From contig JAFXIJ010000010.1 in NCBI GenBank assembly GCA_017533175.1, positions 9,678-73,677 of the forward strand: 64,000 nt of DNA. The letters are read 5' to 3'. Shown here piece by piece: positions 1-64,000 of this stretch. Origin of the DNA: Clostridia bacterium (GTDB lineage Bacteria > Bacillota > Clostridia > Oscillospirales > Acutalibacteraceae). Both the position numbers and the translations under genes were made by a program. Under the pieces are notes generated by a model. That model saw nothing but the letters and a program-made list of their open reading frames with translations, had not been told where the DNA came from and ran no database searches. How positions within the stretch are numbered: position 1 is the stretch's first letter; every line of letters starts with the position of its first letter.

Positions 1-2607
1 GTAAACGCCGTGCTGAAAGATACTCCGGTTGAAATTACTGCCGAAGTAGATAGGGCAGGTGAGTACAAAATCGGACTCCTCTACAAATCTCTCGATGATA
101 TGGTCTCGGTTATGGAACTTGATATCGAGATTGACGGAGTTAATCCTGCCGTTTCTGGAAAAAAACTGACATTACCAAAGTTTTGGACCAGCGAGGAGGA
201 GTTCCGCCTCGATGGTGCGGGCAACCAGTTTGCTCCCGAACAGGTTTTATACAAAGAAAGCGCAACTCACTATTTCACCGAGGTTGTTGATTACAGAATA
301 GGCTACTGCACAGTGGAATTAACAGCAGGAACCCATACTGTCAAAATAACACCGGCAAATACCAACGTTTTAGTGGAAAAGCTTTTGCTTACCGTTGTTG
401 AGCCGGCGGATGCATATGCTGCTCCCGACAGCAGTGAGTATTATGACGGCGATGCCATAATCATTGAAGGCGAGTCTTCGCCCCTTAAAAATAATTACTG
501 GCTTAAAGCGGGTGCTGACGGCGGCAGCTCTAAGGTTTATCCAAATGATCCCATCAAGGTGAAGGTAAACAATATCGGCGGCTCCACCTGGAAGGAAAGC
601 GGAGATACTATTTATTGGTATGTTGACGCACCCAAAGCAGGATATTATAAAGTCGCTTTCTCCTACAAGCAGAACAAGGTGCTTAACGGAAATGTGTATC
701 GTTGGCTTCGCGTAAACGGAAAAACGCCTTTTGCTGAGGCAGAGAGTATTGCTTTCCCGTATGCATCAGACTGGGATATTGTAGATTTCGCTGATGAAGA
801 CAACGCTTACCTAGTATATCTTAAAGAGGGAAAAAATGAGATAAGCCTTACAGGTACCATGGGAACCTATTCTGAAACCGCAAAGATGCTTAATGAGATT
901 GTTCAGGAAATAGGCGACCTTTACCTAGATATAAATATGGTAACGGGAGATACCGTTGATGTTTACCGTGACTATCAGTTGTTTAATCAGATTCCTGGAT
1001 TTAACGATACCCTTAAAGCAATTCACGAAAGGCTTAAAACGGTAGAAGAACAGCTTATTGCAATATCTAACGGTGAGACCAGCTCAGACCTTTCATCTGT
1101 TAAGAATATGGCAAACACCATACAGTATATGTATGAGAATCCTTATAGGGCACACAGATATAAGACTACATACTATTCAAACTATACAGCTTTATCCGCT
1201 GCTATCAATGATATGCAGGATATTCCTATGAGTATTGACCGTATTTATCTTCTCGCTCCGGAAGATGAAGCTAATGAGGCAAGCTCAAACATATTTAAAA
1301 GAACCTGGTTCAGCTTCCTTAGATTCATAGCCTCTTTCACAGAGGATTACAACAATATTTCGGGAACAACAGATTCTGATTCCAAGAGAAAGGTTACCTT
1401 GTGGGTAAACTGGGGTCGTGACCAGGCTCAGATATTCAACAGCCTTATCCAGTCGGATTTCACGGTTATGCATCCTGATATACAGGTTGACTTAAAGATC
1501 GCAAACGCATCGGTTATACAGGGTGTTATTTCGGGTAACGGACCTGATGTAATTCTCAATCAGGTAAGAACCGAGCCGGTTAACCTCGCGCTTCGTGGTG
1601 TTTTATATAACCTATCCAGCTTTGATGACTGTGACGAGGTATTAAAGCAGTTTGTGGACGGAGCTGAAATTCCGTATATGTATGAAGGAAATTTGTATGC
1701 TTTACCTGATACACAGGGCTTTAATATGCTTTACTATCGTACCGATGTTTTTGAAGAACTCGGCTTACAGGTTCCTAAGACTTGGGATGAGTTTAAGACG
1801 GTAGCAAGAGTGCTTACCAGAAGAAACTTCGATGTATGGCTACCATATTCACAGATAACCGATGTTGCCAGCGTAAACGGCGGTATTGGAAGTCTTTCAA
1901 TTTTCCCGACGCTGATGATTCAAAACGGTTTATCTATGTACAATGAGGAACAGACCGCCACCACCCTTACATCTTCTGAGGTTGTTTCGGTATTTACTGA
2001 TTGGGTACATTATTATACAAGAATGAAGCTTCCTTATCAGCTTGATTTCTATAACAGATTCAGAACAGGAACCTGTCCTATGGGTATTGCGTCATATACC
2101 ACCTACAATACCATAAAGGATACAGCAAAGGAAATCGACGGTAAGTGGCAGATGGCAGAGCTCCCCGGCGTAGTTGATGAAAACGGAAACCTTAACAACA
2201 GTTCTTCGGGAAGCGGAACAGGCTGCTCGATTCTTAAAGACGCGCAAGACCCCGAGGCAGCATGGGAATTCTTAAAATGGTGGGTATCTGCTGATACACA
2301 GTATGCATATTCCATGAGTGTTGAATCGGTACTTGGACCTATCGGTCGTATATCTGTTTCTAACGTAGAAGCATTTGACAGAATGTCTTGGGATTCTGAT
2401 AAGATAGACAGCATCAAAGCTGCTTGGAACAAAACTGTTGAAATCCCCGAGATTCCGGGAAGTTATTATATTGCACGTTCAATAGACTTTGCCTTCTGGA
2501 ATTCTTCAAACGGAAATGAAAACCCCAAAGACATGCTTCTTGAATGGGGCAGAGAGGCAAATATTGAGATAGAAAGGAAGCTGAAACAGTATGAAAACAG
2601 ACGCTAA
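1..2607 (+). CDS. Giant extracellular ABC solute-binding protein with N-terminal CBM6/35-like beta-sandwich modules (5' end truncated by window edge)
   Basis: Frame 1 is open from nt 1, with no stop before the listed GTG at 10. Two modules follow the CBM6/35-style pattern (GEYKIGLLYKS...GTHTVKI; AGYYKVAFSYKQ...VNGKTPF...SDWD...LKEGKNEISL). A helical linker precedes an SBP-like C-terminal region of about 430 aa (TLWVNWGRDQAQ, YALPDTQGFNMLYYRTDVFEELG, KTWDEF). Two permease genes follow. Confidence 0.7.
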   Translation, partial: VNAVLKDTPVEITAEVDRAGEYKIGLLYKSLDDMVSVMELDIEIDGVNPAVSGKKLTLPKFWTSEEEFRLDGAGNQFAPEQVLYKESATHYFTEVVDYRIGYCTVELTAGTHTVKITPANTNVLVEKLLLTVVEPADAYAAPDSSEYYDGDAIIIEGESSPLKNNYWLKAGADGGSSKVYPNDPIKVKVNNIGGSTWKESGDTIYWYVDAPKAGYYKVAFSYKQNKVLNGNVYRWLRVNGKTPFAEAESIAFPYASDWDIVDFADEDNAYLVYLKEGKNEISLTGTMGTYSETAKMLNEIVQEIGDLYLDINMVTGDTVDVYRDYQLFNQIPGFNDTLKAIHERLKTVEEQLIAISNGETSSDLSSVKNMANTIQYMYENPYRAHRYKTTYYSNYTALSAAINDMQDIPMSIDRIYLLAPEDEANEASSNIFKRTWFSFLRFIASFTEDYNNISGTTDSDSKRKVTLWVNWGRDQAQIFNSLIQSDFTVMHPDIQVDLKIANASVIQGVISGNGPDVILNQVRTEPVNLALRGVLYNLSSFDDCDEVLKQFVDGAEIPYMYEGNLYALPDTQGFNMLYYRTDVFEELGLQVPKTWDEFKTVARVLTRRNFDVWLPYSQITDVASVNGGIGSLSIFPTLMIQNGLSMYNEEQTATTLTSSEVVSVFTDWVHYYTRMKLPYQLDFYNRFRTGTCPMGIASYTTYNTIKDTAKEIDGKWQMAELPGVVDENGNLNNSSSGSGTGCSILKDAQDPEAAWEFLKWWVSADTQYAYSMSVESVLGPIGRISVSNVEAFDRMSWDSDKIDSIKAAWNKTVEIPEIPGSYYIARSIDFAFWNSSNGNENPKDMLLEWGREANIEIERKLKQYENRR

Positions 2608-3523
2608 GATGTTAAAGCAACCGTCATTCAGCAAAATAAGCACACAGAGCTTAGGCGATAGAACATCTTTTGTCGTGCTTATGCTTCCCTTTATGATATT
2701 ATTCACATTGTTTACGGTAGTTCCGGTGTTGGCATCGATTATATTAAGCCTATTCGACTATGATATGGTATCTACACCCATTTGGAGCGGACTGGACAAT
2801 TATTTAAGAATGTTTACGGGAGATAAAGTTTTCCCAATTGTTCTTAAAAACACACTTGTACTGGCTGTTATTACAGGACCTATCGGATATGCACTTGCAT
2901 TTATCCTTGCTTGGTGTATCAGTGAGTTTGGTCCTATATTAAGAACCTTTTTAGCATTCCTTTTCTATGCACCGGCTCTTGCAGGAAATGCTTACCTTGT
3001 ATGGAGCGTTCTCTTTACGGGTGATAGCAACGGTACTGTAAACAGCTTGTTGCTAAGCTTTGGACTTATAAGCGATCCGATAATTTGGTTTAAGGATGCG
3101 GCATACAACTTTACAATTATTGTTATAGTACAGTTGTGGATGAGCATGGGCGTATCTTTCTTGGCAAACGTTGCAGGTGTACAGAACGTATCTCACGAGA
3201 TGTACGAGGCAGGTGCTATTGATGGTATTCGCAATCGTTGGCAGGAGCTTTGGTATATAACATTACCGTCGATGAAGAGCATTCTTCTTTTCAGTGCGGT
3301 AATGCAGATTCAAGCTGCCTTCTCTATCGGTGCTGTTATTACGGTACTTGCGGGTTATCCGACAGTAAACAACTCTCTCGATACCATTGTTACATATTTA
3401 ACTGATATAGGTACGATGCGATACGAATTCGGCTATGCGGCAGCTATCTCGGTAGTACTGTTTGCACTAATGGCATTGTTCCGTGTAATAATCGGTTCGT
3501 TGTTAAATTTATTAGGAAAGTGA
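2591..3523 (+). CDS. Carbohydrate ABC transporter permease (MalF/UgpA type), importer 1
   Basis: 310 aa with multiple TM segments. EAA-loop motif YEAGAIDGIRNRWQELWYITLP. Overlaps the upstream SBP stop by 17 nt. Confidence 0.85.
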   Translation: MKTDAKMLKQPSFSKISTQSLGDRTSFVVLMLPFMILFTLFTVVPVLASIILSLFDYDMVSTPIWSGLDNYLRMFTGDKVFPIVLKNTLVLAVITGPIGYALAFILAWCISEFGPILRTFLAFLFYAPALAGNAYLVWSVLFTGDSNGTVNSLLLSFGLISDPIIWFKDAAYNFTIIVIVQLWMSMGVSFLANVAGVQNVSHEMYEAGAIDGIRNRWQELWYITLPSMKSILLFSAVMQIQAAFSIGAVITVLAGYPTVNNSLDTIVTYLTDIGTMRYEFGYAAAISVVLFALMALFRVIIGSLLNLLGK

Positions 3524-3524
3524 G

Positions 3525-4427
3525 TTGAGCCTGATGGAAATGAAAGTAAAATCACATGGTCGGGTGAGCAAAAGGTCTCAGTACAAGCGCTACACCCGTT
3601 CAAGAGCTGGCAATGTGCTCTTCTTCACATTCCTAACCTTATTCGGTCTTTTTTCGGTGCTCCCACTTTTCTACTGCGTTATTACATCGTTAAAGCCGTT
3701 GGAAGAGTTACTTATTGTACCTCCCAGGTTTACAGTGTCAAGACCTACATTGCAGAACTTTACAGAATTGCCTGGCTTGCTCGCTTCGTTAAGAGTGCCG
3801 CTGTCACGCTACATATTTAACAGCGTGTTTATAGCTTTGGTATCAACGATATTGCATATTATTTGCTCAGCAGCCGCTGCATTCACCTTTTCAAAATCAA
3901 AGCTTAAAGCAAGAACTCTTTTGTTTACAATAGTTCAAATGGCTCTTCTTTACAATGCATATACACTAGCAATTCCACAGTACCTGATTTTCAGTAAGAC
4001 TGGAATCATTGATACATATTGGGTATATATTTTACCCGCAATTCCGTCAGCTATGGGCTGCTTCCTTATGAAGCAGTATATCGATAGTGCGGTGCCGGAT
4101 GCGTTGCTTGAAGCTGCAAGAATCGACGGCGCGGGCATAATGAGAATTTTCATACAAATAGTAATGCCTCTTGTAAAGCCGGCATGGTTAACGCTCTTCC
4201 TTTTCTCTTTCAGAGATATGTGGTCGATAGTTCCCAGTGGTACAATCTTCTCCGAGCAGCTTAAAACATTACCTCAGGTTATGACCTCGATTGCTGCTGG
4301 AGGTATTGCACGTACAGGTAGCTCGATGGCTGCCTCGGTAATCCTGATGTTGCCGCCTATTATTGTGTTCTGGCTCACACAGAGCAACGTAATGGAAACC
4401 ATGAGTAGCTCAGGTATTAAAGAATAA
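3525..4427 (+). CDS. Carbohydrate ABC transporter permease (MalG/UgpE type), importer 1
   Basis: 300 aa with EAA motif EAARIDGAGIMRIFIQIVMPLV. TTG start lies 2 nt after the upstream stop. The start is uncertain, with ATG alternatives at 3534 and 3540. Confidence 0.85.
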   Translation: MSLMEMKVKSHGRVSKRSQYKRYTRSRAGNVLFFTFLTLFGLFSVLPLFYCVITSLKPLEELLIVPPRFTVSRPTLQNFTELPGLLASLRVPLSRYIFNSVFIALVSTILHIICSAAAAFTFSKSKLKARTLLFTIVQMALLYNAYTLAIPQYLIFSKTGIIDTYWVYILPAIPSAMGCFLMKQYIDSAVPDALLEAARIDGAGIMRIFIQIVMPLVKPAWLTLFLFSFRDMWSIVPSGTIFSEQLKTLPQVMTSIAAGGIARTGSSMAASVILMLPPIIVFWLTQSNVMETMSSSGIKE

Positions 4428-4443
4428 TTTAGCGGAGGTAAAT

Positions 4444-6561
4444 ATGAAAAAAGGACTTTTTCGAATAATAGCAGTTGTTCTATGTATCTTGATGACTGCC
4501 GGTATTACCGTTTCCGCTAAATCTTCGGATTCATTTATACATTATTATGCAAACGGTTATTCTGTATCGGCAATTTCTCGTGATATGTATGAGCCTGCTT
4601 TCAAAATTAACGATGAAACTCTTGGCAAGGAAGTAATGGAGGGCGCTACCGACATCTTCTGCAAGGATGACTACATATATATATTAAACGGCGAAGAATC
4701 TAAGCTCTTTGTTTTAAATCCTGATTTCTCTTTTAATCGTGAAATTATTTTTAAGACAGAGGATGGATTTGAAGAAACCTTTTACGGTGCATCCAATGTT
4801 TATGTTGCTCCCGATAACACTTTGTATCTTTCTGATACAGATATGGCAAGGGTTTTTGTAGCAGACCTGGAAGGTAATATTAAGCGCTTTATGGAACTTC
4901 CCGATTCTGATATTATCCCTGAGGAATATATTTTTCAGCCGACCTCAGTGATTGTGGACCAGGATGGCAATATATATGTATTAAGTCTAGGTTCATATTA
5001 CGGCGCATTGTATTTCTCATCGGACTATGAATTCAAAGGATTCTATGGTGCAAATACAGTTCAGCATACAGCACTTGATGCTCTTTCATATATTTGGGAC
5101 CTTCTCACAAATACTGATGAAAAAAGAGCTAAGAGTGATAGAACCTTGCCCTATGCTTTCAATGATATGAGCATTGACTCGAACGGTTATCTCTACACGG
5201 TAACGAGTGCGGCTGAACCTTATTCCAATACACCCGGTCAGATTGGCATGTTAAGTCCCAGCGGTATAAACATTCTCATGAGAAGGGATAACAGAGGATC
5301 TTCCTCTTCCGCATCAGGCTTCCAGTTTGCTGAGGATAAGGTTATATTCAACTGGGAAAAAGCTAGGACACAGGATTTTGCAGGCCTTGTTATTGATGAT
5401 AGCGGATTTATTCATGCGCTTGATACAACCTATGGATTAGTTTATGTCTATGACAGCGATTGTAACCTTATCACCACATACGGCGGAGGAATAGAACAAG
5501 GAAACCAGCTGGGCTTGTTTGAAAGCGCTAGTGCTATCGCATTAAAGGGTGATAACACACTTGTATTGGATTCTGCACGAAATACTATTACAGTGTTTAA
5601 GCCTACAGAATATGGTAAACTTGTTCACGAGGCTCAGCCTCTTTATCTTGACGGTAACTATTCTGAGGCTAAGGAATTATGGACAAAGATTCTCTCAATG
5701 GACTCCAACAGTGTCTATGCTTTAAGAGGACTTGCAAAGGCACATTATTCCGAGGGAGATTACAAAACAGCTATGAAGTATGCTGAGGCCGCAAGCGATT
5801 ATTCGACCTATGACCTTGCATACCAACAGGTTCGCAACAAGCTAATAAGTGACAACTTTACATGGCTGTTCATAGGAATTGTTCTGTTGCTTGTAGGACT
5901 TGTCGTGGTGCTTGTTCGCATGAAGAAGAGAGAAAAACCGCTTATTACCAACATTAAGCTTCGTACCCTTAGCAGTACTCTTGTACATCCGTTCAGCGCG
6001 TTTAATGACATCAAGTATAAGGGCTATGGCTCTGGACCTATTGCAGCAGCAATTATTCTTCTCTTTACTTTATCCTCTATTATTAAAGAGACAGGTTCCA
6101 GCTTCCTTTTCAGAACAATTGATGCTCACAACTTTAACGCAATCTACACTTTAGCAAAATCGTTCGGCCTTGTAGTTCTTTGGATAATATGTAACTATCT
6201 TGCCAGCGTGCTTATGTCAGGAAAAGGAACCTTTAAGGAAATTGCAATAGGAACATCTTATTCTCTTGTTCCTATGATTTTTGCAAACTTCCTTATTACT
6301 GGTCTTTCATATGTCCTTACATATGATGATGTAACATTTATTAATACAATAACAACAGTTGCAACAATTTATACTTTCTATCTGTTGTTTATAGCTATTA
6401 CTACGGTTCACGAATACGGAATGTCGAAATTCCTGCTAAACACAGTAGTAGCAATCTTCTTTATGATTTTGGTTGTGTTTATTATCTTTATGGTAGTAAT
6501 TCTGCTTCAACAGCTGACTTCATTTATTGAAACCATTTACATGGAGGTGGCGTACCGATGA
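4444..6561 (+). CDS. Membrane protein: extracellular NHL-like beta-propeller + TPR-like helices + C-terminal Yip1-like multi-TM domain
   Basis: 705 aa. N-terminal signal/anchor is IIAVVLCILMTAGITVSA. About 6 NHL-like blades are visible (DDYIYILNG, DNTLYLSDT, DQDGNIYVLS, DSNGYLYTVT, DDSGFIHALD, DNTLVLDSA). TPR-like helices follow (YLDGNYSEAKELWTKIL...GDYKTAMKYAEAA), then a TM helix (FTWLFIGIVLLLVGLVVVLV) and 5 more TM segments. GGAGG RBS. The Yip1 assignment is from memory of family architecture and is not searched. Confidence 0.6.
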   Translation: MKKGLFRIIAVVLCILMTAGITVSAKSSDSFIHYYANGYSVSAISRDMYEPAFKINDETLGKEVMEGATDIFCKDDYIYILNGEESKLFVLNPDFSFNREIIFKTEDGFEETFYGASNVYVAPDNTLYLSDTDMARVFVADLEGNIKRFMELPDSDIIPEEYIFQPTSVIVDQDGNIYVLSLGSYYGALYFSSDYEFKGFYGANTVQHTALDALSYIWDLLTNTDEKRAKSDRTLPYAFNDMSIDSNGYLYTVTSAAEPYSNTPGQIGMLSPSGINILMRRDNRGSSSSASGFQFAEDKVIFNWEKARTQDFAGLVIDDSGFIHALDTTYGLVYVYDSDCNLITTYGGGIEQGNQLGLFESASAIALKGDNTLVLDSARNTITVFKPTEYGKLVHEAQPLYLDGNYSEAKELWTKILSMDSNSVYALRGLAKAHYSEGDYKTAMKYAEAASDYSTYDLAYQQVRNKLISDNFTWLFIGIVLLLVGLVVVLVRMKKREKPLITNIKLRTLSSTLVHPFSAFNDIKYKGYGSGPIAAAIILLFTLSSIIKETGSSFLFRTIDAHNFNAIYTLAKSFGLVVLWIICNYLASVLMSGKGTFKEIAIGTSYSLVPMIFANFLITGLSYVLTYDDVTFINTITTVATIYTFYLLFIAITTVHEYGMSKFLLNTVVAIFFMILVVFIIFMVVILLQQLTSFIETIYMEVAYR

Positions 6562-8768
6562 AAAAAGCATATAGAATCATATCGTTTTTATTGGTTCTCT
6601 GCCTAGTTGCAGGTCTCTTTACAGGATGTGGAGATGCTACTTATAACCGCGCTCAATATGAGATGTTAAGCACCGAATGTGTAGATTCGGGCGTTATGGC
6701 TGAAAACTCCAAATTCATTCTCGAATGGGACAATGAATACAAGTGCGTTTTAGCTAAAAGCAAGCAGTCAGGAAAGGTTTGGTCCACCACACCTCATAAG
6801 CTCTATCTTGAAGGGGAGGCAAACGCAACTATAAGCTCTCCTATTGAAATTAATGTTATTGACCCTACCTCTAAGAGCATCGATTTTGGCCGTGCGTATA
6901 TTTCCTGTGTTACAACAGGTAATATGTCAGCCGAAAAGATAGATAACGGAATAAGGGTTACATATTATTTTGATGAATTCGGCATATCGGTTCCTATTTG
7001 TTACATAATTCGTGAGGATTCGGTTGCTATTACATTTGATACTACAAAAGTTACTGAGGGAGACAGCTATAAGCTGCTGAATGTGGCTATTGCGCCTTTC
7101 TTGTGTTCATCTGAAAACAATGTTGAGGGCAATTATGTTTTTGTTCCATCAGGAACAGGCGCTCTTATGAATGCAATATCAAACGAGGGTGATAGAATCG
7201 CCTATTCCTCTGAGGTTTATGGAGTTGATGCCAGCCGACTTTATGAGGAACAGCCTATTGAAAACGAAAAGGTAAAAATGCCGGTTTTTGGTGCTAAGGA
7301 CGGCGACAGCGCAATTATGGGAATTGTTGAGCAGGGCGCTGAAATGGCTGTAATTAATGCCGCAACACGAGACAAAAAGGCTGGCTACGCAAATGTTTAT
7401 CCGAATATATATACCAGAGGATATGACATTTATGCTCAGGCCTATGGTCATAATACTAAGGTCTCTTGGCGCAACTCGGAAATAATGTCTGACCAAAATG
7501 TCGTAATCGGATATTATTTCTTAGAGGGCGAAAAGGCAAACTATGCAGGAATGGCAGAACGTTATAGAGAGTATCTTATTGAGAAAAACATCTTAAAGAA
7601 GTCTTCTCAAAAAGAAAATGCCTATGCTGTTTCGGTTCTCGGAAATATAATGAACAAAAAATTGGCATTTGGTTTTCCGTATAAGGATTTAGAAAGTCTA
7701 ACCACATTTAGTGAAACCGAAAAAATCATTAGCGGATTAGCTTCAAGCACAGGACTTTATCCTACTGTTCAGATGAAAGGCTTCGGTAAAACAGGTATAG
7801 ATGTCGGTGAAGTAGCAGGTGGTTACAAATTTGCTTCGTTAGCCGGTTCCTTAAAGGACTATAAGAAAATAGAGGAGCTTGCCAAGAACAACAACTTCCT
7901 TTTGTCAGTTGACTTTGACCTTGTAAACTTTAATAATTCGGGAAGCGGTGCAACAACAGCTAACGACGTTGCAAAGAGCCCCTCTAAATTTAAGGTTAAA
8001 CAAAGATATCCTGATATCGCTTTGCGTTGGTATAGTGACAACTTCCAACACTATTATCTTGTAAGCAGGTCAAAGCTTTCAGGTCTTGTTGATAAACTTA
8101 TTGATAAGGCAGCAAAACTTGGAGTAACGGGTATAAGCACCTCATCATTGGGACAGGTTGCTTATTCTGATTATTCTGATGCTAAATATGCTACAAGATT
8201 ACAGACCGAAACTGATGTTGCCGAATATCTTACAAGAATTAAGAATGCAGGATACAAGGTGGTTACAGACGATGCGAATGTTTATGCTGCTGCTGTAAGC
8301 GACTCGGTTCTGAATCTTAAGGTTGACCCCTACAATGTGGATGGTATTGACCAATATATACCTTTCTATCAAATGGTCTTTAAAGGATATGTTCCGCTAT
8401 ACAGTGAACCGATTAATCTTACCGCAAATTATAAAGTAAGTCTTTTAAACGCACTTGCTAGTGGTACGGGACTTGGATATACAGTGATGGAGAATTATGA
8501 TATAACTTATGTTACAACTCCCCACACAAATATTTACAATTCCCTTTACAGCGATATTAAGGATGATATTATAGCAGATGTTAGTGCGTACAAGTCATAT
8601 TACGCTGCAATTGAAGGAGCTTCGATTGTCAACTATCGCGTATTAGACACGGGCGTTACCGAAACAGTCTTTGATAACGGAGTGGTTGCATATACAAATG
8701 CAAGCGATACCGCTAAGGATTCACCCGTAGGACAGCTTTCGGCATACGGCTTCAAATTTAGTAAATAA
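6558..8768 (+). CDS. Large lipoprotein of unknown function (possibly DUF5696-type)
   Basis: 736 aa with a lipoprotein signal (LVLCLVAGLFTGC). ATG overlaps the upstream stop (ATGA), with GGAGGTGG RBS 6 nt upstream. I recognise no catalytic motif by eye. The DUF5696 guess rests only on recalled co-occurrence with Yip1 proteins in Firmicutes sugar loci. Confidence 0.4.
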   Translation: MKKAYRIISFLLVLCLVAGLFTGCGDATYNRAQYEMLSTECVDSGVMAENSKFILEWDNEYKCVLAKSKQSGKVWSTTPHKLYLEGEANATISSPIEINVIDPTSKSIDFGRAYISCVTTGNMSAEKIDNGIRVTYYFDEFGISVPICYIIREDSVAITFDTTKVTEGDSYKLLNVAIAPFLCSSENNVEGNYVFVPSGTGALMNAISNEGDRIAYSSEVYGVDASRLYEEQPIENEKVKMPVFGAKDGDSAIMGIVEQGAEMAVINAATRDKKAGYANVYPNIYTRGYDIYAQAYGHNTKVSWRNSEIMSDQNVVIGYYFLEGEKANYAGMAERYREYLIEKNILKKSSQKENAYAVSVLGNIMNKKLAFGFPYKDLESLTTFSETEKIISGLASSTGLYPTVQMKGFGKTGIDVGEVAGGYKFASLAGSLKDYKKIEELAKNNNFLLSVDFDLVNFNNSGSGATTANDVAKSPSKFKVKQRYPDIALRWYSDNFQHYYLVSRSKLSGLVDKLIDKAAKLGVTGISTSSLGQVAYSDYSDAKYATRLQTETDVAEYLTRIKNAGYKVVTDDANVYAAAVSDSVLNLKVDPYNVDGIDQYIPFYQMVFKGYVPLYSEPINLTANYKVSLLNALASGTGLGYTVMENYDITYVTTPHTNIYNSLYSDIKDDIIADVSAYKSYYAAIEGASIVNYRVLDTGVTETVFDNGVVAYTNASDTAKDSPVGQLSAYGFKFSK

Positions 8769-8781
8769 GGGGGGAAAACAA

Positions 8782-9693
8782 ATGAAACTATTTCAAAAGC
8801 AGTCTAACTTGATAAGAAATCGTAACCGTTGGGGATATGTATTTTGTGCACACTGGATACTTGGATTAGCTATGTTCTTTGTTGTCCCCACCGTAACCTC
8901 AATCTACTATGTCTTTTCTAATATTAATGTTGGTCAGGGAATGAAGACAACCTGGGTAGGCCTTGAAAATCTCCACTATATCTTTAATTCGGATAAGAAC
9001 TTTGTCAACAATATGGCAGCGTCACTATCCTATCTGGTGACCTCTTTGCCCATTATCCTTTCACTTAGTATGGTTTTGGCACTTATCCTTAACAGCAAGT
9101 TTCGAGGAAGGGTTGTTTTCCGTGCAATATTCTTCTTGCCGGTAATTATTACAGGCTCGGTTGTTATGATGCTAATGACAAATAACGCTGTTAACGCACC
9201 TATTTTTTCAGCAGCTTCCGGCGGTGGAGAATCTACTTATACCGAAGGTGCAATAAACTTCCAAGAAATTTTAGTAAACCTAGATTTACCCGCACAAATA
9301 AGGACGCTGATAGCGGGCTATCTGGCAAAGGTTTTCAATCTTATATGGAGTTGCGGTATTCAAACCATTCTTTTCTTAGCAGGACTTCAAAGTATTACTG
9401 CACAGCTTTATGAGGTTGCTAAGATTGAAGGAGCTAACCGCTGGGAAACCTTCTGGTTTATAGAAGTTCCGATGCTGAGAAATATCATTATGTTGGTTCT
9501 TCTCTATACAATGATAGATTTAGTAACCGAGCGTTCGACGCCGCTTATGACTCAGGTGTCAAATCTTATGTATAAGCAGATGATATACGACAGAAGCTCT
9601 GCTATGCTCTGGATTTATTTCCTTTGTGCAGGAGCAATTATGGGATTAATTCTGTTTTTATATAACAGACTCTGCATTAAGAAATGGGAGTGA
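8782..9693 (+). CDS. Carbohydrate ABC transporter permease (MalF type), importer 2
   Basis: 303 aa, multi-TM, with EAA motif YEVAKIEGANRWETFWFIEVPML. Confidence 0.85.
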   Translation: MKLFQKQSNLIRNRNRWGYVFCAHWILGLAMFFVVPTVTSIYYVFSNINVGQGMKTTWVGLENLHYIFNSDKNFVNNMAASLSYLVTSLPIILSLSMVLALILNSKFRGRVVFRAIFFLPVIITGSVVMMLMTNNAVNAPIFSAASGGGESTYTEGAINFQEILVNLDLPAQIRTLIAGYLAKVFNLIWSCGIQTILFLAGLQSITAQLYEVAKIEGANRWETFWFIEVPMLRNIIMLVLLYTMIDLVTERSTPLMTQVSNLMYKQMIYDRSSAMLWIYFLCAGAIMGLILFLYNRLCIKKWE

Positions 9694-9699
9694 TGCATT

Positions 9700-10683
9700 A
9701 TGACAAAATTTAATAAATTAAAACAATTCACTCTTTCGGGCAGGGAAAGCAGCTTATCTGTTTACAAAGTAAGGAAAAAGACCGTTTCCCTTATTTCATC
9801 AATAGCACGATATGTATTTCTTATAGCATTCAGCTATACTCTGCTATATCCTATCTTATTTATGATATCCCATGCGATAAGAGATCCAATGTTCTTTAAT
9901 GACCCAACTGTACAGTGGATTCCTAAGGCTTATACTTTTTCTAACTTTCAAAGCGCTTGGGTAGTACTGCAAATGCCAACATCTCTGTTTAACACCATAA
10001 CTGTTGAGGTAATAAGCTCCTTAATTTCAATTATTGCCTGCGGTGTTGCGGCATACGGTCTTGCATGCTTTAAGTTTAGGGGACAGGGAATTCTTAACGC
10101 GTTGCTTATACTGCTTATATTAGTACCTTTTTCTATGACCTTAATACCGAATTTCGTAAATTACTACAATTTCGACTTCCTAGGTCTTTTCACTCTGATT
10201 GAAAAGATTTTTAAGGTAGAAATAGATACTAATCTACTTGATACGCTTTGGGCGGTATACCTACCGTCGATTACAGCCGTAGGACTGAAATCAGGCCTAT
10301 GTATATATATTTATCGTCAGTTTTATAGGGCGTTACCCAAGGAATTGTTTGAAGCTGCATGGATTGACGGTGCAGGTCCCCTCTTGACCTATGTGCGAAT
10401 AGTTGTTCCGTCCTCAGGTGTTGCATTGCTCACAGTATCTTTGCTATCGATTATTTGGCATTGGAATGATTATTATATTGCCCAAATGTTCTTAACAAAT
10501 CACAGAACAATGGCAGTGGAACTTAACGATTTCTTTATGCATCACGGCTTGGACGGCGTTGTTGTTTCAGCAGATTCCTGCATGGCGGCATGTCTTATGT
10601 TTGTAACACCAATGCTCGTATTTTATCTTATTTTACAAAAAAGGTTTATTGCCAGCATTTCAGCAACAGGTATTGTTGGTTAA
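9700..10683 (+). CDS. Carbohydrate ABC transporter permease (MalG type), importer 2
   Basis: 327 aa, multi-TM, with EAA motif EAAWIDGAGPLLTYVRIVVP. Confidence 0.85.
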   Translation: MTKFNKLKQFTLSGRESSLSVYKVRKKTVSLISSIARYVFLIAFSYTLLYPILFMISHAIRDPMFFNDPTVQWIPKAYTFSNFQSAWVVLQMPTSLFNTITVEVISSLISIIACGVAAYGLACFKFRGQGILNALLILLILVPFSMTLIPNFVNYYNFDFLGLFTLIEKIFKVEIDTNLLDTLWAVYLPSITAVGLKSGLCIYIYRQFYRALPKELFEAAWIDGAGPLLTYVRIVVPSSGVALLTVSLLSIIWHWNDYYIAQMFLTNHRTMAVELNDFFMHHGLDGVVVSADSCMAACLMFVTPMLVFYLILQKRFIASISATGIVG

Positions 10684-10694
10684 AAAATTTGATC

Positions 10695-10717
10695 AAAAGT
10701 TCATTTAATGAACTTTT
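10695..10717 (+). terminator. Weak AT-rich hairpin after permease 2b
   Basis: AAAAGTTCA-tttaa-TGAACTTTT. Confidence 0.35.
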
Positions 10718-10736
10718 AAAAAAAGGTAAAATTTTA

Positions 10737-10765
10737 TAGACAAATTTGTTTTTATGTGCTAAGAT
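10737..10765 (+). promoter_or_regulatory. Candidate internal sigma-A promoter ahead of SBP 2
   Basis: TAGACA-17 nt-TAAGAT, with TGc extended -10. Confidence 0.35.
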
Positions 10766-10840
10766 AATATAAGAGTAGATGTTTTCTCACACTTGAGAAA
10801 ATTTTAACTGCTAAAAATCAAATTAATTATGGAGGAAAAA

Positions 10841-12349
10841 ATGAAAACAATGAAAAAACTTATTTGCATTGTGCTTTGCTTGTTAATGGTTTTCTCTGTT
10901 GCTGCTTGTGGCACAGAAGGAACCGGATCGAACAACTCATCAGGCGAGCCCGCAAACAACTCATCTGTGATTGTTGAAAATTCTTCAGAAACACCTTCTG
11001 ATACTTCCACAGATGTTACATCGGTCGATGCTCCGTCCGAAACGGTCACACCTTCACAAACATCGCAGGGCAACACGACTTCTGCACCCGTCTCTAATCT
11101 TTGGGCCCCGGGTACAAATGATAATAGCGATGGCGGAACCAGCGCACCCAAGCAGACTTCTCTTACTTGGAAGCAGGTAAAGGCAAAGCTTCCGAAGGAT
11201 GCCTCAGGAAAGGAAATTGAACTTTACAACTGGAACACGCAAATACCTGCTCAAAAAGCTGCTATTGAAAGGTTTACCAAGGAGACAGGAATTAAGGTTA
11301 AGTACAAAGAGGAAGGTTACGATACCTATCTTGCTAAGTTAGCATCCCTTGTTGCAACAGGTAATCCTCCTACAGTTGTTCGTCTGCGCGACAACGATCC
11401 AAGCTACATGATGTCAATGCAGCCTATTAACAAAACAGGCTATGACTTTAATGATACATATTGGGATCAGGATATTTTGATGGAGTACAATGTTAACGGA
11501 TTACTTTATGGCGTTAATCTTGAATCTTCACCCTATTATCAGCCCATGGTTACTTTCTACAATCAAGAACTTATAGACAAATATAGCCTAGAAGATCCTT
11601 ATGAGCTCTGGAAGAGCGGCAAATGGACCTGGAAAAAGATGTATGAAATCTGTGAAGATTTTCTTAAAGCAGCTGGCGACGGATATAGCGGATTATCTAC
11701 TCTTGTCGGCGAGTATGTTTTCTCGACAGGTTCTTCATACTATTCCTACAAGGATAACAAGTATTCTGCTAACCTCAAAACCACTGCCTTCCTTAAGGCT
11801 ATGCAGAATATGAATACTCAGTACCAAAAGGGTAATATCTGCGATATAGTTGGTAACTATTCGGACTTCAGCCTTGGAAAGATTCTTTTCTGTAACGAAT
11901 CAGAAATCGCAGGTCGTCAATCACACTATATGATGACAGAGATTAAGAAAAAGGGCACATTAAGAGCTGTTCCCATACCTGCAGTTGACGGTCAAAAGGA
12001 ATATTATGTTCCCATCTTAGAGAACGAAGCTTACGGTGTTCCAAACAAGGCAAAGAATATCGAATTAGCTCCTTATTTCTTGCGCTTCTATCTCGATACT
12101 GCGAACTACAACATGAACTCGTTCTATGCACACAAGACCATACTTGAAGCAGTTGAGTGGACCCGTTCTCAAAAGAGAGTATCTGTACTTAATGAATTAG
12201 ATACGAACAGAACTATAATTGGCATTGTAGAAGGTCTTTTAACCTGCACAACCAGCCAGATTAAAACTCTCATCGAGTCGAAGTATTATCCTAGTGCAAA
12301 AGATGCGGCTGCTCAAGCCACAAAAGAGATTGGAAAACTTGTAAAATAA
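10841..12349 (+). CDS. Lipoprotein ABC solute-binding protein, importer 2
   Basis: Start moved to ATG 10841, which has GGAGG 5 nt upstream; the listed ATG 10829 lies within that RBS. Lipobox VFSVAAC is followed by a Ser/Thr/Asn-rich linker and an SBP-like domain of about 400 aa. Confidence 0.75.
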   Translation: MKTMKKLICIVLCLLMVFSVAACGTEGTGSNNSSGEPANNSSVIVENSSETPSDTSTDVTSVDAPSETVTPSQTSQGNTTSAPVSNLWAPGTNDNSDGGTSAPKQTSLTWKQVKAKLPKDASGKEIELYNWNTQIPAQKAAIERFTKETGIKVKYKEEGYDTYLAKLASLVATGNPPTVVRLRDNDPSYMMSMQPINKTGYDFNDTYWDQDILMEYNVNGLLYGVNLESSPYYQPMVTFYNQELIDKYSLEDPYELWKSGKWTWKKMYEICEDFLKAAGDGYSGLSTLVGEYVFSTGSSYYSYKDNKYSANLKTTAFLKAMQNMNTQYQKGNICDIVGNYSDFSLGKILFCNESEIAGRQSHYMMTEIKKKGTLRAVPIPAVDGQKEYYVPILENEAYGVPNKAKNIELAPYFLRFYLDTANYNMNSFYAHKTILEAVEWTRSQKRVSVLNELDTNRTIIGIVEGLLTCTTSQIKTLIESKYYPSAKDAAAQATKEIGKLVK

Positions 12350-12375
12350 CACAGGTTTAACTTAATTTACAGTCT

Positions 12376-12408
12376 AAAAGATGTGTGGAAAATTTCCACA
12401 CATCTTTT
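12376..12408. terminator. Rho-independent terminator (symmetric) after SBP 2
   Basis: A 15-bp perfect stem, AAAAGATGTGTGGAA-aat-TTCCACACATCTTTT. Confidence 0.85.
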
Positions 12409-12448
12409 ACTTTTACAGCAGCAAATATAGTAATTTTCTATTATATTC

Positions 12449-12477
12449 TTGCATATAGCGGATAAATATGGTATAAG
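12449..12477 (+). promoter_or_regulatory. Sigma-A promoter of the beta-helix gene
   Basis: TTGCAT-17 nt-TATAAG, with TGg extended -10. Lies downstream of a strong terminator. Confidence 0.55.
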
Positions 12478-12537
12478 TAAAGTGTAAAGTTGATTTGCTT
12501 TAATATGAACCAACAAAAAGAGAAGGAATGATTTACT

Positions 12538-13926
12538 TTGTATAAAAATGAAGACATAGTAAGGATTTTGCATGAAGCCGATGAAATTCATCCGCATTTT
12601 GATGCATTGCACGATGTTACACCTGAAAAGGCAGCGGCGGACGCACTTCGCAAGGAAATACGCGAATCAAAGGACGAGCTTAAACACGTTGGAACGGTTT
12701 ATTATATTTCAAACAACGGTGACGACAATAATGACGGCAAAAGCCCTGAAACTGCTTGGCGCACACTTCAAAGATATGAAAATCATCACGAGATTTTCGA
12801 TGATGCAGGCGGAGCAACCCTCCTACTTGAAAGAGGCGGAATTTACCGCGGATTTTTGTGTCTTTGCAGTAACAGCGCGTATGGAGCATACGGTGAAGGC
12901 AAAAAACCTGAAATCTGGACATCTAAGCAAAACTATGCAGATGAAAAGCTTTGGAGTGATTGCGGCAATGACATTTGGTCGCTTGAGCCGCTAGGCTTCG
13001 ATGAAGAGCCAATGTGGGATATCGGCCTTATTGCGATGGACACATATACAATCGGTATGAAAATAACAACCTCTCTCAGCGAAGTAGAGAATGATTTGGA
13101 ATTTTATCACGACTTAGATGCTGGTAAGCTGTACTTAATGTCTACTAAGGGAAATCCTGGTAAAAGGTTTAGCAGTATAGAAATGTCTCCTCGCTATCAT
13201 GGACTCTGCTGCTACGGAACCAAGAATGTAGCCGTTGATAATATTTGTGTAAAATATGCAGGATTTCACGGAATGGCCAATTACAACGTAACAAATGTAA
13301 AAGTAACCAATTGTGAGTTTGGATGGATAGGCGGTTCAATGCTTGGGAATTATCGCCTTGGAAACGGCATTGAATTCTGGGAGAACTGTGAAAATGTAGA
13401 GGTTGAGCATTGTTATTTTTATCAATGCTACGATACAGCCATTACACATCAGGCTGACAAAGCTATACAAAAGGATGTTCGTTTTGTCAACAACCTAATT
13501 GAAGACTGCATATATGGAATTGAGTTCTTTGTTCGAGATGAAGAATCTATAATGGAAAATATCGTATATGAAGGAAATATAATTCGATTTTCGGGATATG
13601 GCTGGGGAGACCAAAGAATAAATCCTGACGGAAATGCTTCGATTGTAGGCTGGGCATATCCTCAGCATCAAAATAAGTCTAAGAACTTTGTTATAAGAAA
13701 CAACATACTCTCATGTTGCAGCTGGTATCTTGTTTTCTTATCACACCCCAATACAGATGATTATGATATCAAGTTTACGGGTAATACATATTACCAGACC
13801 AAAGGAATACATACAGCCGCTGCTAAGTGGACCGACTGTGAAATTCTGCCCGCAGATGATCAGGAATCGTTAGAAAAGTCAATTAGAATGATTGATGATA
13901 ATCCTAAGGAAATCAAGTTTATCTAA
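12538..13926 (+). CDS. Cytoplasmic right-handed parallel beta-helix (pectate-lyase-fold) protein
   Basis: 462 aa with a TTG start and no signal peptide. The N-cap motif GTVYYISNNGDDNNDGKSPETAWRTL is present. Successive beta-helix rungs are visible (NVAVDNICVKYAGFHG, VTNVKVTNCEFGWIGG, CENVEVEHCYFYQCYDTAITHQ, VRFVNNLIEDCIYGIEF). Confidence 0.6.
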   Translation: MYKNEDIVRILHEADEIHPHFDALHDVTPEKAAADALRKEIRESKDELKHVGTVYYISNNGDDNNDGKSPETAWRTLQRYENHHEIFDDAGGATLLLERGGIYRGFLCLCSNSAYGAYGEGKKPEIWTSKQNYADEKLWSDCGNDIWSLEPLGFDEEPMWDIGLIAMDTYTIGMKITTSLSEVENDLEFYHDLDAGKLYLMSTKGNPGKRFSSIEMSPRYHGLCCYGTKNVAVDNICVKYAGFHGMANYNVTNVKVTNCEFGWIGGSMLGNYRLGNGIEFWENCENVEVEHCYFYQCYDTAITHQADKAIQKDVRFVNNLIEDCIYGIEFFVRDEESIMENIVYEGNIIRFSGYGWGDQRINPDGNASIVGWAYPQHQNKSKNFVIRNNILSCCSWYLVFLSHPNTDDYDIKFTGNTYYQTKGIHTAAAKWTDCEILPADDQESLEKSIRMIDDNPKEIKFI

Positions 13927-13944
13927 TAGAAGTTATAAGACTAT

Positions 13945-13987
13945 ACCGCTGTCAATACAGAAAGTATTAACAGCGGTTTCCTTTTTA
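13945..13987 (+). terminator. Rho-independent terminator after beta-helix gene
   Basis: ACCGCTGTcAATAC-agaaa-GTATTaACAGCGGT followed by TTCCTTTTT. Confidence 0.75.
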
Positions 13988-14056
13988 GTATAATAAACTG
14001 AACAACCCATTTTTTATACATTATCAACTGTATTTAAAAACTTTGCAAAAAAATGC

Positions 14057-14085
14057 TTGCATTTTAATGCTATCTGTGTTAGAAT
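14057..14085 (+). promoter_or_regulatory. Sigma-A promoter of rplS
   Basis: TTGCAT-17 nt-TAGAAT, with TGt extended -10. Confidence 0.6.
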
Positions 14086-14091
14086 ATTTGA

Positions 14092-14205
14092 GCATTTGAT
14101 TACACTTGTTTCCTTACAAGTGGGTTTGATGCCGAATATTCGACATTAAAACGGGCGGTCCTCTGTTTTTTAGCATGAACGTCTGAACAATTAGGGAGGA
14201 AGAAA
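14092..14205 (+). ncRNA. Structured rplS 5' leader (candidate L19 autoregulatory leader)
   Basis: A 5' UTR of about 110 nt with hairpins CACTTGT-ttcctt-ACAAGTG (14103-14122) and GCCGAATATTCGAC (about 14131-14146). Confidence 0.4.
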
Positions 14206-14547
14206 ATGGACGCTGTAAAAAACCTCACAGCAGGAATGATTAAGGAGGATGCTCCTGAAATCAAAATCGGAACCACCGTTCGTGTTCATGTAAAGATTCG
14301 CGAAGGTGAGAGAGAAAGAATCCAGGTATTTGAAGGAACTGTTATTGCTAAGAATAACAGCGGAATTGCAGAGACCTTTACCGTAAGAAGAATTTCCTAC
14401 GGCGTAGGTGTAGAGCGTGTATTCCCCGTTCACTCACCCAATGTAGCAAAGGTTGAAACCGTTAGAAACGGCCGTGTTCGCAGAGCTAAGCTTTATTATC
14501 TCCGTGACCGTGTCGGAAAGGCTGCAAAGGTTAAAGAGTCTGTATAG
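14206..14547 (+). CDS. rplS: 50S ribosomal protein L19
   Basis: 113 aa containing [24 protein letters not shown]...[21 protein letters not shown], which is unmistakable L19. AGGGAGG RBS. Confidence 0.97.
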
Positions 14548-14575
14548 GCTGACAAGAGCCGAACCTGATTCGTCG

Positions 14576-14606
14576 AAGGAGAACGCGAAAGCGCTCTCCT
14601 TTTTTC
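14576..14606 (+). terminator. Terminator/attenuator between rplS and lepB
   Basis: AAGGAGAACGC-gaaa-GCGCTCTCCTT followed by TTTTT. Confidence 0.65.
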
Positions 14607-14637
14607 TTAAATTAAAGTATATAGGGAGGTGTTCTAA

Positions 14638-15240
14638 TTGAATATGGATACGAACAAGACAAACGGTCAAAAGGCGCTTAAAAAAGAGATTTTTGACTGG
14701 CTCGATACGATTGTGATAGCTGTAATTGCCGTAATTTTTATTTTTACGGCTTTATTCCGAGTTGCTACGATTGTCGGAGACTCCATGCAGAACACCTTTT
14801 TTGAAAACGAAAAGGTTGTAATAACCAAGCTCTTCTATAAACCAAATGTTGGGGATGTCGTGGTTATTTCAAGAAATGCCGACAACTCAACAGACAAAGA
14901 AAGCTATCAGGAGCCTATAATTAAACGAGTTATTGCGACAGGCGGTCAATACGTAGATATTGATTTTAAAAACGGAAATGTTTATGTCGGTTATACACAG
15001 TCGGATATGGAGCTGCTTTACGAGCCGTATATTAAGATACCTACCTACAATAAAGGAGATGTTGACTTTCCTTTGTATGTGCCCGAGGGTATGGTTTTTG
15101 TCCTTGGTGACAACAGAGCGGAGTCTCTTGACAGCAGATATTCATCAATCGGACTAGTTGATGAAAAGAATATTTTAGGCAAGGTAGTTTTCCGAATTTA
15201 TCCATTTACAAAGATAGGAGCAGTAGGCAACTATGAGTGA
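14638..15240 (+). CDS. lepB: Signal peptidase I
   Basis: 200 aa with an N-terminal TM segment. Catalytic Ser box GDSMQNTF and box E GDNRAESLDSR are present. TTG start lies 8 nt after GGGAGG; ATG 14644 is an alternative. Confidence 0.9.
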   Translation: MNMDTNKTNGQKALKKEIFDWLDTIVIAVIAVIFIFTALFRVATIVGDSMQNTFFENEKVVITKLFYKPNVGDVVVISRNADNSTDKESYQEPIIKRVIATGGQYVDIDFKNGNVYVGYTQSDMELLYEPYIKIPTYNKGDVDFPLYVPEGMVFVLGDNRAESLDSRYSSIGLVDEKNILGKVVFRIYPFTKIGAVGNYE

Positions 15241-16099
15241 TATGCAAAATATTCAATGGTTCCCGGGACATATGACCCGTACCAAGCGTAAGATTAAAGA
15301 AGCCCTGCAAATTATTGATGCGGTTGTTGAAATAGTAGATGCAAGAATACCTATAAGCAGTAGGAATCCTGATTTAAAGGAAATTATCAAGGATAAGCCT
15401 CTGCTTATTCTTCTTAATAAGTGCGATATGGCAGACCCGACTGAAACTTCTCGCTGGATAGACTATTACAAAAAAAACGATATTACAGCAATACCGGTTG
15501 ACTGCAAAACGGGTAAAGGCATAAACAACTTTAAGGATAAAATTAAAGAGGTTTTAGCTGACAAGTTAGAGCAGTTCAAAGCAAAGGGATTGGTTGGAAA
15601 ACCCCTTCGTGTAATGGTAGTAGGCATACCAAATGTGGGGAAATCATCCTTTATTAACCGTATTGCAGGAGGAAATCGTGCTAAGGCGGAAAATCGTCCG
15701 GGAGTGACAAGAGGAAATCAGTGGATAACAGTCGATAAGCAGCTTGAATTGCTTGATACGCCGGGTGTTTTGTGGCCTAAGTTTGATGACCAAGCGGTTG
15801 GAGAGAGACTTGCTTTTACAGGAGCTGTGAAGGACAAGGTTGTTGATATTGAGCTGCTGAGCATTAGGCTGTTAGAAATTTTAACCCAAAGTTATCGGGA
15901 CAAACTTATCGAAAGATACGGAAATCTTGACTTTTCTGCCGATTCGTATGAGCTGCTTTGCCAAATTGGTAAAAAGCGCGGGATGGTGATTCGCGGCGGT
16001 GAAACCGATACCGAACGCGCATCAGCAATGCTGCTTGAAGAATATAGAAACTGTAAAATTGGCAGGATAACTCTTGAAAGGATATGTGACAATGCCTGA
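15233..16099 (+). CDS. rbgA: Ribosome biogenesis GTPase A (YlqF/RbgA)
   Basis: 288 aa with QWFPGHM, circularly permuted G motifs (LLNKCD; GIPNVGKSS) and DTPGVLWPK. Conserved rplS-ylqF-rnhB synteny. Confidence 0.93.
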   Translation: MSDMQNIQWFPGHMTRTKRKIKEALQIIDAVVEIVDARIPISSRNPDLKEIIKDKPLLILLNKCDMADPTETSRWIDYYKKNDITAIPVDCKTGKGINNFKDKIKEVLADKLEQFKAKGLVGKPLRVMVVGIPNVGKSSFINRIAGGNRAKAENRPGVTRGNQWITVDKQLELLDTPGVLWPKFDDQAVGERLAFTGAVKDKVVDIELLSIRLLEILTQSYRDKLIERYGNLDFSADSYELLCQIGKKRGMVIRGGETDTERASAMLLEEYRNCKIGRITLERICDNA

Positions 16100-16691
16100 T
16101 TTTGAGCTTGAAAAATCTGCTTATGCCGCGGGCTACACTGCGGTCTGCGGTGTCGATGAAGCGGGCAGAGGACCGCTTGCAGGACCCGTTTGCGCAGCGG
16201 CAGTAATTTTACCAAAGGATACCGAAATCGAAGGCGTCAACGACTCGAAAAAGCTTACCGAGAAAAAACGGGAAGCTTTGTTCGATGTGATTAAGGAAAA
16301 GGCGGTTGCGTACAGTGTAGCATTTGCCAGCGTAGAGGAAATTGAGGAACTTAACATACTAAATGCAACACACCTTGCAATGAGAAGAGCAATAGAGAAT
16401 TTGTCTGTTAAGGCGGATTATGCACTTATTGACGGCAACAGCCTGCCAAAAGAAGCAAATGTCGATTGCTCTGCGGTTATAAAGGGAGATTCCATATCAA
16501 CTTCAATAGCAGCAGCATCTATTCTTGCTAAGGTAACTAGGGATAGACTTTTGCTTGAATATGATAAAAAATATCCCGAGTACAATTTCGCAAAGCATAA
16601 GGGCTACGGTACAAAGGAACATATTGAAGCAATCAAAAAATATGGCGCAAGTGAGGTTCACAGAGCCTCGTTTTTGAAGAACATAAAATGA
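16092..16691 (+). CDS. rnhB: Ribonuclease HII
   Basis: Contains GVDEAGRGPLAGPV and HKGYGT motifs. Start set to ATG 16092, with GAAAGGA 9 nt upstream; the track TTG 16074 is less likely. Confidence 0.92.
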   Translation: MPDFELEKSAYAAGYTAVCGVDEAGRGPLAGPVCAAAVILPKDTEIEGVNDSKKLTEKKREALFDVIKEKAVAYSVAFASVEEIEELNILNATHLAMRRAIENLSVKADYALIDGNSLPKEANVDCSAVIKGDSISTSIAAASILAKVTRDRLLLEYDKKYPEYNFAKHKGYGTKEHIEAIKKYGASEVHRASFLKNIK

Positions 16692-17083
16692 GTTATACAG
16701 CACAAATCGGAAGAATCGGCGAAGAAATGGTTGCCGATTACCTAAAATCGCAAGGGTATATTATTACCGCAAGAAATTACAGCTCTAAATTCGGGGAAAT
16801 TGACATTGTTGCCGAAAGTCGCGAATACATTTTATTTGTAGAGGTTAAGACAAGAAAAAAGAACCCGCTAGTTTCTCCCGCAGATGCAGTGAATGCTAAA
16901 AAGCAAAAGAAAATAATTCTTACTGCATACGACTTTTTAGCAAAGCTTAGGATAAATATAAGCTATCGTTTTGATGTCGCAGAGGTTTATTATGAAATAA
17001 AGGAAAACGGGGAGTTAAAGGTTGACCTCAACTATATAAAAAATGCGTTCTCAACGGAGGTGCTGGAGGGTGGACCTTTTTGA
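16688..17083 (+). CDS. YraN family (UPF0102) endonuclease-like protein
   Basis: 131 aa with GEIDIVA...FVEVKTR motifs. ATGA overlap with the rnhB stop. Confidence 0.85.
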   Translation: MSYTAQIGRIGEEMVADYLKSQGYIITARNYSSKFGEIDIVAESREYILFVEVKTRKKNPLVSPADAVNAKKQKKIILTAYDFLAKLRINISYRFDVAEVYYEIKENGELKVDLNYIKNAFSTEVLEGGPF

Positions 17084-17933
17084 TTTGCACTGCGATACTC
17101 CGCTGGCAGTTTTAGAAGGTTTAAAGTCGGCGGTTTCTTTCCCTGAAACCATACAAAAGCAGGTGCAAACCTGTGCAGTTTTTGTAAGGGATGATATGCC
17201 TTGCCCTTTTGATTATTATAAAAAGGCTTTAAAGACCTTTAAAAGTGTAATAAACTATCCCATTAATGACCTTACAGCAGAAAGGTCGGTGCTTTTGTCT
17301 GTCGAGGGCGGAGCTGTGCTCGAAGGAAAGAAGGAAAGGGTAGAGGAGCTTTTTTTAGACGGAATCTCGGTTTTGTCTCTCACCTGGAACGGCGAAAATT
17401 CACTTGCGGGTGGGGTAAACTCTGAAAGAGGACTCACAAAAGTGGGAAAAAGCGTAATATTCGAAATGAACCGACTAAATATGGTTTTAGACCTTTCACA
17501 CCTTAATGATAAAAGCTTTTTTTCGGCAGTTGAATTAAGCGATTTGCCAATAGCCACCCACAGCAATTCAAGAAAAATATGCTCTCATAAACGCAATTTA
17601 ACCGATGAACAGCTTAAACTGATTAAGCAAAAGAACGGACTTGTTGGCATTAACTTTTATCCTCTTTTTTTAGGAGGAGAAAATGCTTTTTTATGTGTTT
17701 ATAATCATATATCGCATATGTTAAGTTTAGGACTTGAAAATAATATCTCGGTAGGCTCGGATTTTGACGGAGCACGAATGAGCACCGAGCTTGACACAAC
17801 CAAAAAAATTCATAAGCTTTACGCATTTTTGGAGAGAAAAGGGCTAAAAAAAGGCACAATAGATAAAATATTTTACAAAAATGCTTTAAATTTCTTCAAA
17901 AATGTTTTTGACAAGCGTCAAAAGATGATATAA
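17070..17933 (+). CDS. Membrane dipeptidase (peptidase M19)-like protein
   Basis: Contains the DLHCDTP N-terminal motif, SLTWNGENS and LDLSHLND. Start uncertain: GTG 17070 has GGAGG 9 nt upstream, versus track ATG 17043, which overlaps yraN by 41 nt. Confidence 0.7.
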   Translation: MDLFDLHCDTPLAVLEGLKSAVSFPETIQKQVQTCAVFVRDDMPCPFDYYKKALKTFKSVINYPINDLTAERSVLLSVEGGAVLEGKKERVEELFLDGISVLSLTWNGENSLAGGVNSERGLTKVGKSVIFEMNRLNMVLDLSHLNDKSFFSAVELSDLPIATHSNSRKICSHKRNLTDEQLKLIKQKNGLVGINFYPLFLGGENAFLCVYNHISHMLSLGLENNISVGSDFDGARMSTELDTTKKIHKLYAFLERKGLKKGTIDKIFYKNALNFFKNVFDKRQKMI

Positions 17934-17994
17934 AATATATTAGAAAAATTATAGTCGGCATAACCGACAGTTTGTTTTTTACTTGGAGGATGTT

Positions 17995-19482
17995 ATGCGT
18001 TACAGCAGTACAAGAGATAAGAATGCAACGGCTTCGGCTGCCGAGGCTATCGCTCACGGAATTTCGGTTGAGGGCGGACTTTTTGTGCCCGATACTATTC
18101 CTGTGTTTAAAAAGGAAGATTTTGACAAACTGAGAAGCCTTGATTATGTAGGCAGAGCTAAATATGTTTTAAAACAGTTTTTGACCGATTTTTCTGATGA
18201 AGAAATTTCTCTTTGTGCTATGGGCGCATATAAGGGCAATTTTGATGAGGACAAGCCGGCACCTGTAAAGTCACTTGATGATACAACTCATATTCTTGAG
18301 CTTTGGCACGGGCCTACATGTGCTTTTAAGGATTTGGCTTTACAAATTCTACCGTATCTGCTTACAACCTCGGCAAGAAAGGTTTCTGATGGTAAAAAAA
18401 CGGTTATTCTTGTTGCAACCTCGGGAGATACGGGAAAAGCCGCATTAGAAGGCTTTTGTGATGTTGAAAACACCGAAATTTTGGTCTTCTATCCTAATGA
18501 CGGCGTAAGCGAAATGCAGCAGCTTCAAATGAATACCCAAAAGGGCGATAATGTGTATGTATGCGCCATAAACGGTAATTTTGATGATGCTCAAACAGGT
18601 GTAAAAACAATTTTTACCGATTCATCAGTTAAAGAAGTGCTTAAAAAGAATAATATGGAGTTTTCAAGTGCAAACTCTATAAACTGGGGAAGACTTGCAC
18701 CTCAAATTATATACTATATTTCGGCCTATTTGGAGCTTTTGGATAAAGGCGTAGATTTAAGCGACGGCTTTAATGTAGCAGTACCTACGGGCAATTTCGG
18801 CAATATTCTTGCAGCCTACTATGCAAAAGTTATGGGCGTTCCGATAAACAAGCTTATATGCGCTTCCAATTCAAATAATGTGCTTACAGATTTTCTGTCT
18901 AACGGCACATACGACCGCAACAGAGAGTTTTATACAACCATATCTCCCTCGATGGATATTCTAATTTCCAGCAACCTTGAAAGAATGCTCTATGAGCTTA
19001 CAGGACATAATGATAAGCTTATAAAAGAGTGGCAGGATTGCCTTAAAGAAACAGGAAAATACGCGGTAAACAAAGAAACTTTTGCAAGACTTAAAGAGCT
19101 TTTCTTCGGCGGCTGCTGTGACGAGGAGGAAACCTCCGCTACCATTAAAGAAACCTTTGAAAAATATGGTTATTTAATTGATACTCATACTGCGGTTGCA
19201 GTTAAGGTTTATGGGGACTATAAAAACGAAAGCGGTGACACAAGACCTGTGGTAATTGCTTCGACTGCCAGTCCTTACAAATTTGCAAAAAGCGTGCTTG
19301 AAAGTCTCGGTGGCAGTGTGCCCGAAGATGAGTTTTCGGCTGTTGATATGTTGTCAAAGCTTACAAAAACCGTAGTTCCAACACCACTTGCAGCCTTGAA
19401 AAATGCTGATATCAGATTTAACAATGTTTGCGAAAAGCAGGATATGAACAAGGTGGTTCTTGACCGCTTGGGTATTAAATAA
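17995..19482 (+). CDS. thrC: Threonine synthase
   Basis: PLP-lysine motif GPTCAFKDLALQ and TSGDTGKA are present. Start set to ATG 17995, 5 nt after GGAGG. Confidence 0.92.
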   Translation: MRYSSTRDKNATASAAEAIAHGISVEGGLFVPDTIPVFKKEDFDKLRSLDYVGRAKYVLKQFLTDFSDEEISLCAMGAYKGNFDEDKPAPVKSLDDTTHILELWHGPTCAFKDLALQILPYLLTTSARKVSDGKKTVILVATSGDTGKAALEGFCDVENTEILVFYPNDGVSEMQQLQMNTQKGDNVYVCAINGNFDDAQTGVKTIFTDSSVKEVLKKNNMEFSSANSINWGRLAPQIIYYISAYLELLDKGVDLSDGFNVAVPTGNFGNILAAYYAKVMGVPINKLICASNSNNVLTDFLSNGTYDRNREFYTTISPSMDILISSNLERMLYELTGHNDKLIKEWQDCLKETGKYAVNKETFARLKELFFGGCCDEEETSATIKETFEKYGYLIDTHTAVAVKVYGDYKNESGDTRPVVIASTASPYKFAKSVLESLGGSVPEDEFSAVDMLSKLTKTVVPTPLAALKNADIRFNNVCEKQDMNKVVLDRLGIK

Positions 19483-19531
19483 AAGGAAAAAGCCCACCTA
19501 ACAGAAATACCCGTTAGGTAGGCTTTTCCTT
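19483..19531. terminator. Bidirectional terminator between convergent thrC and DUF1540 gene
   Basis: AGCCCACCTAAC-10 nt-GTTAGGTAGGCT, flanked by A-rich and T-rich runs. Confidence 0.75.
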
Positions 19532-19533
19532 AT

Positions 19534-19707
19534 TTAGTACTTCGCTTTAAATGTTTCACAAGCAGTGTCACTGCTGGTAGAGCAGTTGCCGCGACCTACC
19601 TCAATGCAGCCTGCTTCGCACTTATTTCCCTCACGGTGATATGTGCAGTTTACAACATCGCACTTAATGCCGGAAATAATGTGATTTTCACAATTTTTGT
19701 TTTCCAT
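19534..19707 (-). CDS. Small Cys-rich DUF1540-like protein (57 aa), absent from supplied ORF track
   Basis: Manual translation gives MENKNCENHIISGIKCDVVNCTYHREGNKCEAGCIEVGRGNCSTSSDTACETFKAKY. AAAGGAGG RBS lies about 7 nt upstream. The repeated CxxxxC...C pattern is typical of DUF1540. It is followed by the shared terminator with thrC. Confidence 0.8.
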   Translation of the reverse strand: MENKNCENHIISGIKCDVVNCTYHREGNKCEAGCIEVGRGNCSTSSDTACETFKAKY

Positions 19708-19803
19708 TTTAAAGTCCTCCTTTTTGACCTGTTGGTCAAGATTATTTTATACTAAAAATGTTACAATATACTTAATAAATTCAAATAAAAAAGAGGTGAT
19801 TTT

Positions 19804-20481
19804 TTGAGCATTTATGCAATATCAGACCTGCATTTATCCCTTGGTACAAACAAGCCGATGGATATTTTCGGTTGGGATAATCATACTGAGCGAATTCGTG
19901 CAAACTGGCTTCGCATTGTAAAGGAAAGTGACACAGTAGTTCTGCCGGGAGATTTTTCTTGGGGCTTAAAGCTTGAAGAATCGCTTGAAGATTTCAAGTT
20001 TTTAGAATCACTTCCGGGTAAAAAGGTAATTTTAAAGGGAAATCATGACCTTTGGTGGTCAACCGTGAAAAAGGTGCAGGAATTTTTTAAACAAAACGAC
20101 ATTTTATCGGTCAGCCTTGTTTTTAATAATTCTTATGAGTGCGGTGAGCATGTCATTTGCGGAACTCGTGGCTGGTGTTTTCCTGAAAACGGAGCCGACA
20201 AAAAAATTATTGCCCGAGAGGTCGGAAGGCTTAAAGCCTCATTGGAATCGGGCTTAAAAACCGGACTTAAACCTCTTGTTTTTTTGCATTATCCACCTGC
20301 CTACGCAGAAGATAAGTGCCAGGAAATAATTGACATTTTAAAAGAGTATCACATTGATACTGTCTTCCACGGACATATTCACGGCAAAGGATTTAACCGT
20401 TCAATAGGAGAATGCGAGGGAATAAAGCTTAAACTTATTTCCTCTGATTGTATAGATTTCACGCCCTATTTCATCGTTTGA
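19804..20481 (+). CDS. Metallophosphoesterase
   Basis: 225 aa with SDLHLS, GDFSW, GNHDLWW and HGHIHG motifs. TTG start after GAGGTG. Confidence 0.85.
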   Translation: MSIYAISDLHLSLGTNKPMDIFGWDNHTERIRANWLRIVKESDTVVLPGDFSWGLKLEESLEDFKFLESLPGKKVILKGNHDLWWSTVKKVQEFFKQNDILSVSLVFNNSYECGEHVICGTRGWCFPENGADKKIIAREVGRLKASLESGLKTGLKPLVFLHYPPAYAEDKCQEIIDILKEYHIDTVFHGHIHGKGFNRSIGECEGIKLKLISSDCIDFTPYFIV

Positions 20482-20582
20482 TAAAACTTTTGCTAAATTT
20501 TTCTAAAAATGAAAAAAAAGGGTAGAAAAAGAAATAATTTTATGCTATATTAATAGTTGATAATTTTATCGGAGGTATAAAT

Positions 20583-21986
20583 ATGAGTTTAAAAGTTTCT
20601 AACAAGCTGGATACTAATAAGTATGAGCTTGAAATTACCGTTGACGGAGAATCTTTCAGAGAAGCTATTCGTGCGGTATATGCAAAAGAGGCGCAGAACA
20701 TTACCGTTAAGGGATTCAGAAAGGGTAAAGCTCCGCTTCACATGGTAGAAAAAATGTATGGCGAGGCTGTGTTCTTTGAGGATGCGATAAATTTCCTTTA
20801 TGAAGACCTTCTCTTAGGTGCTGTTGATGAGGCAGGCTTAAAGCTTGTTGATGTTGAGAAGACCGAAATTACATCTATCAGCAAGGCAGACGGTGCCGAG
20901 CTTAAAGTTGTAGTTATTGTTGAGCCTGAGGTTGAGCTCGGTGACTACAAAGGTATTGCAGTAGAGCGTGTTATTCCGGTTGTTACCGATGATGAGGTAA
21001 AAGAGGAAATAGACCGTCTTGCTGACAGAAATTCAAGAATTGTTACCGTAGAAGGCAGAGCTGCCGCTATGGGTGATATGACAGTCATTGATTTCGAGGG
21101 CTTTGTTGACGGCGTTGCTTTTGACGGCGGCAAGGGCGAAGGCTATACCTTAACTCTTGGCTCAGGACAGTTTATTCCAGGATTTGAGGAGCAGATTGTC
21201 GGAAAGAATACAGGCGATGAGTTTGATGTAAATGTAACCTTCCCAACCGAATATCAAGCAGAGGAGCTTGCAGGCAAGGATGCAACATTTAAGTGTAAGC
21301 TTCACGAGATTAAGGCAAAGGAAATGCCTGAAATTGATGACGAGTTTGCTAAGGATGTAAGCGAATTTGATACCCTTGATGCTCTTAAAGAAGACATTAA
21401 GGCAAAAGCCTTGGAGCGCAAAACTAAGGCAGCTGATGAGGATGTTGAAAACCGCTTAATCGAGGCTGTTGTTGAAGGAATGAAGGCTGAAATCCCCGAA
21501 GCTATGTTTGAAAACCGTTCAAACGAGTCGGTCAGAGAATTTGATTACAGACTCAGAAGTCAGGGCATGGACCTCAACACCTATCTCAAATACACAGGCT
21601 CTACCGTAGAGGATTTGAAGGCTTCCTTCCGTCCTCAAAGTGAGAAGCAGGTAAAAATGCGCTTAGCTCTTGAAAAGATTGTAGAGCTTGAAAATATTGT
21701 ACCCTCTGATGAGGATATCTCAGCAGAGTATGAAAAGCTGACAACTATGTATGGCGTATCATTAGAGCAGGTTAAGGCATCGATTGATGAAAAGACACTT
21801 GCAGGTGATATTGCTATGAATAAGGCAATAGATTTTGTAAAGGCATCGGCAAAAATTTCCGACGTAGAAAAGAGAAGCGAGGAAAAGAAGGCACCTGCTA
21901 AGAAACCCGCAGCTAAGAAGACAACTTCTACCGCTAAGAAGCCTGCGGCTAAAAAGAGCGAAGTAAAAGAGGAAACGGCTGAATAA
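20583..21986 (+). CDS. tig: Trigger factor
   Basis: 467 aa with the ribosome-binding motif GFRKGKAP and an FKBP-type middle domain (GQFIPGFEEQIVG). Lys/Ala-rich tail. tig-clpP-clpX synteny. Confidence 0.95.
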   Translation: MSLKVSNKLDTNKYELEITVDGESFREAIRAVYAKEAQNITVKGFRKGKAPLHMVEKMYGEAVFFEDAINFLYEDLLLGAVDEAGLKLVDVEKTEITSISKADGAELKVVVIVEPEVELGDYKGIAVERVIPVVTDDEVKEEIDRLADRNSRIVTVEGRAAAMGDMTVIDFEGFVDGVAFDGGKGEGYTLTLGSGQFIPGFEEQIVGKNTGDEFDVNVTFPTEYQAEELAGKDATFKCKLHEIKAKEMPEIDDEFAKDVSEFDTLDALKEDIKAKALERKTKAADEDVENRLIEAVVEGMKAEIPEAMFENRSNESVREFDYRLRSQGMDLNTYLKYTGSTVEDLKASFRPQSEKQVKMRLALEKIVELENIVPSDEDISAEYEKLTTMYGVSLEQVKASIDEKTLAGDIAMNKAIDFVKASAKISDVEKRSEEKKAPAKKPAAKKTTSTAKKPAAKKSEVKEETAE

Positions 21987-22049
21987 TTGTTTATAATTTT
22001 CGGCTTGCGGCAATATTATTGATTGAAGAAATAATTTTGAGGTGATTTT

Positions 22050-22634
22050 ATGGGTATGACAATACCGTATGTTGTTGAACAAACCAGCAGGGGAGAGCGT
22101 TCCTATGACATCTTTTCCCGTCTTTTAAACGATAGAATTATTATGCTTCCCGACCAGGTTGATAACGCCTCTGCAAGTCTAATAATTGCACAGCTTTTAT
22201 ATCTTGAAGGACAGGACCCCGAAAAGGATATCAACTTTTACATTAATAGCCCCGGCGGAAGCGTTTCTGCCGGAATGGCTATTTATGATACAATGCAGTA
22301 CATTAAGTGCGATGTTAGCACAATTTGTATCGGTATGGCGGCAAGTATGGGCGCATTTTTGCTTGCTGCGGGCACAAAGGGAAAGCGTTATGCACTTCCC
22401 AACAGTGAAATTATGATTCACCAGCCCCTCGGCGGAACAAAGGGGCAGGCAACAGATATTCTTATCCATGCCCGTCATATTGAAAAGACAAGAAATACAC
22501 TTAATAAAATTTTATCCGAGCGCACAGGCCAGCCTATTGAAAAGATTGAGCTTGACACCGAAAGAGATAACTTTATGTCGGCAGCCGAAGCGCTTGAATA
22601 CGGAATAATCGATAAAGTAATAGAAAAGAGATAA
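22050..22634 (+). CDS. clpP: ATP-dependent Clp protease proteolytic subunit
   Basis: 194 aa containing [11 protein letters not shown] and [14 protein letters not shown] (catalytic Ser), plus IHQPLGG. Confidence 0.97.
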
Positions 22635-22644
22635 GAAGAAAGCT

Positions 22645-23919
22645 ATGCCAAACGGAAACAATCTAAATAGCACTGTATGTTGTTCTTTCTGCGGTAAGAC
22701 CGAAACACAGGTAGAACGTCTCATTGAGGGACCCGGTGTATATATTTGTGATGAGTGTGTTGAGTTTTGCAGTTCGATTCTATATCCCGAGGAAATTCCA
22801 AGCGCAAAAAGGAAATCGGCTAAGTCCTCGCCTAAGGAATTTATTCTTCCAAAGCCGCACGAAATCAAGGCAAGTCTTGATGAGTATGTAATAGGTCAGG
22901 AAGAAGCAAAAATTACGCTGGCGGTGGCCGTTTATAATCATTATAAGCGCATATTTAAGGCGGATGACAGTGGAGTTGAGCTTAATAAAAGCAATGTTTT
23001 GCTGCTTGGTCCCACAGGTGTAGGCAAGACCTTGCTCGCTCAGACATTGGCAAAATCTATTGGTGTACCCTTTGCTATTACAGACGCTACAACTCTAACC
23101 GAAGCAGGATATGTCGGCGAGGATGTCGAAAATATTTTGTTAAGACTTATCCAGGCAGCAGATTTTGATATTGCAAGGGCTGAACGTGGAATTATCTATA
23201 TTGATGAGATAGATAAAATCGCTAGAAAGAGCGAGAACACCTCTATCACACGCGATGTAAGTGGTGAGGGTGTTCAGCAGGCTATGCTCAAAATTTTAGA
23301 GGGAACGGTTGCAAATGTGCCTCCCCAGGGAGGAAGAAAGCATCCACAGCAGGAGTTTATTCAGATAAACACATCAAACATTCTCTTTATCTGCGGCGGT
23401 GCGTTTGATGGAATTGATAAGATAGTTGAGAGAAGAAAGGGCGGTTCAAGCCTCGGCTTTGAGCAAGACATAAAGTCAAAAAGTGAGCTTGAAGCGGCGG
23501 ATTTTTATAAGGATGTAACCCACAGAGATTTAGTTAAGTACGGAATTATTCCCGAGCTTGTGGGAAGAATTCCCGTAATTACTGCACTTTCCGGTATGAA
23601 TAAAGAGGCTCTTATTCGTATTATGACAGAGCCTAAAAACTCAATTATAAAGCAGTATAAGGCGCTTTTCGCTCTTGATGGGGTGGAGCTTGTATTTGAG
23701 GATGAGGCGCTTGAAAAAATTGCCGAGCTTACCATTGAGCGCAAAACTGGGGCCCGCGGTCTTCGTTCAATAATAGAGGCCATTTTAAAGCAGCCAATGT
23801 ATGACACACCTTCTGAGGACGGGGTTGAAAGGATAATAATAACCGCTCAAACCGTTAGTGGAGGAGAACCCAAAAAGGTTTTAAAACAGAAAAAATCAAA
23901 CAAAAAGCTCGAAGCTTAA
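22645..23919 (+). CDS. clpX: ATP-dependent Clp protease ATP-binding subunit ClpX
   Basis: 424 aa with a zinc finger (CSFCGK...CDEC), Walker A (GPTGVGKT), IYIDEIDK and GARGLRS. Confidence 0.97.
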
Positions 23920-23934
23920 AGCTACGAGCTTTTT
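23902..23934 (+). terminator. Terminator after clpX (stop codon in loop)
   Basis: AAAAAGCTCG...CGAGCTTTTT with an inner AGCT/AGCT stem. Confidence 0.7.
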
Positions 23935-23950
23935 TACTTGCCTGACTAAA

Positions 23951-23988
23951 TATGCAAAATATGCAATAGTTATGCATAAATATGCGTA
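23951..23988 (+). promoter_or_regulatory. Tandem ARG boxes (ArgR/AhrC operator pair)
   Basis: TATGCAAAATATGCAATA - gt - TATGCATAAATATGCGTA: two 18-bp boxes separated by 2 bp, about 100 bp upstream of the arg promoter. Confidence 0.65.
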
Positions 23989-24066
23989 AAATTAAACAAT
24001 TCATAACCTCAAAGAAAAGACCAATATAATAATTATATATAAAAATATAACAAAACGAAAAAAAGA

Positions 24067-24095
24067 CTTGACAAAACAGGATAAATGTTGCATAA
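24067..24095 (+). promoter_or_regulatory. Sigma-A promoter of argGCJBDF
   Basis: TTGACA-17 nt-CATAAT. Confidence 0.6.
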
Positions 24096-24101
24096 TTATG
24101 C
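24088..24101 (+). promoter_or_regulatory. Promoter-proximal ARG box (perfect 14-bp palindrome)
   Basis: TGCATAATTATGCA overlaps the -10 hexamer. Confidence 0.65.
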
Positions 24102-24150
24102 ACGGTGATTACAAAGTGGAAACTCCACTTTTTTAACGGAGGAAAATGAA

Positions 24151-25383
24151 ATGGATAAATCAAAAATCAAAAAGGTAGTTCTCGCATATTCAGGCGGACT
24201 TGACACCTCTATTATAATTCCGTGGCTCAAAGAAAACTACAACAACTGTGAGGTTATTGCAGTTTCAGGTGACGTAGGTCAGGGAACAGAGCTTGACGGA
24301 CTTGAAGAAAAGGCTATTAAAACAGGCGCATCAAAGCTTTATGTGCTCGATCTTAAAAAAGAATATGTTGAGGACTTTATTTGGCCCTGTCTTAAAGCAG
24401 GAGCTGACTATGAGAGCTATCTGCTCGGCACCTCGCACGCACGCCCCTGTATAGCAAAGGGCTTGGCTGAAATAGCTATCAAAGAGGGCGCAGACGCTAT
24501 TTGCCATGGCTGTACCGGAAAGGGTAACGATCAGGTTCGTTTCGAGCTTACTTTAAAAGCTTTTTGTCCCGAAATGGAAATTATCGCTCCTTGGCGCGAA
24601 TGGGATATTAAGTCCCGTGAGGAAGAAATTGAGTATGCTGAGGCTCACAATATTCCCTTAAAAATCAACCGAGAAACAAACTACTCAAAGGATAAGAATA
24701 TATGGCATCTATCACACGAGGGTCTTGACCTAGAAGACCCCGCAAACGAGCCAATGTATTCAAAAGAGGGATTTCTTGAATTAGGCGTTTCTCCCGAGAT
24801 GGCACCTGATACTCCCACCTATGTAACAATACATTTTGAGAAGGGTATTCCCACATCTATTGACGGCGAAAAGCTTAATGCAGTAAGCATGGTTGAAAAG
24901 CTTAATAATATCGGCGGAGCAAACGGTATAGGACTTCTTGATATAGTTGAAAACCGTCTAGTAGGAATGAAGAGCCGCGGCGTATATGAAACTCCGGGAG
25001 GAGCAATTCTTTACAAGGCACACGAGTTGCTTGAAATGCTTTGCCTTGACCGTGAAACCTCTCACTACAAAAAATTAGTTGCTCAAAAATTCGGTGAGCT
25101 TGTTTATTTCGGTCAGTGGTTTACTCCTCTTCGCGAGGCAATCTCTGCTTTTGTTGATAAAACACAGGAAACCGTAACGGGAGATGTAAAGCTCAAGCTC
25201 TATAAAGGAAACATAATTAACGCAGGTGTTACCTCGCCTTATACACTTTATGATGAAGAGGTTGCTTCATTTGGTGATGATGGCGGTGCGTATGACCAAA
25301 AAGATTCAGCAGGATTTATTAACCTTTTCGGTCTTCCCATTAAGGTTAAAGCTATGCTTGATAAGAAAAGAGAAGGAAAATAA
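24151..25383 (+). CDS. argG: Argininosuccinate synthase
   Basis: 410 aa with AYSGGLDTS and [14 protein letters not shown]. Confidence 0.96.
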
Positions 25384-26312
25384 TGAAAAAGGTTTTTATA
25401 GACGGCAGTCAGGGCACAACCGGACTTAGAATATATGACCGTTTAAGCAGGCGTAACGATATACAGCTAATCTCACTACCTGATGAGCTCAGAAAGGATA
25501 CTGCCGCCAGAGCCGAAATTATAAATTCCTCGGATATAACATTTCTTTGTTTGCCTGATGCTGCCGCAATTGAGGCAGCAGGTATGGCAAATGATAACGT
25601 AATAATATTTGACACCTCCACTGCTCATCGTACAGATGCGCAGTGGATTTACGGTTTTCCCGAGGTTTTTAATGACGGCGCAGAAAGGCTGGAAAAAGCC
25701 AACAGAATAGCTGTTCCGGGTTGTCACGCAAGCGGATTTATAGCACTGACAAAACCTCTTGTTGATGCAGGCATTTTAGATAAAGATGCACTTATCACCT
25801 GCCACTCCATAACGGGGTATTCTGGCGGCGGCAAGAAGATGATAGCAGAGTATGAGGATTCAGACAGGGATATTTTGCTTGACGCTCCCAGACAGTACGG
25901 ACTTACTCAAAATCATAAGCATTTAAAAGAAATGAAAGCAGTGTCGGGACTTTCTAACACTCCGATTTTTTGCCCCATAGTTTCCGACTTTTACAGCGGA
26001 ATGTGTGTTACCGTGCCGCTCTTTAAAGAGCAGCTTAAAAAAGGTGCCGATATAAATACTGTAAGACAGCTTTTCAAGGAAAGATACACAGGACCCGTTG
26101 TAAGATATTTCGAAGACGCTTGTGAGTCAGGATTTGCTTCTGCTAATAAAATAAGCGGAAGTGATGCCATGCAGATATTTGTAGAGGGCAACGAGGACAG
26201 AATTTTGCTAATTGCCAGATACGATAATCTTGGCAAGGGCGCATCGGGAGCGGCAATTCAATGTATGAACATTGTACTAAAATCAGATATGACATTAGGA
26301 CTTGAATTATAA
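25383..26312 (+). CDS. argC: N-acetyl-gamma-glutamyl-phosphate reductase (short type)
   Basis: 309 aa with an active-site Cys context (VPGCHASG) and position in the arg operon. ATG overlaps the argG stop. Confidence 0.85.
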   Translation: MKKVFIDGSQGTTGLRIYDRLSRRNDIQLISLPDELRKDTAARAEIINSSDITFLCLPDAAAIEAAGMANDNVIIFDTSTAHRTDAQWIYGFPEVFNDGAERLEKANRIAVPGCHASGFIALTKPLVDAGILDKDALITCHSITGYSGGGKKMIAEYEDSDRDILLDAPRQYGLTQNHKHLKEMKAVSGLSNTPIFCPIVSDFYSGMCVTVPLFKEQLKKGADINTVRQLFKERYTGPVVRYFEDACESGFASANKISGSDAMQIFVEGNEDRILLIARYDNLGKGASGAAIQCMNIVLKSDMTLGLEL

Positions 26313-26327
26313 TTTTAGGAGCTTTTT

Positions 26328-27539
26328 ATGAAAATAATCAATGGCGGAGTTTGCGCGGCGCAGGGATTTAAGGCAAACGGTATCCACTGTGGAATACGCA
26401 AGAACCGTTCAAAAAAAGATTTAGCGCTCATTGTTAGCGAAAAAAGAGCGGCAGCAGCAGGTGTTTACACGACAAATCTTGTTAAAGGCGCACCGATTAC
26501 GGTAACCAAAAGGAATATACAAGACGGATACGCTTATGCTATTGTCTGCAACAGCGGAAATGCTAATACCTGCAATGCAAACGGTATCCAAATTGCCGAA
26601 AAAATGTGCAAAATAACCGCAGCAGAGCTAGGGCTTGATGAGAGCGATATTATCGTAGCCTCAACAGGTGTTATAGGTCAGCCTCTGGATATTGAGCCTA
26701 TTGAAAACGGTATGAAAAAGCTGGCAGAAGGGCTTGGAAACAACAGTCAATCGGCAGCAGAGGGAATTATGACCACCGATACAGTTCTTAAAGAGGTCGC
26801 TGTAAGCTTTACCATTAATGGTAAGGAATGCAGAATAGGCGGTATTGCAAAGGGCTCGGGTATGATACATCCCAATATGGCTACAATGCTTGTATTTATT
26901 ACTACCGATGTTTCAATTTCTCCCTCGATGCTTAGACAGGCTCTAAGCAACGATATAAAAACCACATTTAATATGGTGAGTGTTGACGGAGATACCTCCA
27001 CCAATGATATGGTAATGGTTCTTGCTAACGGTATGGCTGGTAATAATCAAATCACCACGAAGGGAGAGGACTTTGACACCTTTTGCAAAGCACTTAATAC
27101 AGTAAATGTTTATCTTTGCAGAATGATTGCAGGAGACGGCGAGGGAGCTACAAAGCTGCTTGAATGCAAGGTGTCAGGTGCAAAAAGTGACGGAGTCGCA
27201 AGAACCGTTGCAAAATCGGTCATCTGTTCCTCTCTTACTAAGGCGGCAATGTTTGGTGCCGATGCGAATTGGGGAAGGGTGCTTTGCGCAATAGGTTATA
27301 GCGGAGCTAATGTCGATGTCGAAAAAATCGATGTTTCGTTTAAATCTAAGGCAGGAGAAATCGAGGTTTGCAAAAATGGTGCAGGTGTTGATTTTTCAGA
27401 AGAAATCGCAAAGAAGATACTTTTAGAAGATGAAATAGAAATTCTCGTTTCTCTAAACGACGGAGAGTGTAATGCAACAGCCTGGGGCTGCGACCTGACT
27501 TATGATTATGTAAAAATTAACGGTGACTACCGAACATAA
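26328..27539 (+). CDS. argJ: Bifunctional ornithine acetyltransferase / N-acetylglutamate synthase
   Basis: 403 aa with the autoprocessing site PNMATMLVFITTD and GKGSGMIHP. Confidence 0.95.
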   Translation: MKIINGGVCAAQGFKANGIHCGIRKNRSKKDLALIVSEKRAAAAGVYTTNLVKGAPITVTKRNIQDGYAYAIVCNSGNANTCNANGIQIAEKMCKITAAELGLDESDIIVASTGVIGQPLDIEPIENGMKKLAEGLGNNSQSAAEGIMTTDTVLKEVAVSFTINGKECRIGGIAKGSGMIHPNMATMLVFITTDVSISPSMLRQALSNDIKTTFNMVSVDGDTSTNDMVMVLANGMAGNNQITTKGEDFDTFCKALNTVNVYLCRMIAGDGEGATKLLECKVSGAKSDGVARTVAKSVICSSLTKAAMFGADANWGRVLCAIGYSGANVDVEKIDVSFKSKAGEIEVCKNGAGVDFSEEIAKKILLEDEIEILVSLNDGECNATAWGCDLTYDYVKINGDYRT

Positions 27540-27553
27540 AAGAGGTAAAAAAG

Positions 27554-28408
27554 ATGATTACAAATGCTCAAAGGGCTGAAATACTTGTTCATGCCTTGCC
27601 CTACATAAAAAAATATGATGGCAAGATTATAGTTGTTAAGTATGGTGGAAATGCCATGATAAACGAAGAGCTTAAATCTGCCGTAATGGGCGATTTGGTT
27701 CTGCTTAATACAATTGGTATAAAGGTAGTGCTCGTGCATGGCGGAGGGCCCGAAATATCTGAAATGCTAAATAAGGTTGGCAAAAAGAGTGAGTTTGTAA
27801 ACGGACTTCGCGTTACAGATGCCGAAACTGCCGAAATAGTACAGATGGTGCTTGCGGGAAAGATTAATAAAACGCTTGTAAACCAACTGCAAAACAGCGG
27901 CGGGAAAGCTGTGGGCTTATCGGGTATGGACGGACATCTCATTGAGGCAAAGGTTAAGGATACTAAGCTTGGCTTTGTAGGAGAAATTACAAATATAAAT
28001 ATTGAGCCTGTAACCGACCTGCTTGAAAAGGGATACATCCCGGTTATTTCAACAGTCGGTTGTGATAAAAAGGGCAATGTTTACAATATTAATGCCGATA
28101 CTGCGGCGGCTAAAATAGCAAGTGAGCTTAGCGCAGAATCCCTTATTCTTATGACCGATATAGCAGGACTGCTTCGTGATAAGGATGATGAAAGCTCGCT
28201 TATTTCAAGCGTCTGCGTAAGCGAGGCGCCTCAGCTTATGCGAGAGGGAATAATCTCAGGCGGTATGATACCTAAGGTTGAGTGCTGTGTTGAGGCAATC
28301 CGTCAGGGTGTTAATAGGGTCTTCATTATAGACGGAAGAATACCTCACGCAATCTTAATAGAAACCCTTACCGATGAGGGAATTGGAACAATGCTCTACG
28401 GAGGATAA
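27554..28408 (+). CDS. argB: Acetylglutamate kinase
   Basis: 284 aa with VVKYGGNAM, VLVHGGGP and NINADTAA. Confidence 0.95.
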   Translation: MITNAQRAEILVHALPYIKKYDGKIIVVKYGGNAMINEELKSAVMGDLVLLNTIGIKVVLVHGGGPEISEMLNKVGKKSEFVNGLRVTDAETAEIVQMVLAGKINKTLVNQLQNSGGKAVGLSGMDGHLIEAKVKDTKLGFVGEITNINIEPVTDLLEKGYIPVISTVGCDKKGNVYNINADTAAAKIASELSAESLILMTDIAGLLRDKDDESSLISSVCVSEAPQLMREGIISGGMIPKVECCVEAIRQGVNRVFIIDGRIPHAILIETLTDEGIGTMLYGG

Positions 28409-28409
28409 A

Positions 28410-29570
28410 ATGAGTATTACAGTTAAGGATAACAACTATATTTCATCCACCTACGGTAGATTTAAGGTGGAGCTTGATTACGGCAAGGGCTCCCTTGTTT
28501 ACGATACACAGGGTAAGGAATATATTGATATGAGCACAGGCATAGCGGTAAATACCTTTGGTATAGCCGATGATGAGTGGAACGATGCCATAAACCTTCA
28601 GCTTAAAAAACTGGCTCACACGTCAAACCTATATTATACCGAACCCTGCGCCAAGTTAGCCGAGCTTTTGTGCCAAAAAACCGATATGAAAAAGGTCTTC
28701 TTTTCAAATTCGGGTGCTGAGGCTAACGAGTGTGCAATTAAGACAGCAAGACGTTACAGTTTTAAGAAATACGGCGAGGGCAGAAACTATATTGTAACCC
28801 TTAAAAATAGCTTCCACGGAAGAACTGTTACCACCCTCTCAGCAACAGGTCAGGATAGCTTTCATACTGAATTTGGGCCATTTACAGAAGGGTTTGTTTA
28901 TGCCGATGCGAACGATTTTGATAATGTCAAAGAACTAGTTCAAAAGCATAATTGCTGTGCTATTATGATGGAGCTTGTTCAAGGCGAGGGCGGCGTAATG
29001 AAGCTCGATGAGAACTTCGTCCAAAAGGTAGCTGACTTCTGTCTTGAAAATGATGTTATTCTTATAATTGATGAGGTTCAGACAGGAAACGGCAGAACAG
29101 GAAGCCTTTATGCCTTCCAGCAGTTTGGAATTAAGCCCGATATAGTATCCACCGCAAAGGGACTAGGCGGCGGCTTGCCAATAGGCGCAACCATGTTTGG
29201 AGAAAGGGTACAAAACGTTCTCACACCGGGCTCGCACGGCTCAACCTTTGGCGGAAATCCCGTTTGCTGTGCGGCGGCTTACAACATTATATCCCGAATA
29301 GATGAAAAGCTTTTAAGTGACGTCAAGCGCAAATCGGATTACATTTTTAAAGAACTATGCGGGGCAGAGGGTGTAAAAGAAGTCAGCGGAATGGGACTTA
29401 TGATAGGACTTGAGCTAGACAAGGATGTTAAAGAGGTAATTGAACTCTGCCTTGAAAAAGGAGTTTTGGTAATTTCCGCAAAGTCAAGGCTCAGACTTCT
29501 TCCCGCACTAAACATACCCGATGAACTGTTACATAAAGCGATTAAGGTAATTAAGGAGTGTGTAAAATAA
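28410..29570 (+). CDS. argD: Acetylornithine aminotransferase
   Basis: Class-III aminotransferase motifs (SGAEANE, DEVQTGNGRTG, STAKGLGGG). Start set to ATG 28410, after GGAGGA. Confidence 0.9.
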   Translation: MSITVKDNNYISSTYGRFKVELDYGKGSLVYDTQGKEYIDMSTGIAVNTFGIADDEWNDAINLQLKKLAHTSNLYYTEPCAKLAELLCQKTDMKKVFFSNSGAEANECAIKTARRYSFKKYGEGRNYIVTLKNSFHGRTVTTLSATGQDSFHTEFGPFTEGFVYADANDFDNVKELVQKHNCCAIMMELVQGEGGVMKLDENFVQKVADFCLENDVILIIDEVQTGNGRTGSLYAFQQFGIKPDIVSTAKGLGGGLPIGATMFGERVQNVLTPGSHGSTFGGNPVCCAAAYNIISRIDEKLLSDVKRKSDYIFKELCGAEGVKEVSGMGLMIGLELDKDVKEVIELCLEKGVLVISAKSRLRLLPALNIPDELLHKAIKVIKECVK

Positions 29571-30475
29571 TGGCACAGCATTTACTTAAATTAATGGATT
29601 TAAGCCAAAAAGAAATTACGGAGATATTAAATCTTGCCGACCAATTAAAGTACGAAAAGAAACACGGTATTGAGCATCATCATTTAAAGGGTAAAACCTT
29701 AGGTATGATTTTCCAAAAATCATCTACTCGTACTCGCGTTTCCTTCGAGGTTGGTATGTATGACCTCGGTGGCTCGGCGCTGTTCCTTTCCTCACGCGAC
29801 CTTCAAATTGGCAGGGGAGAACCGGTAGAAGATACCGCAAGAGTGCTCTCAGGCTATCTTGACGGCATTATGATACGCACATTTGAGCAATCAGAGGTAG
29901 AGGCACTCGCTGAATATGGCTCAATTCCGATTATAAACGGCCTTACAGATTATTGCCATCCTTGTCAGGTGCTTGCCGACCTTATGACCTTCCGTGAATT
30001 TAAAGGTACATTTAAGGATAAGAAAATGTGCTTTATAGGTGACGGCAATAATATGGCAAACAGCCTTATTGTAGGCGGAATTAAGATGGGAATGAAGGTC
30101 GCTGTCGCTTGTCCTAAAACAAATGAGCCCGATAGTGAAATTATGAAATGGGCAGCAGAAAACGGTGATTTTGTATGCACCGATGATATTTTAGAGGCTG
30201 CCAAGGATGCCGATGTTATCTATACTGATGTATGGGCATCTATGGGACAAGAGGACGAAAAGGCAGAGCGTGAAAAGATTTTTGCAGGATATCAGGTAAA
30301 CGATGAGGTTATGGCTGTGGCTAAAAAGGATGCAATGGTTCAGCATTGCTTGCCCGCTCACAGAGAGGAAGAAATAACCGCAAAGGTTTTCGAAGAGCAT
30401 GCAGATGAAATTTTTGCCGAGGCAGAAAACCGCCTCCACGCACAAAAAGCAGTTTTAGTAAAATTAATGGGATAA
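29570..30475 (+). CDS. argF: Ornithine carbamoyltransferase
   Basis: STRTRVSFE and HCLPAHR motifs. ATG 29570 overlaps the argD TAA (TAATG), with AAGGAG upstream; the track GTG 29558 lies inside that RBS. Confidence 0.93.
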   Translation: MAQHLLKLMDLSQKEITEILNLADQLKYEKKHGIEHHHLKGKTLGMIFQKSSTRTRVSFEVGMYDLGGSALFLSSRDLQIGRGEPVEDTARVLSGYLDGIMIRTFEQSEVEALAEYGSIPIINGLTDYCHPCQVLADLMTFREFKGTFKDKKMCFIGDGNNMANSLIVGGIKMGMKVAVACPKTNEPDSEIMKWAAENGDFVCTDDILEAAKDADVIYTDVWASMGQEDEKAEREKIFAGYQVNDEVMAVAKKDAMVQHCLPAHREEEITAKVFEEHADEIFAEAENRLHAQKAVLVKLMG

Positions 30476-30483
30476 AAGTAAAG

Positions 30484-30518
30484 AAACCCACATTTGTCAT
30501 TATGATAAATGTGGGTTT
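30484..30518. terminator. Bidirectional terminator between convergent argF and nuclease gene
   Basis: AAACCCACATTT-11 nt-AAATGTGGGTTT followed by TT. Confidence 0.85.
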
Positions 30519-30521
30519 TTC

Positions 30522-31544
30522 TTATCTAAAACAATTTCCGCAATATGTATAGCCTTGGCCAAGCAAGGATTTAAGGTTTGTGCCGCTGTATTCACCGCGG
30601 TTTTCATCCTTTATCTTCTTAGCCGAAACGCAGGATGGGTAGTGAATCTTTTTTGAACTCGTGTTAAGGATGTAGGAAATCTTGCTTGACGGTGTCGATG
30701 TTATAGAAGCAGTCGCACTTGATGTAGCAGAGCTTACCCCAGAAGAAACTGATGAGGCACCTTTAAGCCAACTTTTTCCGGTAGCATAATCAATTTCTAT
30801 TCCCGGCTGAACATTATAACAATAAACATTAAAGCAAAGCCCATCACCATTATCCTCTACCGAATAGCCCTCCATTTGAACGCCCGAAGCAACAAGGTTG
30901 TTACCTTTAAAAATCGGAGTTATGCGGTAAATAACATGATTATCTGTTTCCTTTATGTAGTCGGCAACCATGTTTTCAAAGGGAAGCATGCCTTCAACAT
31001 TCAAATATCTTGTGCCTGTAATAAGATTTTTGGTGTTAGCGTTCTCGCCTGTAAGCTGATATCCTATAAGATGACAGCGGTTATAAAGGTATTTACCGTC
31101 AACAATATCATATTTTACGGTCTGCCAGCCCGAAGGCTTAACCTGACCAATACTGCCTCTATCCTCGGTAGGCATAATGTCCTTACCTATGCAGGCAACC
31201 GCTACTGAACAGCGATTCAAAGCGTCAAGTGAGGAGTAGGACTCATAAGATTTTGTGACCAGCATATCCTTTGTAAAAGAGGGCTTGTTACCGTTTAGCA
31301 CAACATAAGGCTTATTCGAATAAGCCGGAATATTATCCGTATTTGATGGCCTAGTCTGACTGCTTAAATTATCGTCAGTGCCAAGCTTTTCATCCTCGAC
31401 TGATGAAATATCTGTTGTCGCATTTGAGGAAGAATAAGAAACAATTGAGTTTGAGGCATTAATATCGGCAGTGTCTAAACAGCCGCAAAGGGTTAATATT
31501 AAGCATAAAATAAGGGCAACCAGAGGTAACCTAATTTTCTTCAA
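30522..31544 (-). CDS. Secreted lipoprotein DNA/RNA non-specific endonuclease (EndA/NucA-like) with C-terminal Cys-rich metal-binding tail
   Basis: 340 aa with TTG start and signal plus lipobox (ILCLILTLCGC). Ser-rich linkers flank a nuclease core (NRCHLIGYQLTGENANTKNLITGTRYLN). The C-terminal KIHYPSC...GYTYCGNC resembles an Ada-like Zn motif. Confidence 0.75.
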   Translation of the reverse strand: MKKIRLPLVALILCLILTLCGCLDTADINASNSIVSYSSSNATTDISSVEDEKLGTDDNLSSQTRPSNTDNIPAYSNKPYVVLNGNKPSFTKDMLVTKSYESYSSLDALNRCSVAVACIGKDIMPTEDRGSIGQVKPSGWQTVKYDIVDGKYLYNRCHLIGYQLTGENANTKNLITGTRYLNVEGMLPFENMVADYIKETDNHVIYRITPIFKGNNLVASGVQMEGYSVEDNGDGLCFNVYCYNVQPGIEIDYATGKSWLKGASSVSSGVSSATSSATASITSTPSSKISYILNTSSKKIHYPSCVSAKKIKDENRGEYSGTNLKSLLGQGYTYCGNCFR

Positions 31545-31942
31545 GACAATTTTCTCCTATAAATTTTTTTGGTTATTTTTTCGTGTGACGAGCCCTTAAA
31601 GTCTTGCTCAAATTCAAGAATGAAAAGGCTTTCATCTACCATAAAGAAAATATCTGCCGGATAATGACGGTTCCAGCAGTAAAGGATGATTTCATCAACT
31701 AAATCCAAAGAGGGAAGATGTCCTTCTGCAAAGAAATAGCCCAAAGCCGCCTCGGATATATCCTTTATTATTTTCACATCTTTAAACTCTGAAAAAAGGC
31801 AGGCAGAATATTCATCTATAAAAAGATTACCGCCCGTCTCTTTTAAAATCTCGTTTATTAATATTTTATCTCGGCTTTGTCTTTTTCCAAAAAAAGAAAA
31901 GCCTCCTTTTTCATCAACGCATAATATAAGCTTCATAGGCAT
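31541..31942 (-). CDS. Small cytoplasmic hypothetical protein (possibly DHFR/RibD_C-like fold)
   Basis: 133 aa with no signal peptide; N-terminus is MKLILCVDEKGGFSFFGKRQSRD. Translationally coupled on both sides (TAATG upstream, TTGA overlap with the nuclease start). Confidence 0.35.
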   Translation of the reverse strand: MPMKLILCVDEKGGFSFFGKRQSRDKILINEILKETGGNLFIDEYSACLFSEFKDVKIIKDISEAALGYFFAEGHLPSLDLVDEIILYCWNRHYPADIFFMVDESLFILEFEQDFKGSSHEKITKKIYRRKLS

Positions 31943-32544
31943 TAAATATAATCAATAACTTCAACCACACCGCTTGAATGATAAAGTGAGGGTGTGACAA
32001 GAATACTGTATCCGCTGCCCGCCGCACAGGTCCATTCTACCATACGCTTTCTTGGTACAGCACAGGAGGCAAGCAGCATCATAATAGCACCGCCGTGCAT
32101 AATAACAGCAGAATGCTCAATGCCGTTATGCATCATATCTCTGACTATTTCGTTAAGACCTAATGCCAGCCTTTTTGCAAAATCGGTATTGTCCTCACCG
32201 CCGGGAGCAGCAGAAATTCTACCTGCCGCCCAGTCCATATAGGCAGGATTAGCTTCAAGCTCGTTTGCGGTTTTTCCCTCAAACTCGCCAAAATCAATTT
32301 CTCTCATATTGTCAATTATGCAAACTTCCTTATACGGATAAAGAATATTAGCGGTTTGCTTAGAACGGAGCAAAGGGCTCGAATATACCTTTTCTACTTT
32401 CGGAAAATCATTTTCCTCTTTAAGACGGTTAAGCTCTGCAACACCGATTGCCGAAAGCGGCACATCGGTCTTTCCTATATATTGCTGATTAAGATTTGCA
32501 TCAGTAAGTCCGTGTCTTATCAAATGAATTTTAAAGGTTTTCAT
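31942..32544 (-). CDS. Histidine phosphatase family protein (phosphoglycerate mutase/CobC-like)
   Basis: 200 aa with the catalytic RHG motif (LIRHGLTDAN) and a second His context (VIMHGGAI). Confidence 0.85.
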   Translation of the reverse strand: MKTFKIHLIRHGLTDANLNQQYIGKTDVPLSAIGVAELNRLKEENDFPKVEKVYSSPLLRSKQTANILYPYKEVCIIDNMREIDFGEFEGKTANELEANPAYMDWAAGRISAAPGGEDNTDFAKRLALGLNEIVRDMMHNGIEHSAVIMHGGAIMMLLASCAVPRKRMVEWTCAAGSGYSILVTPSLYHSSGVVEVIDYI

Positions 32545-33655
32545 TAATAGCTCCTAGTATTTTAAGAATTATACTGTTTGATACAAGCATACCCTCATCG
32601 GTAAGCTGTATTCGGTTATTTGATAAATTGCAAAGCCCTGCCTTTGAAAGCTTTATAGCTAAATCAAGCAGGGGGTCGATATTAGAAATGCTAAATTTTT
32701 CGCATAACTCGTTTAGGTCAAGGCCAAAACTAAGCCTTAATCTTAACATAACAAATTCTTCTAAACCGCCGCCGTTCTCATCAAAAACTATTGTTCCGTT
32801 TTTGATAAATTCTGTCATATCGGCGGGATAGTGAAATCTTTTTTCCAAAAGACAAGAATATGCCGAAGGACCTATGCCGATATATTCCTTCCCTTGCCAG
32901 TAGCGAAGATTGTGTCTGCTGAATTTTTCGCATTTTGCAAAGTTTGATATTTCGTAATGCTCAAAGCCGTGTTCACTAAGTCTTTTGCATAAATGGATAT
33001 ATTGGTCGCAAATGATATCCTCATCGGCAAGATTAAGCTTATCCTTGCATAAAAACAAAGGAGTATTTTCCTCGATTTTAAGAATATATGCAGAAATGTG
33101 AGGTACGTTCAATGAAAAAGCCGCATCGATACTGCGGTCAAGCTTATAGGTGTCACTACCTGGAAGACCGAGCATTAAATCAACCGAAATGTTGTCTAAA
33201 CCTTTGCGGTGCAAAGTGCTTACAGAGTTTTGCACATCCAAAAAGCTGTGGCGCCTGCCCAAAAGTGCAAGCTCGTCCTCGTTTACAGACTGCATACCGA
33301 TTGATATTCGGTTTACACCCAGCGGCAAAGCAACCTCTAAAAAAGACTCTAAATCATCTCCCGGGTTTACCTCGCAGGTTATTTCAGCATCCTTGGTTAT
33401 AGAAAAATTTTCGCGTATTCCCACTAAGATTTCTTCAAGCTCACGGGGTTTAAGAAGCGAGGGAGTACCTCCCCCAAAATAGACAGTATCAACGGGGCGC
33501 ATAGTTTCAGCGCCCCATCTTTTAAGTTCCTTTAAGGTTCTGTCTATATATCTGTTCCTTATGTCATCACTCGGTGGAGCTGAGTAAAAATTACAGTAAG
33601 TGCATTTTTTCTCGCAGAAAGGAACATGTATGTAAATGCCAAGAGAATTAGTCAA
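32531..33655 (-). CDS. hemW: Radical SAM heme chaperone HemW (HemN-like, oxygen-independent coproporphyrinogen oxidase family)
   Basis: Contains the CxxxCxxC cluster (VPFCEKKCTYCNF) and GGGTPS. Start set to TTG 33655, with GGAG 6 nt upstream and overlapping the pduL stop. This gives 374 aa, the typical HemW size; the track start 33724 would overlap pduL by 77 nt. Confidence 0.85.
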   Translation of the reverse strand: MTNSLGIYIHVPFCEKKCTYCNFYSAPPSDDIRNRYIDRTLKELKRWGAETMRPVDTVYFGGGTPSLLKPRELEEILVGIRENFSITKDAEITCEVNPGDDLESFLEVALPLGVNRISIGMQSVNEDELALLGRRHSFLDVQNSVSTLHRKGLDNISVDLMLGLPGSDTYKLDRSIDAAFSLNVPHISAYILKIEENTPLFLCKDKLNLADEDIICDQYIHLCKRLSEHGFEHYEISNFAKCEKFSRHNLRYWQGKEYIGIGPSAYSCLLEKRFHYPADMTEFIKNGTIVFDENGGGLEEFVMLRLRLSFGLDLNELCEKFSISNIDPLLDLAIKLSKAGLCNLSNNRIQLTDEGMLVSNSIILKILGAINENL

Positions 33656-34223
33656 GAATTTCTCCAATACAGCTGCCGGGAATACCAGCGGCATTAGCTT
33701 CATCGGTGTCAAGATGCATAGCAAGCTTATAAGAAGGGCTTACACGCGCTACAACATCACCGAAAATCAAAGACCTGTCCTTAGTTGGAATTTTAACAGA
33801 AACCACCTGACTGTCTTTAATTCCGTAAGCAGCAGCGTCCTCGGGAGTCATATGAATGTGACGCTTTGCAGAAATAACACCCTCGCTCAGCTCAACCTCA
33901 CCTTTGGGACCTACAAGCTTGCAAGTACCACTGCTAGCAACATCACCCGATTCGCGAATGGGAGCTGAAACACCGATTGAACGCGCGTCGGTCAAGGAAA
34001 GCTCAACCTGAGTTGCCTTGCGGCAGGGGCCAAGAATTGAAACTCCTGCAAGTTCACGCTTAGAGCCTACAACCGTAACCCTTTCCTCACAGGCAAACTG
34101 TCCGGGCTGAGAAAGGTCTTTCTTTGGTGTAAGCTCGTAGCCCTCACCGAAAAGAACTTCTAAATCCTCCTTGCTTACATGAACATGTCTTGCTGAAATT
34201 TCAACTAATACTTCTTTTGCCAT
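33648..34223 (-). CDS. pduL: Phosphate propanoyl/acetyl-transferase PduL
   Basis: 191 aa with the duplicated PduL signature (EISARHVHVSKEDLEVLFG and SAKRHIHMTPEDAAAYG). Confidence 0.9.
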   Translation of the reverse strand: MAKEVLVEISARHVHVSKEDLEVLFGEGYELTPKKDLSQPGQFACEERVTVVGSKRELAGVSILGPCRKATQVELSLTDARSIGVSAPIRESGDVASSGTCKLVGPKGEVELSEGVISAKRHIHMTPEDAAAYGIKDSQVVSVKIPTKDRSLIFGDVVARVSPSYKLAMHLDTDEANAAGIPGSCIGEILD

Positions 34224-34329
34224 AACAATTCTCCTATAAATAAATTTCTGTTAACATTTTACACCAAAACGGTTCTTATTTCAAGTGTTGTATACAAAAT
34301 AAAAGACAGAATTATCAAATAATTTCTTA

Positions 34330-34358
34330 TTGAAAGAGTCGCTGCTTTGTGTTAAAAT
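34330..34358 (+). promoter_or_regulatory. Sigma-A promoter of nfeD-SPFH
   Basis: TTGAAA-17 nt-TAAAAT, with TGt extended -10. Confidence 0.6.
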
Positions 34359-34381
34359 GGTTACGAAAGGTCGGTGATGTA

Positions 34382-34813
34382 ATGATTGAATTTATATTGG
34401 AGAATTTATGGACATTATGGCTTGGCTTATCGGTCTTGTTTTTGATAGCCGAGGTTCTTACGGCAGGTCTTATTTCTATCTGGTTTGTTCCGGGTGCTAT
34501 CATTTCTGCTGTTGTTTCGGTTTTTACCGACAACTTTATTGTCCAACTTATAGTTTTCCTTGTTTCCTCTTCGGTATTTCTTATACTTTGTAAAAAGTTC
34601 TACAAACCCGATAAGGCAACCCGTCTTGCAGAGGCTAATGAGCTTCTTATCGGAAAAACAGGTACAGCAAAAAGCAATATTAACTCTATCGATGGCAAGG
34701 TGCTTATCGGAGATGTGTATTGGAAGGCAGTTTCCGATGAAGAAATTGAGGACGGTATGCCCATACTTGTAACAGGTGTAAACGGAACGGTTGTTACCGT
34801 AGAAAAAAAGTAA
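34382..34813 (+). CDS. NfeD family membrane protein
   Basis: Start set to ATG 34382, because the track start 34349 falls inside the predicted promoter. TM segments are followed by a C-terminal OB-like domain (GKTGTAKSNINSIDGKVLIGDVYWKAVSDE). Paired with a downstream SPFH gene. Confidence 0.85.
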   Translation: MIEFILENLWTLWLGLSVLFLIAEVLTAGLISIWFVPGAIISAVVSVFTDNFIVQLIVFLVSSSVFLILCKKFYKPDKATRLAEANELLIGKTGTAKSNINSIDGKVLIGDVYWKAVSDEEIEDGMPILVTGVNGTVVTVEKK

Positions 34814-34825
34814 AGGAGATTTTTT

Positions 34826-35746
34826 ATGGAACAGTTTATTGGCATTTTTGTAATTTTAGTTGTGGTTTTCCTTATTTTCATTGTCGCAAATATTAAGGTG
34901 GTTCCGCAGGCAAAGGCGTTTGTAATTGAGCGTCTTGGCGCATATTCTACAACATGGAACACAGGTCTTCATGTTAAAATACCGATAATTGACCGCATTG
35001 CTAACAGGGTTTCTTTAAAGGAAAATGTTGTTGATTTCCCGCCTCAGCCTGTTATTACCAAGGATAATGTTACAATGCAAATAGACACGGTTGTTTTCTA
35101 TCGTATTGTTGATCCAAAAACCTACACCTATGGTGTGGAGCGTCCTATGATGGCGATTGAAAATCTTACTGCGACCACTCTTCGTAATATTATCGGTGAG
35201 CTTGAGCTCGATGCAACACTTACCTCGCGTGATGTTATCAACAGCAAAATAACAAGCGTGCTTGATGAGGCTACTGATGCTTGGGGTATCAAGATAAACC
35301 GCGTTGAGCTTAAAAACATTACTCCTCCTAAGGAAATTCAGGATTCTATGGAGAAACAGATGAAGGCTGAGCGTGAGCGTCGAGAGAAAATTCTTCAAGC
35401 AGAGGGTGAAAAGAAATCTGCTATTTTAGTGGCAGAGGGTGAGAAGGAATCTGCAATCCTTCGTGCAGAGGCTGAAAAGGAATCTGCAATTCTTCGCGCT
35501 GAGGCTGTTAAGGAGTCCAAAATCCGTGAGGCTGAGGGTGAGGCTGAGGCTATTTTGAAGATTCAACAGGCAACAGCTGACGGTATTCAGATGATTAACA
35601 ACTCCAATCCAAGCGGACAGGTAATCAAAATCAAAGCTCTTGAAGCCTTTGCAGCAGCAGCCGACGGTAAGGCTACAAAGATAATTATTCCCTCTAAAAT
35701 TCAAGAGCTTGCAGGACTTGTCGAGTCGGTTAAAGAAATCAACTAA
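34826..35746 (+). CDS. SPFH/band-7 (stomatin/paraslipin-like) protein
   Basis: 306 aa with an N-terminal TM segment, an SPFH core (VPQAKAFVIERLG...TKDNVTMQIDTVVFYRI) and a C-terminal AEGEK coiled-coil repeat. Confidence 0.92.
   Translation: MEQFIGIFVILVVVFLIFIVANIKVVPQAKAFVIERLGAYSTTWNTGLHVKIPIIDRIANRVSLKENVVDFPPQPVITKDNVTMQIDTVVFYRIVDPKTYTYGVERPMMAIENLTATTLRNIIGELELDATLTSRDVINSKITSVLDEATDAWGIKINRVELKNITPPKEIQDSMEKQMKAERERREKILQAEGEKKSAILVAEGEKESAILRAEAEKESAILRAEAVKESKIREAEGEAEAILKIQQATADGIQMINNSNPSGQVIKIKALEAFAAAADGKATKIIIPSKIQELAGLVESVKEIN
35399..35530 (+). repeat. In-frame 33-nt (11-aa) tandem repeat x4 inside the SPFH gene
   Basis: Units at 35399, 35432, 35465 and 35498 encode AEGEKKSAILV / AEGEKESAILR / AEAEKESAILR / AEAVKESKIRE. 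Confidence 0.85.
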
Positions 35747-35770
35747 TTAAAAATAAAAAGGGTTTTGTTT

Positions 35771-36697
35771 ATGAATGCATATCATTCAATTGAACAGCTT
35801 ATTGGAAAAACTCCTCTTTTAAGACTGAAAGGCTTTGAAAAAGAGCATGACCTTAAAGCAAAAATTTATGCAAAGCTTGAATTTTTCAATCCTGCCGGTT
35901 CTATAAAGGATAGGGTTGCCCTTAATATGATTAACGCAGCCGAAAAAAGCGGTCGCTTAAAGAAAGACTCGGTAATTATCGAGCCGACAAGCGGAAACAC
36001 GGGTATAGGACTCGCTTTGGTTGCAGCCGCCAAAGGCTATAAGGCAATTATCACTATGCCAGACACTATGTCTGCCGAGCGCATTATGCTTATGAAGGCT
36101 TACGGAGCCGAGGTTGTCTTAACCGACGGCGCAAAAGGTATGAACGGCGCAATCGAAAAGGCAGAGCAGTTAAACAAGGAAATTCCAAACTCGATTATTG
36201 CAGGGCAGTTCACTAATCCGGACAATCCCGCCGCTCATTATGATACTACGGGACCTGAAATTTTTGAGGATACAGACGGTCTTGTTGATATTCTTGTTTC
36301 TAGTGTAGGAACAGGCGGTACAATTAGCGGAGCAGGCAAATATTTAAAGGAGAAAAATCCTAACATTAGGGTTGTGGCGGTAGAACCTGAATCTTCACCC
36401 GTGTTATCGGGCGGCAAAAAAGGCTCTCATAAAATTCAGGGGATAGGGGCAGGCTTTATTCCTGATACGCTTGATACCTTAGTCTATGATGAAATTGTAG
36501 CGGTATCTGATAAGGATGCTTACAGCTACGGAAAAAATGTAGCACGAACAGACGGCGTTCTTGTGGGAATTTCATCGGGCGCGGCTCTGAAAGCAGCAGC
36601 GCAAGTAGGCGCAAGGCCTGAAAATTTTGGCAAGAATATTGTTGTAATTCTGCCTGATTCAGGTTCAAGATATTTGTCAGTACCCGACTATTTTTAA
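35771..36697 (+). CDS. cysK: Cysteine synthase A (O-acetylserine sulfhydrylase)
   Basis: Contains LIGKTPLL, PLP-Lys context NPAGSIKDR, TSGNTGIGLA and GTGGTISG. ATG 35771 is preferred over TTG 35765. Confidence 0.92.
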   Translation: MNAYHSIEQLIGKTPLLRLKGFEKEHDLKAKIYAKLEFFNPAGSIKDRVALNMINAAEKSGRLKKDSVIIEPTSGNTGIGLALVAAAKGYKAIITMPDTMSAERIMLMKAYGAEVVLTDGAKGMNGAIEKAEQLNKEIPNSIIAGQFTNPDNPAAHYDTTGPEIFEDTDGLVDILVSSVGTGGTISGAGKYLKEKNPNIRVVAVEPESSPVLSGGKKGSHKIQGIGAGFIPDTLDTLVYDEIVAVSDKDAYSYGKNVARTDGVLVGISSGAALKAAAQVGARPENFGKNIVVILPDSGSRYLSVPDYF

Positions 36698-36715
36698 TTA
36701 AAAGGGGTATTTTTA

Positions 36716-37063
36716 ATGTTAGAAAATGTTTTTCACAATCTTATCGAGAACTTTCTGCCATTCATTATTTCAATCCTTGAAATAATGGGAATCCTTGTAG
36801 TTGGTTGGAGTGCTATCAAAGCCTTTTGGGAGTATATACAAAACACATTTTTCCACAAAAGATTAAATCTTCAATACAACTTTGCACAAGGACTTGCAAC
36901 AGGTCTTGAATTTAAAATGGCGGGAGAGATTCTCAACACGGTGCTAATTCGTGAAATAGATGAGCTTTATATTCTGGGTGCTGTAATTCTTCTTCGCGCA
37001 CTGCTTAGCATTCTTATTCACTTTGAACTTAAAGAAACAGGAAAAAAGAAAAATCATGAATAA
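36716..37063 (+). CDS. Small membrane protein (DUF1622-like)
   Basis: 115 aa with 3-4 TM segments. The family name is from memory only. Confidence 0.5.
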   Translation: MLENVFHNLIENFLPFIISILEIMGILVVGWSAIKAFWEYIQNTFFHKRLNLQYNFAQGLATGLEFKMAGEILNTVLIREIDELYILGAVILLRALLSILIHFELKETGKKKNHE

Positions 37064-37095
37064 AGAGAGGTTCGCGCCTCTCTTTATTTTGTTTT
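37062..37095 (+). terminator. Terminator after DUF1622-like gene
   Basis: AAAGAGAGG-ttcgcg-CCTCTCTTT followed by ATTTTGTTTTT. Confidence 0.8.
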
Positions 37096-37097
37096 TA

Positions 37098-37126
37098 TTG
37101 CAATAATAATTATAATTTGTTATAAT
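37098..37126 (+). promoter_or_regulatory. Sigma-A promoter of recJ-relA
   Basis: TTGCAA-17 nt-TATAAT, with TGt extended -10. Confidence 0.6.
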
Positions 37127-37179
37127 TATTGCCATAGATAGCCAAGCTTTTAAGCTAAATTTAAAAAAGGGGGGTAAAT

Positions 37180-39195
37180 ATGCAGTTCAAAAGATGGTGT
37201 ATAAATACTGCTAACAAAGCAGTAGCGGAAGAAATATCCAACGAATGTAATATTCCCCCTTTTACAGCCTTAATTGCTACGGGAAGAGGCTATACCGATT
37301 TTTCGGAGCTTGACCAGCTTTTTTCTGATGAGGTAATGATTGGAGACCCGTATGAGCTTACCGATATGGACAAAGCGGTGGAGATTATTTCGGATGCAAT
37401 ATACGGCGATGAAGTGATAGCCGTGTTCGGAGATTATGATGTTGACGGAATAACCGCAACCGCACTCTTATATACCTACCTTAAAAACCGAGGCGCAAAG
37501 GTTCTTTACCTAATACCTGACCGTGCAAAAGACGGTTATGGTATGAATATTTCTGCCATAGATAAGTTAAAGGCGCAAAATGTAAATTTAATAATTACGG
37601 TAGATAACGGAATTTCAAGCTTTTATGAAATAGAATATGCCAAAAGCCTTGGTATTAAGATAGTTGTAACCGACCATCATTTACCGTCGGATAGGCTGCC
37701 CTTAGCGGATGCAATTATTAACCCTCACAGAGAGGATGATTTCAGCGAATTTAAGGAAATTTGCGGCGTTTTTGTAGCATTTAAGTTGGTTTGCGCACTT
37801 GAAGGAAAAAGCCCTGAGGAGCTTTTGTATGAATACAGTGACCTGGTAGCAATCGGCACGATTGCAGATATAATGCCATTGGTAAGTGAAAATCGTTGTG
37901 TTGTAAAAAGCGGACTGTCCTTAATAGCCGAGGGAAACAGAAGAGGAATTTCCGCGCTTTTGTCGGCGGCGGGAATTGACGCCTATTCCATAACTGCAAC
38001 AAAGGTGGCTTTTGGTATTGCTCCAAGACTTAATGCCGCAGGGAGAATGGGTGACGCAGCAAGGGGACTGGAACTTCTCATAACCGATGATGATGAAGCC
38101 GCATTTGCGTTGGCAGATATTCTTAACAATGAAAATATTCGAAGACAGGGAATCGAAAAGAAGATATTAGCCGAGGCAGTTGAAACAATAGAAAAAAGGG
38201 GCTATAAGCACAACCGCGTTATTGTGGTTGAGGGCGAAAATTGGCACAGCGGCGTTACGGGAATAGTTGCCGCAAGACTTGTTGAAAGGTACGGCAGACC
38301 TGTCATAGTGTTGGCTGTTGAAGAAGAGCTTGCAAACGGCTCTGCAAGGAGCGTTTCGGGCTTTTCAATATACAATGCAATTAGCAGCAGCTCGCATCTT
38401 TTAACAAAATACGGCGGTCACGAAATGGCGGCAGGCATTACAGTTTATAAGGAAAATATTGAGGCGTTCAGAAACGCTGTAAATGAATATGCCGCAGAGG
38501 AAAAAAGACCTTTTCAAACCTTACAAATTGACTGTAAGCTTAATCCACGCGCGCTCGATATTGCACTCACGGAAGAATTAAAGCAATTAGAACCCTTTGG
38601 TATGGGAAATCCCACACCTCTTTTTGCCATTTGCGGTGTTACATTAAAAAGAATAACACCTGTGGGGCAGGGAAAACATTTAAGGCTTGAATTTGTTCGC
38701 GATGATACACAGTTTTCAGCAATGCTTTTCGGCTGCACAAGGTCGGCGTTCGCATACGAGGTTGAGCAAAAGCTTGATATTGCAGTTACACTTGATACGG
38801 GCAATTATGCGGGAGAGCCTACCCTTACCGTAAATATTAAGGATATAAAACGCTCAAACATTAGCGAGGAGAAGCTCTTTAAGGATATTGAGTTTTATGA
38901 AGATTTTAAATCGGGAAAAAGGCTTGATTTTGAGTCGATAATACCAAGCAGACAAGAGACAGGCGATGTTTACAGAGCCCTTGTAAGTAACAGCATATCG
39001 CTTGATAAGCTTATTGTAAAAAAACTGGATACGCTGGGGTTTGCAAAGACATTAATAGCCGCAGAGGCTCTTTGCGAGCTTAAAGTATTAAGCGTTTATG
39101 AAACAGAAGGTGCACTTTGTTTAAGGGTAAATGAGTCTTCTCAGAGGGTAAACCTTGAAGACGCACCGATATTTAAAAGATTGCGAGGTGAATAG
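37180..39195 (+). CDS. recJ: Single-stranded-DNA-specific exonuclease RecJ
   Basis: 671 aa with DHH motifs (GDYDVDGITA, TVDNG, VTDHH) and a DHHA1 motif (GGHEMAAG). recJ-relA-dtd synteny. Confidence 0.93.
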   Translation: MQFKRWCINTANKAVAEEISNECNIPPFTALIATGRGYTDFSELDQLFSDEVMIGDPYELTDMDKAVEIISDAIYGDEVIAVFGDYDVDGITATALLYTYLKNRGAKVLYLIPDRAKDGYGMNISAIDKLKAQNVNLIITVDNGISSFYEIEYAKSLGIKIVVTDHHLPSDRLPLADAIINPHREDDFSEFKEICGVFVAFKLVCALEGKSPEELLYEYSDLVAIGTIADIMPLVSENRCVVKSGLSLIAEGNRRGISALLSAAGIDAYSITATKVAFGIAPRLNAAGRMGDAARGLELLITDDDEAAFALADILNNENIRRQGIEKKILAEAVETIEKRGYKHNRVIVVEGENWHSGVTGIVAARLVERYGRPVIVLAVEEELANGSARSVSGFSIYNAISSSSHLLTKYGGHEMAAGITVYKENIEAFRNAVNEYAAEEKRPFQTLQIDCKLNPRALDIALTEELKQLEPFGMGNPTPLFAICGVTLKRITPVGQGKHLRLEFVRDDTQFSAMLFGCTRSAFAYEVEQKLDIAVTLDTGNYAGEPTLTVNIKDIKRSNISEEKLFKDIEFYEDFKSGKRLDFESIIPSRQETGDVYRALVSNSISLDKLIVKKLDTLGFAKTLIAAEALCELKVLSVYETEGALCLRVNESSQRVNLEDAPIFKRLRGE

Positions 39196-39196
39196 C

Positions 39197-41395
39197 TTGG
39201 AAACATTAAAGCAAAGGTATGAGGATGATTTTAAAAGCCTTAACGAGCTTATAAATGAGCAGGATGGGAATTTTGATATTCCTATGATAAGAAGAGCTTT
39301 TGAGGTTTGCGTTTCGGCACACGAGGGGCAGTACCGCAAATCAAAAGAGGAGTATTATATCCACCCTTGCAGTGTTGCTAAAATTATAGTGGGACTCGGT
39401 ATGGATTCGGAGTCTATTGCAGCCGCCCTTTTGCACGATGTGGTAGAGGATACCAGCATTGAAATTGAGGAGATAAAGGCAAAATTCGGCGCGGATGTTG
39501 CACTTTTAGTTGACGGTGTTACCAAGATTAACAAAATTCAGTTCACCTCTCGCGAGCAACAACAGACCGAGTCGCTCCGCAAAATGCTTATTGCGATGGG
39601 TAAGGATATTCGCGTAATTATCATAAAGCTTGCCGACAGACTTCATAATATGCGAACTATTGATTTTCTTCCTGACCAAAAGCAGAGGGATATAGCGCTC
39701 GAAACGATAGAGGTATATGCTCCTATTGCGCACCGTCTTGGTATCAGTGCTATTAAGGATGAGCTTGAAGACCTTGCAATTAAGCATCTTGACCCAATTG
39801 CGTATAGGGAGATAGAAGTGTTGCTTTCAAAAAAGGAAAGCTTCCGCGAGCAAACCTTTAATATTTTAAGAGAGCGAATTGAAAAGCGCCTTAGAGAAGA
39901 AATGCCGAATGTTGAGTTTGCCTTGCAGTCGCGCGTAAAGTCCATTCCGGGAATTTACAGAAAGATGTTTATTCAGGGTAAGGACTTCGATGAAATATAC
40001 GATGTATACGCCGTTCGTGTAATAACCGAAACGGTTACCGATTGCTATAATGTTCTGGGAATAATTCATGATATGTTCAGACCTATTCCGGGAAGATTTA
40101 AGGATTATATTTCGACTCCCAAACCAAATATGTATCAGTCGCTTCACACAACCGTTTTAGGAAGAGAAGCCATACCCTTTGAAATTCAGATAAGGACCTT
40201 TGAAATGCACCACACGGCAGAGTTCGGTATTGCTGCACACTGGAAGTATAAAGAGGGCATTACCAAACGGGACAAGGGTATGGAGGATAGGCTTTCATGG
40301 ATACGCCAGATTCTTGAAAGCGATGGAGATGAGGCAAACGACCTTATCAGAACAATTAAAATTGATTTATCCCAAGAGGATGTGTTCGCGGTTACTCCTA
40401 AGGGAGATGTTATAAATCTGCCAATAGGCTCAACCGTAATTGACTTTGCCTTTGCAATACATTCGGCGGTAGGTACTAGAATGATAGGCGCCAAGGCGGA
40501 CGGTAAAATCGTTCCTATAAGCCATGTTGTAACAACCGGCGAGGTTATCGAGATACTCACAACAAATCAGGCGGGACACGGACCTTCAAGAGATTGGCTT
40601 AATATTGCCGTTACAAGTTCAGCAAAGACCAAAATCCGCTCTTGGTTTAAGAAGGAAAGACGCGAAGAAAATATTGAAACGGGCAAAAATATCCTTGAAG
40701 CTGAATTTAGAAGAAACTCAATTTTGCTTCCCGAAAATGAAATGCGCGAGTTCCTTGAAGAGCTTGCGAAAAAGCAAAAGCTTGCAAGTGTAGAGGAGCT
40801 GTATGCCTCTATCGGATACGGCGGAATTACACTTGAAAAGCTTATGCCAAGGGTTAAGGAGGACTATGTCCGCCTTGTAAACAGCTCTAAGGAGACAAAG
40901 ATAGAGGAGTATATACAAAAGCATACTCCGCGCTCGCCCGAGGGAGTAGTTGTTGAGGGAATTGAAAACTGCCTTGTAAAGCTCTCTAAATGCTGTGCCC
41001 CTCTGCCGGGTGATGATATTATTGGCTTTATTACAAGAGGCCATGGTGTTTCCGTACACAAAACCGACTGTGTCAATGTTCCGAAGGATTTGAGCAATTG
41101 CTCAGAATCGGGAAGATGGATATCGGCGCATTGGGTTGATTCGGCTAAGACCGCTAACTTTACCTCTACAATACAGATAATAGGCCTTGACCGTGACGGA
41201 CTTCTTGCTGATATTACACAGGTGCTTTTTAATATGCATGTCGGTCTGCACGCTGCAAATGCGCGGGCATTGAAGGGCGGAAACTGTGAGATTAATATTA
41301 CTGTTTCAACCGCAAGCGTAGAGCATTTAAAGAGCATTATAGCCAAGCTTAAAAAGCTTGACGGAATATTTAGCGTAGAAAGAATGAACAAATAA
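39197..41395 (+). CDS. relA: Bifunctional (p)ppGpp synthetase/hydrolase RelA/SpoT
   Basis: Contains an HD domain (HDVVEDT), a synthetase core (YRSLHTTV-like YQSLHTTVLG, FEIQIRT), and TGS and ACT regions. Start set to TTG 39197, with GAGGTG 6 nt upstream and 1 nt after the recJ stop. The track start 39155 overlaps recJ. Confidence 0.93.
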   Translation: METLKQRYEDDFKSLNELINEQDGNFDIPMIRRAFEVCVSAHEGQYRKSKEEYYIHPCSVAKIIVGLGMDSESIAAALLHDVVEDTSIEIEEIKAKFGADVALLVDGVTKINKIQFTSREQQQTESLRKMLIAMGKDIRVIIIKLADRLHNMRTIDFLPDQKQRDIALETIEVYAPIAHRLGISAIKDELEDLAIKHLDPIAYREIEVLLSKKESFREQTFNILRERIEKRLREEMPNVEFALQSRVKSIPGIYRKMFIQGKDFDEIYDVYAVRVITETVTDCYNVLGIIHDMFRPIPGRFKDYISTPKPNMYQSLHTTVLGREAIPFEIQIRTFEMHHTAEFGIAAHWKYKEGITKRDKGMEDRLSWIRQILESDGDEANDLIRTIKIDLSQEDVFAVTPKGDVINLPIGSTVIDFAFAIHSAVGTRMIGAKADGKIVPISHVVTTGEVIEILTTNQAGHGPSRDWLNIAVTSSAKTKIRSWFKKERREENIETGKNILEAEFRRNSILLPENEMREFLEELAKKQKLASVEELYASIGYGGITLEKLMPRVKEDYVRLVNSSKETKIEEYIQKHTPRSPEGVVVEGIENCLVKLSKCCAPLPGDDIIGFITRGHGVSVHKTDCVNVPKDLSNCSESGRWISAHWVDSAKTANFTSTIQIIGLDRDGLLADITQVLFNMHVGLHAANARALKGGNCEINITVSTASVEHLKSIIAKLKKLDGIFSVERMNK

Positions 41396-41847
41396 TGAAA
41401 GCAGTAATACAGCGTGTGATGACCGCATCTGTGAACATAAACGATGAGCAAAAAGCTCAAATTGAAAAGGGCTTAGTGGTTTTGCTGGGCGTAGGCAAGC
41501 AGGATACTGCTGCCGACGCAGAACTGCTTGCTAGGAAAATTGCAGCCTTGCGCATCTTTTCAGATGAAAGCGATAAAATGAACTTATCGGTTAAGGATAT
41601 AGACGGCAGTCTGCTTGTTATTTCAAATTTTACTCTTTATGCCGATACAAAAAAGGGAACAAGGCCGTCATTTGACCCTGCTATGCCTCCAAAGGAAGCA
41701 AAAGAGCTTTATGATTGCTTTTGCATTGCTCTTGCTAAGGAAGAAATACCCATTTTCACAGGCGAATTTGGAGCGGATATGCAGGTAAGCCTAGTAAACG
41801 ACGGGCCTGTTACGGTTATTTTAGACACAGGTGTTTGGAGGAAGTAA
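41395..41847 (+). CDS. dtd: D-aminoacyl-tRNA deacylase
   Basis: 150 aa with MKAVIQRV at the N-terminus and SNFTLYADTKKGTRPSF. Confidence 0.93.
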   Translation: MKAVIQRVMTASVNINDEQKAQIEKGLVVLLGVGKQDTAADAELLARKIAALRIFSDESDKMNLSVKDIDGSLLVISNFTLYADTKKGTRPSFDPAMPPKEAKELYDCFCIALAKEEIPIFTGEFGADMQVSLVNDGPVTVILDTGVWRK

Positions 41848-42477
41848 ATGTTTTTTAAAAGACTTGTTTTAGGAGCCTTTGAAACAAACTCTTATCTTTT
41901 GGGCAACGATGATGTTTCTATTGTTGTTGACCCTGCCGAGTGCGAGAGTGAAATGGTTGATTTTTTAAACTCGGCAAAGGGCGAAAGACTAATACTGCTT
42001 ACCCACGCACATTGCGACCATATTAAAGGGGCTAGTGAGCTAAGACGTCTTACGGGAAGCAAAATTGCTATTCATTTTCTGGATAGCGATGGAACAAACG
42101 ATGCCAGAATTAATCTTTCTTCTTATTTTAGCTTTAATTGTCCTTCATTTTCAGCGGATATTCTTTTAAAGGATAACGAGGTGCTTACCTTTAACAAAAC
42201 TTCTGTAACCGTACTTCATACACCAGGTCACACAAAGGGCTCAGCCTGCTTTATTATAGATAATCTTCTTATAAGCGGAGATACACTCTTTGAAATGTCA
42301 ATAGGCAGAACTGATTTTCCGTCGGGAAGCTTTGAGGAAATTATCTGCTCGTTAAACAAGCTTTCAACCCTTGATGAAAGCTTAAAGGTTTGCCCCGGTC
42401 ACGGCGAAATGACAACAATTGGAAGAGAAAAACGAAACAATCCCTTTCTAAAAGGAAATAGAAATGAATTTATGTAA
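41848..42477 (+). CDS. MBL-fold metallo-hydrolase
   Basis: 209 aa with the HxHxDH motif (THAHCDHI), HTPGHT and GDTLF. Confidence 0.85.
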   Translation: MFFKRLVLGAFETNSYLLGNDDVSIVVDPAECESEMVDFLNSAKGERLILLTHAHCDHIKGASELRRLTGSKIAIHFLDSDGTNDARINLSSYFSFNCPSFSADILLKDNEVLTFNKTSVTVLHTPGHTKGSACFIIDNLLISGDTLFEMSIGRTDFPSGSFEEIICSLNKLSTLDESLKVCPGHGEMTTIGREKRNNPFLKGNRNEFM

Positions 42478-43915
42478 CATAAATCACAGCTTTAACTATG
42501 AGCTTGAAAAGCTGTGTAGGATATTTTTACCATTTGAAAAAATTAATATCATAAATGAAATAAAGGCCGACAAGATTTACGCTGTTTGCACCATAGCTGA
42601 AAAAACTGTCACGGCAGAGCTTTTCATATCAAGTAAGAGCTATAAACATAAGGCGGAATTTAATTCCGAGGATAAAAAAGAAGCAGAGCTTGCCCTTGCT
42701 TTTTGCCTTTATAGGTGCTTTAATGAAGCCACTGGCTATAAAGCCCCGTGGGGCCTTCTTACAGGCGTGCGACCTGTTAAGCTTTACTCAAAAATGCTTA
42801 AAAGCTGCGGAGAAATTGAAACAGACAAGTATTTTAAGGAAAAACTTTTGGTAAGCGATGAAAAGCTTTCTTTGTGCAAAGAGACCGCAGAGCCTGAGCA
42901 GAATATTATAAATAAAAACTCTCGCAATTCGTACAGCCTTTATGTTTCTATACCCTTTTGTCCGTCGCGCTGTTCATATTGCTCGTTTGTTTCTCACTCG
43001 GTAGATAAAGCTCATAAGCTTATTAAGCCTTATATAGAGCTTTTGTGTGAGGAACTTAAAATTACTGCAAAAATTGCCGCAGAACTGTCATTAAAGCTTG
43101 AAACGGTGTATATCGGAGGCGGAACTCCCGTTTCTCTTGAAGCAGATGAACTCGGACAAATTATGCAGACAATAAGCGACTGCTTTGATATAAGCAATAT
43201 ATATGAATATACAGTTGAGGCGGGAAGACCCGATGCAATCACAAAGGAAAAGCTGATTGCTATAAAGCAGGGCGGTGCCACAAGAATAAGCATAAACCCT
43301 CAAACGCTGAATGATGATGTGCTTATTAAAATTGGAAGAAAACATACGGCAAAGCAAACGATTGATGCCTTTAAACTTGCGCGTGAGCTTGGGTTTGACA
43401 ATATAAACACCGACCTTATAGCAGGTCTGCCGAGTGAAAGCCTTGACAGCTTTAAAGATACAGTGGATAAAATAGCAAAGCTTTCTCCTGAAAGCGTAAC
43501 GGTGCATTCGCTCTCTGTAAAAAAAGCTTCAACGCTCAGTGCAAATTTGGAACTTCCCGAGTTTGAAAACGGAGAAACCGCCGCGTCTATGGTGCGCTAT
43601 GCAAGGCAAACCTTTACAAATGCGGGGATTTTACCGTATTATATGTATAGACAAAGTAAGACTGTGGGCAATCTTGAAAATGTGGGTTATTCTAAAAAGG
43701 GATATGAGGGGTTCTACAATGTTTATATTATGGATGAAACCCACACAATTTTAGCCTGCGGTGCCTCGGCTGTTACAAAGCTTAGAGAACCGGGCGGGGA
43801 CCTTATTGAGCGTATATACAACTTTAAATATCCTTATGAATATATCTCCCGTTTTGATGAAATGGTAAAAAGAAAAGAAAAGATTAAAGATTTTTATAAT
43901 GAACATAAAATTTAA
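42464..43915 (+). CDS. hemZ: Radical SAM coproporphyrinogen dehydrogenase HemZ-like protein
   Basis: 483 aa with the CxxxCxxC cluster (PFCPSRCSYCSF) and GGGTP. The long N-terminal extension is typical of HemZ. Confidence 0.75.
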   Translation: MNLCNINHSFNYELEKLCRIFLPFEKINIINEIKADKIYAVCTIAEKTVTAELFISSKSYKHKAEFNSEDKKEAELALAFCLYRCFNEATGYKAPWGLLTGVRPVKLYSKMLKSCGEIETDKYFKEKLLVSDEKLSLCKETAEPEQNIINKNSRNSYSLYVSIPFCPSRCSYCSFVSHSVDKAHKLIKPYIELLCEELKITAKIAAELSLKLETVYIGGGTPVSLEADELGQIMQTISDCFDISNIYEYTVEAGRPDAITKEKLIAIKQGGATRISINPQTLNDDVLIKIGRKHTAKQTIDAFKLARELGFDNINTDLIAGLPSESLDSFKDTVDKIAKLSPESVTVHSLSVKKASTLSANLELPEFENGETAASMVRYARQTFTNAGILPYYMYRQSKTVGNLENVGYSKKGYEGFYNVYIMDETHTILACGASAVTKLREPGGDLIERIYNFKYPYEYISRFDEMVKRKEKIKDFYNEHKI

Positions 43916-43942
43916 AAAAACAACGAAAGGACTATTTGACTT

Positions 43943-44308
43943 ATGAGCTTAGACAATATTATTGAAAAGGCAAAAGACATTTTCGAGACAGCATATCGTA
44001 AAACAGGAAATGCAGTAAACAACCAAAAACAAAAGTTTGATATTTCTGTGCTTGAATCAAAGTTAAAAAAGAGCTATGAAAATTTGGGAAGGGCTTATTT
44101 CGGAATGCTCCAAAACGAAGCCGATTTTGATAAAGAGTCCTTAAAGCCGATTACTGATGATATAAGCCAAAAGCTTGCTCAAATAGAAGAGGCAAGGGCA
44201 GAACTTCATAAGTCTCAGAACAAAAGTAAGTGTAAAAACTGCGGAGAGGCAATTGATAACAACTCGGCTTTTTGTAAAAATTGCGGAAGTCGGGTAGAAC
44301 CTAAATAA
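43943..44308 (+). CDS. Zinc-ribbon domain protein with N-terminal coiled coil
   Basis: 121 aa with a C-terminal CKNCGEAIDNNSAFCKNCG. Confidence 0.6.
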   Translation: MSLDNIIEKAKDIFETAYRKTGNAVNNQKQKFDISVLESKLKKSYENLGRAYFGMLQNEADFDKESLKPITDDISQKLAQIEEARAELHKSQNKSKCKNCGEAIDNNSAFCKNCGSRVEPK

Positions 44309-44334
44309 AGGTCCTATATTCTACGGAGGAAATT

Positions 44335-45057
44335 ATGAAGGATATAATCAAGGTAGGCATTGTTATTGCTGATGAATGTGAATATGAACCGCTAAGGAAT
44401 ATGAAGGATGGGCTTCAAGCTCAAAGAGCCGATTTTTATAAGCGTGAGGGACACATTTTTTCCTTTAAAAAAGAAGGAAAGCAAATCATAGTCCACACCA
44501 TTCTTTGTGGTATAGGAATGGTAAATGCCGCCGCGGCAGCAACCTTCTTGGCAACTGAGGGTTGCGATATTATTCTGAATTCGGGACTTTCGGGCGGAAT
44601 TTCGGGTATTAGCAAAAACGGACTAATGATAGGCAATAAATATATTGAGCACGATTTTGATTTAACACCGCTTGGATATAAGCCTTTCGAAAAGCCCTTG
44701 CAGAACTATATGTACAGCGCAGACAGTGAACTTATAGGTATGTTTAAAGAGCTTTATCCGGAAATAAAGGTGGGCGTTGCGGTAAGCGGCGACAGTTTTG
44801 TGAGCGATAATGAAAAAAGAGAATTCTTAAAGAATGAGCTTAATGCAATGTCCTGTGATATGGAATCTGCGGCGGTAGCGTATGTTTGTGAAAATGCAGA
44901 CATTAAATATCTTGCCTTGCGCAGAATATCGGATGATGCGGGCGATGATGCAAAGAATAGCTACAACAGTATGAATGAATTAAAGGAATCGGTATTAATT
45001 GATATTCTTCTCTCGGCAATAAGGAAAATATTTGATGTAGAAAATTTCTGGAATTAA
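44335..45057 (+). CDS. mtnN: 5'-methylthioadenosine/S-adenosylhomocysteine nucleosidase
   Basis: 240 aa with GIGMVNAAAAATFL, a SGDSFV motif and CDMESAAVA. Confidence 0.85.
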   Translation: MKDIIKVGIVIADECEYEPLRNMKDGLQAQRADFYKREGHIFSFKKEGKQIIVHTILCGIGMVNAAAAATFLATEGCDIILNSGLSGGISGISKNGLMIGNKYIEHDFDLTPLGYKPFEKPLQNYMYSADSELIGMFKELYPEIKVGVAVSGDSFVSDNEKREFLKNELNAMSCDMESAAVAYVCENADIKYLALRRISDDAGDDAKNSYNSMNELKESVLIDILLSAIRKIFDVENFWN

Positions 45058-45170
45058 ATAATTTTTAGCTTAAAATTTTATAAATTTACCTAATTTTTAA
45101 TAATTTGTGGGAAAAAATTTAAAAAAATTAATGCAAAATAGCAAAAAACAGTTGATTTTAGGTGAAAAAT

Positions 45171-45932
45171 ATGATAAAAATAAATATGGTATGTAAAGAT
45201 GAAAAATTTACAACAGACCAGCTTAATCAAATTATGGAGATTCTCCGTTCCCCCGAGGGCTGTCCTTGGGATAGAGAGCAAACGCATAAAAGTATTCGCA
45301 ACGATATGATAGAGGAAACCTATGAGGCTGCCGACGCAATCGATACGGAAGACAAGGAGGCGCTCTGCGAGGAATTGGGAGATATGCTTTTGCAGGTTGT
45401 TTTTCATTCTGCGATTGCCGAGGAGCTTGGTGAATTTTGCTATGATGATGTAGTTGACGGTATCTGCCGTAAGCTGATTTTAAGGCATCCGCACGTTTTT
45501 GGTGAAGGCATTGCCGAAACCTCTGAGCAGGTTCTTGATATGTGGGATAAAATCAAGAAGAAGGAGAAACGTCAAAGCACAGCTTCGGATACATTAAGAA
45601 GCGTACCTGCGGCGTTCCCCGCGCTTATGCGCGCCGCAAAGGTGCAAAAGCGCGTAAAGAAGGCGGGAGTTGAGCTTTCAAATCCTCTTCTAGACGGAAG
45701 AATTGATACAGCGCTGACTGCCCTTAAAAAAGCCAGTCTTGAAGGGGATAGCGAGAAAATTAACTCGGCATACGGAAAACTGCTTTTTCTTATTGCAGGA
45801 CTTCAAAATCATCAAAAGAATAACTCTGAGGAGCTTCTAAACAAGGCAACCAATGAGTTTATAGAAGCTTTTGAAAGATTAGAGTCACAGGGCGAGCTTA
45901 ACGCTCAAAAAATTATTGAAGAGTGTATTTAA
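45171..45932 (+). CDS. mazG: MazG nucleoside triphosphate pyrophosphohydrolase (YabN-like)
   Basis: Contains CPWDREQTH and [10 protein letters not shown]...[15 protein letters not shown] 45171 lies 5 nt after AGGTGA. Its position ahead of the yabO-yabP-yabQ-divIC-yabR block matches B. subtilis. Confidence 0.88.
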
Positions 45933-45981
45933 TGGTATTCATACGGTTTTACCGTTGAAAATAAAAAATGGAGGAATAAGA

Positions 45982-46257
45982 ATGAACAAAACAGAATTAG
46001 TTGCTGCTGTTGCCGAGAAGGCAGGCATCTCTAAGAAGGATGCTGATGCCGCTGTTGCTGCTTTTGTTGCTACCGTAACTGATGCTATGAAGGCTGGCGA
46101 CAAGATTGCTCTTGTTGGCTTTGGTACCTTCGAGGCTCGCGAGCGTGCAGCAAGAACAGGCAAGAACCCCAGAACAGGCGAAATCATCAAGATTGCTGCT
46201 ACTAAGGTTCCTGCATTCAAGGCAGGTAAGGCTCTTAAAGACGCTGTTGCAAAATAA
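45982..46257 (+). CDS. hup: DNA-binding protein HU
   Basis: 91 aa: [25 protein letters not shown]...[26 protein letters not shown]. The GGAGG RBS places the start at 45982, not the track start 45916. Confidence 0.96.
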
Positions 46258-46274
46258 TTTATTTAAAGTGGATA

Positions 46275-46308
46275 AAGCCGCCGATTTTTCGGTGGCTTAT
46301 ATCTTTTT
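46275..46308 (+). terminator. Terminator after hup
   Basis: AAGCCGCCGA-tttt-TCGGTGGCTT followed by ATATCTTTTT. Confidence 0.75.
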
Positions 46309-46319
46309 GGAGGATAATT

Positions 46320-46562
46320 TTGAGGTTAGATAAATATTTAAAGGTTTCAAGAATTATTAAGAGAAGAACCATAGCTAATGAAGCGTGTGATGCAGGCAGG
46401 GTATCTGTGAACGGAAGACAGGTAAAGGCATCGTATGATGTCAAAATAGGAGATATTTTGGAAATCAGCTTTGGAACAAGGACAGTAAAAGCAGAAGTAT
46501 TATCTGTTGCCGAGGTAGTAAAGAAGGATGACGCTGCATTACTCTACCGACTCATTGTTTAA
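46320..46562 (+). CDS. yabO: S4-domain RNA-binding protein (YabO/RqcP-like)
   Basis: 80 aa: MRLDKYLKVSRIIKRRTIANEACDAGRVSVNG. TTG start lies 6 nt after GGAGG. Confidence 0.88.
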   Translation: MRLDKYLKVSRIIKRRTIANEACDAGRVSVNGRQVKASYDVKIGDILEISFGTRTVKAEVLSVAEVVKKDDAALLYRLIV

Positions 46563-46612
46563 TATGAATAGAAATCCATCTGTGAAAATATAATTTTACA
46601 GGTGGTGTTTTT

Positions 46613-46882
46613 ATGTCAGGTGAAATAAATAAAGCCCAGCACAGTGTAATAATGCAGGGCAGAAAAAATCTTTCAATCTCAGGTGTAAAGGATGTAAAAA
46701 GCTTTGATGATGAAACGATTATTTTAATTACCGAAATGGGAGTTTTAAGCGTTAAGGGAAACGAGCTTAGAATAAACGGTTTCAGCACAAGCAGTGAAGA
46801 TATAAATATTGAGGGGAAAATATACGCCCTTGTTTACTCTGATGAGGCGTCGGGTGGATTCTTTAAAAGGCTGATGAAATAA
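46613..46882 (+). CDS. yabP: Sporulation protein YabP
   Basis: 89 aa containing LSISGVKDVKSFDDETIILITEMGVLSVKGNELRI, plus synteny. Confidence 0.85.
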   Translation: MSGEINKAQHSVIMQGRKNLSISGVKDVKSFDDETIILITEMGVLSVKGNELRINGFSTSSEDINIEGKIYALVYSDEASGGFFKRLMK

Positions 46883-47328
46883 TGTGGGAAATAAGTCTTA
46901 ATCATCAGGTTACAACGGTTTTATTAAGTCTTTTTATGGGTGCTGTGTTTTGCATTATATACGACGCTTTTAAGGCTATAAGACTCTTTTTTAGAATAAG
47001 TGTTACAGGAGTATTCATAAGCGATATAATCTTTTTTATAATAGCCGCACCGATTGAGTTTTGTTTCTTGCTTTCAAGATGTAACGGGGAAATAAGAGGG
47101 TTTGTTTTGGCGGTGCAGGCAGTTGGATTTATAATTTGCAAGTGCACATTTTCAAAGATTTATATAAAACTGTTAAAGTTATTGTTTTCAATGCTTAGCA
47201 AACTTTTTAGATTTATTAACCTCTTTGGTTGCAAAACTTTTGACTTTGCAGACAGAAATTTAAAAAAAATATACGCAAATTTAAAATATTTTCTAAAAAA
47301 GTCTATTTTTTCAAGAAAAAAAGGTTGA
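46882..47328 (+). CDS. yabQ: Spore cortex biosynthesis membrane protein YabQ
   Basis: 148 aa with 3-4 TM segments. The start overlaps the yabP stop. Called by synteny with B. subtilis yabP-yabQ-divIC. Confidence 0.7.
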   Translation: MWEISLNHQVTTVLLSLFMGAVFCIIYDAFKAIRLFFRISVTGVFISDIIFFIIAAPIEFCFLLSRCNGEIRGFVLAVQAVGFIICKCTFSKIYIKLLKLLFSMLSKLFRFINLFGCKTFDFADRNLKKIYANLKYFLKKSIFSRKKG

Positions 47329-47394
47329 AAATTAATATACCAATGGTGTATAATCACATTAGTGTATCTAATTTAAAATTTTAAGGAAACGGAA

Positions 47395-47697
47395 GTGACG
47401 GTAATGAGAGCTAGGACTAAGTCCCACAGCGGAAGCGTTATGCTACGAATTCTTATTATTGTTTTCTGTGCGTATTTAATTTATTCACTCGGTGGTCATT
47501 TTGTCGAGCTTAATGCTAAAAACTCGGAACTTGCCGATTTACAGATGAAGCAAGCTCAAATCGAGGCAAATATAGCAGAGCGTGAAAAGTTGCTCAGCGA
47601 AGGCACCAATGAGGAGATAATTGAAAAGGCTGCCCGTGAACGTCTCGGATATGTGTTTCCGAATGAGACCGTTTATATGGACATTTCAGGAAATTAG
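47395..47697 (+). CDS. divIC: Septum formation initiator (DivIC/FtsB family)
   Basis: 100 aa with a single TM segment (MLRILIIVFCAYLIYSL), then a coiled coil and the conserved ARERLGYVFPNE tail. Confidence 0.85.
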   Translation: MTVMRARTKSHSGSVMLRILIIVFCAYLIYSLGGHFVELNAKNSELADLQMKQAQIEANIAEREKLLSEGTNEEIIEKAARERLGYVFPNETVYMDISGN

Positions 47698-47754
47698 CAT
47701 TTTGCAAAAAACTTTTTTGTAACATATCCGTTTTTTAGGGGGAACTAAATCTTA

Positions 47755-48213
47755 ATGCAACTTACCGTAGGCGAAATTATTGAGGGCAAAATTACGGCGG
47801 TTAAGGACTATGGTGTTTTTGTAGACCTTGGCGAAGGAAAATCAGGAATGGTACATATTTCCGAGATAGCGAAAACCTATGTCAATGATATTAACGAGTT
47901 TGTTAAAATCGGTGACAGCGTTAAGATGGTGGTAACCAATATCTCTGATGAGGGAAAAATTAGCCTCAGCATAAAACGGGCAATTGAGCAGACTAAGCCT
48001 GTAAGGTCGGAGCGAAAAGAAAGAAATAATATAGCAGGCAGGTCGGCGTCATCAACAATTGACAGTTCATTTGTCTATGTTCCTCAAAGCCATACGGCTT
48101 CATCATTTGAGGAAATGATGAATAAATTTAAGCAGACAAGCGATGAAAAATTTTCTGACCTCAAAAGAAAAAATCCGGATGCTAAACGCGGCAGACGGGG
48201 AGGACAAAAATAA
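47755..48213 (+). CDS. yabR: S1 RNA-binding domain protein (YabR-like)
   Basis: 152 aa with the S1 motif GEIIEGKITAVKDYGVFVDLGEGKSGMVHISEIA and a basic tail. Confidence 0.88.
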   Translation: MQLTVGEIIEGKITAVKDYGVFVDLGEGKSGMVHISEIAKTYVNDINEFVKIGDSVKMVVTNISDEGKISLSIKRAIEQTKPVRSERKERNNIAGRSASSTIDSSFVYVPQSHTASSFEEMMNKFKQTSDEKFSDLKRKNPDAKRGRRGGQK

Positions 48214-48222
48214 TTGTTATTT

Positions 48223-48259
48223 AATACGGCGGTCTTATGTTAAGTCCGCCGTATTTTTG
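48223..48259 (+). terminator. Terminator after yabR
   Basis: AATACGGCGG-13 nt-CCGCCGTATT followed by TTT. Confidence 0.8.
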
Positions 48260-48270
48260 TAGGAGTAGGT

Positions 48271-49116
48271 ATGATAAGGGAAATTTCTTCTTTAACGATT
48301 GAATCGGCGGTAGCCGAACTGTGTATTCGCGCCAATAGGGAGCTGCCTTCTGATATAGCAAAGGCTATAAGTAAGGCAGAGAAAAAAGAAAATAACAGTC
48401 TTGCAAAATCCGTATTGTCCGATTTAGAGAAAAATATAAGCTGTGCAAAGGAACTTGATGTGCCTATTTGCCAGGATACAGGAATGGCTGTTGTGTTTGC
48501 TGAGATAGGACAAGATGTTCACATTACGGGAAAATCCTTTGAACAGGCGATAAATGACGGAGTAAAAAAAGGATACGAAGAGGGGTTGCTTAGAAAGTCT
48601 GTGGTTTGTGACCCATTGCGCCGTGTCAATACAAACGATAATACTCCGGCAATAATCCATACTAAAATAGTTGACGGCGATAAAATCAAAATAACAGTAG
48701 CACCAAAAGGCTTTGGCAGTGAAAATATGAGCGGTATTAGAATGCTTACTCCCGCTCACAGCAGGGAAGGCGTGGTAAAAGCAGTGCTTGATATTGTAGT
48801 GGCAGCCGGAGCAAACCCATGTCCTCCTATTGTCGTGGGGGTTGGCATCGGCGGCGATTTTGAGCAGTGCGCACTTCTTGCGAAAAAGGCACTAAGCCGT
48901 GATATTAGTAAAAGAAATGATGACCTATTTTATGCCGAACTTGAAGAAGAACTTTTAAAACTCATTAACGCTACTAATATAGGTCCGCAGGGATTTGGAG
49001 GTAATACAACCGCCCTTGCGGTCAATATTGAAACAGCGCCGACTCATATCGCAGGACTTCCCGTAGCGGTTAATATCGGCTGTCATGTAACAAGACACGC
49101 AACAAAGATTATATAA
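48271..49116 (+). CDS. Fe-S type hydro-lyase (class I fumarate/tartrate dehydratase) alpha subunit
   Basis: 281 aa with CQDTGMAVVFAEIG and GVGIGG motifs. Confidence 0.85.
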   Translation: MIREISSLTIESAVAELCIRANRELPSDIAKAISKAEKKENNSLAKSVLSDLEKNISCAKELDVPICQDTGMAVVFAEIGQDVHITGKSFEQAINDGVKKGYEEGLLRKSVVCDPLRRVNTNDNTPAIIHTKIVDGDKIKITVAPKGFGSENMSGIRMLTPAHSREGVVKAVLDIVVAAGANPCPPIVVGVGIGGDFEQCALLAKKALSRDISKRNDDLFYAELEEELLKLINATNIGPQGFGGNTTALAVNIETAPTHIAGLPVAVNIGCHVTRHATKII

Positions 49117-49128
49117 ACGGAGTTTAAA

Positions 49129-50253
49129 ATGAACAAGTTAAAATATATTGCTCCCTGCCTTTTTGGGATAGAGGGTATTTTATCAGGGGAGCTTGAACGC
49201 ATGGGCGCTTTAAATGTGAAAGCCGAAAACGGCAGAGTTTGCTTTGAGGGCGACCTAAATATGTTAGCACGGGCGAATATAAATTCCAGATATGCTGAGA
49301 GAATATGTATAAATATGGCTGAGTTCGAGGCTTGCACCTTTGATGAGCTTTTCGAGGGAGTACGGGCAACCCCATTTGAAGATTTTATCGGCAAGGATGA
49401 TGCTTTTCCGGTTAATGGGTATAGCTTAAACTCTGCTCTTCACAGTATTCCCGATTGTCAGAAAATAATAAAAAAAGCAATAGTTGAAAGACTTAAAACA
49501 AAATACGGCGTTTCTTGGTTTAATGAAACAGGCCCCGAATACAAAATTAGATTTTCAATCTTAAAAAACAAAGTGACAATTATGCTTGATACTTCGGGTG
49601 ATGGCCTTCATAAGCGTGGATATAGAAGGGTTTCAAATGAAGCTCCTTTAAAGGAAACTCTGGCAGCCGCAATGTGTGACACAGCAAGAATTTTCCCCGA
49701 TACAAGACTAATTGACCCTTTTTGCGGTTCGGGAACAATACTTATTGAGTCGGCTATGATGGCACTTAAAATGGCACCCGGATTGCGTCGATTTTTCGCA
49801 GCAGAGCGTTTTGGATTTATTCCTTATACAGTTTGGCGCGAGGAGAGAACAAGGGCACAGGACTTGATTTTACACAATATTGACTTTTCTGCGCAAGGGT
49901 ATGATATAGATCCAAACGCTGTAAAGCTGACCGAAGAAAATGCCGCAAAGGCGGGTGTTTCAAAGTATGTTAAGGCTGCCATTCGTGATATAAAAGATTT
50001 TAAATTGCCTGATGAAAGGTGCCTTGTTATTACAAATCCGCCTTATGGAGAACGACTGCTTGATGTAAAGCAAGCAGAAGAGCTTTATAAGGTGATGGGA
50101 CAGAAATTTTTAAAAAGCAGCGGAAAAAAATATTTTATTATAAGTCCAGATGATGATTTTGAAAAGGTCTTCGGAAGAGAAGCAGATAAAAGGAGAAAGC
50201 TCTATAACGGAATGATAAAATGTCAGCTCTATATGTATTTTAGAGGTGAATAG
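49129..50253 (+). CDS. THUMP-domain class I SAM-dependent RNA methyltransferase
   Basis: 374 aa with a SAM motif (DPFCGSGTILIE) and a catalytic NPPYGERL. Confidence 0.88.
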   Translation: MNKLKYIAPCLFGIEGILSGELERMGALNVKAENGRVCFEGDLNMLARANINSRYAERICINMAEFEACTFDELFEGVRATPFEDFIGKDDAFPVNGYSLNSALHSIPDCQKIIKKAIVERLKTKYGVSWFNETGPEYKIRFSILKNKVTIMLDTSGDGLHKRGYRRVSNEAPLKETLAAAMCDTARIFPDTRLIDPFCGSGTILIESAMMALKMAPGLRRFFAAERFGFIPYTVWREERTRAQDLILHNIDFSAQGYDIDPNAVKLTEENAAKAGVSKYVKAAIRDIKDFKLPDERCLVITNPPYGERLLDVKQAEELYKVMGQKFLKSSGKKYFIISPDDDFEKVFGREADKRRKLYNGMIKCQLYMYFRGE

Positions 50254-50264
50254 GGGGGTAAATA

Positions 50265-51203
50265 ATGAGGGATGTTTATATAATTAATCCCGCATCGGGC
50301 AAAACAGACAACAGTACAGAGCTAAAAGAAAAACTTTACGAAGTCTATGGCAAGGATGTTAAAGTGCTTATAACTAATGGCGTAGAAGATGCTCTTGTAA
50401 AAGCGCGCGCCGAAGCAGAAACGGGCGACGATGTTAGAATTTTTGCCTGCGGCGGTGACGGAACATCCTTTGAGGTTCTAAACGGTATAGTGGGATATAA
50501 AAATGCAGCGATTGGAGTAATCCCAATAGGCTCGGCTAACGATTTTATTAAATATTTCGGCTTTGATTCTAAAAAGGATTTTCTTGACATAAATAAGCAA
50601 AGGGAAGGAAGTTTATATCCTATTGACCTTATAAAAGTTAATGACAAATATTGTATGAATCAGTGCTGTGTCGGTATGGATGCTCATATAGCAGATAGAA
50701 TGAAGAACTTTAAGAGACTTCCGTTTGTTTCGGGACCTATGGCATATAATTTAGCGCTGGTAAGAACCATTTTCGGCAAAATTGGTATAAAAGCTTCAAT
50801 TACAGTTGACGGAAATCAATTTGCCGATGGCAGTTTTCTTTTCGGAATATGCGCAAATGCTCCGGTTTACGGAGGAGGATATGTAAGTGCTCCCAATGCA
50901 GAAATCTCCGACGGAGAGCTTGACTGCATTACCATTGATAAAATTTCAAGACTGCGTTTCCCGAAACTCATACCTATGTATAAAAAGGGAAAGCATATGG
51001 GATTAGATATATGTAAAACAGGGAAATGCAAAACCTTTGAGCTAAAAGCAGACAGACCAGTACCCATAAGCCTTGACGGCGAGATAATACATAGCGATTA
51101 TGTTAAGTGCGAAATTGTCGAAAAAGCGATAAATCTTGTCGTTCCAAAGGGGTATATGACCTATCTTTCAGAAAAGGAAAACAAGGAATTGTTAACAAAG
51201 TGA
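50265..51203 (+). CDS. Diacylglycerol/lipid kinase family protein (YegS/DagK-like)
   Basis: 312 aa with INPASGK, ACGGDGT and PIGSANDF motifs. Confidence 0.88.
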   Translation: MRDVYIINPASGKTDNSTELKEKLYEVYGKDVKVLITNGVEDALVKARAEAETGDDVRIFACGGDGTSFEVLNGIVGYKNAAIGVIPIGSANDFIKYFGFDSKKDFLDINKQREGSLYPIDLIKVNDKYCMNQCCVGMDAHIADRMKNFKRLPFVSGPMAYNLALVRTIFGKIGIKASITVDGNQFADGSFLFGICANAPVYGGGYVSAPNAEISDGELDCITIDKISRLRFPKLIPMYKKGKHMGLDICKTGKCKTFELKADRPVPISLDGEIIHSDYVKCEIVEKAINLVVPKGYMTYLSEKENKELLTK

Positions 51204-51220
51204 TAAATTTAAAAAAGCTC

Positions 51221-51249
51221 TTGATTTGTTAGAAAAAAATGGATAAAAT
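51221..51249 (+). promoter_or_regulatory. Sigma-A promoter of groESL
   Basis: TTGATT-17 nt-TAAAAT. Confidence 0.55.
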
Positions 51250-51285
51250 ATATATACTGTTTAATTTTTGTTTGGAGGTAAAATA

Positions 51286-53224
<1,939 letters not shown>

Positions 53225-53233
53225 TCCGGAAAC

Positions 53234-53273
53234 AAAAAGCTCTTATGTTCTCAAAAGAACATAAGAGCTTTTT
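53234..53273. terminator. Bidirectional terminator between groEL and ROK gene
   Basis: An 18-bp perfect stem, AAAAAGCTCTTATGTTCT-caaa-AGAACATAAGAGCTTTTT. Confidence 0.9.
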
Positions 53274-53293
53274 AGTCTTTAAATTATGAAGTT

Positions 53294-54667
53294 TTAAATT
53301 TGGGGTAGGGAAGCCGCCGCAACAGATTGTCCTACTCTTCTGGAATTTTCATCAGGAATGTGGAGCGTAATCTTTTTACTAAGCTCGGGGAATTCTAAAT
53401 CTAAAACTTCTTGCGCGCGGTTAAGAATCATAACTCCGCCCTTGCCCGAGGTTACACGGCCCATAATAAGCACATGCTTAATGTCATAAAATTCGGAATA
53501 AAAGGCAATTGCATAACCAAAATATGCGCCAATTGTATCGTAAATTTCCTCAGCTCCCTTATGGTCGTTAAGTATAAGGTTTTGAACAACCTTTAACTTT
53601 TCGGCAGGAGAAAGAGCCTCATCAAGCTGTATATCTGCCGCGGGAGCAAGTTTTATTACGGCATCCTGTGAAAAATATTTAACACCGCAGCCGTAATCAC
53701 CCGACCACTCATCAACCATAGCCTCACGGCAGTAGTCAACAGGGACAAAGGCAAGTTCATTCAGCCAGCCTGTAATGTTGCCGTCGGGGTCAACATATCC
53801 GCCTGCCTCGGAGGTGCCCATAGCAATACCGAGTACCGAGTTGTCATTAAGATCCATAGCGCCCGCAAGTGCGGTTACATCACCGTCGTTAGCAACCTCG
53901 ACAGGTATGCCCTCGCCAATTTCTTTGGCAACATCAAGATACATGTTCTTGACCTTTTTATCAAAATCCTCTTCATTAACCTTTAAGAAGAGAGAAGCTA
54001 CCATTATACGATTATCAACATATACACCTGCGCTGGACACGCCGATAGCGTCAACACGGGGCATGTGAGAGGCGGCAGTTTTCATAGCCTCTAAGATTCC
54101 TTTATAATGATAATCGGGGTCGGAATTAGTTTTAGGGAACCATACAACCTCCTCCGAATAAACGCTTTCACCATTGATAACTGCGCTTACCTTACGGTCG
54201 CTTCCGCCTGCATCAAAACCGATACGGCAACCGTCAAGATGACGGCCGACAGGTGCAGCAGACTCGTTATTCTTTGGTGCGTTTTCTATATCGCAAAGCA
54301 CGACCTCAAAGGGCTTTTCATAAACCCTTTCCATAAAGGTTACATCAAATCCACGAAGGCCGTCCTTTGTGTACGCGGCTTTTATTTTTTCGCCGACAAC
54401 ACGGCTGCCCGCAATAGTAATTTTATATCCACCAACTACCCAGAGCAGAGCCTTGGTCATTCTTTCAACAAAGAGAAAATTCTCTTCATCATGACCGCAA
54501 CCATCGGGGAAAATTCGGGTTTTATATGTAGTAACATAGCCCTTGTTGCGTTCTACCGCAATAACTATGTCCTGACCGTCATTCTTTGTGTTTTCACGCA
54601 TTTCGCGGCAAACAACAGAAAGAGGGGTAAAATTAGGGTCGAGTTTTGCATTTACTTTAAGCTTCAT
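53294..54667 (-). CDS. ROK family sugar kinase-like protein with N-terminal extension
   Basis: 457 aa with glycine-rich ATP motifs (GFDAGGSDRKV; GIAMGTSEAGGYV) and ANDGDVTALAG. No HTH is evident. Overlaps the nagA stop by 11 nt. Confidence 0.6.
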   Translation of the reverse strand: MKLKVNAKLDPNFTPLSVVCREMRENTKNDGQDIVIAVERNKGYVTTYKTRIFPDGCGHDEENFLFVERMTKALLWVVGGYKITIAGSRVVGEKIKAAYTKDGLRGFDVTFMERVYEKPFEVVLCDIENAPKNNESAAPVGRHLDGCRIGFDAGGSDRKVSAVINGESVYSEEVVWFPKTNSDPDYHYKGILEAMKTAASHMPRVDAIGVSSAGVYVDNRIMVASLFLKVNEEDFDKKVKNMYLDVAKEIGEGIPVEVANDGDVTALAGAMDLNDNSVLGIAMGTSEAGGYVDPDGNITGWLNELAFVPVDYCREAMVDEWSGDYGCGVKYFSQDAVIKLAPAADIQLDEALSPAEKLKVVQNLILNDHKGAEEIYDTIGAYFGYAIAFYSEFYDIKHVLIMGRVTSGKGGVMILNRAQEVLDLEFPELSKKITLHIPDENSRRVGQSVAAASLPQI

Positions 54668-55799
54668 ATTTTATCTTACCTCCGATAATAGTCTTTTTAA
54701 CCTCAAAATCATTGTCGGTTATAATTATATCTGCATCCTTACCAACCTCAATAGAGCCTTTTGTTTTGTCAAGGCCTAACACTGTGGCGGGGTTTAGAGA
54801 TGCACAGTTTACACACTCAAAAAGCGGAATATCTGAATTTTTAAACACATTCCACACACCACGATTTAGATGAAGAATGCTTCCTGCTACCGTTCCGTCT
54901 TCAAGTCGGCAGACAATGCCTTTATAAATAATCTTCTTACCGCCTAAGGTATATTCTCCCTCCGGCAAGCCACCTGCGGGTAAGCAGTCGGTGATAAAGC
55001 AGAGCTTTCTGCCCTTTAATTTCCAAAGCATATCGTAAAGTGCTGCATCAACATGGAAGGTGTCAACTATAAGCTCACAGCTTACATCTGAGGTGAGCGC
55101 CGCACCAACAACACCAGGTTCGCGATGAGCAAGAGGAGTCATCGCATTAAAAAGGTGAGTAGAGTGCTTAACACCTGCATTAACACCTGACATAGCAGTT
55201 TTATAATCGGCAGAGGTGTGTCCCATGGAAACTACAACATTTGTTTTATCGCATATCTCACGAATCGCTTTAAAATCATCACTGTCGGTTTCGGGAGCCA
55301 AGGTAATTATACCGATAATATCCGAGTATTCCTTAACAAAATCGGCATCGGGAGAAAGTATGTATTTTGAATCCTGTGCGCCCTTTTTCTTTTCACTGAT
55401 AAAAGGTCCCTCGGCGTGACAACCTAAAATAACACTGCCGTCCCAATCACAACTTTCCTCTTTTAAAGCACGGCAAACATCAAGTGCCTTGCGGATAACC
55501 TTCATATCAACCGTCATGGTAGTAGGAAGATACCCTGTAACACCGTTTGCAAGCAAGCCCTTTGAAATGGTTCTGATGCTTTCCTCCTCGCCATCACAGA
55601 CATCCTTGCCAAGATATCCGTGAATGTGCAGGTCTATAAGACCGGGAGCTATAAAGCCACCACAAGCATCAATAATTTCAGAGTTTTCCGGAATTTCTTT
55701 ATCCGAAACAATGCCTTCTATTTTATCTGAAAAGAGAAGAACACGGTTTTCAATTATAGAATTTTCCAAAATAATTTTTCCGTTAACAATAGCTTTCAT
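54657..55799 (-). CDS. nagA: N-acetylglucosamine-6-phosphate deacetylase
   Basis: 380 aa with PGLIDLHIHG, HAEGPF, MGHTSA and THLFNAM motifs. Confidence 0.92.
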   Translation of the reverse strand: MKAIVNGKIILENSIIENRVLLFSDKIEGIVSDKEIPENSEIIDACGGFIAPGLIDLHIHGYLGKDVCDGEEESIRTISKGLLANGVTGYLPTTMTVDMKVIRKALDVCRALKEESCDWDGSVILGCHAEGPFISEKKKGAQDSKYILSPDADFVKEYSDIIGIITLAPETDSDDFKAIREICDKTNVVVSMGHTSADYKTAMSGVNAGVKHSTHLFNAMTPLAHREPGVVGAALTSDVSCELIVDTFHVDAALYDMLWKLKGRKLCFITDCLPAGGLPEGEYTLGGKKIIYKGIVCRLEDGTVAGSILHLNRGVWNVFKNSDIPLFECVNCASLNPATVLGLDKTKGSIEVGKDADIIITDNDFEVKKTIIGGKIKYEA

Positions 55800-55903
55800 A
55801 AATGCACTTCCAAAATGATTATATGTAATTAGAAGCTTGCATAAGCAGACTTTTAATTTAAACTTATAATAGCATAAAATCTTGGTTTTTGTAAAGAAAA
55901 ATT

Positions 55904-56437
55904 CTAAAATTCTTTCAAATTATTTTTTATATATGAAAATGTTTCCTTTTCACCCTTATCTTTAAGCATTAAAAGCAGCATTTCTAGCTTGTCTGCGGTG
56001 TCAGAATGCATTCGGCTTCTGGCGTTTCCCCTTAAAAAATATTCAAGCGGACAAGCATCGGTATAATCTTTGCCTTTATAAATTTTGCTTGCCGCAACCC
56101 TGTCGCAAAACATTTCGATTAAAAATATGTTTGGCATAGGAACCGGTTCGTACTTTTTGGTTTTAGGATTAAGGTCGGTCCAGTATTCAAAGTGATGAAG
56201 ATTTCTGCCCTTGTGATGCATCCAAGCCTTTGAATATCCGAAAAGCTCTCGCTCTTTTTCGTTAGGACTTCTGTTTCCCTCAAAGTATTTGCACCCCAAA
56301 ATAAACTCCGACGGGGAAAACTTAGACAAATCGTGAATAAGTCCGCGAAAAAAGATACCGCATTTAAAGCAGTGAAGCATGACCTTGTGCCTGTGCCGTG
56401 AAATCGTTAAAAAATGTTTTATAGGGTGAAAACTCAT
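55904..56437 (-). CDS. Conserved hypothetical protein (DUF5662-like, His-rich)
   Basis: 177 aa containing HRHKVMLHC...IHDLSKFSPSEF...WMHHKGRNLHHFEYW. The family name is from memory only. Confidence 0.4.
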   Translation of the reverse strand: MSFHPIKHFLTISRHRHKVMLHCFKCGIFFRGLIHDLSKFSPSEFILGCKYFEGNRSPNEKERELFGYSKAWMHHKGRNLHHFEYWTDLNPKTKKYEPVPMPNIFLIEMFCDRVAASKIYKGKDYTDACPLEYFLRGNARSRMHSDTADKLEMLLLMLKDKGEKETFSYIKNNLKEF

Positions 56438-56490
56438 TTTAAAACCGCCTTTTTAAATACTTATAATATTTTATCAAAATAAAGATAATT

Positions 56491-57735
56491 TTACAAGTCT
56501 GTTTTAAAGGCTACTATATTGTTTTCATCATAAGGGTCAAAGCCCGTGAGCTTTATGTCTTTTAAAATACAGGCTTTTTTCACACAGCTGTTTCCGTAGC
56601 GTGATTTAAGTGTGTCTATAATTTTTTCAAGATTCTCTTTTTTTTCGTTATTTTCCACCTCGTTGAAAAGGTCAAATTGTATCTCTTCCTTGTCAGAACA
56701 AAGGTCAGAAGCGGCAAGACCAATACTTCTTATACAGAAGGGTTCGGATAAATTTTCACAGGCAAGAGCCATAGCCGCATCGGTAAGACTGGAGGAAAGA
56801 GATGTGGGCATATTCAAAGAGACTTGCCTTGAAAAGCTTCTTAGAGAACTGTCCCTTAGGCTTACAGACACGGTTTTACAACGCAGATTTTGCTCTCTAA
56901 GGCGCCTCGAAACGCTCTCAGCAAGTACGGTTAGGGTAAGCTTAATATCTTCAAAATCCACAAGGTCTCTCGGTGTGGTGGTTGAATTGCTTATTGATTT
57001 TATATCCCTTTTAGAATCGTAAAAGCCGACCGAATGTGACTCATTTCCCGAAGCCTGTTCATAGAGAAGAAGCCCCACCTTTCCAAAAATAGCGTGCATA
57101 GCATCAGGCCCTGCCTTTGCCATATCTCCTATGGTAAAAATCCCGCGTGATGAAAGCCTCTTTTTAGCTGCCTTACCCACATAAAGCAGATTTTCGGCAG
57201 CAAGCGGCCATACTATGTTTTTGAAATTATCACGAGAAATAACCGTTACCGCATCGGGCTTTTTGTAGTCAGAGCCAAGCTTTGCAAAAACCTTGTTAAA
57301 GGAAACGCCGACCGATACGGTAAGTCCCAGCTCAGTTTTAACCCTGTTTCTTATTTCGTCGGCAACCAGTTTCCCGTTGCCACGCTTACCGATGTTTGCC
57401 GTAATGTCAAGCCAGCATTCATCCAGACCAAATGACTCAACCCTGTCTGTGTATTCAGCACATATTGATTTAAAAAGTCGTGAATATTCAGCGTATAAAG
57501 GGAAGTTGGGAGGAACTAAAAGCAGTTCGGGACATTTAGATTTGGCTTGCCAAATAGTCTCTGCCGTTTTAATTCCAAGCTTTGCGGCGGCTTGGTTTGC
57601 GGTGAGAATAATACCGTGTCTTGAATCTGGATTTCCGCTTACCGCTAAGGGCAGATGTGCAATTTCGGGGTGAACTGCACATTCGACCGAGGCATAAAAT
57701 TTGTTGCAGTCAACATGAAGTACAACTCTGTCCAA
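56491..57735 (-). CDS. dinB: DNA polymerase IV (Y-family)
   Basis: Contains VVLHVDCNKFYASVE and SLDECWLD-type motifs. Start set to TTG 57735, with GGAGG 7 nt upstream, giving 414 aa. The upstream 83 codons in the track ORF are AT-rich read-through across the promoter and overlap lepA. Confidence 0.9.
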   Translation of the reverse strand: MDRVVLHVDCNKFYASVECAVHPEIAHLPLAVSGNPDSRHGIILTANQAAAKLGIKTAETIWQAKSKCPELLLVPPNFPLYAEYSRLFKSICAEYTDRVESFGLDECWLDITANIGKRGNGKLVADEIRNRVKTELGLTVSVGVSFNKVFAKLGSDYKKPDAVTVISRDNFKNIVWPLAAENLLYVGKAAKKRLSSRGIFTIGDMAKAGPDAMHAIFGKVGLLLYEQASGNESHSVGFYDSKRDIKSISNSTTTPRDLVDFEDIKLTLTVLAESVSRRLREQNLRCKTVSVSLRDSSLRSFSRQVSLNMPTSLSSSLTDAAMALACENLSEPFCIRSIGLAASDLCSDKEEIQFDLFNEVENNEKKENLEKIIDTLKSRYGNSCVKKACILKDIKLTGFDPYDENNIVAFKTDL

Positions 57736-57754
57736 ACAACAACCTCCAAACAAA

Positions 57755-57768
57755 AGAACAAATGTTCG
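57755..57768 (-). promoter_or_regulatory. LexA (SOS/Cheo) box
   Basis: Minus strand CGAACATTTGTTCT with a perfect GAAC-N4-GTTC core. It lies 9 nt downstream of the dinB -10 and 20 nt upstream of the start codon. Confidence 0.75.
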
Positions 57769-57777
57769 ACAAGAATT

Positions 57778-57806
57778 ATAATACCGCAAGCAGATAAAAA
57801 AGTCAA
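57778..57806 (-). promoter_or_regulatory. Sigma-A promoter of dinB
   Basis: Minus strand: TTGACT-17 nt-TATTAT. Confidence 0.6.
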
Positions 57807-57854
57807 TAGGAAAAATATGATAAAATACAAAATTGAAAACAAATAAATAACTGA

Positions 57855-57883
57855 TTGAAAAAATACCAGAATTATGGTAAAAT
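57855..57883 (+). promoter_or_regulatory. Sigma-A promoter of lepA
   Basis: TTGAAA-17 nt-TAAAAT, with TGg extended -10. Confidence 0.6.
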
Positions 57884-57917
57884 ATATTAAATATGTACTT
57901 AGCAAGGAGAAAATCTG

Positions 57918-59723
57918 GTGGCATATCCGTTAGATAAAATAAGAAATTTTTGTATAGTCGCACATATTGACCACGGCAAATCAACCCTTGCCGATAGACT
58001 TTTAGAGCTTACTAAATCGGTTTCTGAGCGTGACATGGAAGAGCAGCTGCTCGACAGTATGGATTTAGAGCGTGAGAGGGGAATTACAATAAAGGCGCAT
58101 GCCGTAACCCTCTATTATAAGGCTAAGGATGGGGAGGAGTACGAGCTTAATCTTATCGATACCCCTGGTCATGTGGACTTTAATTATGAGGTTTCGCGTT
58201 CACTTGCCGCTTGCGAGGGCGCGGTGCTTGTAGTTGATGCATCTCAGGGAATTGAGGCGCAAACCTTGGCAAACACATATCTTGCCGTTGACCACGGACT
58301 TGAAATTTTGCCCGTAATAAATAAAATTGACCTGCCGTCCGCTGACGCTAGCAGGGTAATTGCCGAAATAGAGGATGTAATCGGAATACCTGCCGAGAAC
58401 GCTCCGAGAATTTCGGCAAAGACAGGAATTAATGTAGAAGAGGTATTAGAACGCATAGTAACCGATATACCTGCACCAAAGGGTGAGCGAGAGCAACCTT
58501 TATCGGCATTGATTTTTGATTCTTATTATGACGCATATAAGGGCGTAATAGTTTATTTTCGTGTTGTCAGCGGCAAAATAAAAGCAGGTGACAAAATAAA
58601 AATGATGGCTACGGGAGCAACCTTTGATGTTGTAGAGGTTGGAAGAAAACGAGCCACAGCTATGGAAACCTGTGATTATCTTGAAGCGGGAGAGGTAGGC
58701 TATCTTGCTGCGGCTATTAAAACCGTTTCGGATGCCCGCGTGGGAGATACCATTACGCTTGCAGATAGTCCCTGTGCAACCGCACTTGAAGGGTATCGCA
58801 AGGTAAATCCCGTGGTCTTTTGCGGAATTTACCCTGCCGATGGCGCACGCTACACAGACCTTAGAGAGGCACTTGAAAAATTACAGCTTAATGATGCTTC
58901 GCTGTTGTTTGAACCAGAAACATCAACGGCTTTGGGCTTTGGCTTCCGCTGTGGATTTTTAGGACTTCTCCACATGGAAATAATACAGGAAAGATTAGAG
59001 CGAGAGTATAATCTTGACCTTGTTACCACTGCACCGAGCGTTATTTACAAATTCACATTAACCGACGGAGAAACGGTATTTGTTGACAATCCGACGAATT
59101 ATCCGGACCCTGCCATAATAGCAGACGCCTTTGAGCCTATGGCTGATGTGCATGTTTACAGCCCGAGTGAGTATATTGGCTCTATTATGGAGCTGTGTCA
59201 GCAGCGCAGAGGCGAATATACCGATATGAAGTATATGGGCGACAGGGTTGATATTCACTATATTATGCCGATGGGTGAGATAGTCTATGACTTTTTTGAT
59301 GCCTTAAAGTCTCGCACAAGGGGCTACGCAAGTTACGATTATGAGCCTAAGGGATACAGTAAATCCAAGCTTGTAAAGCTGGATGTACTGCTTGCGGGAG
59401 ATGTTGTAGATGCACTTTCCTTTATAGTGCATACCGATAATGCATATACACGCGCCCGTAAGATTGCCGAAAGGCTTAAAGATTATATACCGCGTCAGCT
59501 TTTCGAGGTTCCTATTCAGGTTGCGGTTGGAGGCAAGATAATTGCGCGTGAAACGGTTAAGGCAATGCGCAAGGATGTCTTGGCAAAGTGCTACGGCGGA
59601 GATATAACTAGAAAAAAGAAACTGCTTGAAAAGCAGAAGGAAGGAAAAAAGAGAATGCGTCAGCTAGGCTCTGTGGAGGTTCCGCAGGAGGCGTTTATGG
59701 CTGTGCTTAAACTTGATGAGTAA
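57918..59723 (+). CDS. lepA: Translation elongation factor 4 (LepA)
   Basis: 601 aa with a GTG start after AAGGAG. Contains [26 protein letters not shown] and the LepA C-terminal domain. Confidence 0.97.
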
Positions 59724-59756
59724 GATTTAGCAGTTTTAAAAGAAAGGAAGTTTAAA

Positions 59757-61406
59757 ATGAATAGAAAATCAAATTTAAAAAGAGAAAACAAAACTTCCTT
59801 TTTAAAGAATGTTTTAATGCTTATGTTTTCTCAAATAGCGGTAAAGGCACTCGGACTTATATACCGTGTGGTTATCGTAGATGTTGAGAATTTTGGAAAT
59901 GTAGGAAACGGATATTACGCTACGGGATATCAGATATATATGATATTGCTGGCGATATCCTCACTCGGCATACCTAATGTGCTTTCAAAGCTTGTATCAG
60001 AGCGTGTTGCAAGGGGAGATTACAGGTCAGCACACAGAGTTTTCAAGCTGTCACTTTATATGTTTGGCTTGTTTGGAGTATTTTTAGCACTTGTTTTATT
60101 CTTTGGCGCCGAGTTTATTTCGGCAAATCTGCTAAGAGCCGACGGAGTAAAATATACCCTTATGGTTTTATCTCCCGCTTTGGCTATTGTTCCGATTTCT
60201 GCGGTGCTAAGAGGATACTTTGCAGGTCTTGGAAGCATGAAGGCTAACAGCACCTCTCAGGTAATCGAACAGTTTTTTAATTGCGTGCTGTCAATAGGAT
60301 TTGTATATGCTTGCATAGGAAAAGATACCGCAATTATGGCGGCGGCTGGCAATCTTTCGACCACATGCGCATGCTTAATTGCATTGTTTTATTTGATTTT
60401 GTTCTATAAAAAGAGAAGGGGCGACCTGCTGACAGAGTGTGCGTCACAGACCGATTTAATAAGCAACGAAACCGATAAAAAGCTTATAAAAGCTATCCTT
60501 ACTCTTTGTATTCCTTTGACACTCAGCTCGCTTATTTCTACCGCTGCTGCAACCATAGATACCGTTACGGTAAGTAACTGCATACAGTCGGCGCTTTCTT
60601 CTACAATATCGAATGCCGCATTGTTAGAGGAAAAGGCTATGGAGCTTTACGGTATTTTACAAAAGTGTGAAACCTTAACCCATCTTCCGCTTGCTGTGAG
60701 TGCAACGCTTTGTACGGCGATTGTCCCCGTAATAGCTGCTGCAATAGCAAAAAAGGATGAGGAGGAGGCAAAGAGGAAGATTTCCTTGGCGTCATTAATC
60801 AGCTGTCTTGTCATTTTCCCGTGCACAGGCGGATTTATAGCACTTTCATCGCCGATTTTAAAGCTTTTGTATCCTAGCGTGCCTGATGGCGAGCTCGTCT
60901 TTATTCTGCTTTCTACCGTGTTACCCTTGGCGGCACTGACGCAGCTTTTAAACGGGGTGTTTTACGGCATTGGAAAGCAGATGGTTCCCGCAATAGCTCT
61001 TGGTATCGGCTCGGTAGTAAAGCTTGTCTTAAACCTTACCCTTATGAGTATTCCAAGCCTTAATATTTACGGCGCGGTTATAGGTACAATAGCTTATCAT
61101 ATTGTGACCTTTATAATTCAGATAGTAATGGTCTTTAAGTATGTGAAAATAAAGCCCGATTTAGTAAAAATTGTCTTAAAACCGCTACTTTCGGCAACCG
61201 TAATGTCTGTGGTTGTCTATGCCTTCTATAAGCTGGTTGTTACGTTTACAGGAAACTCGGTAGCCACACTTGTTTCAATAGCCGTGGGCGTGCTTGTGTA
61301 TGTTGCAGTTTTACTGCTTGTTCGCACGGTGGAGCAAGAGGATATAAAGGGAATGCCGATGGGCGATAAAATTGCAAGATTACTTGCAAAATTAAGGTTA
61401 ATATAA
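59757..61406 (+). CDS. MOP-superfamily flippase (polysaccharide biosynthesis protein; SpoVB/MurJ-like)
   Basis: 549 aa with about 14 TM segments, and a size and topology typical of SpoVB/MurJ-type proteins. Confidence 0.65.
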   Translation: MNRKSNLKRENKTSFLKNVLMLMFSQIAVKALGLIYRVVIVDVENFGNVGNGYYATGYQIYMILLAISSLGIPNVLSKLVSERVARGDYRSAHRVFKLSLYMFGLFGVFLALVLFFGAEFISANLLRADGVKYTLMVLSPALAIVPISAVLRGYFAGLGSMKANSTSQVIEQFFNCVLSIGFVYACIGKDTAIMAAAGNLSTTCACLIALFYLILFYKKRRGDLLTECASQTDLISNETDKKLIKAILTLCIPLTLSSLISTAAATIDTVTVSNCIQSALSSTISNAALLEEKAMELYGILQKCETLTHLPLAVSATLCTAIVPVIAAAIAKKDEEEAKRKISLASLISCLVIFPCTGGFIALSSPILKLLYPSVPDGELVFILLSTVLPLAALTQLLNGVFYGIGKQMVPAIALGIGSVVKLVLNLTLMSIPSLNIYGAVIGTIAYHIVTFIIQIVMVFKYVKIKPDLVKIVLKPLLSATVMSVVVYAFYKLVVTFTGNSVATLVSIAVGVLVYVAVLLLVRTVEQEDIKGMPMGDKIARLLAKLRLI

Positions 61407-62048
61407 ATGATTAAATATGTGTTTTTTGATTTAGACGGCACGATTATTGACTCGTGCGAAGGCGTAACCAATGCGGTAGCTTATTCTCTTAAAAAGTTCA
61501 ATATACCAATAAAGAGCAGGGAAAGTCTTAAAAGCTTTATAGGTCCTCCGCTTGTTGATTCTTATATGCAGTATTGCAGCTTCGATAGAGAGCGTGCGCT
61601 TAAAGTGGTAGAAACATACCGCGAATATTACAGAGAAATCGGAATATTCGAATTTAAGGTATATGACGGAATAAAGGAGTTATTGCAAAATTTAAGGCAA
61701 AGAGGTTTAAAGCTTTTTATCGCAACCTCTAAGCCTGAAGTTTTTGCAAAACAAATATTAAACAAGGCGGGACTAGAAGGGGAATTCAAGGGCATTTTCG
61801 GTGCCACGCTTGATTCTTCAAGGGTCCATAAGACCGATGTTATTTCTTACGCCTTAGACTCACTTTCCTTAAATGATACAGCCGAGGCGATTATGGTAGG
61901 GGACACATGCTTTGATGTTTTAGGCGCAAAATCTCTTGGTATGTCTTCTGTCGGCGTAACCTACGGCTATGGTGATATTGATGAATTAAACAGCTCAGCA
62001 CCCGATTATATAGTAAACACTCCCTTAGAAATTCTTGAAATTCTTTAA
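61407..62048 (+). CDS. HAD-family hydrolase (phosphoglycolate phosphatase-like)
   Basis: 213 aa with motif I FFDLDGTIIDS, TSKP and GDTCFD. Confidence 0.85.
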   Translation: MIKYVFFDLDGTIIDSCEGVTNAVAYSLKKFNIPIKSRESLKSFIGPPLVDSYMQYCSFDRERALKVVETYREYYREIGIFEFKVYDGIKELLQNLRQRGLKLFIATSKPEVFAKQILNKAGLEGEFKGIFGATLDSSRVHKTDVISYALDSLSLNDTAEAIMVGDTCFDVLGAKSLGMSSVGVTYGYGDIDELNSSAPDYIVNTPLEILEIL

Positions 62049-62061
62049 TAATAAACATAAA

Positions 62062-62097
62062 AAAAGTCGCAGCAGGCTGTAACCTGTTGCGACTTTT
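62062..62097. terminator. Bidirectional terminator between HAD gene and CofE-like gene
   Basis: AAAAGTCGCAGCAGG-ctgtaa-CCTGTTGCGACTTTT. Confidence 0.85.
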
Positions 62098-62101
62098 AAA
62101 C

Positions 62102-63295
62102 TTATTCGGTTGTGTAGTTATCAAAATAACCTTGAATGAATACTATCGGAGTACCTTTGTCACCTGAGCCCGAGGTCAAATCGCACAGAGAACCGATAAG
62201 GTCGGTAAGTCTTCTAGGCGTAGTACCCTCAGAAGCCATCTGACCGTAAAGGTCGCTGTCCTTTTCTTGAATCTTGCTCTTTATGGCTTTTTTAAGCTCC
62301 TCACCAGACAGAGCAGAGAAATCATTATCAGCAAGGTATTTAAGTTTAAGCTCGTTGGGAGTGCCTTCAAGTCCCGCAGTATAGGCTGGGGAAACAACCG
62401 GGTCAGCAAGCTCCCAAATTTTACCTACGGGGTCCTTAAATGCACCGTCACCGTAAACCATAACCTCAATGTTCTTGCCGGTTGCATCATAAAGCTTCTT
62501 CTGAATAGCATCTACTATCGGCTGACAATCACGGGGGAAGAGCTTAACCTTGTCCTCGGTTGCCTTGTTTGAGCCTAAAAGGCCGTAATCCGCATTGAAA
62601 CCACTATCATTAATAGGTGCGTTCAGAATCTCATCAAGACCTAAAACAATCTCACCGCCTGCGGCTTTAAGAATACGCTTTGTACGTGCTCTTGTATGAA
62701 TATCACAGCAAAGCACATTTTTTGTGTAGTTTAAAATAGCCTTTGGATTGTTTGCAAATATTATTTCGCATTCAGCACCGCTTTCACGAATCAGTGACTC
62801 ATAATATTCAACATAGTCAATTCCCGTAAAGGTGTGCTTTTCATAACCAAAAAGCTCACGATATTTTTCAAGAGTTAAAATGTCTTTGTAGGGGTCAACA
62901 CCCTTGTCATCTATTGCATCTAACGTGATAAGATGGTTGCCAACCTCATCTGACGGATAGGAAAGCATCAAAACTATCTTTTTAGCTCCCTTTGCAATAC
63001 CGCGAAGACAAATAGCAAAGCGGTTACGGCTCAAAATAGGGAATATAACACCAACAGTGTTACCGCCGAATTTTGTTTTAACATCCAGAGCAATATCATC
63101 TACGGTTGCATAGTTACCCTGTGCCCTTGCAACAATAGCCTCGGTCATAGCAACTATATCTCTGTCGTTAAATGTAAAGCCTGCATCCTTTGATGCATCA
63201 AGAACAGAGGAGGTTACAACCTCTACTATATCATCTCCGGCTTTGATAATGGGTGCTCTTACACCTCGTGAAACTGTGCCTATCGCACGACTCAT
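62102..63295 (-). CDS. CofE-like (F420-0:gamma-glutamyl ligase family) protein
   Basis: 397 aa from ATG 63295, with GGAG 9 nt upstream. The N-terminus IGTVSRGVRAPIIKAGDDIVEVV and the overall length resemble Clostridial proteins annotated as F420 ligase homologues (memory-based). Confidence 0.5.
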   Translation of the reverse strand: MSRAIGTVSRGVRAPIIKAGDDIVEVVTSSVLDASKDAGFTFNDRDIVAMTEAIVARAQGNYATVDDIALDVKTKFGGNTVGVIFPILSRNRFAICLRGIAKGAKKIVLMLSYPSDEVGNHLITLDAIDDKGVDPYKDILTLEKYRELFGYEKHTFTGIDYVEYYESLIRESGAECEIIFANNPKAILNYTKNVLCCDIHTRARTKRILKAAGGEIVLGLDEILNAPINDSGFNADYGLLGSNKATEDKVKLFPRDCQPIVDAIQKKLYDATGKNIEVMVYGDGAFKDPVGKIWELADPVVSPAYTAGLEGTPNELKLKYLADNDFSALSGEELKKAIKSKIQEKDSDLYGQMASEGTTPRRLTDLIGSLCDLTSGSGDKGTPIVFIQGYFDNYTTE

Positions 63296-63509
63296 ACAGA
63301 ACAACTCCTTTATAAATAGGGCAAAGCATTTAATCTACCCTTTAACACAGAATAGATTATATCACTATAACATTAAGTTTTCAATATTTTTTCTTAAAAA
63401 ATATATAATTTTATAAATAACAAAATTTTTCTAATATTATTTGAAGAAATTAATAAAAAACTCTTTATTTTTTTCAAAAAGTGTGGTTTAATATAATATA
63501 AGAAAATTT

Positions 63510-63586
63510 GGAGGCATAGCTCAGTTGGTTAGAGTACTTGCTTGACATGCAAGGGGTCACCGGTTCAAGTCCAGTTGTCTCCACCA
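63510..63586 (+). tRNA. tRNA-Val (anticodon GAC), CCA encoded
   Basis: Manual cloverleaf: acceptor GGAGGCA/TGTCTCC, D arm GCTC-AGTTGGTTA-GAGT, and anticodon stem CTTGC/GCAAG with loop TTGACAT. The T arm is ACCGG-TTCAAGT-CCAGT with one C-A mismatch. Discriminator A plus CCA. Confidence 0.9.
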
Positions 63587-63624
63587 GAAAAAGAAAGACA
63601 CGCAGTAGCGTGTCTTTCTTTTTC
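63587..63624 (+). terminator. Terminator immediately after tRNA-Val
   Basis: GAAAAAGAAAGACACGC-agta-GCGTGTCTTTCTTTTTC. Confidence 0.85.
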
Positions 63625-63628
63625 AACT

Positions 63629-63792
63629 AAATCCGTCCTTACGGACGGGTGAAATCCTCACTTTGTTCGGGTGAAATCACTTCGTGATGAAATCCGACTC
63701 CGTCGGGTTAGGGGACGGATTTAATTTCATCTGCGCAGCAGATTTCATCCGAGCAACGCTTGGATTTCATCGTGCATTAGCACGATTTCATT
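63629..63792 (+). repeat. Array of seven mini-hairpins with ATC...G(A/G)T closing pairs, in two inverted blocks (GAA-linked, then TTC-linked)
   Basis: Hairpins are H1 63631-63650, H2 63654-63672 (degenerate), H3 63676-63688, H4 63692-63708, H5 63729-63743, H6 63747-63765 and H7 63769-63786. The linkers are exactly GAA (63651, 63673, 63689) or TTC (63726, 63744, 63766, 63787). See findings. Confidence 0.8.
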
Positions 63793-63797
63793 AAACC

Positions 63798-63826
63798 TTG
63801 CGGCTTTGCCGCTTTTATGCTATAAT
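63798..63826 (+). promoter_or_regulatory. Sigma-A promoter of the window-end gene
   Basis: TTGCGG-17 nt-TATAAT, with TGc extended -10. The spacer contains hairpin GCGGC-ttt-GCCGC. Confidence 0.55.
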
Positions 63827-63848
63827 ACACTTAAAGGTCGGTGATGAT

Positions 63849-64000
63849 ATGAAAAAAATCAGCCAAGGCAAATATGAGCTTTTTACCACAAAAGCGGATG
63901 CGATAGATAAGTTTATGCAATTGCAAGGTATTTGTAGAGAAGAAATTAGCGGTGAAAAGCCTATTGATTTTTACTGCACTAAAAAAGGCAAAATTATCAT
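63849..64000 (+). CDS. Hypothetical protein, 3'-truncated by window end
   Basis: The ATG lies 23 nt downstream of a consensus promoter and the frame stays open to the window end (MKKISQGKYELFTTKADAIDKFMQLQGICREEISGEKPIDFYCTKKGKII...). The RBS is weak (AAAGGTCGGTGA). Confidence 0.45.
   Translation, partial: MKKISQGKYELFTTKADAIDKFMQLQGICREEISGEKPIDFYCTKKGKII

Follow-up and report, generated by a model that had tools for sequence, protein, structure and literature searches.

The question raised by this locus is what kind of element is formed by a run of very short hairpins lying immediately behind a tRNA gene and ahead of an apparent promoter, and whether such an element acts as RNA or as DNA.

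Layout of the array

In the 64-kb window (the whole stretch of DNA that was analysed), the tRNA-Val(GAC) gene lies on the + strand at 63510-63586, as identified by ARAGORN and by an Rfam tRNA match of 61.9 bits, and its CCA end abuts the array. It is followed on the same strand at 63588-63623 by a terminator-like hairpin, T1 or H0, read from the sequence as an A run, AAAGAAAGACACGC-agta-GCGTGTCTTTCTTT (hairpin proper 63590-63621) and a T run. The first-pass annotation described seven hairpins obeying a strict grammar in two inverted blocks, and this is borne out between 63631 and 63786, with six clear hairpins and one degenerate one. On the + strand, the left unit (63624-63698) begins with a degenerate first linker, CAACTAAAT, and goes on to H1 (63631-63650, ATCCGTCC-ttac-GGACGGGT), the degenerate H2 (63654-63672, with only the ATCC/GGGT pairs) and H3 (63676-63688); its fourth hairpin, H4 (63692-63708, ATCCGAC-tcc-GTCGGGT), was found both in the sequence and by the hairpin counter described below. 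The left linker heptamers are GTGAAAT at 63649 and 63671 and ATGAAAT at 63687. The centre (63709-63728) consists of an altered linker, TAGG, then GGACGGATTT at 63713-63722 and AATTTC. The right unit (63719-63793, on the - strand) contains H5 (63729-63743), H6 (63747-63765) and H7 (63769-63786), with ATTTCAT linkers, as read on the + strand, at 63724, 63742, 63764 and 63785. The GGACGGATTT of the centre is a copy of the 3' arm of H1; with AAATCCGTCC (63629-63638) it forms a long-range helix, P0, and the outer ends of the array are inverted repeats, TTTTTCAATGAAAT ... ATTTCATTAAAAA.

The distal boundary lies at 63798-63826 on the + strand, where the site scan lists a terminator-like hairpin, GCGGC-ttt-GCCGC followed by TTTT, at 63800-63816. 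A consensus promoter had been assigned to this same interval; its extended -10, TGcTATAAT at 63818-63826, is perfect and lies upstream of a small ORF starting at 63849 (it was read from the sequence and is not listed by the scan), but the -35, TTGCGG, is poor, matching at 3 of 6 positions and overlapped by the distal hairpin.

Using a hairpin counter that accepts stems of at least 5 and loops of 3-4, 7 hairpins were found in 173 nt, against a mean of 2.0 and a maximum of 6 in 1000 shuffles, which puts the hairpin density far above chance. In the 64 kb the heptamer GATGAAATC is found 4 times, where 0.65 would be expected, and 3 of these are in the array region; single-strand folding gives z-scores of -9.1 for the + strand as RNA, -7.2 for the - strand as RNA and -8.0 for the + strand as DNA, equalled by none of 200 shuffles. 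It is confirmed that the hairpins and linkers at 63631-63786 far exceed chance. The seven local hairpins are not, though, the energy minimum of the whole region: the minimum-energy fold, at -76.3 kcal/mol, keeps H1 and H7 local and otherwise joins the two blocks by pairing their complementary linkers, and folds limited to local hairpins reach -58.3 at best.

Identity with the Gut-1 motif

The element, which had not been recognised, is in fact catalogued as Rfam RF01706, the Gut-1 RNA motif. The cmscan match on the + strand (63624-63698) reaches 57.7 bits, above the gathering score of 50 that places a sequence in Gut-1, and its alignment spans model positions 1-77, with three hairpins, (G)UGAAAU linkers and covarying stems. 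A second match on the - strand (63719-63793) scores 45.7 bits (E 8e-8 in a local search), by itself under the gathering score of 50; it backs the earlier description of the right block as the reverse complement of the left-block grammar, and in 6 related loci both halves, likewise convergent, attain the gathering score. The array is two back-to-back inverted copies of the catalogued motif. Leu_leader and other sub-threshold Rfam matches in the region are spurious, being driven by the terminator hairpin.

Gut-1 was described by Weinberg et al., 2010 (Genome Biol 11:R31, PMC2864571) as a motif of unknown function, rated "RNA: Y" on its covariation. The published annotation is that of an sRNA confined to the human gut and present in no sequenced organism (PMC2864571), and Rfam types it as "Gene; sRNA". 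Searches of the literature on the motif name, the accession and the heptamer found no follow-up to the 2010 paper in what is searchable and nothing on expression. The array shares with Gut-1 the three successive short hairpins, the (G)UGAAAU joints, the covarying stems and a gut Firmicutes-type sequence. It differs in being larger than the 77 nt of the Rfam model, which includes neither the terminator hairpin nor a fourth hairpin and has no centre, long-range helix or inverted partner, and in that the window's linkers are of the GATGAAATC type, the first of them degenerate. Weinberg's seeds already include loci laid out as tRNA, terminator, left block and inverted block, and on one contig several of the seeds are separated by 240 nt.

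A dispersed family with one polar layout

The hairpin grammar is also present outside the window. At least 126 clean units in at least 91 related loci were identified by a pattern scan, mostly in assemblies of Oscillospiraceae, Acutalibacteraceae, Christensenellaceae and Ruminiclostridium; a four-linker pattern was used since the three-linker matches listed, from viral contigs, were about 97% tandem-repeat noise. The carriers are Clostridia of the gut and the rumen; not all the records are MAGs (Acutalibacteraceae bacterium SVS042 is one that is not), and among the matches listed a single assembly has as many as 4 loci. Gut-1 is thus widespread in gut and rumen Clostridia beyond metagenome assemblies, and the older annotation is outdated.

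Among the loci listed, 20 modules, that of the window included, have a single polar layout: CCA, a terminator hairpin, four sense hairpins with (G/A)TGAAAT between them, a centre copying the 3' arm of hairpin 1, and three antisense hairpins with ATTTCA(C/T) between them. The window module aligns over its full length with the 19 others (alignment A1), and a fourth hairpin stands at the position of H4 in all 20. The modules of L137 and L168 diverge at the module centre. Unit pairs among the matches listed are convergent in 28 cases and seemingly divergent in 1, which proves to be two tandem modules; none of these pairs has an ORF between its units, and a gene-flanking, REPtron-like arrangement was dropped on that ground. 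In all 20 aligned modules the unconstrained fold beats the local-only fold by 8-18 kcal/mol. Manual reading of alignment A1 shows that the G/A content of the left linkers and the C/T content of the right ones correlate module by module; no position-by-position covariation between the two sets was seen in it. As this correlation is per module and not register-specific, the "ladder of four-way junctions" that the folding predicts between the blocks stays a thermodynamic prediction only.

Stem sequences vary among the hairpins of a unit and from copy to copy; what is conserved is (G/A)TGAAAT. The linker heptamer itself varies from locus to locus (GATGAAATC in the window, TATTCAT in L231, TCTTCAC in L230, GUGAUAU in Weinberg's seeds) but agrees between the two blocks within each locus. 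Such repeated heptamers, direct and then inverted and beside the promoter at 63798-63826, would be expected of an array bound by protein as duplex DNA, whether iteron-, operator- or centromere-like, as for instance the heptad operators of ribbon-helix-helix omega-type proteins or ParR/parC. L230 and L231, which encode a relative of the downstream small protein, show uninterrupted series of heptads that form no hairpins, L231 also has a stretch homologous to the window promoter, and a variant linker of the seeds, TATCAC(A/T), resembles the omega heptad, whose consensus is WATCACW. Duplex binding is nevertheless a very improbable explanation of the array. The linkers are spaced 16 to 24 nt apart, so that the heptamers are not phased on B-DNA; their sequence changes between closely related loci, even among those encoding a small protein 73-80% identical; the intervening stems covary, which duplex binding does not need; most copies do not lie beside a promoter; and no candidate binding-protein gene recurs nearby. 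The specific likeness to an omega (pSM19035)-type heptad or iteron array was rejected on the 16-24 nt period and the differing heptamers of close relatives.

Covariation and strand asymmetry

Both the local stems and P0 covary. In the 20-module alignment, 34 of the 37 local pairs show changes on both sides, in keeping with the original suggestion that structure rather than sequence is conserved. The alternative pairing of 63629-63638 with 63713-63722, also noted at first reading, is present and covaries strongly across the same alignment: the P0 columns are 98.2% paired, 7 of its 11 pairs change on both sides, a level reached by 0 of 500 shuffles, and RNAalifold selects P0 unprompted.

The main rival to the reading favoured below is a structured non-coding RNA, as held by Rfam and by Weinberg et al., 2010, who judged Gut-1 to be RNA from its covariation. 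Such an RNA might arise when transcription runs past the tRNA-Val terminator, as a 3' trailer or 3' UTR of the upstream gene, or it might come from a pair of convergent transcripts; its unpaired GAA/GUGAAAU linkers would be available to some RNA-binding protein or to the complementary AUUUCAC linkers that another copy carries. Strand asymmetry bears on this directly. A purine invariably occupies the first position of the linker and makes a closing U-G or U-A pair that exists on the sense strand alone, and at the end of P0 9 of the 20 modules have G-U on the tRNA-sense strand; both favour RNA. Within the stems, G-U is nearly absent, which does not: among the matches listed, 1915 of 1962 stem pairs are Watson-Crick, 12 (0.6%) are G-U and 22 are A-C. 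The recurrent wobble is instead the U-G closing pair formed from linker bases, and each half bears its own on its own strand; were both halves on one common transcript, the right half would have an A-C mismatch at 41 of its 57 closing pairs. The first-pass annotation had noted that the four wobbles of the window are all T-G or G-T on the + strand, which is correct, and had taken this to mean a single plus-strand molecule, which fails across the family because of the ratio of 12 G-U to 22 A-C in 1962 pairs and the block-specific closing U-G.

The loops are strand-asymmetric as well, with TTC in 112 cases and GAA in 4 among the matches listed. On the ATTTCAC strand they have the form C-GNA-G, a very stable type of DNA mini-hairpin. 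The linker purine and the loop asymmetry show strand-specific selection, which RNA could explain too.

Genomic niche

Gut-1 prefers the ends of tRNA and rRNA operons. Among the matches listed, a tRNA lies upstream on the same strand in 18 cases and on the opposite strand in 1, with 13 tRNA types represented, and the association with tRNA 3' ends surmised from the window is therefore real at the level of the family. The ends of neighbouring ORFs are 3' in 35 cases and 5' in 22, again among the matches listed; modules are found at the ends of tRNA clusters and of one rRNA operon and also behind protein genes. Five copies of about 240 nt lying behind different tRNA genes, two of them from one assembly, are nearly identical from CCA-GAAAAA to some 50 nt beyond the last linker (alignment A2), so near-identical copies are dispersed; the window holds one copy in its 64 kb.

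That the orientation of the units tracks the upstream transcription unit (18 to 1 for tRNAs, 35 to 22 for ORFs) speaks for RNA, as do some solo units (L280, L284, L312, L277/L288) that have a stop codon on one side and an intrinsic terminator on the other; there is no doubt that these are transcribed, and they could function as RNA. For the aligned modules the position is otherwise. In 18 of the 20, the window included, a strong terminator hairpin that belongs to the repeated unit of the family stands 0-2 nt ahead of the first linker, too close for a promoter to fit between them, and 8 of the 20 are closed by an inward-facing terminator on the far side too; many copies thus lie in untranscribed gaps. 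Nor was any consistently placed promoter for the right-hand unit found in the family. Read from the sequences, the terminators before 18 of 20 modules speak against a dedicated transcript, as does the want of any conserved promoter; with the scarcity of G-U, the A-C mismatches that a single transcript would carry and the silence of the searchable follow-up literature on expression, they make a structured RNA, though the foremost rival, an unlikely account of the array.

The same niche might point to a recombination scar or attachment region left by a mobile element that targets tRNA 3' ends, either a cluster of integrase arm sites or a cargo-less miniature inverted-repeat transposon. The strong association with tRNA 3' ends, the exact junction at CCA, the inverted repeats at the outer ends and the nature of the locus as a synteny breakpoint, with L137 and L168 diverging at the module centre, would all accord with this. 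The evidence on the other side makes it improbable: the 3' end of tRNA-Val is not duplicated in the 64-kb window, the family has 13 tRNA types and many protein genes for neighbours, the genes downstream in the relatives are housekeeping ones (a small ORF, then uvrB), and the flanks examined contain no target-site duplication, integrase or transposase gene. The proposed att site aimed at tRNA-Val finds no support, the tRNA 3' end being unique in the window and the family lying behind so many other genes; a tRNA-targeting integrative element was likewise rejected, since the window has no second, directly repeated copy of the tRNA 3' end and no recombinase recurs in the family flanks. Phage origin was also rejected, as the few IMG/VR matches are host flanks of prophages in tRNA-Asn, beside half tRNA-Asn att sites, and not parts of phages; the plasmid and phage collections gave no match to the module by BLAST. 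No element-free counterpart of the site turned up: the tRNA-Val junction is missing from all 80 metagenomic relatives of the 400-aa neighbour, where the upstream gene differs, and the sole contig found to carry the HAD-like neighbour protein, 5 kb in length, stops short of the tRNA. Across the loci, the flanks share no recurrent protein family.

A REP-like DNA repeat as the preferred reading

Of the three hypotheses first put forward, an element of the REP/BIME type is favoured over a structured RNA and over a remnant aimed at tRNA-Val. On comparison with known systems, the array may be an interspersed palindromic element of the REP/BIME/REPIN kind that works by way of its single-strand structure, a reading that we prefer tentatively and would not yet call probable. 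More exactly, it could be one copy of a composite palindromic repeat of about 200-240 nt, its core being Gut-1 as a convergent doublet behind the tRNA-Val terminator; this too is put forward with some reserve. The perfect palindromes, the mirrored strand asymmetry and the terminator-sealed positions fit a REP-like DNA repeat better than they fit an sRNA gene.

The likenesses to REP, BIME and REPIN sequences are several: the palindromes are short and imperfect, with a conserved motif where the hairpin begins; they appear to be dispersed through intergenic DNA with a bias to the 3' ends of transcription units, and would be transcribed only when inside a 3' UTR; and they occur singly, in tandem clusters or as inverted doublets, which can fold as one long hairpin. 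An inverted doublet able to fold back, as in a REPIN, is indeed indicated here by the 28 convergent pairs, the computed gain of 8-18 kcal/mol and the covariation of P0. There are also clear differences. No sequence similarity exists, the foot being (G/A)TGAAAT here and GTAG there; a REP is one palindrome conserved per genome, whereas each unit here has 3-4 different hairpins, and in this respect the family departs from REP proper; and the built-in terminator hairpin and strong preference for tRNA operon ends are its own. REP elements are found in Proteobacteria and mobilised by RAYT; the present family is clostridial, and a tblastn search for IS200-type TnpA or RAYT over about 0.9 Mb of locus flanks, a weak test with an approximate IS200 TnpA query, gave nothing below E = 4.

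On the REP-like reading, the active form would be single-stranded, each unit folding on its own strand and the two halves able to fold back together. The repeat would be kept and copied at the DNA level, with template switching at quasi-palindromes preserving the perfect stems, and would be spread by a candidate enzyme, if one exists, into the 3' ends of highly transcribed units, where it may be tolerated or useful. By analogy, its role would most likely be that of a boundary, reinforcing the terminator and, if transcribed, blocking 3' exonucleases, with effects on supercoiling or recombination possible as well; the module would encode no dedicated trans-acting RNA. A bolder form of the proposal, which seems to us rather doubtful, is that Gut-1 is not an sRNA at all and is the core of a new class of single-stranded-DNA element, a cassette of about 240 nt analogous to a REPIN, with a branched fold-back, copied by an enzyme to the 3' ends of genes and of tRNA and rRNA operons and shaping termination, recombination breakpoints and genome architecture.

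Gut-1 has been an orphan Rfam motif since 2010, and is here found to be part of a larger polar cassette. Should the REP-like reading be true, an abundant group of gut bacteria possesses a class of extragenic palindromic repeats peculiar to it, with a bearing on genome annotation, on assembly breakpoints and on the search for the enzyme that spreads them; should it be wrong, the dataset still provides a much improved seed alignment and well-defined loci in which to map transcripts.

Other modular and structured repeats

The BOX elements of Streptococcus pneumoniae and the Correia elements of Neisseria are likewise intergenic repeats built of modules, the internal ones varying in number; they too form structures and lie between transcription units, and they carry terminator or promoter functions. 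Their module sequences are conserved, whereas here only the linkers and the grammar are, and Correia elements have terminal inverted repeats with target duplications. A type III toxin-antitoxin array of the ToxI kind, which consists of near-identical tandem repeats ahead of an endoribonuclease toxin gene, was considered and rejected, every stem here being different and no conserved downstream gene having been found. The likenesses to attC, ToxI, parS/NBS and the CodY box were dropped for want of their defining features. Integron attC sites do resemble the present element in putting structure over sequence, in the strand-specific fold of single-stranded DNA and in their place at gene 3' ends; they have no repeated heptamers, and their R''/L''-L'/R' organisation, extrahelical bases, integron integrase and cassette array have no counterpart here. 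A word resembling the GTTRRR of attC does follow the last hairpin, as GTTAGGG in the window and as GTTGTGG or GTTAAGG elsewhere.

Identity of the hairpin array

Seven short hairpins, counted from the sequence, lie behind tRNA-Val(GAC) (63510-63586) and its terminator hairpin T1 (14 bp, 63590-63621, with an A run between the CCA and the hairpin and a T run after it): H1 (63631-63650), the degenerate H2 (63654-63672), H3 (63676-63688), H4 (63692-63708), H5 (63729-63743), H6 (63747-63765) and H7 (63769-63786), all within 63624-63793. The left-block linkers are GTGAAAT, GTGAAAT and ATGAAAT; the right-block linker is ATTTCAT, four times. The count of seven in 173 nt compares with a mean of 2.0 and a maximum of 6 in 1000 shuffles, and either strand, taken as RNA or DNA, gives folding z-scores of -7 to -9; this density is far beyond chance and thus confirms the array noticed in the first-pass annotation. 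The word GATGAAATC occurs four times in the 64-kb window, three of them in the array (expected for the whole window, 0.65).

The Rfam scan of the window gave two gathering-level matches, the tRNA and Gut-1 (RF01706; + strand, 63624-63698, 57.7 bits, threshold 50), so that an array previously taken for an unrecognised element belongs to an already-known motif. A sensitive scan of the region added a second Gut-1 match on the - strand (63719-63793, 45.7 bits, E 8e-8, threshold 50), in keeping with the earlier description of the right block as the inverted left-block grammar; with matches on both strands, the array thus consists of a convergent pair of Gut-1 copies. Rfam matches to the Leucine operon leader at 63590-63730 and 63529-63621 (36.8 and 31.2 bits, threshold 50) are spurious, being due to the tRNA-Val terminator hairpin.

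Gut-1 was first described by Weinberg et al., 2010 from 43 representatives, all in human-gut metagenomes, and judged to be a genuine RNA but not a riboswitch or a cis-regulatory element, with no function put forward (PMC2864571). A literature search found no later papers naming it. The Weinberg seed alignment includes loci laid out like the window array, as tRNA end or stop codon, terminator, left block, centre and inverted block, with GUGAUAU/AUAUCAC linkers in place of GUGAAAU/AUUUCAC, and several seeds are spaced 240 nt apart on one contig. The window array is a real feature and a further member of this known, uncharacterised family, whose anatomy becomes more complete through the wider comparison and whose interpretation can be recast in testable form.

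Distribution among gut Clostridia

Copies in other genomes, as envisaged in the first-pass annotation, were found by searching one genome per species with a four-linker pattern, which gave at least 120 loci; after removal of tandem-repeat noise, at least 126 units in at least 91 loci were kept, with four linkers in at least 103. Among the matches listed, the loci are mostly from Oscillospiraceae, Acutalibacteraceae, Christensenellaceae, Ruminiclostridium and unclassified Clostridia of the guts of humans, ruminants and other hosts; three or four loci come from each of several assemblies. The arrays score as Gut-1 in Rfam, both convergent halves reaching the gathering score in six loci. Units occur solo or in convergent pairs (at least 28), whose centre gaps, among the matches listed, are 12-13 or 25-33 nt, a few being longer; the single "divergent" pair is actually two tandem modules. 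Modules were found where tRNA clusters end and, in one case, at the end of an rRNA operon.

Two convergent pairs are much wider than the usual ~30 nt: 488 nt in L255 (1617-2248), where the spacer contains a ~20-nt tandem repeat (ttatcgctactttcttctgcg...) and no ORF, and 365 nt in L320 (793-1271). In several solo units (L327 4022-4060, L332 4538-4570, L292 3483-3500, L252/L319) the last hairpin is followed by a conserved modified linker, GTTGTGG(T/A)A, GTTAAGGAA or GTGAAGGT, and then by another hairpin, an extension lying outside the Rfam model; its linker counterpart in the window is GTTAGGGGA (63707-63715). Gut-1-type linker clusters recur every ~204 nt in L301 (774-1788, Clostridiales bacterium CCNA10) and the coordinates of seed BAAZ01000130.1 are spaced 240 nt, which suggests that tandem amplification of entire modules is possible.

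Anatomy of the compact doublet

Twenty full modules, the window's included, align over their entire length (alignment A1). Each comprises, in order, CCA, an A run, T1 and a T run with CA at its end; linker 1 and H1 (arms a and a'); a linker, H2, a linker, H3, a linker and H4; a modified linker; a'', a second copy of a'; and ATTTCA(C/T), H5, a linker, H6, a linker, H7, the last linker and an A-rich tail. The compact doublet forms a single polar module. In modules whose polarity could be assigned from an exact match of the long-range helix P0, the H1 side is often turned towards the 3' end of a tRNA, and the far side faces gene starts or gene ends.

P0 is formed by linker 1 and a, which are the reverse complement of a'' and the next linker in A1. 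In the window these are 63629-63638 and 63713-63722, the alternative pairing pointed out in the first-pass annotation, and it is amply borne out: the P0 columns are paired in 98.2% across the 20 modules, 7/11 pairs have changed on both sides (matched by 0/500 shuffles), sliding the partner columns lowers pairing to 38-64%, and unguided RNAalifold picks P0, not H1. The local stems likewise differ while remaining complementary, as had been claimed, with double changes in 34/37 pairs.

Seven independent hairpins are not, however, the preferred single-strand fold. The minimum-energy fold of the window array pairs the left block with the right (-76.3 kcal/mol, against -58.3 kcal/mol with pairs held to a 32-nt span), since the linkers of the two blocks are complementary to each other, and the unconstrained fold beats the best local-only fold by 8-18 kcal/mol in 20/20 modules.

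RNA, DNA or protein site

A structured RNA, the main rival reading though a less likely one than that preferred below, would account for the way unit orientation tracks the upstream transcription unit: among the matches listed, an upstream tRNA is on the unit's own strand in 18 cases and on the opposite strand in 1 (13 tRNA types), and an upstream ORF presents its 3' end in 35 and its 5' end in 22. Some solo units (L280, L284, L312, L277/L288) must be transcribed, since they are placed after a stop codon and before an intrinsic terminator. The base 5' of TGAAAT, the first linker position, is a purine without exception among the matches listed (G 42, A 26 in units unconstrained by the search pattern), so that the closing pair of the sense strand is U-G or U-A. 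Other observations speak against a dedicated RNA. A strong terminator lies 0-2 nt before the start of 18/20 modules, the window's included, an inward-facing terminator is found within 150 nt of the far side in 8/20, and the right unit has no consistently placed promoter. Stem pairs in the units among the matches listed are Watson-Crick in 1915/1962, with 22 A-C and only 12 G-U (0.6%). The closing wobble of the left half fits the top strand (T-G 47, T-A 14) but that of the right half fits the bottom strand only (C-A 41 on top), so the two halves seem to be one kind of object, each read from its own strand. Loops in the GTGAAAT sense, among the matches listed, are TTC 112, TGC 65, TTT 31 and TAC 15, the complementary GAA, GCA, AAA and GTA numbering 4, 4, 4 and 0; on the ATTTCAC strand they are C-GNA-G, a very stable type of DNA mini-hairpin.

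That the heptamers mark a duplex operator or iteron is highly improbable. The heptamer agrees between both blocks within each locus (GATGAAATC in the window, TATTCAT in L231, TCTTCAC in L230), but it differs between loci encoding 73-80% identical small proteins, and the period of the repeat ranges between 16 and 24 nt. In L231 (135-300) and L230 (2075-2200), which encode relatives of the window's small downstream protein, the corresponding position is occupied by heptads that abut one another and lack hairpins (TATTCAC/TATTCAT x5 and TCTTCAC/TTTTCAC x4, respectively), then by a copy of the terminator's 3' arm, then by inverted heptads; these runs follow the same grammar, minus the hairpins and with another heptamer.

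Dispersal of the module

Five copies behind different tRNA genes are near-identical from CCA-GAAAAA to ~50 nt past the last linker (alignment A2), with unrelated tRNAs and outer flanks; two are from one assembly (SVKB01). The T1 stem varies between copies with compensation, and T1 therefore behaves as a further hairpin of the repeat. The 8-kb flanks of the loci have no recurring protein family, no pair has an ORF between its units, the module had no match in plasmid and phage collections, and an IS200-type TnpA search of the locus flanks, with an approximate query, gave no match. The Gut-1 module is a dispersed repeat, and the best-supported reading, still a tentative one, is the REP/BIME-like possibility raised in the first-pass annotation, namely a REP/BIME/REPIN-like interspersed palindromic repeat. 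As to its boundary function and mode of spreading, we infer a structure-forming DNA element: DNA-level processes would both copy it and preserve its palindromes, the 3' boundaries of transcription units (chiefly tRNA and rRNA operons with high transcription) would tolerate it or profit from it, and it may act via single-stranded folds, as RNA only where transcribed by chance.

A recombination or transposon remnant appears improbable. L137 and L168 have the 3' half of tRNA-Asn followed by T1 and module sequence, as expected at a prophage junction; the few viral-contig matches (L137, L168, L234) proved to be host flanks, and phage origin was rejected.

Further features were noted at individual modules. 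Two IMG/VR contigs, L137 (9700-9900) and L168 (250-520), share the tRNA-Asn 3' half, the terminator and the left Gut-1 unit and are wholly divergent right after the fourth hairpin, the right unit being present in L168 and absent in L137, a pattern suggestive of a rearranged or recombined module centre. In L234 (100-310), a 198-bp insertion between tRNA-Asn and the terminator plus module has 13 bp of the tRNA-Asn 3' end (GTTGGGGGAGCCA) as a direct repeat at its borders and resembles a scar left by an integrative element. L338 has a match to group II intron domain V/VI (344-412, RF00029, 47.5 bits) ~120 nt upstream of the terminator hairpin preceding its module.

Neighboring genes

Of the consensus promoter formerly proposed at 63798-63826, the extended -10 (63818-63826) stands, but the -35 is weak and is overlapped by a hairpin plus T run on the + strand (63800-63816). 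A small + strand ORF (MKKISQGKYELF...) follows at 63849-64000, open at the window end; only four relatives were found (51-85 aa, metagenome assemblies, no Pfam domain on record). On the other side, no tRNA-Val, module or small ORF was found near the minus-strand 400-aa gene (62102-63304) in 80 metagenomic relatives (71-86% amino-acid identity), and its junction with tRNA-Val (62102-63509) is a synteny breakpoint; in L361, the one relative checked, an 865-aa ORF precedes the gene on the same strand. The upstream neighbor of the small ORF differs in every relative examined, and in L232 the relative lies directly upstream of uvrB.
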